Origin: Thermoproteaceae archaeon
Lineage (GTDB): Archaea > Thermoproteota > Thermoprotei > Thermoproteales > Thermoproteaceae
Direction of reading: 5' to 3'
Length of the DNA stretch: 18,382 nt
Assembly: GCA_020833025.1 (NCBI GenBank)
Contig: JAJHRB010000027.1
Span: 1 to 18,382, forward strand
This document shows positions 1-18,382 of the stretch, piece after piece; the stretch's first letter is position 1, and each line of letters starts with the position of its first letter. The position numbers and the translations under genes were made by a program. The notes under the pieces are model-generated. The model was not told the DNA's origin. It made no database searches and saw nothing but the letters and a program-made list of their open reading frames with translations.

Positions 1-25
1 GCGCACCGCAGATCTCCAGCCGCCT

Positions 26-400
26 CTACGGCTGGCCGCCAGAAATATCCCTCTCTATCTCCTCCACCAGTCTGAATACTAGGTAGTCAAGGAAAGTGAG
101 GTCGGCGCCCGGTCTAGCCGCGACTATGACCACGACACTTCTCCCGCCGCGCGCGACTACCACGCAGTCTTCAAAAATGATATCAAAACCTCTCAGCGTT
201 GACTTGACGAGCTGCTCGACCTCACCCATTCTGGACGCGAGTGCAGATATCCTGATCCACACATCTCTGTCCATGCCTATGCCATCAATATAAAGACCGG
301 ACCTGTGAAATACTGCAGCTCCCATCACGGGCGCGTCGGCTTTCGCCTCCTCCAGCGCCGCCCTTATAACCTCGGCTGCCCTCACGGCGGAAGAGTGCAT
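26..400 (-). CDS. Roadblock/LC7 (MglB/LAMTOR-like) domain protein, 124 aa
   Basis: The pattern V-GAAVF-x3-GL-x-I...ISALAS...beta-strands...C-terminal helix fits the roadblock fold. The ATG lies 8 nt after the phoU stop, suggesting co-transcription. Confidence 0.6.
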   Translation of the reverse strand: MHSSAVRAAEVIRAALEEAKADAPVMGAAVFHRSGLYIDGIGMDRDVWIRISALASRMGEVEQLVKSTLRGFDIIFEDCVVVARGGRSVVVIVAARPGADLTFLDYLVFRLVEEIERDISGGQP

Positions 401-408
401 CCTGCCGC

Positions 409-1035
409 CTAGCTTATTACCGGCCTCTCGCCAGTGACAACATAGTTTGTGTAGACTGCAATGTGGAGCGCGTGATCGGCCGCGCGCTCTAGGAGCCTTA
501 TGACAAGAGTCTCAACAATTTTGCACTTGTCGGCGCCCTTCAGCGCCTCTAGCAGCGTACTCCTGTCGATTCTGTCTATCTCCTCGTCGACCTCCGCCAC
601 CTCCTGCATCACAGATGCATCCCGCCTCAGAAACGCGTCGATCGCACGCGATACCGCGCGTATCACCCTCTCGCCTGCCCTCTTGATGTCCCCCGACTCG
701 CACCTCTCATCCAGCTTCTCCGCGGCGCTTGCTATGTTAAAGGCATAGCGCGCGATTCTGTACATGCTGTACGACACGAACATCGCGCTCTCCATGTGGC
801 GCAAGTCGCCAGCCACTGGGCCGTACCTGGCGACGGCCTCCATCGCTATTTCCGTGATCTCGCGGTGGAGGTAGTACAGCCTGAAGGCCATAGCCTTAAT
901 GATCTGAGAGTAGTTGGGCGGGGAGGGCGAGAGGAAGGGCTTCAGCGCCAGCTCTAGGCTCTTCACCGCAAGATCGCGCCCCTCCTCGAGCCTGCAGAGA
1001 ATACCCCGCACGGCGGCATCCAGAAGGCGCCGCAC
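409..1035 (-). CDS. phoU: Phosphate uptake regulator PhoU family, 208 aa
   Basis: Two PhoU repeats: ARYGPVAGDLR...YRIARYAFNIA and DEEIDRID...LERAADHALHIA. GTG start lies 27 nt downstream of TTATAA. Confidence 0.85.
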   Translation of the reverse strand: MRRLLDAAVRGILCRLEEGRDLAVKSLELALKPFLSPSPPNYSQIIKAMAFRLYYLHREITEIAMEAVARYGPVAGDLRHMESAMFVSYSMYRIARYAFNIASAAEKLDERCESGDIKRAGERVIRAVSRAIDAFLRRDASVMQEVAEVDEEIDRIDRSTLLEALKGADKCKIVETLVIRLLERAADHALHIAVYTNYVVTGERPVIS

Positions 1036-1036
1036 A

Positions 1037-1062
1037 GCACTCTCGGTGCGGGCTGGTTATAA
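1037..1062 (-). promoter_or_regulatory. phoU leaderless promoter: TATA (TTATAA 1062-1057) plus CGCAC-N5-GTGC palindrome (1050-1037)
   Basis: Minus strand reads AATAAAAA-TTATAA-ccagcc-CGCAC-CGAGA-GTGC-T-GTG(start). Confidence 0.65.
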
Positions 1063-1102
1063 TTTTTATTAGCGGAGGGGCGGGGAGCGTGTTGGGAGCG
1101 GG

Positions 1103-1107
1103 AAAAA
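1103..1107 (-). terminator. Putative T-tract terminator of the aprM-like gene
   Basis: TTTTT on the minus strand 12-17 nt after the stop codon. Confidence 0.3.
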
Positions 1108-1119
1108 CGGGATTTTACC

Positions 1120-2022
1120 CTAGTATCCAGGCTGCAGCTCCCTGCTCTTGACGAGTGGGCGCAAGTCTCTCGGCGGCAGCCTGGAGTTTGCGCGCCCGGC
1201 GACCGGCTGGTAGCCGTACTCGTGTATCCTCCAGAATATTCTGTATACTATGTGATCAGCCTTCGTCCAGAAGAAGAAGAAGACCAGCAGAGCGAGCGGC
1301 ACGGCGTGGAAGTGCTCGGCAAAGTAGAGGAAGCCGCGCGTGGCCCAGGAAACGCTAGGCCACTCTAGGTAGTAGAGGTAAATTGCTGCCTGGAGCACGA
1401 ACCCGCTCACGGCAATCAGCAGTATTAGCACCGGTAGCAGCTCTGCGCCGATCATGTCCCACACGCCCCTGTACCTGACCTCCTTGTACCTGACCGCCAG
1501 CCACAGCGAGCTGCCAATTATCAGCAGGATCCCGGCGAGTACGCCGAATATCCTGACCGGGTGATCCAGCCTTATTGGGATGCAGTTGTGCGGCAGTGTT
1601 ACAAAGTTTATCACAGTTGCGATGGCAGCAAGAATGAAACCCCACACGATTAGCAGCTTGGCCGCCCTCTTGGATATCCTGGTTCTGACGAGCTCTGGCG
1701 GCGACTTCATGTAAGGCTGCACGCACTTGAATATGTTCATCCCGAGGACGTCAACAAATATCGTCTTGAAGAAGCCGGCCGCGGCAGCGCCGGCAGACAG
1801 CGGCGGCTTACGCCTGACAAGCATTTCGCCCCACTGCGAGAACGGCACCATTATTGATATCTGCGGGAACTTTGCAACGTTGTGCTGCCTTATGCCCTTG
1901 TAGACAAAGGTGGCTATCAGCCAGATCACTGCAATTATCGCAATTGTGTCAATGGCCGTCCAGTCAACGGGGCTCTGTACGCCAAACTCGCGAGGGCATG
2001 CTGCCTCCACCGCCACCAGCAC
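1120..2022 (-). CDS. aprM: AprM-like membrane anchor of APS reductase (NarI/QmoC-TM-like, 5 TM helices). The start may be GTG at 2016.
   Basis: Five hydrophobic segments. Motifs LS-G...T-F-DVL...F-C, KRAAKLLIVWGFILAAIAT, G-W...AEL, WTKADHIVYR and C-terminal SRLP resemble AprM/QmoC membrane domains as recalled. Divergent from aprB. TATA spacing favours GTG 2016. Confidence 0.65.
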   Translation of the reverse strand: MLVAVEAACPREFGVQSPVDWTAIDTIAIIAVIWLIATFVYKGIRQHNVAKFPQISIMVPFSQWGEMLVRRKPPLSAGAAAAGFFKTIFVDVLGMNIFKCVQPYMKSPPELVRTRISKRAAKLLIVWGFILAAIATVINFVTLPHNCIPIRLDHPVRIFGVLAGILLIIGSSLWLAVRYKEVRYRGVWDMIGAELLPVLILLIAVSGFVLQAAIYLYYLEWPSVSWATRGFLYFAEHFHAVPLALLVFFFFWTKADHIVYRIFWRIHEYGYQPVAGRANSRLPPRDLRPLVKSRELQPGY

Positions 2023-2033
2023 TCAGGGCCGCC

Positions 2034-2100
2034 CCGCTAATAAAACTTGTTCTCGCTTCCACGTTAACCAAAATATATAAAGGCCCCCGGAGATAGGCGC
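2034..2100. promoter_or_regulatory. Divergent promoters for aprM (TTTTATTA, minus, 2045-2038) and aprBA (TATATAA 2074-2080), with GTTAAC at 2063-2068
   Basis: The only AT-rich island between the divergent starts. The first T of TATATAA is 27 nt before the aprB ATG. Confidence 0.7.
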
Positions 2101-2571
2101 ATGCCCACATTTGTTTACAGCGCTTTGTGCAAGGGCTGTGGCAAGTGCGTCGACATCTGTCCCGCCGACAACATGCAGTTCAACCCAAGGACCAGGAAGG
2201 CCTACAACGCCGACCCCGTGAGCTGCTCGGAGTGTCTCAACTGCGTAAAGTACTGCCCGGAGCACGCGGTAGACGTGAGGTCGTACGCCGACTTCATGCC
2301 CCTCGGCGCTAGGGTCGGCGTGGTGAGGGACACCAAGAAGAATGTGATTTACTGGCGCCTAATGTTCAGAGATGGCACCATCAGGGACTTCGCCGTGCCC
2401 ATAAGGACGACGCCGTGGGGCAGCGCTAAGGGCGCGCTCGACTTCGCTGAGAGGGCGGACCTCGACTCCGAGCTGCTCTGCTGCGAGGACAACCCGGAGT
2501 TCCTTGGCTTTAAGGAGCTGCCGAGACCCAAGGAGCTGAAGTACTTCACAGGGCCTGAGTTCAGCGTGTAG
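2101..2571 (+). CDS. aprB: Adenylylsulfate (APS) reductase beta subunit, 2x[4Fe-4S], 156 aa
   Basis: CKGCGKCVDICP and CSECLNCVKYCP ferredoxin motifs, plus the AprB C-terminal tail MFRDG-IRDF-VPIRTTPWGS. Lies directly before aprA. Confidence 0.93.
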   Translation: MPTFVYSALCKGCGKCVDICPADNMQFNPRTRKAYNADPVSCSECLNCVKYCPEHAVDVRSYADFMPLGARVGVVRDTKKNVIYWRLMFRDGTIRDFAVPIRTTPWGSAKGALDFAERADLDSELLCCEDNPEFLGFKELPRPKELKYFTGPEFSV

Positions 2572-2573
2572 CC

Positions 2574-4472
2574 ATGAGCGTCAACCCGTTCAACCCGCCC
2601 GTTAGGGTCGTCGAGACGGACATTTTAGTGGTCGGAGGCGGGATGGCAGGCTGCGGCGCGGTGTTCGAGGCGAAGTACTGGTGCAGGGGCAAGTGCAGGG
2701 TGACGTTGGTCGAGAAGGCAAACCTCGAGAAGTCGGGCGCGGTCGGGATGGGGCTGTCGGCGACGAACCTGGGCGAGTTCACGGAGGACCCGGAGGACCC
2801 GAAGCCCGAGGAGTTCGTCAAGTACGTGAGGAACGAGTACTTTGGCATAGTGCGCGAGGACCTGGTGTACGACATAGCGAGGCACATGACCTCGACGATA
2901 AAGCTTCTCGACATGTGGGGCCTGCCGCTATGGCGCGACCCGAAGACAGGCAAGTTCCTCAGGTCGGGCCGCTGGCAGCACACAATTCACGGCGAGTCCT
3001 ACAAGGCAATTGTGGCCGAGCCGTGCCGCAAGTCGGCAGACGAGGTCTACGAGCGCGTGGTTGCCGTGTTCCCGCTGCTCGACGAGGCCGTCCCCAATAG
3101 AATTGCCGGCGTCGTCGGCTTCCACGTGAGGGACGGGACGATGTATGTGTTCAAGGCCAAGGCCGTTATAGTCACGGCGGGCGGCGGCTCGCTGATTTAC
3201 AGGCCGAGGGCGACGTCGGAGGGCATCGGCAGGGTGTGGTACCCGACCTGGGCCTCGGCCTCCGCGTACGGCTTGACGCTGCTGGCCGGCGCCGAGGCCG
3301 TCGAGATGTGCTCCAGGCTCGTTGTTGTCAGGTTCAAGGACGGCTACGGCCCCGTCGGCTACCCGTACCTGCTGTTCAAGATGAGATCCACGGACGTCTA
3401 CGGGAAGACGTGGGAGCCCCTGCCGGACGAGGCGAGGGCGGAGTACAGGAAGCTGTACGGCAAGTACGCCGACGCGAGGCCGACGCCAACCTTGCTCAGA
3501 GTGCTTACCACGATAAGGAACTGGAAGGAGGGGAGGGGGCCTGACATAATGCAGACGCAGGAGAAGCTCAAGACTGAGGAGGACATCCACATATTGTTCG
3601 AGGACTACCTCGACATGTCGCCGACACAAGCAATACTGTGGGCCGCGCAGAACATACACCCGGAGAAGAGGCCCTCCGAGCTCATGGCCACAGAGCCTTA
3701 CGTGCAGGGCAGCCACGCGACGCCGGGCGGCATGTGGGCGTCGGGGCCGCCGGACATAGCACCCCCCGAGTACAAGTGGGGCCCGAACAGGATGCTGACA
3801 GTCGAGGGTCTCTTCGGCGCCGGCGACACCGTCGGCGTCTCAGGCCACAAGTTCAGCAGCGGCTCGATTGCAGAGGGCAGGATCGCCGGCAAGTCGGCGG
3901 TCAGGTACGTGCTGACAAAGGCCAAGGACTACAGGCCGACCGTGAGCAAGGACACGATCGAGCGCTACAGAGAGATGCTGTACAGGCCCATGGCGTGGTA
4001 CGAGCTGAACAGGCCCCTCACGACAACGCCGGAGGTGCCCAAGCAGATGACGAACTGGTTTGAGATACACCCGAACTACCTGAACTGGTTCCAGCTGCTG
4101 AACCGCCTTATGAAGACAATGGACGAGTACGCCGCCGGCTGGAGCGCCGGCTACGTGACTAACATGTACCTGCTGAACCGCGCGTGGGAGCTGCTGAAGA
4201 TGCTCGAGGAGGACTTCAACTGCTGCGCAGGGGCGGCGAGCCTGCACGAGCTGCTGAGAGTGTGGGAGTTCTACCACAGGCTGATAACGGCACAGGCCGT
4301 CGTCTTCTCGATGATGAACAGGAAGGAGACGAGGTATCCCGGCTACTACATCAACGCCGACTACCCGCAGCTGGACGAGAAGAACTGGCACGTGTTCCTC
4401 CTGGTGAGGAGGGACCCGAAGACCGGCGAGTGGAGCTGGAGGACCGTACCGGTAATCCACTTCGTCCCGTAG
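2574..4472 (+). CDS. aprA: Adenylylsulfate (APS) reductase alpha subunit (FAD), 632 aa, intact
   Basis: DILVVGGGMAGCGA FAD motif, SGAVGMGLSATN, GRWQ-TIHGESYK, GRVWYPTW, RFKDGYGPVG, GSH, GHKFSSGS and RKETRYPGYY-NADYP-LD are all AprA signatures. Confidence 0.96.
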   Translation: MSVNPFNPPVRVVETDILVVGGGMAGCGAVFEAKYWCRGKCRVTLVEKANLEKSGAVGMGLSATNLGEFTEDPEDPKPEEFVKYVRNEYFGIVREDLVYDIARHMTSTIKLLDMWGLPLWRDPKTGKFLRSGRWQHTIHGESYKAIVAEPCRKSADEVYERVVAVFPLLDEAVPNRIAGVVGFHVRDGTMYVFKAKAVIVTAGGGSLIYRPRATSEGIGRVWYPTWASASAYGLTLLAGAEAVEMCSRLVVVRFKDGYGPVGYPYLLFKMRSTDVYGKTWEPLPDEARAEYRKLYGKYADARPTPTLLRVLTTIRNWKEGRGPDIMQTQEKLKTEEDIHILFEDYLDMSPTQAILWAAQNIHPEKRPSELMATEPYVQGSHATPGGMWASGPPDIAPPEYKWGPNRMLTVEGLFGAGDTVGVSGHKFSSGSIAEGRIAGKSAVRYVLTKAKDYRPTVSKDTIERYREMLYRPMAWYELNRPLTTTPEVPKQMTNWFEIHPNYLNWFQLLNRLMKTMDEYAAGWSAGYVTNMYLLNRAWELLKMLEEDFNCCAGAASLHELLRVWEFYHRLITAQAVVFSMMNRKETRYPGYYINADYPQLDEKNWHVFLLVRRDPKTGEWSWRTVPVIHFVP

Positions 4473-4510
4473 TCCAGCATCGCGCAGGAAGAAAAATGAA
4501 AAACTCCCGC

Positions 4511-4527
4511 TTTTCCTCTCTCGTTTT
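4511..4527 (+). terminator. Putative pyrimidine/T-tract terminator after aprA
   Basis: TTTTCCTCTCTCGTTTT about 40 nt after the stop codon. Confidence 0.4.
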
Positions 4528-4615
4528 GACCGGGGCCGCTCCTGCACTTCAGTATTTCAAGTCTCAATTTCGGCCGGCGGTCAGCAATAACGACCCGCCG
4601 AGTCTACACGCTCCA

Positions 4616-4632
4616 GTTAACAATGTTTATTT
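4616..4632 (+). promoter_or_regulatory. sat promoter: GTTAAC (4616-4621) plus TATA-like TTTATTT (4626-4632)
   Basis: The first T of the TATA-like box is 27 nt before ATG 4653, the same spacing as aprB. Confidence 0.6.
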
Positions 4633-4652
4633 GCGCCGGCACAAGGCGACAC

Positions 4653-6068
4653 ATGCCACGCGTGCCCGAGGTGTACTACGCGGGCGAGATACCGCCGCAC
4701 GGCGGCGGCACGCTCGTGTACAATGTCATTGACAACATAGACAAGGCGAGGCAGTACTGGGAGATAAAGACGAGAATAGAGATCAAGCCGACTCTGGACC
4801 CGAAGGGCGTGCCTGTCAGGAACGTCTACAGGGAGGTGATGTCAATAGCCTACGGCTTCTTCACGCCGCTCGAGGGCTTCATGACGCAGAATGAAGTAGA
4901 GTCCGTGCTGAAGGAGAGGCGCCTCCTCAGCGGCTGGCTGTTCCCGTACCCAATAGTGTTTGACGTGACCGAGGAGGAGTGGAAGGCGTCGGGCGCCAAG
5001 GTCGGCGACGAGGTCCTCCTGACGCTTAAGGGCAAGCCGCTTGCCGTCATCAAGGTCGAGGAGTTCTACAAGCTGCCTGAGGACAAGAAGGCCTTCGCCG
5101 ACGCCGTCTTCGGCACGCCGGAGAGGAACAAGGAAGTCGTGAGGGTGCCGTTTGACGAGAAGATGCCGGGCTGGCTGATATACCGCTGCTTGAAGTCCCA
5201 CGCAATTGCCGGGAGAGTGTGGGTGGTCAACCCGCCGAAGTTCAGGGAGCCCTACGTCAGGTTCTGGATACCGCCTGCCCAGAGCAGGGCGTACATAAAG
5301 GCCAAGGGCTGGAGGTTCGTGGTCGCGCACCAGACTAGGAACGTGCCCCACGTCGGTCACGAGATGCTGATGAGGAGGGCGCTGTTCGTCGCGGGCATCG
5401 GCGAGAGGCCGGCCGACGCAGTCCTGGTCAACGCGATAATAGGAGCGAAGAGGCGCGGCGACTACGTTGACGAGGCAATACTGGAGGGCCACGAGGCGCT
5501 GAGCCGCGGCGGCGGCTACTACTTCCACGCAGACCGCCACATAGTCACCATGACGCTGTGGGACATGAGGTACGGCAACCCGCTCGAGTCAATACTCCAC
5601 GGCATAATCAGGCAGAACATGGGCTGCACGCACCACATGTTCGGCAGGGACCACGCTGCAGTCGGCGACTACTACGACCCGTACGCCACCCAGTACCTGT
5701 GGACCAGGGGCCTGCCGAGCTACGGCATAAACGAGCCGCCCCACCTGACAGACAAGGGCCTCAAGATACGCCCGGTGCACATGGGCGAGCTGGCATTCTG
5801 CCCGAAGTGCGGCGAGTGGACGTACCTCGGCATACCGCTGGACGTGCCCGAGGTCAAGCAGCTGCCGCTCTGCGGCCACAAGCCCGAGAGGATATCCGGC
5901 TCGTTCCTGCGCGGGCTGATAATTGAGGGCATCAAGCCGCCGAGCGTTATAATGAGGCCCGAGGTCCACGACGTAATCGTGAAGTGGTGGAAGGTGTACG
6001 GCTACCCGTACGTGACGGACAAGTACCTCAAGCTTAAGGAGGAGCAGCTCGAGGTGGAGCTGCCATGA
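4653..6068 (+). CDS. sat: Sulfate adenylyltransferase (ATP sulfurylase), 471 aa
   Basis: PPHGG N-terminus, GFFTPLEGFM, HQTRNVPHVGHE (QxRN-xx-HxxH), NMGCTHHMFGRDHA, and a CPKC...CGH Zn site. ATG 4653 was chosen over 4623 by promoter spacing. Confidence 0.95.
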   Translation: MPRVPEVYYAGEIPPHGGGTLVYNVIDNIDKARQYWEIKTRIEIKPTLDPKGVPVRNVYREVMSIAYGFFTPLEGFMTQNEVESVLKERRLLSGWLFPYPIVFDVTEEEWKASGAKVGDEVLLTLKGKPLAVIKVEEFYKLPEDKKAFADAVFGTPERNKEVVRVPFDEKMPGWLIYRCLKSHAIAGRVWVVNPPKFREPYVRFWIPPAQSRAYIKAKGWRFVVAHQTRNVPHVGHEMLMRRALFVAGIGERPADAVLVNAIIGAKRRGDYVDEAILEGHEALSRGGGYYFHADRHIVTMTLWDMRYGNPLESILHGIIRQNMGCTHHMFGRDHAAVGDYYDPYATQYLWTRGLPSYGINEPPHLTDKGLKIRPVHMGELAFCPKCGEWTYLGIPLDVPEVKQLPLCGHKPERISGSFLRGLIIEGIKPPSVIMRPEVHDVIVKWWKVYGYPYVTDKYLKLKEEQLEVELP

Positions 6069-6427
6069 CTGCCGAGGTCAGGAAGTACAAGATCGGCCTG
6101 ATAATTGACGACAAGAGGTACGAGGCAATAAAGGGCACGCCGCTCGAGCAGAAGATTGAGCGCATGTTCGGCGGTTACATCAGGCTGCTGACGCTCGAGG
6201 TGGACGAAGAGACCGCAAGGCATGTACTCAAGGAGTTCCCGTCAGGCAGAATTGACGCGAGGGGCTTCCTGGAGGACCTGCCGGTTGCCTTCAAGAGGGC
6301 GCTGTTCGAGGCCGTCGTCAAGACCAAGAGCCTCGGCAAGGAAGCAATAGACGAGGTGTTCAAGAAAATCGATGAGATAAAGGCTGCGGCGGAGAAGGAG
6401 AAGGAATACGTGCCGCCGCCGGCATAG
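6065..6427 (+). CDS. Unknown 120-aa cytoplasmic protein translationally coupled to sat
   Basis: ATGA overlap with the sat stop and the same codon style as apr/sat. Globular-looking sequence with MFGG and FPSGRIDARGFLEDLP segments. Confidence 0.85.
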   Translation: MTAEVRKYKIGLIIDDKRYEAIKGTPLEQKIERMFGGYIRLLTLEVDEETARHVLKEFPSGRIDARGFLEDLPVAFKRALFEAVVKTKSLGKEAIDEVFKKIDEIKAAAEKEKEYVPPPA

Positions 6428-6447
6428 CCCGGCGCCCGGAATTCCCA

Positions 6448-6456
6448 TTTTTCTCT
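6448..6456 (+). terminator. Putative T-tract terminator of the sat operon
   Basis: TTTTTCTCT 20 nt after the stop codon. Confidence 0.45.
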
Positions 6457-6481
6457 CCCCCGCAGTGCCCGCAGGAGGGGT

Positions 6482-6562
6482 TTTGAGAATTCTAACGCGC
6501 TCCCAGGCCGCCAGCAGACGGCCGGGGCTGCGAGTGGCGCGCTGTCTCTCGGATATCTCAAA
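6482..6562. repeat. Nested imperfect inverted repeat (fold-back), 81 nt
   Basis: TTTGAGAATTC (6482-6492) vs GATATCTCAAA (6552-6562) match 9/11. Inner stems are CGCGC/GCGCG (6496-6500/6537-6541) and CCC-A-GGCCG/CGGCC-GGG (6502-6526). Confidence 0.4.
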
Positions 6563-6573
6563 TACTAATAATG

Positions 6574-6580
6574 TTTATAA
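6574..6580 (+). promoter_or_regulatory. TATA box TTTATAA for the uORF-wHTH transcript
   Basis: Best TATA match in the gap, preceded by A-rich BRE-like sequence, 27 nt before ATG 6601. Confidence 0.65.
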
Positions 6581-6600
6581 GAGCACGCGCATGCCGCCAC

Positions 6601-6702
6601 ATGGCGGGTCCCCGCCACACTGGCTGTGGTTCTCGTCTAATGCCAACACCAATGCCTCTGGCGCGCGTCAAGAGCGCTGCGCGCGTGCTGCGCGTATGCT
6701 GA
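6601..6702 (+). CDS. Putative leaderless 33-aa uORF/leader peptide MAGPRHTGCGSRLMPTPMPLARVKSAARVLRVC
   Basis: ATG is exactly 27 nt after the TATA box. The stop TGA (6700-6702) overlaps the regulator ATG at 6696 (ATGCTGA). Not in the ORF track. Confidence 0.4.
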   Translation: MAGPRHTGCGSRLMPTPMPLARVKSAARVLRVC

Positions 6703-7187
6703 ACTTGCTGGCGCTCGGCCGCGACCCCATTCTCCGCGACATTCTCGGCTACGTGATATCCCGCGGCCCTGCCACTGCATACCGCATTGCCCGCGAGCTG
6801 AACCTCCATTTCGTGCAGGTCTACAGAAAGATCAGGCAGATGGAGGAGCTGGGCCTTGTGAAGAGGTACTGCTGCGAGAGAAGGGACTTGATAGACGCGA
6901 CAGAGCGCGGCCTTCTTGTGTGTTATCACCACGGCTGTGCGAGCCGGGACCTTATTCTGAACAAGCTTGCAGCGCGCTACAGAGTAGAAAAGCGGTACAT
7001 CAAGGACTTCCTCGACTCCTATCTCAGGCACGCAGAGAGTAAGAATGACCTCCCGATAGATGAGATACCGGTAATGGTGTTTTACGCAGTCTACAGGAGA
7101 GTGGGGGGCGTGGCGCCCCCGCTGGCAGCAATACTCGCGGAGTACGTGGGAGTACCCCCGGCGCCTCACGTGACAGCAAGGGAGTAG
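6696..7187 (+). CDS. Winged helix-turn-helix transcriptional regulator (ArsR/TrmB/MarR-like), 163 aa, with a Cys/His cluster
   Basis: ILGYVISRGPATAYRIARELNLHFVQVYRKIRQMEELGLVKR is a wHTH motif, followed by a T-RGL helix. The N-terminal extension in the 240-aa track ORF covers promoter DNA. Confidence 0.75.
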   Translation: MLNLLALGRDPILRDILGYVISRGPATAYRIARELNLHFVQVYRKIRQMEELGLVKRYCCERRDLIDATERGLLVCYHHGCASRDLILNKLAARYRVEKRYIKDFLDSYLRHAESKNDLPIDEIPVMVFYAVYRRVGGVAPPLAAILAEYVGVPPAPHVTARE

Positions 7188-7243
7188 GTCTCTTTCTTGC
7201 CTGCTAAATAAAAATATATTTTAACCTTCAGACGCGTAGAAAC

Positions 7244-7762
7244 ATGGAGTTATGGCTTGAGATGTGCCAGACGGGTACAATTTTAGACCACCGGTTCGTG
7301 CTCTTCGGCAACTTCCCGTTCAGTTATGCAAAAATTGACAGCAGGGACGGCAGATCCACCATCGCTAGGGTGGAGCGCTGGCGCGACTGCAGCGGTGTGT
7401 CGCGGGAGGTTGCGCTCAGGCTATACCCGTATTACGGGTGGGGGATCATTCCGGTGAGGGCCCTCTTCTTCGTCGAGGAGGCCCAGCCAAAACGTGCAAG
7501 GCGCGTGATCATGGAGGTCCCCTTCGGCATAACAGAGGCGCTCATCAGGAGGCAACTCGCCGGGTATCCGCTGGCCGAGGGCTCAATTGCCATCGAGTAC
7601 CTCGGACACATCGAGTTTGGCGAGGTTGTGCAGGTAGAGCCCCCCATGTCAGTCATGTCAGACAGTACAGAGCTCACACTGAGGGAGAGGCCAGTTGAGG
7701 ACGACGTCGCGCTCTTTGAGATGAGGGGGGAGGCCAGAAAGAGTGAAGGCGAGAGCGGGTAG
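7244..7762 (+). CDS. Stand-alone Cdc48/VAT N-domain-like protein (CDC48_N plus CDC48_2-like, no AAA domain), 172 aa
   Basis: AKI-S-DGRSTIARV, VEEAQPKRARRVI-EVP, LIRRQLAGYPL-EG and EFG-VV-VEP...V-SDSTEL-L-ERP parallel the Cdc48 N-domain pattern. AT-rich promoter at about 7205-7225. Confidence 0.6.
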   Translation: MELWLEMCQTGTILDHRFVLFGNFPFSYAKIDSRDGRSTIARVERWRDCSGVSREVALRLYPYYGWGIIPVRALFFVEEAQPKRARRVIMEVPFGITEALIRRQLAGYPLAEGSIAIEYLGHIEFGEVVQVEPPMSVMSDSTELTLRERPVEDDVALFEMRGEARKSEGESG

Positions 7763-7802
7763 ATGCTGGGGGAGTCGGGCCTTTGCGTCCCCAACTCCGC
7801 GG

Positions 7803-7879
7803 CGCGCCTGCTGGCTCGGTAACGCGCTGACGTCAGGCTCGTCCCCGGCGCGAGATAGAATATAAATACAGCAGGCGCG
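7803..7879. repeat. Perfect 11-bp inverted repeat bracketing the PAC2-gene TATA box, with an internal 10-bp palindrome
   Basis: CGCGCCTGCTG (7803-7813) / CAGCAGGCGCG (7869-7879). CTGACGTCAG at 7827-7836. TATAAAT at 7861-7867, 27 nt before GTG 7888. Confidence 0.55.
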
Positions 7880-7887
7880 GGAGCGTC

Positions 7888-8700
7888 GTGCGTCTCGAGG
7901 TCAAGATAAGCGGCCTCCCGCGCGACAGGAAGAACATACTCGTAGTGTCGTGCCCCGAGCCGTCGCTGGCAGGCGTCGTGGCGGTGGAGTACTTGGTGGA
8001 CACGCTGGCGATGGAAGAAATCGGCGCCATAAAGATAGCCGAGATGCCGCCCGTGATTGCCGTCATAGACGGCGCGGCCAAGCTGCCGTACAGGATTTTC
8101 TACTCAAGGCAGGCTGGCGTGGTCGCGATCAGGCAGCACGTGCCGGTCCCGCCGCACGTCTACTCTGAGTTCATAAACAAGCTGCTTGACTGGGCCGAGG
8201 AGAACAAGGTGAGGACGGCCGTGTGCCTCTCTGCCGTCCCTGCGGTTGGCGAGAGGGAGGGCGACAAGGTCTACTTCGTCACTGAGGAGGGCCTCGTTGA
8301 GAGGTTCAAGCAGTACGGCTTCGAGCCCATCAGGGAGGCGACGGTGACCGGGCTCGAGGGGGCGTTCCTAGACGCAGTTCTCGGCAGGAGCGTCGACGGC
8401 GCGCTGCTGGTCGCCGAGTCTAAACTCCTCACGGCCATCAAGCGGCTGACTGACAGCGGCAAGATCGCGACGCACAGGGACGTGATGCTGATACTGAACG
8501 ACCTGATAGGCCGCGTGGGGCCCGACGTCGGCGCCGCGCTCAAGCTGGTCAACGCGGTGGCGAGGCTTGCAGAGATTCAGGTGGACACCTCAAGGCTGCA
8601 GGACCACGCGTCGAAGTACGCGTTCCTGATAGAGAAGAACGTGGAGGCGCTGCTGAGGCCGGCGGCAAGGGCAGAAAAAGAGGTCCCGGTTGTGTTCTAG
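7888..8700 (+). CDS. PAC2 family (proteasome assembly chaperone PbaA/PbaB-like) protein, 270 aa
   Basis: LVV-CP-PSLAG-VA-EYLVD-L-MEEIG-I...PPV..V-DG...P-RIF, LLDWAEE-V, G-ITG-EG-L and PD-GAA-L are PAC2 patterns. Confidence 0.8.
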   Translation: MRLEVKISGLPRDRKNILVVSCPEPSLAGVVAVEYLVDTLAMEEIGAIKIAEMPPVIAVIDGAAKLPYRIFYSRQAGVVAIRQHVPVPPHVYSEFINKLLDWAEENKVRTAVCLSAVPAVGEREGDKVYFVTEEGLVERFKQYGFEPIREATVTGLEGAFLDAVLGRSVDGALLVAESKLLTAIKRLTDSGKIATHRDVMLILNDLIGRVGPDVGAALKLVNAVARLAEIQVDTSRLQDHASKYAFLIEKNVEALLRPAARAEKEVPVVF

Positions 8701-8707
8701 GGGCCGG

Positions 8708-10174
8708 CTACCTGCAGGAGCCCTGAGGCGCTGCGTACGCGTCGATATACAGCGAGCCGATCCTCGTGCTGTAGGGGCCCACCGTGAACTCCTCCGGCGT
8801 CACGTAGTACCTGGCGAACACGTCGTAGACGCCTGCAACGTTATCTGCCAGCTTTACCATCCCGAGCAGCACTATAAGTTCTAATTTGTCCGCGCCCACG
8901 CCGGCCGTCAGGGTCACGTCGAGGAGCCCCGCGACGGGCTCCGGCAGCGGAATGCCGATGGCGAACAGGTTCGTCCCGCTGACGCTTGAGACAACGTAAG
9001 TGGTGTTCGCACGGGCGTAGTAATCGCCGCATGTGGTTTTATAACTCCAGCGCGCGGCCGCGGACTTGAAGAACTTGCTGGGCCCCTTATCGTCGTATAT
9101 GCCGTCATCGGCCTCCTTGTACGCGACCATCTTGCCGCTGCTTAGCACGGGCTTCATCAGGTAGATGTCGGCAACGTAGCCCGTCTCTTCCTCGTAGCCG
9201 GAGGGCCAGTGCACCTCCACCTCCTTGTACCTCGCGGCCGCCCAGTCGCCGTAAAAGCCGAAGGCCAGTATAACGGGCTGCACCGGGTAGTCATAGCCGA
9301 GCAGCAGATGCATGCTGTCATTCAGGTACACGCCCACGTCGTAGAGCTTGTAGACCCAGATGTCCCCGCTGTACTCCGGCGGCCCTGTGCCGAGGTACCT
9401 AACAGCGCCGCTCCCCCTGATGTAGAGATACTTGTTGGCCTCGAGGCGGAGGTACGCCCATGCGTGTAGGCGGTTCACCTTGTCGTAGTCCTGCGCCACC
9501 CTGATTGCCACGAGCGGTATGCCGACGTTCTGCTCCGAGCCGTATATCCTGTCGAGCCTCCAGTAGTAGCAGATCACGTCGTAGGTGCTGTAGTCAACAT
9601 AGCAGTACTCGCTTATTGAGGGCTCAGGCCACTCAAGCCTCGCCGGCGCCATCGACATCGAGCCTGCCCTCTCCTGCCGCGGCGCTCCTCTGCTCTTAAC
9701 CCTCATCGTGACCCTCACCGCGTCCCTCCTCAGGGCCTCCCTCGGGTCGACGGTGAAGCCAGCCGCGCTTCTCGCCAGCGCAGGCCTGCCGCTCCTGTCT
9801 GTGCCGCTCACGTACGTGATGAAGGCGATCACGCCGACCTCTCCCGGCACTCCCGCGAAGTGCCTCAAGTACTCGTCGAGGGAGCTCTTGTCCATGCTGA
9901 CGGCGCCCTCTCCGCACCTCCAGCCGATTTGCGCGAAAGAGCCGTTCGGCAGCCAGCCGTAGAGAGTCGCGCAGAAGACAACGGGGCGCCCGGTCTCGTT
10001 GACAACCTCAAGCTGAAGCGCTCTCTGGAGGCCGGAATAGTAGGCGACGGAGTAGGCGGGGCCCTGCGAGACGACGGGCCGCGCGCAGAGGGCAAGTGCG
10101 GCGAGGGTCAGGGCCGCGGCGGCGGCGACGATCGCCGCGTATTTAGCCACCGCGCCGAGCCTCGGCGCAGCCAT
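8708..10174 (-). CDS. Secreted or N-terminally anchored Tyr-rich, beta-rich protein of unknown function, 488 aa
   Basis: N-terminal hydrophobic segment (YAAIVAAAAALTLAALALC), four N-glycosylation sequons (NET, NGS, NDS, NTT), six Cys after the signal region, and no C-terminal TM. Confidence 0.75.
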   Translation of the reverse strand: MAAPRLGAVAKYAAIVAAAAALTLAALALCARPVVSQGPAYSVAYYSGLQRALQLEVVNETGRPVVFCATLYGWLPNGSFAQIGWRCGEGAVSMDKSSLDEYLRHFAGVPGEVGVIAFITYVSGTDRSGRPALARSAAGFTVDPREALRRDAVRVTMRVKSRGAPRQERAGSMSMAPARLEWPEPSISEYCYVDYSTYDVICYYWRLDRIYGSEQNVGIPLVAIRVAQDYDKVNRLHAWAYLRLEANKYLYIRGSGAVRYLGTGPPEYSGDIWVYKLYDVGVYLNDSMHLLLGYDYPVQPVILAFGFYGDWAAARYKEVEVHWPSGYEEETGYVADIYLMKPVLSSGKMVAYKEADDGIYDDKGPSKFFKSAAARWSYKTTCGDYYARANTTYVVSSVSGTNLFAIGIPLPEPVAGLLDVTLTAGVGADKLELIVLLGMVKLADNVAGVYDVFARYYVTPEEFTVGPYSTRIGSLYIDAYAAPQGSCR

Positions 10175-10257
10175 GGAGGCGGGAAGCTCCCGGCTTTTTT
10201 TTCTCCCGAGCTCTGCCGGCGCGCCAAATGCTTTAAAGGCCGGGCGGGGCTGGCGGC

Positions 10258-10797
10258 GTGCCGAGCTGGAGGGAGCTCGTGCTGGTCAAGGGGCACCCGA
10301 TGCAGAGAATTTACATAGAGAAGGTAGTGGTCAACATCGGCGTGGGGGCCAGCGGCGAGAGGCTGGAGAGGGCCGCCACGGTGCTCAAGCAGCTGACTGG
10401 GCGGGAGCCGTCTCAGAGGCGGGCCAAGAAGACAATAAAGGAGTTCGGCATAAAGCGGGGGGAGCCAATAGGCGTTGCCGTGACGCTGAGGAGGGACAGG
10501 GCTGTAGAGTTCCTCACGAGGGCGCTGCAAGCGGTGAACTTCAAGCTGAAGCGCACGTGCTTCAGCGACGGGGGGACTGTGTGCTTCGGCATAAAGGAGC
10601 ACATAATGATACCAGGGGTGAAGTACGACCCCGCGCTCGGGATCTGGGGCATGGACGTCTGCGTCAGGCTGGCAAAGCCGGGGCTCAGGGTGCAGTACAG
10701 GCGGCGCAGGAGGAGCAAGGCCGGCAGGGGGCAGCTCGTCACTAAGGAGGAGGCGGTGGCGTTCTTCCAGAGAATTCTCGGCGTTCAGGTCGAGTAA
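10258..10797 (+). CDS. rpl5: 50S ribosomal protein uL5, 179 aa
   Basis: HPMQRIYIEKVVVNIGVG-SGERL, FGIKRGEPIGVAVTLR, FGIKEH, PGVKYDP-GIWGMDV and PG-RV-YRRRRRSK. TTTAAA (10232) lies 26 nt before the GTG. Confidence 0.97.
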   Translation: MPSWRELVLVKGHPMQRIYIEKVVVNIGVGASGERLERAATVLKQLTGREPSQRRAKKTIKEFGIKRGEPIGVAVTLRRDRAVEFLTRALQAVNFKLKRTCFSDGGTVCFGIKEHIMIPGVKYDPALGIWGMDVCVRLAKPGLRVQYRRRRRSKAGRGQLVTKEEAVAFFQRILGVQVE

Positions 10798-10800
10798 GCG

Positions 10801-11427
10801 CTAGCGCGCCGGCAGAGCGCCGTGGAGCGTGCTCACGCCGAAGTACGCCAGCACAGCCGCCATTGCCGCCAGGAACGCGGCGTATCCCCTCGCCGAGAGG
10901 GCCCTCCTCGCGGAGCTCCCCAGCAGCGCCATGAGGGACAGCCACAAGTAATCCACCCAGACGTGAGCTGCGTAAACTGCCGCGAACACGTGGGGCGGGC
11001 ACGCGCCGAGTCTCGCCACCAGTGGCAGCGCGACGCTGGCCCACCACAGCAGGAAGTACGGGTTTAGCGCGGTGAGAGCGAGGCCGGCGAGGAAGGGGCC
11101 TAGAGCTCCAGGCTGGCCGCCGGGAATCACGCCGGCCCCCCGCAGCACGCGCACCGCGTCCCTGACGAGCAGGCAGGCGAAGAGGAAGATGGCGGCTGAC
11201 GCCGCGAGCGACAGCGGGATTCTAAGCCTCCCCACGTCCAGCGCTGCAAGGGCGTAGGAGAGCGCCATGACATACGGCAGCTCGAACGCAGCGTGTCCCG
11301 TCGCCACGGCAAGGCCGGCCCTCCACCCACGCGACGACCCCAGTGCCACGGCAGCCGCTGTGAGCGGGCCCGGGGAGAGGGCGCCAGACGGCGTTATCAC
11401 CAGCACGAGCGCGAGCAGGTCGAGCAT
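10801..11427 (-). CDS. LysE/RhtB family translocator, 208 aa
   Basis: SGALSPGPL...G...GWRAG...GH-FE and G-LT-LNPYFLLWW motifs, with multiple TM helices. ATG 11427 was chosen by TATA spacing. Confidence 0.85.
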   Translation of the reverse strand: MLDLLALVLVITPSGALSPGPLTAAAVALGSSRGWRAGLAVATGHAAFELPYVMALSYALAALDVGRLRIPLSLAASAAIFLFACLLVRDAVRVLRGAGVIPGGQPGALGPFLAGLALTALNPYFLLWWASVALPLVARLGACPPHVFAAVYAAHVWVDYLWLSLMALLGSSARRALSARGYAAFLAAMAAVLAYFGVSTLHGALPAR

Positions 11428-11460
11428 GAGCACAAATTAGTGCGGCACAATTAACGGTCA
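11428..11460. promoter_or_regulatory. 33-nt divergent promoter region lysE/nitrilase with a CGCAC-N6-GTGC palindrome (11444-11430)
   Basis: TTAATT (minus, from 11454) is 27 nt before the lysE ATG. Direct repeat GCACAA(A)TTA at 11430 and 11445. Confidence 0.55.
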
Positions 11461-12258
11461 ATGCCGCAGTTGAGGCTCGGAGTGGTGCAGGTACAGCCCG
11501 GCGCGCTGGAGCGCGTCCCGGAGCTCGTGGGGAGGTCAGAGCCCGACTTGCTGCTCCTGCCCGAGTACTCTACGTTTGACCCCACGGGGCTCCCGGCAGA
11601 TGATGTCTGGAGGCGGGCCACCACGGTGGAGGATTTCGCCGAGAGGCTGGCGCGCCTGGCGTCAGAGAGGGGGGCTCACGTTGCCGGCGGGTTCCTCGAG
11701 AGGGGGCCGAGGCCGAGAGTCTACAGCACTGCAATAGTCGTCGCGCCGGACGGGAGAGTCGTCGGCGCGTACAGGAAGACGCACTTGTTCGACGCGTACG
11801 GCTTCAGGGAGTCAGAATTCGCCGAGCCGGGCTCCGAGCTGTCGCAGGTGCTCGACATCAGGGGCGTGAGGGTTGCGCTCGCCGTGTGCTTCGAGCTGAG
11901 ATTTCCCGAGGTCTTCAGGGAGCTCGCCCTGGCGGGCGCCGAGCTCGCCGCGGTACCCGCGGCGTGGTACGCCGGGCCCCTCAAGGAGGAGGCCCTCCGC
12001 GTGCTGGCGAGGGCCCGCGCGGTGGAGAACGGGATGTTCGTCGCGGTCTCAGCGCTTTACGGCCAGCGGTTCACGGGCAGGTCTCTCGTCGTCGACCCGC
12101 TGGGCGTCGTGGTGGCAGATCTCGGCGTAGGGGAGAGGTACGCAGAGGTGCTCGTCGACACGAGCATGGTCAGCGAGGCGAGGAGGCTCGTGCCGTCCCT
12201 GCAGCTCAGGAGGCCAGAGCTGTACAGAAGGCTGTGCGGCGACGGCCGGCGCGACTAG
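11461..12258 (+). CDS. Carbon-nitrogen hydrolase (nitrilase superfamily, Nit-like amidase), 265 aa
   Basis: Catalytic triad motifs LPEY (Glu), YRKTHLFD (Lys) and VCFELRFPE (Cys), plus ARAVEN and G-S-VVDP-G. Confidence 0.93.
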   Translation: MPQLRLGVVQVQPGALERVPELVGRSEPDLLLLPEYSTFDPTGLPADDVWRRATTVEDFAERLARLASERGAHVAGGFLERGPRPRVYSTAIVVAPDGRVVGAYRKTHLFDAYGFRESEFAEPGSELSQVLDIRGVRVALAVCFELRFPEVFRELALAGAELAAVPAAWYAGPLKEEALRVLARARAVENGMFVAVSALYGQRFTGRSLVVDPLGVVVADLGVGERYAEVLVDTSMVSEARRLVPSLQLRRPELYRRLCGDGRRD

Positions 12259-13181
12259 CCTATCTCGCTGCGCAGCCTTGCCGCCAGCTCGTAGAGCTTC
12301 CTGAACGCCGCGGGGCGCGGCGTGCAGTCAACTGATTTCATCACGACGAAGGCATTCACCAGCGCCCTGTACTCAAAGCTCATCCTTATCCTCTCGTAAA
12401 AGCCGTCGAGGGCGGGAAACCCGTGGGCCCTGAGGAATTCGTAGAGCCCCTCGAGCTCGCCGCTCCTCGGCTTGGACCTGCCGAAGTTTACATTCCGGTC
12501 GGTGACGTGCCGCTCCCCGCCGCACGGCAGCAGAACCTTGCCGTACGCCGCCTTGAGCCTCCACGTCGCGCTGTCCGTGCTGTGGACTCCCAGGGCTGCC
12601 AGCACGGGCGTGACGGCCGGGCTGCCCATTCCCAGCACGTGGACCGGCCCCCCGAACTCCTCGACGGCGAGCCTTATGAACGAGATTGCCAGCTCCCTCG
12701 ACCCCCGCGGCGCGCCGCGCGATGTCAGCACGTAGGGCACGGCGGCGCCTATTGCGAGCGACGGCGCGCCGCCGTAAAGCCTCAGGAACCTCTCGAAGAG
12801 TGACTGGTCCCTGTACACGTGCAGGACGGGAACTACGGAGTCGCCGAGCGCCCTCCTCATCCTGACCCAGTTCTCGTAAGACTTCCTCATCTTCCTCTCG
12901 GCGGCGTCGGGGGGGTCGCCCGGCGACGGCGGCACGTCAAGCGAGAAGTAAAGCTGCGCGTCAACGCGCCTGTATATCTCGACGAGCCTGTCCACGTTAA
13001 TCGAGAGCCCGCGCTTGAGTATCTGGTAGCCGCCGGAGTCCATCCAGAGCTCGCCCTCGTACCCCAGCACTGCCCTGGGGTCCCGCTTTATCTCAAGCGC
13101 GTTCACCATGACGGCAGGGACGTCGAAGTAGAGCCAGGGTCTCGGCGACGCCGCGAGCGGCGTGCCGAGCGCGACTATCAC
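12255..13181 (-). CDS. TGT-fold (tRNA-guanine transglycosylase superfamily) protein with DpdA-like motifs, 308 aa
   Basis: WMDSGGYQ, SLDVPP, VVPVLH, AIGAAVP, VHVLGMG and STDSATWRLKAAYG motifs. No CxCxxC Zn motif and no PUA domain. Confidence 0.75.
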   Translation of the reverse strand: MIVALGTPLAASPRPWLYFDVPAVMVNALEIKRDPRAVLGYEGELWMDSGGYQILKRGLSINVDRLVEIYRRVDAQLYFSLDVPPSPGDPPDAAERKMRKSYENWVRMRRALGDSVVPVLHVYRDQSLFERFLRLYGGAPSLAIGAAVPYVLTSRGAPRGSRELAISFIRLAVEEFGGPVHVLGMGSPAVTPVLAALGVHSTDSATWRLKAAYGKVLLPCGGERHVTDRNVNFGRSKPRSGELEGLYEFLRAHGFPALDGFYERIRMSFEYRALVNAFVVMKSVDCTPRPAAFRKLYELAARLRSEIG

Positions 13182-13209
13182 CGCACATCTTGTGCGATGA
13201 CCATATAAA
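13178..13209 (-). promoter_or_regulatory. Promoter of the TGT-like gene: TATA TTTATAT (13209-13203) plus a 23-bp operator-like palindrome (13178-13200)
   Basis: TCA-c-CGCACA-tct-TGTGCG-a-TGA, with arms matching 9/10, overlaps the GTG start. Confidence 0.65.
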
Positions 13210-13227
13210 CTGGTTCCCGGGGGCAGG

Positions 13228-13233
13228 AAAAAA
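13228..13233 (-). terminator. Putative T6 terminator after the DUF5320-like gene
   Basis: TTTTTT on the minus strand about 30 nt after the stop codon. Confidence 0.35.
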
Positions 13234-13264
13234 GAGCGAAATTTGTCCAGGGCGCGGGCCGCTG

Positions 13265-13534
13265 CTATGCTTCCTTCTTCCCTCTCAACTCCTCCATCCG
13301 CTTGTCAATTTCCTTCAGCACGACGTCGGAAATATACTTCCGCAGCTCTTCCAAGTACTTCAGCTCCTCCTCCTTGCTCCACCCCGGCGGGGACCGGCGG
13401 AGCCACCAGAGCCAGCGGCACCGCCCTGGCTGCCATCCGGGCCTGGCTGGCGGCGGCAGGTGGCTCCACGGCCCGTGCCCTGGATACGGCCCGTGCCAGC
13501 CCCAGCGATGCCACCACTTCCACCACGGCGGCAT
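13265..13534 (-). CDS. DUF5320-like protein, 89 aa (Trp/Pro/Gly/His-rich N-terminus plus C-terminal coiled coil)
   Basis: MPPWWKWWHRWGW... low-complexity head and an EEELKYLEELRK...KEIDKRMEEL tail. Adjacent to DUF134. ATG lies 27-28 nt after TTAATAA. Confidence 0.7.
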   Translation of the reverse strand: MPPWWKWWHRWGWHGPYPGHGPWSHLPPPARPGWQPGRCRWLWWLRRSPPGWSKEEELKYLEELRKYISDVVLKEIDKRMEELRGKKEA

Positions 13535-13537
13535 GTC

Positions 13538-13562
13538 TGAAACATGTTTCACTGATTATTAA
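13538..13562 (-). promoter_or_regulatory. DUF5320 promoter: TTAATAA (13562-13556) plus the perfect 14-bp palindrome TGAAACATGTTTCA (13538-13551)
   Basis: Seen directly. The palindrome lies between TATA and ATG and contains the DUF134 stop codon. Confidence 0.7.
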
Positions 13563-13899
13563 GCTTTTCCTCGCCGGCCCTCCCGCACCTGGCAACTCTG
13601 ATCGGCCTCCTTCTGGCGAGAGCCCCCGCGATCTTGTACCTGGCCTGCTCGAGCACGCGCCAGAATGTCGCCTTTGAGAGGCCCATTCTCCGCGCCGCCT
13701 CCTCAGTAGTTAGGCCCTCGACGTGCACTAAGAATACCGCCTCAAGCTCGTAATCGCAGAGCATCACGCAGTCGGCAGCTGCCGGGGCCTCGTGCGGGCT
13801 CACCGGCACGTAGACGGCGGGCTCTACCGGCAGGCTCGCGCGCATGGGGCTCCTGGCCCCGGCCGCTCCCCACCGGTGGCGGCATCTACGCCTGCGCAC
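13549..13899 (-). CDS. DUF134 family predicted DNA-binding (HTH) protein, 116 aa
   Basis: V-L-DYELEAV-LVH-EGLT-EEAARRMGLSKATFWRVLEQARYKIA-AL is the DUF134 core. GTG 13899 has GAGG upstream, 10 nt after the purP stop. Confidence 0.8.
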   Translation of the reverse strand: MRRRRCRHRWGAAGARSPMRASLPVEPAVYVPVSPHEAPAAADCVMLCDYELEAVFLVHVEGLTTEEAARRMGLSKATFWRVLEQARYKIAGALARRRPIRVARCGRAGEEKLNNQ

Positions 13900-13909
13900 G
13901 GCGCCTCGC

Positions 13910-14941
13910 TCAGGAGAAGAGCCGCTCGAGCCTGCCCCGCCTCGCAGCCTCGCGGATCTCGTGGGCAATTCTCTCTCCCATGTCCATCGGCCTGTCGAAG
14001 TACAGAACCGAGTAGGGCGACCCGTAGCCCATGTACGTGTTCGTCCCGGCGACTATCCTCCCGGAGAACTCGAACACGACGATTGTCAGGTCGTCGCGTA
14101 TTATAGACTCTAGGCAGTAGGGCCCCGCCATACTGCACCCCACGAGCTCCTCGACGGCGCGCGCGAACTGGACCCCGTACCTCCACACAGTCGGCAGGAG
14201 TGACTCCCTGAGGACCAGCGGGAGGTTCCCGACGACGACAAACGTCGGCTCAGCAAGGCCGAGAGTCCTGCCGTCGACGTTCGACTCGTACCTCACGTCA
14301 GCGCCGAAGACCTCGACCCTCTCGTAGACGGGAGACGCGAAGTAGTGGTAGTACGCCGGGACGCCAATTATGTACTCCTGAATTACGGCGCCCTCGGCCA
14401 GCCCTCCCGACGCCCTCACTCTGGCCTCGAGCTCCTCCCTGCTCCTCGCGATGAAGTACCCCCTGCCGCCCTTGGCGCCGGGGAGCTTCACGATGACAGG
14501 CCCGTCGACCTCGCTCGCGGACCTGTAGACCCTCGGCGTCTGCACTCCCGCCCTCTCGAGCAGCAGCATTTTCTTCCGCTGGTCAGCCTCCCACGCGATC
14601 AGCTCCCTGCAGCCGAGCGTGGGGACCGGGGCCTCCAGCGCCTGCCTCCAGCCGACGTACTCGACGTAGGAGCCGTGGGGCACTAGCACGGCGCAGCTCT
14701 CCACGAGACTCTCGGCGACCTTCCTAAAGTTGCCGAGGTCGGCTCTCCAGACCTCGTCTATGAAGCCGAACTGTCTGTAAAACTCCGCCGCCCTCTCGCT
14801 CCCGGCGACGGCAATTGTCCTGAAGCCGTATCTCTTGGCCCCTCTGAGAATCTGCAGCGCGGTGTGCGAGGCTATTGTCGCTACCGCGAGCCTATCGGGG
14901 TCGTAGCGTTTCAGTGCCTGCGCCACGCCGGCAGTTGACAC
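13910..14941 (-). CDS. purP: FAICAR synthetase PurP family (ATP-grasp, formate-dependent), 343 aa
   Basis: ATIASHTALQIL-GAK, PHGSY, AKGGRGYF, IQEYI-G-P-Y-HYF-SP, RYESNVDG, GN-P-VLRESLL, GPYCLE, FEFSGRIVAGTN and GERIA-EI. Confidence 0.88.
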   Translation of the reverse strand: MSTAGVAQALKRYDPDRLAVATIASHTALQILRGAKRYGFRTIAVAGSERAAEFYRQFGFIDEVWRADLGNFRKVAESLVESCAVLVPHGSYVEYVGWRQALEAPVPTLGCRELIAWEADQRKKMLLLERAGVQTPRVYRSASEVDGPVIVKLPGAKGGRGYFIARSREELEARVRASGGLAEGAVIQEYIIGVPAYYHYFASPVYERVEVFGADVRYESNVDGRTLGLAEPTFVVVGNLPLVLRESLLPTVWRYGVQFARAVEELVGCSMAGPYCLESIIRDDLTIVVFEFSGRIVAGTNTYMGYGSPYSVLYFDRPMDMGERIAHEIREAARRGRLERLFS

Positions 14942-15010
14942 CCGGCCAAAAAACTGCCTCCGGTCAGCCTCAGCTGCAGCACTGTTAAGTAGCGGGTCGC
15001 GATAGCGCGC

Positions 15011-15763
15011 GTGGAGGCGGCAGTGCTAGCCCTCCAGAGGCACGTCGGGTACGTCCAGCCCTCTCTGTATATCGCAAAATATGTCTATCTTGTCGACATC
15101 GTCGAGAGGGCCAGGCAGCTGCTGGGCGGCGACTTCCTGAAAAGGCTGCTCGAGGCCGTAGAGGAGGGCGTGAGGCATGAGGTCTCCGAGATCCTTAATG
15201 CGAGCGACATTGATGAGAGGTTCCCCACGCTGGCGACCAAGTTCTGGCTCAGGCTGGCCCTCTCCACGCTCGAAGTGAGCCAGAGAGTTCTCAGCTCCCC
15301 GGATTTCTCAAGGAAGGTCGCGGAGGTGGAGAGAGCCCTTGCGCGTGAACTAACAAGCCTCTTAAAGCGCACTGGCTACGCGCGGGCAGAGGATCTTGCA
15401 CTTGGCCTCTCGGCGCTGACGGAGTACGACCTATGGCTTCTCGATAGAGCCTCTGAAATTGGGCTTGAGCCTTTACTAGAAAGGCTGTGCGAGAGGGCGC
15501 CGTGTGAAACGCTCTTGCTGCAGTCATACCTGAGCTGCCTGCTCTTCGCGTGGGTCTCGGCAGTCTCGGCAGTCACGGGAGTTGTGGGGAGATTCAGGGA
15601 GGAGAATAGAGACATCCTGGCGGCCCGGTGCAGGGAATATGCTGAGGAGGTCGACGCGTACGTCGACACTGTTGACACGCTTCTCGACGACGACGCTTAC
15701 GAGGCCCTCAAGAGGCTTGGGCTCGTTTGTGGGTGTGAGCGCCGGCTGCAGGCTAATACTTGA
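15011..15763 (+). CDS. All-helical 250-aa protein, probable antitoxin partner of the downstream RelE
   Basis: First gene of a two-gene operon, with its 3' end overlapping the relE start. Acidic C-terminus (EYAEEVDAYVDTVDTLLDDDAYE). TTAAGT lies 26 nt before the GTG. Confidence 0.6.
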   Translation: MEAAVLALQRHVGYVQPSLYIAKYVYLVDIVERARQLLGGDFLKRLLEAVEEGVRHEVSEILNASDIDERFPTLATKFWLRLALSTLEVSQRVLSSPDFSRKVAEVERALARELTSLLKRTGYARAEDLALGLSALTEYDLWLLDRASEIGLEPLLERLCERAPCETLLLQSYLSCLLFAWVSAVSAVTGVVGRFREENRDILAARCREYAEEVDAYVDTVDTLLDDDAYEALKRLGLVCGCERRLQANT

Positions 15764-15992
15764 GAGGCCCGCGGAAAAAGCCCTGAATAAGCTGCCAGAG
15801 CGCGAATCAAGAAGGATTCGCGAGAGGCTAAGCCAGCTGGCGCTAAGTCCCTCGTGCGAGAGGAGGCTGAGAGGGAGACTAGAGGGTCTGTGCAGAGCGC
15901 GCGTCGGCGCATACAGGATCGCGTATTACCTGAGTTCGTGCGAGGTTCGCGTTATCAGAATCGGGAGGCGTGAGAGCGTGTACGAGACCTAG
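15729..15992 (+). CDS. relE: RelE/ParE family toxin (ribosome-dependent mRNA interferase-like), 87 aa. Alternative start GTG 15735.
   Basis: LILERPAEKALNKL...RIRERL-QL...P...LRG...RARVGAYRIAY...V-VIRIGRRESVY is the RelE pattern. Confidence 0.85.
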   Translation: MGVSAGCRLILERPAEKALNKLPERESRRIRERLSQLALSPSCERRLRGRLEGLCRARVGAYRIAYYLSSCEVRVIRIGRRESVYET

Positions 15993-16008
15993 CGCGCGAG
16001 GCGCGGCG

Positions 16009-16791
16009 TTAGACGACTATGCCGAAGGGGTGCAGCAAGAACTTCAGCGAGACATAGGAGAACACCAACCCGAACACCAGCTTCATGGTCCACACGGGAG
16101 CCCTCGGGACGAGCCTGGCGCCGATCTGAGCGCCCGCGGCCGCCCCCGCGCCCACAATCACGGCGGCCAGCACGTCTGCCAGTCCCTGCCACAGCTTGAT
16201 TGCAGCTGACACTCCCGCCATGCTTATGAAGGATGCCATGGACGTGCCCGCTGCAATTTTCATGGGCGCGTGGAGGGCGTACACGAATATCGGCACGAGC
16301 GCGTAGCCCCCGCCGAGCCCGATAATGCCGGTGAGAGCGCCGACGAGAAAGCCTATTGCGGCCTTCGCGGCGGGAGACCCAGGCACCTTCCTGCCGGCGC
16401 CTCCTGCGGCCCTCCTCGCGAGCCCCTCGTACACCAGCCTCACGGCGACATATATGAACGCCGCGCCGAGTATGAGCTCGAGGAGCCAGGTGTGCCCCAT
16501 GAGGAGCGCGAATATGGCGGATCCCGCGACCGCCCCGGCAGCCCCGGAGGCCGCCACTATTTTTGCGGTCCTGCCGTCTATGTTCTTAATCAGCGCGTGC
16601 GCGATGGCGCCCGAGGCCGCCGTTATGGTCACCACTAAGACGTTCGTGGCGATAGCCGCCGGGACGGAGTAGCCGAATAGAAACCTCAAGGAGGGCAGTA
16701 TTATGACGCAGCCGCCGGTCCCGATGAAGCTGCCCAGTATGCCCCCCAGCACCCCGACTACCGCCATCAGGGCGCCCGTAATCCAATCCAC
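16009..16791 (-). CDS. TSUP / TauE-SafE family exporter, 260 aa
   Basis: Two repeats, GG-LG-FIGTGGC-I-LP-L and G-LTG-IGLGGG-LVP, plus AAGTS, and about 8 TM helices. TATAAAT (16821-16815) favours GTG 16791 over 16809. Confidence 0.85.
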   Translation of the reverse strand: MDWITGALMAVVGVLGGILGSFIGTGGCVIILPSLRFLFGYSVPAAIATNVLVVTITAASGAIAHALIKNIDGRTAKIVAASGAAGAVAGSAIFALLMGHTWLLELILGAAFIYVAVRLVYEGLARRAAGGAGRKVPGSPAAKAAIGFLVGALTGIIGLGGGYALVPIFVYALHAPMKIAAGTSMASFISMAGVSAAIKLWQGLADVLAAVIVGAGAAAGAQIGARLVPRAPVWTMKLVFGLVFSYVSLKFLLHPFGIVV

Positions 16792-16834
16792 GGGTGAACG
16801 GATGTACACCTGCTATTTATACTTTGCGCTGCCG

Positions 16835-17410
16835 TCACGCCCTCGCCCACATAAGAAAGCGCCTTATGAGCTCTATCCCGGCCCTGCCGCTCCGCTCTGG
16901 GTGGAACTGCACGCCGAGAATCGCGCCGCGGCTGACCGCGGCTGCGTACTTCTTGCCCAGCTGCACGTAGGCGACGTAGCTCTCGTCGCCCTCGCGCCAC
17001 GGCACCCCGTACCCGTGCATGTAGTAGTAGTACCCCTCTTGAACGACGTCGTGGCCTCTGGGGACGTGGGTGTAGGTCCAGCCGATGTGCGGCACCTTTC
17101 TGGCCTCCACCCGCTCTGCGACGCCCCTGAACAGCGCGAGACCGCGCCCCCCGCCCTCCTGGCTCCCCTCGAAGAGCAGCTGCATGCCGAGGCATATGGC
17201 GAGAGTCGGCCTCTCTAGCACAGCCGCTCTGAACTCGCGGACTACCCTGCAGGCGGCCGCGTACGTGCCAACCCCGGGCAGCACTAGCGCGTCGGCGTCT
17301 CTCGCCTCCTCGGGCCTTCTAATGATGACGGGCCCCGCCCCGGCGCGCCTCAGCGCGTTCAAGACGCTGCCGATGTTGCCCACGGTGTAGTCAACAACCC
17401 CGACGCGCAC
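16835..17410 (-). CDS. hisH: Imidazole glycerol phosphate synthase, glutaminase subunit, 191 aa
   Basis: VVDY-VGNIGSV, LPGVG, ICLGMQLLFE (catalytic Cys), VPHIGW, YY-HGY and QFHPERSG. Confidence 0.95.
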   Translation of the reverse strand: MRVGVVDYTVGNIGSVLNALRRAGAGPVIIRRPEEARDADALVLPGVGTYAAACRVVREFRAAVLERPTLAICLGMQLLFEGSQEGGGRGLALFRGVAERVEARKVPHIGWTYTHVPRGHDVVQEGYYYYMHGYGVPWREGDESYVAYVQLGKKYAAAVSRGAILGVQFHPERSGRAGIELIRRFLMWARA

Positions 17411-17496
17411 GACGCGGCCCTAGCGCCCCCCTCTATGTGCTTTCCTCCGCGCGCCGCCCCGGCGGCATCTTCATTTAGCCGGCCGGCCCTCTCCGC

Positions 17497-18255
17497 GTGC
17501 CGGCCGTCAGGATAATCCCGTGCCTTGACGTTAACGGAAGGGCGGGTGTTGTGGTCAAGGGCGTCAACTTCGCGGGGCTGCGAGAGGTGGGGGATCCCGT
17601 CGAGATAGCGGTGAGGTACGAGGAGGAGGGCGCTGACGAGATCGCCGTGCTCGACGTGACGGCGACTCCAGAGGGCCGGGGCACGTTCGTAGAGACCGTC
17701 AGGCGCGTCGCCGAGGCCGTCACGATACCCGTTCTAGTGGGCGGCGGCGTGCGGAGCTTGAAGGACGCAGAGGCTCTCTTCAAGGCCGGCGCGGACAAGG
17801 TCTCTGTGAACACAGCCGCGGTCAGAAGCCCCGGGCTCGTGAGCGAGATAGCCAGGGAGTTCGGCGGCCAGTCCACCGTCGTCGCCATAGACGCCAAGCG
17901 CGTCGGCAACGCGTACGAGGTGTACGTTAGGGGCGGGCGCGAGCCCACGGGCCTGGACGCGGTGGAGTGGGCGAGGAGGGTCGAGGAGCTCGGCGCCGGC
18001 GAGATCCTCCTGACGTCAATTGACAGAGACGGCACTAAGCTCGGGTACGACCTGGAGCTCGTAGCGCGCGTGGCCTCCGCCGTCCGCATTCCCATCATCG
18101 CCTCGGGCGGCGCGGGCGCGCTCGAGCATTTCTACGAGGCCGTCGCGGCGGGGGCCGACGCGGTGCTTGCCGCGTCTCTCTTCCACTTCTGCCAGCTGAC
18201 CGTGCGGCAGGTTAAGCGGTACCTCGCAGAGAGGGGCGTGGAGGTCAGGCCGTGA
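17497..18255 (+). CDS. hisF: Imidazole glycerol phosphate synthase, cyclase subunit, 252 aa
   Basis: RIIPCLDV...[65 protein letters not shown] and AASLFH. Confidence 0.97.
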
Positions 18256-18262
18256 GGGCCAT

Positions 18263-18343
18263 ACCGCAGCTGAAGCCCCCCGCGATTACAACCGCGTCGT
18301 AAACCCCGCTCCTGTAGTCCTTATGCCACACGATCTCGCTAAC
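18263..18343 (-). pseudogene. purQ: 27-codon remnant of purQ (FGAM synthase glutaminase subunit)
   Basis: The minus frame reads VSEIVWHKDYRSGVYDAVVIAGGFSCG, matching the PurQ segment VWH...YDAVV-(P/A)GGFSYGDYLR. It then diverges (MALTA) and stops at 18245-18247 inside hisF. Confidence 0.65.
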
Positions 18344-18382
18344 TGTGAGGACTCCATTGCGCCATGCCAGAGGGCGAAAAAA

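Follow-up and report, generated by a model that had tools for sequence, protein, structure and literature searches.

A single-domain, zinc-less TGT paralogue in the core genome of Thermoproteales: a candidate DpdA-like enzyme for 7-deazaguanine insertion into DNA

A Pyrobaculum gene within an 18,382-nucleotide stretch of archaeal DNA (hereafter the window) encodes a TGT paralogue whose closest studied relatives, by sequence comparison, are the 'DpdA' proteins of the crenarchaeal viruses STSV1/2 and SIRV. Within the TGT superfamily it is divergent, and the curated Pfam model PF01702 misses it, its score of 18.7 bits lying below the gathering cut-off of 26.3, and its family has so far been annotated only as 'tRNA-ribosyltransferase' or 'hypothetical'. 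It is best read as an active, single-domain, zinc-less base-exchange enzyme, as predicted by homology, and we regard the chances as evenly balanced that it is a DpdA-like enzyme which inserts preQ0 into DNA. The coding sequence (P0001; positions 12255..13181, minus strand, as for all features given below) is intact and open throughout its 308 aa from a GTG start, and carries all the motifs that the initial annotation of this locus had listed.

Roughly 25 nt 5' of the GTG, the sequence reads as a TATA-like box, TTTATAT (13203..13209), which suggests that the gene may possess its own promoter and produce a leaderless mRNA; the sequencing runs listed with the stretch are of hot-spring and sediment metagenome DNA only, with no RNA run among them. 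Between this box and the start codon lies a palindrome, GCACA-N3-TGTGC (13183..13195), which is possibly an operator, and the pattern GCAC-N5-7-GTGC also occurs directly 5' of the phoU and lysE starts, its three occurrences in the window being not above chance (1.8 expected). According to Pfam, the neighbours of the gene in the window are a CN-hydrolase, LysE, DUF134 and PurP. Searches of the window with Pfam and PADLOC retrieved no defence or dpd genes beside it, dpdB (ParB-like ATPase), dpdC and dpdD-K all being absent among its neighbours, as had been stated initially for dpdB/C and for defence genes.

The AlphaFold model of the paralogue (pLDDT 95.9) confidently predicts the (beta/alpha)8 TGT fold. 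Its structural matches are arcTGT (1iq8; Z 27.4 over 283 residues, rmsd 2.5 A), bacterial TGT (3unt; Z 22.1) and DpdA (7ui4; Z 21.9 over 264 residues), while unrelated TIM barrels stay at Z <= 15, well below these values, and among viral structures a rudivirus protein matches best. The model spans residues 34-360 of arcTGT only, and the protein stops after the catalytic barrel, so that C1, C2 and PUA are all missing; because its first residue corresponds to arcTGT residue 34, the N-terminal lid is absent as well, as it is in DpdA. When the single protein is searched against the PDB, arcTGT is the only match, and DpdA 7ui4 appears only with the family profile, at 5.6e-5 as compared with 8e-17 for arcTGT, the best match. 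Against TIGR00432, the model of canonical TgtA, the paralogue reaches 43.6 bits with a cut-off of 350, and no match at E <= 1 was obtained to the ArcS model NF040592, to which the genome's own TgtA matches at 1.1e-25, or to the DpdA models NF041059 (NCBIfam) and PADLOC. The best PHROG is phrog_887 (E = 7e-21).

The residues on which base exchange would depend are in place. By alignment to 1iq8 and 7ui4, D48, within DSGGYQ (residues 48-53; 13023..13040), corresponds to the general acid/base residue Asp95 of arcTGT and DpdA; the invariant D82, within LDVPP (residues 81-85; 12927..12941), corresponds to the base-recognition residue Asp130; and the invariant D203, within STDSATW (residues 201-207; 12561..12581), corresponds to the nucleophile, Asp249 of arcTGT and Asp256 of DpdA. 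IGAAVPY (residues 144-150; 12732..12752) represents the GG-x-VP loop of the pocket for 7-deazaguanine; it aligns with IGGVVPL of arcTGT and MGGMVPL of DpdA, and its G145, V148 and P149 are conserved in the family. Over 104 homologues, D48, S49, G50, G51, Q53, D82, P84, P118, H121, D203, W207 and K210-K215 (the latter forming KAAYGK, residues 210-215) are either invariant or conserved to 90% or more, and this conservation indicates that the motifs are not a product of chance.

Two further characters set the protein apart from tRNA TGTs. The first is PVLH (residues 118-121; 12819..12830), placed by a profile alignment to 7ui4 together with a multiple alignment: H121 aligns with His181 in the VAHG motif of bacterial DpdA, for which a role in base recognition has been described (PMC10164549), whereas tRNA TGTs have Gln at this site. 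The counterparts of PVLH in the multiple alignment are PCFH in phage DpdA1, PVYH in phiSM and APLQ in the genome's own TgtA. The second is a zinc-less C-terminal module (residues 205-300; 12282..12569), delimited by a module HMM and by alignment and marked by the motifs WR.KAAYGK, GGERHV, NFG and FEYRALVNAW. An HMM built from residues 205-300 alone recovers STSV2 DpdA at 2e-17 and Seuratvirus DpdA1 at 6.5e-4 (Z = 1e6) and gives no match to the genome's own TgtA, similarity to which ends at about residue 220. The DpdA-like motifs proposed initially are therefore genuine, the DS(A/S)TW...AAYG block and the module aligning with phage DpdA1 and not with TgtA. Likewise, the paralogue has no CxCxxC motif (it contains two Cys in total) and no PUA, as proposed, although CxCxxC is likewise missing from the genome's canonical TgtA, where only C272-x4-C277 is present, so that absence of the zinc motif alone does not separate the two proteins here.

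A separate canonical tgtA is indeed present in the genome (G000:C34:20900-22231; 531 bits against TIGR00432), and phylogeny keeps the paralogue distinct from it. In a tree without bacterial DpdA sequences, canonical TgtA and bacterial TGT are set off from the paralogue family by a branch with 99% SH-aLRT support; the protein groups with crenarchaeal virus DpdA, and phage DpdA1 forms a separate clade. Clustering with TgtA, which would have spoken against the initial proposal, was rejected by the AU test (p-AU 0.0008, delta lnL 77). ArcTGT/TgtA (1IQ8, TIGR00432) thus shares the Asp triad and the GG-x-VP pocket loop with the paralogue and is its best match both among solved structures and among PDB profiles, but it has C1, C2, PUA and Gln where the paralogue lacks these domains and has His at the Gln site. 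On the basis of the low TIGR00432 score, the missing C1/C2(/PUA) and the separate clade, an identity as canonical TgtA was rejected.

The nearest relatives are the crenarchaeal virus proteins. STSV2_15 is the closest one with any experimental context (34% identity; blastp E = 1e-42; family HMM 8e-60); for SIRV2 gp13 the values are 27% identity and 1.6e-27 with the family HMM. These crenarchaeal virus DpdA proteins (STSV2_15/STSV1 ORF18 and SIRV2 gp13 = ORF310; PHROG 887) are also zinc-less, single-domain and of about 290-310 aa, and they have in common with the paralogue the motifs DSGGYQ, LD.P, PV(I/L)H and D(S/T)STW/Y as well as the C-terminal module. They differ in that dsDNA viruses carry their genes as accessory ones, whereas the Pyrobaculum gene is chromosomal and core to its order. 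The STSV2 DpdA gene adjoins genes for a DNA methyltransferase, a thymidylate synthase and an ArcS core. It has been reported that STSV2 DNA carries dCDG at 0.04% of G, and STSV2_15 was named DpdA in the same work, which could not account for this dCDG (Cui et al. 2023). The dCDG is the only direct datum on these viral proteins, whose modification of DNA is putative. A pattern scan for the family returned 110 cellular loci and only three viral contigs, and the best reading is that the paralogue belongs to a mainly cellular archaeal clade from which the 'DpdA' of STSV1/2 and SIRV arose as well.

Phage DpdA1 (Enterobacteria phage 9g/CAjan type; Seuratvirus VogelGryff), which has been demonstrated experimentally to insert preQ0 into DNA (PMC6884629), likewise has the catalytic Asp pair and the P-x-x-H His, and its DSSSW..AAAFG block and zinc-less C-terminal module align with the paralogue, the family HMM matching it over its full length at 4.6e-13. 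On the other hand, identity is only about 21-24%, and the phage genes lie within folE-queD-queE-queC clusters, an arrangement that the gene in Pyrobaculum does not share. Bacterial DpdA (Salmonella Montevideo, 7UI4, NF041059) has the TGT fold in common with the paralogue, which possesses the equivalents of Asp95, Asp130, Asp256 and His181, and both lack an N-terminal beta-sheet lid. However, the paralogue is shorter (308 aa versus 406 aa) and has neither the 70-residue helical bundle of Ins8 nor the structural Zn site CXCX2CX22H that is conserved in the bacterial family (PMC10164549). With no NF041059 or PADLOC match, no such Zn site and no dpdB/dpdC, membership of bacterial DpdA was rejected; the DpdA kinship suggested in the initial annotation thus stands for the shared motifs and the viral type of protein, and fails for the bacterial one.

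That annotation had further regarded the gene as a possible orphan archaeal system, a view which its distribution contradicts. The paralogue is single-copy and occurs in 61 of the 62 genomes of the order, and its relatives link it to the amidinotransferase QueF-L and to a HerA-family ATPase. The QueF-L gene overlaps or abuts it in all seven Thermoproteus genomes and lies 3-33 kb away in Pyrobaculum, while for several genera that have the paralogue no QueF-L was found by PF14489. In the genome studied here queC, tgtA and QueF-L are all present, on contigs other than that of the window. The cell has a single QueF-L amidinotransferase. A search of the genome with PF17884 for the ArcS C1 core (DUF5591) produced only a weak match inside tgtA. 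Radical-SAM genes near the paralogue in Pyrodictium and T. tenax were considered as QueE and discarded, as they match generic radical-SAM models only.

The vertical, single-copy inheritance of a core gene is also what would be expected of a second housekeeping RNA-guanine transglycosylase, which would place preQ0 in tRNA at a site distinct from that of TgtA, or in another stable RNA, for QueF-L to convert into archaeosine. This is a serious rival to a role in DNA, although we think it rather doubtful. It would accommodate the adjacency or translational coupling to QueF-L in Thermoproteus, given that preQ0-tRNA is a demonstrated substrate of QueF-L (PMC5485725), and it agrees with arcTGT being the best match by structure and by profile, with the ability of the catalytic domain of bacterial TGT to recognise tRNA without a PUA, and with the presence of a Trm112-like gene in the vicinity in some genomes of Pyrobaculum and Thermoproteus. 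Yet every tRNA-binding domain of arcTGT is absent, the DpdA-type His replaces the Gln of tRNA TGTs, and the family stands phylogenetically apart from both TgtA and bacterial TGT. A function in RNA would moreover leave unexplained the relatives in dsDNA viruses and the gene cassettes described below, and a literature search yielded no additional 7-deazaguanosine position in Thermoproteales RNA.

The linkage to HerA can be read directly from the genomes of four sister genera, in which a HerA-family ATPase gene is adjacent to the paralogue (2/2, 5/5, 2/2 and 12/12 genomes for g3, g6, g7 and g9), its relative orientation varying between genera. In basal sister clades, the gene is found in cassettes together with a stand-alone ArcS-C1/DUF5591 protein, HerA and a giant KAP-like NTPase, to which NurA or a Vut_1 preQ0-type transporter is sometimes added; the hosts include Aenigmatarchaeota, Njordarchaeota and Bathyarchaeia, among others. 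The HerA paralogue of Thermoproteales is 25-28% identical to cassette HerA and similarly distant from the genome's other HerA paralogues, and by this comparison its orthology to cassette HerA could not be shown. No homologue of the giant KAP protein, the cassette NurA or DUF5591 was found in the Pyrobaculum genome, and complex prediction for its HerA paralogue, encoded at G000:C14, L081:1081-2673, with the TGT paralogue returned a score of 0.00, which speaks neither for nor against binding.

These same linkages bear on two other explanations. The position next to QueF-L in Thermoproteus, and in other archaea next to DUF5591 proteins that stand alone, might reflect a non-exchanging accessory subunit of a split archaeosine synthase that binds the preQ0-bearing nucleotide and hands it on to QueF-L or a stand-alone ArcS-core protein, in the manner of the TGT-like N-terminal domain of ArcS, and it is known that the N-terminal and C1 domains of ArcS can be separately encoded (Cui et al. 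2023). We consider this improbable: the paralogue does not match NF040592, whereas the genome's own TgtA does; its three catalytic Asp residues show complete or almost complete conservation, for which an inert scaffold would have no need; QueF-L works alone in vitro (PMC5485725); the DUF5591 gene is absent from the Pyrobaculum genome; and several genera combine the paralogue with no QueF-L detectable by PF14489. Alternatively, the occurrence of relatives next to nuclease-helicase pairs could indicate an eraser that defends the cell by removing 7-deazaguanine from invading viral DNA, thereby restoring guanine or creating an abasic site. The chemistry of TGT enzymes can run in reverse, homologues exist in crenarchaeal viruses and STSV2 DNA contains 7-deazaguanine, and glycosylases directed against 7-deazaguanine DNA are a known type of defence (bioRxiv 10.1101/2025.10.29.685425); nevertheless, association with amidinotransferases (QueF-L, DUF5591) and with a Vut_1-type transporter speaks for writing rather than erasing, and order-wide core conservation is unlike that of known defence genes, so that there is little to recommend an eraser.

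For the insertion of preQ0 into DNA, we infer by homology that D203 would attack C1' of the target guanosine with release of guanine, and that D48 would deprotonate the incoming preQ0, which takes its place. The preQ0 would be supplied by the cell's own FolE/QueD/QueE/QueC pathway, and double-stranded DNA would be the likeliest substrate. The single QueF-L could then turn the inserted dPreQ0 into 2'-deoxyarchaeosine, and the HerA-family ATPase may open or present the DNA, by analogy with DpdB for bacterial DpdA. A DNA target is favoured because H121, the missing lid and the C-terminal module are derived characters of the DpdA type, and because the nearest relatives are viral DpdA and the HerA/NurA/KAP contexts are DNA-linked. 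It is weakened, in turn, by the single-copy core pattern, which is typical of housekeeping RNA modification and unusual for restriction-modification or defence; by the action of the best-linked partner, QueF-L, on preQ0-tRNA; by a profile and structure closer to arcTGT than to bacterial DpdA; by the absence of DNA-related or defence neighbours in the Pyrobaculum window; and by the failure to show orthology of the HerA paralogue to cassette HerA.

In the literature searched, reports of 7-deazaguanine in DNA concern phages, archaeal viruses and patchily distributed bacterial Dpd islands only, and no paper was found that connects 7-deazaguanine with Thermoproteales DNA, or a studied TGT with rudiviruses. 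Against this background a wider proposal can be made, tentatively and as one that we hold to be possible without expecting it to be correct: that the Thermoproteales, and probably further hyperthermophilic Crenarchaeota (Pyrodictiaceae and Ignisphaera, for example), have dPreQ0 or 2'-deoxyarchaeosine in the DNA of their own chromosomes as an ancient, vertically inherited trait. The modification would be written by the DpdA-like enzyme and a HerA-family motor, with one QueF-L serving both tRNA and DNA; the DpdA genes of STSV and SIRV would go back to a capture from this cellular lineage, and the cassettes with HerA, NurA, KAP and an ArcS core would represent a restriction-competent mobile form.

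In conclusion, a core-genome enzyme of the DpdA type throughout a hyperthermophilic order would point to a lineage-wide cellular modification of DNA bases rather than to an accessory defence. If this is true, the archaeosine pathway of tRNA would also feed DNA modification, and questions would arise on the stability of DNA at 90-100 C, on the marking of self and non-self in relation to crenarchaeal viruses and on the origin of viral DpdA. If the target is instead RNA, the gene would reveal a 7-deazaguanosine site not known before, along with a second RNA transglycosylase in archaea. In either case, a function would be assigned to a family that has so far been recorded under uninformative names.

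The TGT-like gene is an uninterrupted reading frame of 308 codons with a GTG start (window 12255-13181, reverse strand; ORF list and translation). A TATA-like box, TTTATAT, read from the sequence at 13203-13209 on the same strand, lies about 25 nt 5' of the start and 83 nt separate the gene from the preceding one, which makes a promoter of its own and a leaderless transcript most likely. It has also been observed that a palindrome, GCAC-N5-7-GTGC, directly precedes three start codons, those of phoU, lysE and the TGT-like gene (window 1037-1049, 11430-11443 and 13183-13195); its count in the window is no higher than chance (three found vs 1.8 expected), and these strikingly placed copies may constitute a shared operator. 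The motifs named in the initial annotation were all located in the protein, namely DSGGYQ (residues 48-53), LDVPP (81-85), PVLH (118-121), STDSATW (201-207) and KAAYGK (210-215). These motifs are under selection: across an alignment of 104 homologues, D82, P84, P118, G145, H181, G184 and D203 are invariant, and conservation reaches 90% or more at D48, S49, G50, G51, Q53, H121, W207, K210-K215, E223, R224 and R229.

As had been claimed, the protein lacks the CxCxxC zinc motif (it contains two cysteines in total) and stops directly past the catalytic barrel, with no PUA domain. The canonical TgtA of this genome likewise lacks CxCxxC, with only C272-x4-C277, and thus the missing zinc motif alone does not separate the two paralogues here. 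That TgtA ends in a Gly/Pro-rich tail and not in the clear PUA domain expected at this place.

The protein scores below cut-off against the Pfam TGT model (18.7 bits; cut-off 26.3) and TIGR00432 (43.6 bits; cut-off 350), and its top library match is PHROG 887 (7e-21). Its best relatives in phage and virus collections are the Sulfolobus viruses STSV1 and STSV2 (34-35% identity, E = 4e-35) and SIRV rudiviruses, with weak full-length matches to Seuratvirus DpdA1 and the DpdA of Cellulophaga phage phiSM. STSV2_15 has been named DpdA, and dCDG was reported at 0.04% of G in STSV2 DNA by a route that the authors left unexplained (Cui et al. 2023). The very confident AlphaFold model (pLDDT 95.9) matches arcTGT 1iq8 first (Z 27.4 over 283 residues, at an rmsd of 2.5 A), followed by bacterial TGT (Z 22.1), bacterial DpdA 7ui4 (Z 21.9) and QTRT2 (Z 20.6). 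Among predicted viral structures, the top match is a rudivirus protein.

Three derived characters link the protein with DpdA-type enzymes rather than with tRNA TGTs: H121 aligns with the base-recognizing His181 of DpdA, where tRNA TGTs have Gln; the model starts at arcTGT residue 34, so that the N-terminal lid is missing, as noted for DpdA; and an HMM built only from the C-terminal module (residues 205-300) detects STSV2 DpdA (2e-17) and phage DpdA1 (6.5e-4, Z set to 1e6) and does not find the genome's own TgtA. In these respects the proposed DpdA likeness stands, but it does not extend to the bacterial DpdA family proper, as searches with NF041059 (DpdA) and PADLOC gave no match. The ArcS model NF040592 gave none either. 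Identity with bacterial DpdA is excluded, the protein having neither the zinc site nor the large Ins8 bundle which define that family.

With E. coli Tgt as the root, an IQ-TREE phylogeny of 55 sequences places canonical TgtA on the first branch and then gathers all the 'orphan' TGT-like proteins into a single group (99% SH-aLRT). Inside this, a group of 33 sequences unites the Thermoproteales proteins with chromosomal proteins of Pyrodictiaceae, Ignicoccus and Ignisphaera, STSV/SIRV viral proteins and cassette proteins of other archaea, with phage DpdA1 and phiSM as a neighbouring group on long branches. Clustering with archaeal TgtA, named at the outset as contrary evidence, was looked for and is not seen, since a tree constrained to join the Thermoproteales clade with canonical TgtA is worse by 77 log-likelihood units and is rejected (p-AU 0.0008); with bacterial TGT added to the constrained side, p = 0.038 (AU test). 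CxCxxC is retained in another, separate clade, made up of about 93 representative TGT-like proteins (P0108-P0226) of about 360 aa. Of five members compared with NCBIfam, one is a true TgtA (P0193) and the other four do not reach the cut-offs for TgtA, Tgt, DpdA or ArcS.

The window derives from a hot-spring Pyrobaculum MAG (126 contigs, 94% complete), in which the expected separate canonical tgtA is present on contig C34 (20894-22528, equivalent to L013:8894-10528; 531 bits vs TIGR00432), 5 kb from queC. The genome has a single QueF-like (QueF-L) gene, on contig C8, and a search for an ArcS/DUF5591 gene found none. The immediate neighbours of the TGT-like gene encode a CN-hydrolase, LysE, DUF134, a 95-aa W/P-rich ORF and PurP; the reported absence of flanking dpd or defence genes among them holds by both Pfam and PADLOC. 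The 95-aa ORF (window 13265-13552, reverse strand) follows the DUF134 HTH gene (13549-13968, reverse strand) with overlapping stop and start, has an extremely Trp/Pro/Gly-rich N-terminal half and a coiled-coil-like C-terminus, and has no family match in Pfam, NCBIfam or PADLOC. Elsewhere in the window, an aprB-aprA-sat cluster (APS reductase, ATP sulfurylase) with a DUF6955 gene (2101-6427) indicates dissimilatory sulfur metabolism in this Pyrobaculum.

Of the order's 62 genomes, 61 carry the TGT-like gene, almost always as a single copy, and these include all 37 of high quality and represent all nine genera; in the rest of the class, it is absent from the other families save one genome. Among named genomes, those of Pyrobaculum, Thermoproteus, Vulcanisaeta, Caldivirga and Thermocladium have it. 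It is patchier in Pyrodictiaceae, Hyperthermus, Ignicoccus, Ignisphaera, Aenigmatarchaeota, Bathyarchaeia, Njordarchaeota and Nitrososphaerota, and the order containing Pyrodictium has it in 54 of 151 sampled genomes. One Pyrobaculum MAG (G049) carries three copies (C1:40286-41170, C26:19462-20337 and C21:18563-19435), each 61-64% identical to the 308-aa protein, which could reflect real paralogy or a mixed-strain bin. Because a family-pattern scan returned 110 cellular loci and, among 2.9 million viral contigs, only STSV1, STSV2 and one other, the family is mainly cellular, and the viral copies may well be captures. Existing annotation of the cellular family reads only 'tRNA-ribosyltransferase' or 'hypothetical', and a literature search found no paper describing it.

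It is hardly in doubt that the predicted chemistry is the exchange of guanine for a 7-deazaguanine, the incoming base most likely being preQ0 from the cell's own pathway. That the substrate is RNA is a tentative alternative, and a somewhat doubtful one: it is favoured by the housekeeping-like, order-wide single-copy pattern, by the closer structural match to arcTGT and by linkage to QueF-L, whose action on tRNA is proven (PMC5485725). Within the class, QueF-L is confined to four genera, each carrying the TGT-like gene, which it overlaps or abuts in 7/7 Thermoproteus genomes; in Pyrobaculum the two genes share a replicon and are 3-33 kb apart.

On the side of DNA, a HerA-family ATPase (DUF87, ~525 aa), distinct from the NurA-linked HerA and under every HerA equivalog cut-off, directly adjoins the TGT-like gene in each of four genera (g3, 2/2 genomes; g6, 5/5; g7, 2/2 assessable; g9, 12/12), co-directional in three and convergent in one. 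This linkage persists through rearrangement and therefore suggests functional coupling; the paralogue in this genome lies on a different contig, C14. A small protein of ~96-128 aa and no known family is encoded directly 3' of the TGT-like gene in genera g3, g5 and g9 (L074:9002-9349, L069:7625-7954 and L067:7718-8008); a homologue was looked for in this genome and not found.

In basal clades of the 33-sequence group, spanning diverse archaea, the gene belongs to a recurrent cassette whose other members are a HerA-like ATPase, a ~1400-aa KAP-NTPase-like protein and a stand-alone ArcS-core (DUF5591) protein sharing ~34% identity with STSV2_16, often joined by NurA, sometimes by a Vut_1 (YhhQ-type preQ0) transporter and once by an integrase (L055:5042-12576, L057:1-7719, L087:1-6987, L088:1-7856 and L089:1-8008; also L090 of Aenigmatarchaeota, and L137 and L162 of Njordarchaeota). 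Its parts are homologous from contig to contig, and as a whole it resembles a Dpd-like island for DNA modification and restriction, of a kind so far undescribed. The cassette parallels the DpdA2 and ArcS pairing of phage nt-1, which gave dPreQ0 and dG+ in E. coli plasmids (Cui et al. 2023), and also the case of bacterial DpdA, which requires the ATPase DpdB (PMC10164549).

Taken with the DpdA-type characters and the nearest relatives in dsDNA viruses, these HerA, NurA and KAP contexts give DNA about an even chance of being the target. An accessory, ArcS-like role for the protein is improbable, and one as an eraser or in defence slightly more so. What is new here is a DpdA-type transglycosylase in a core-genome setting, which merits a direct mass-spectrometry test.
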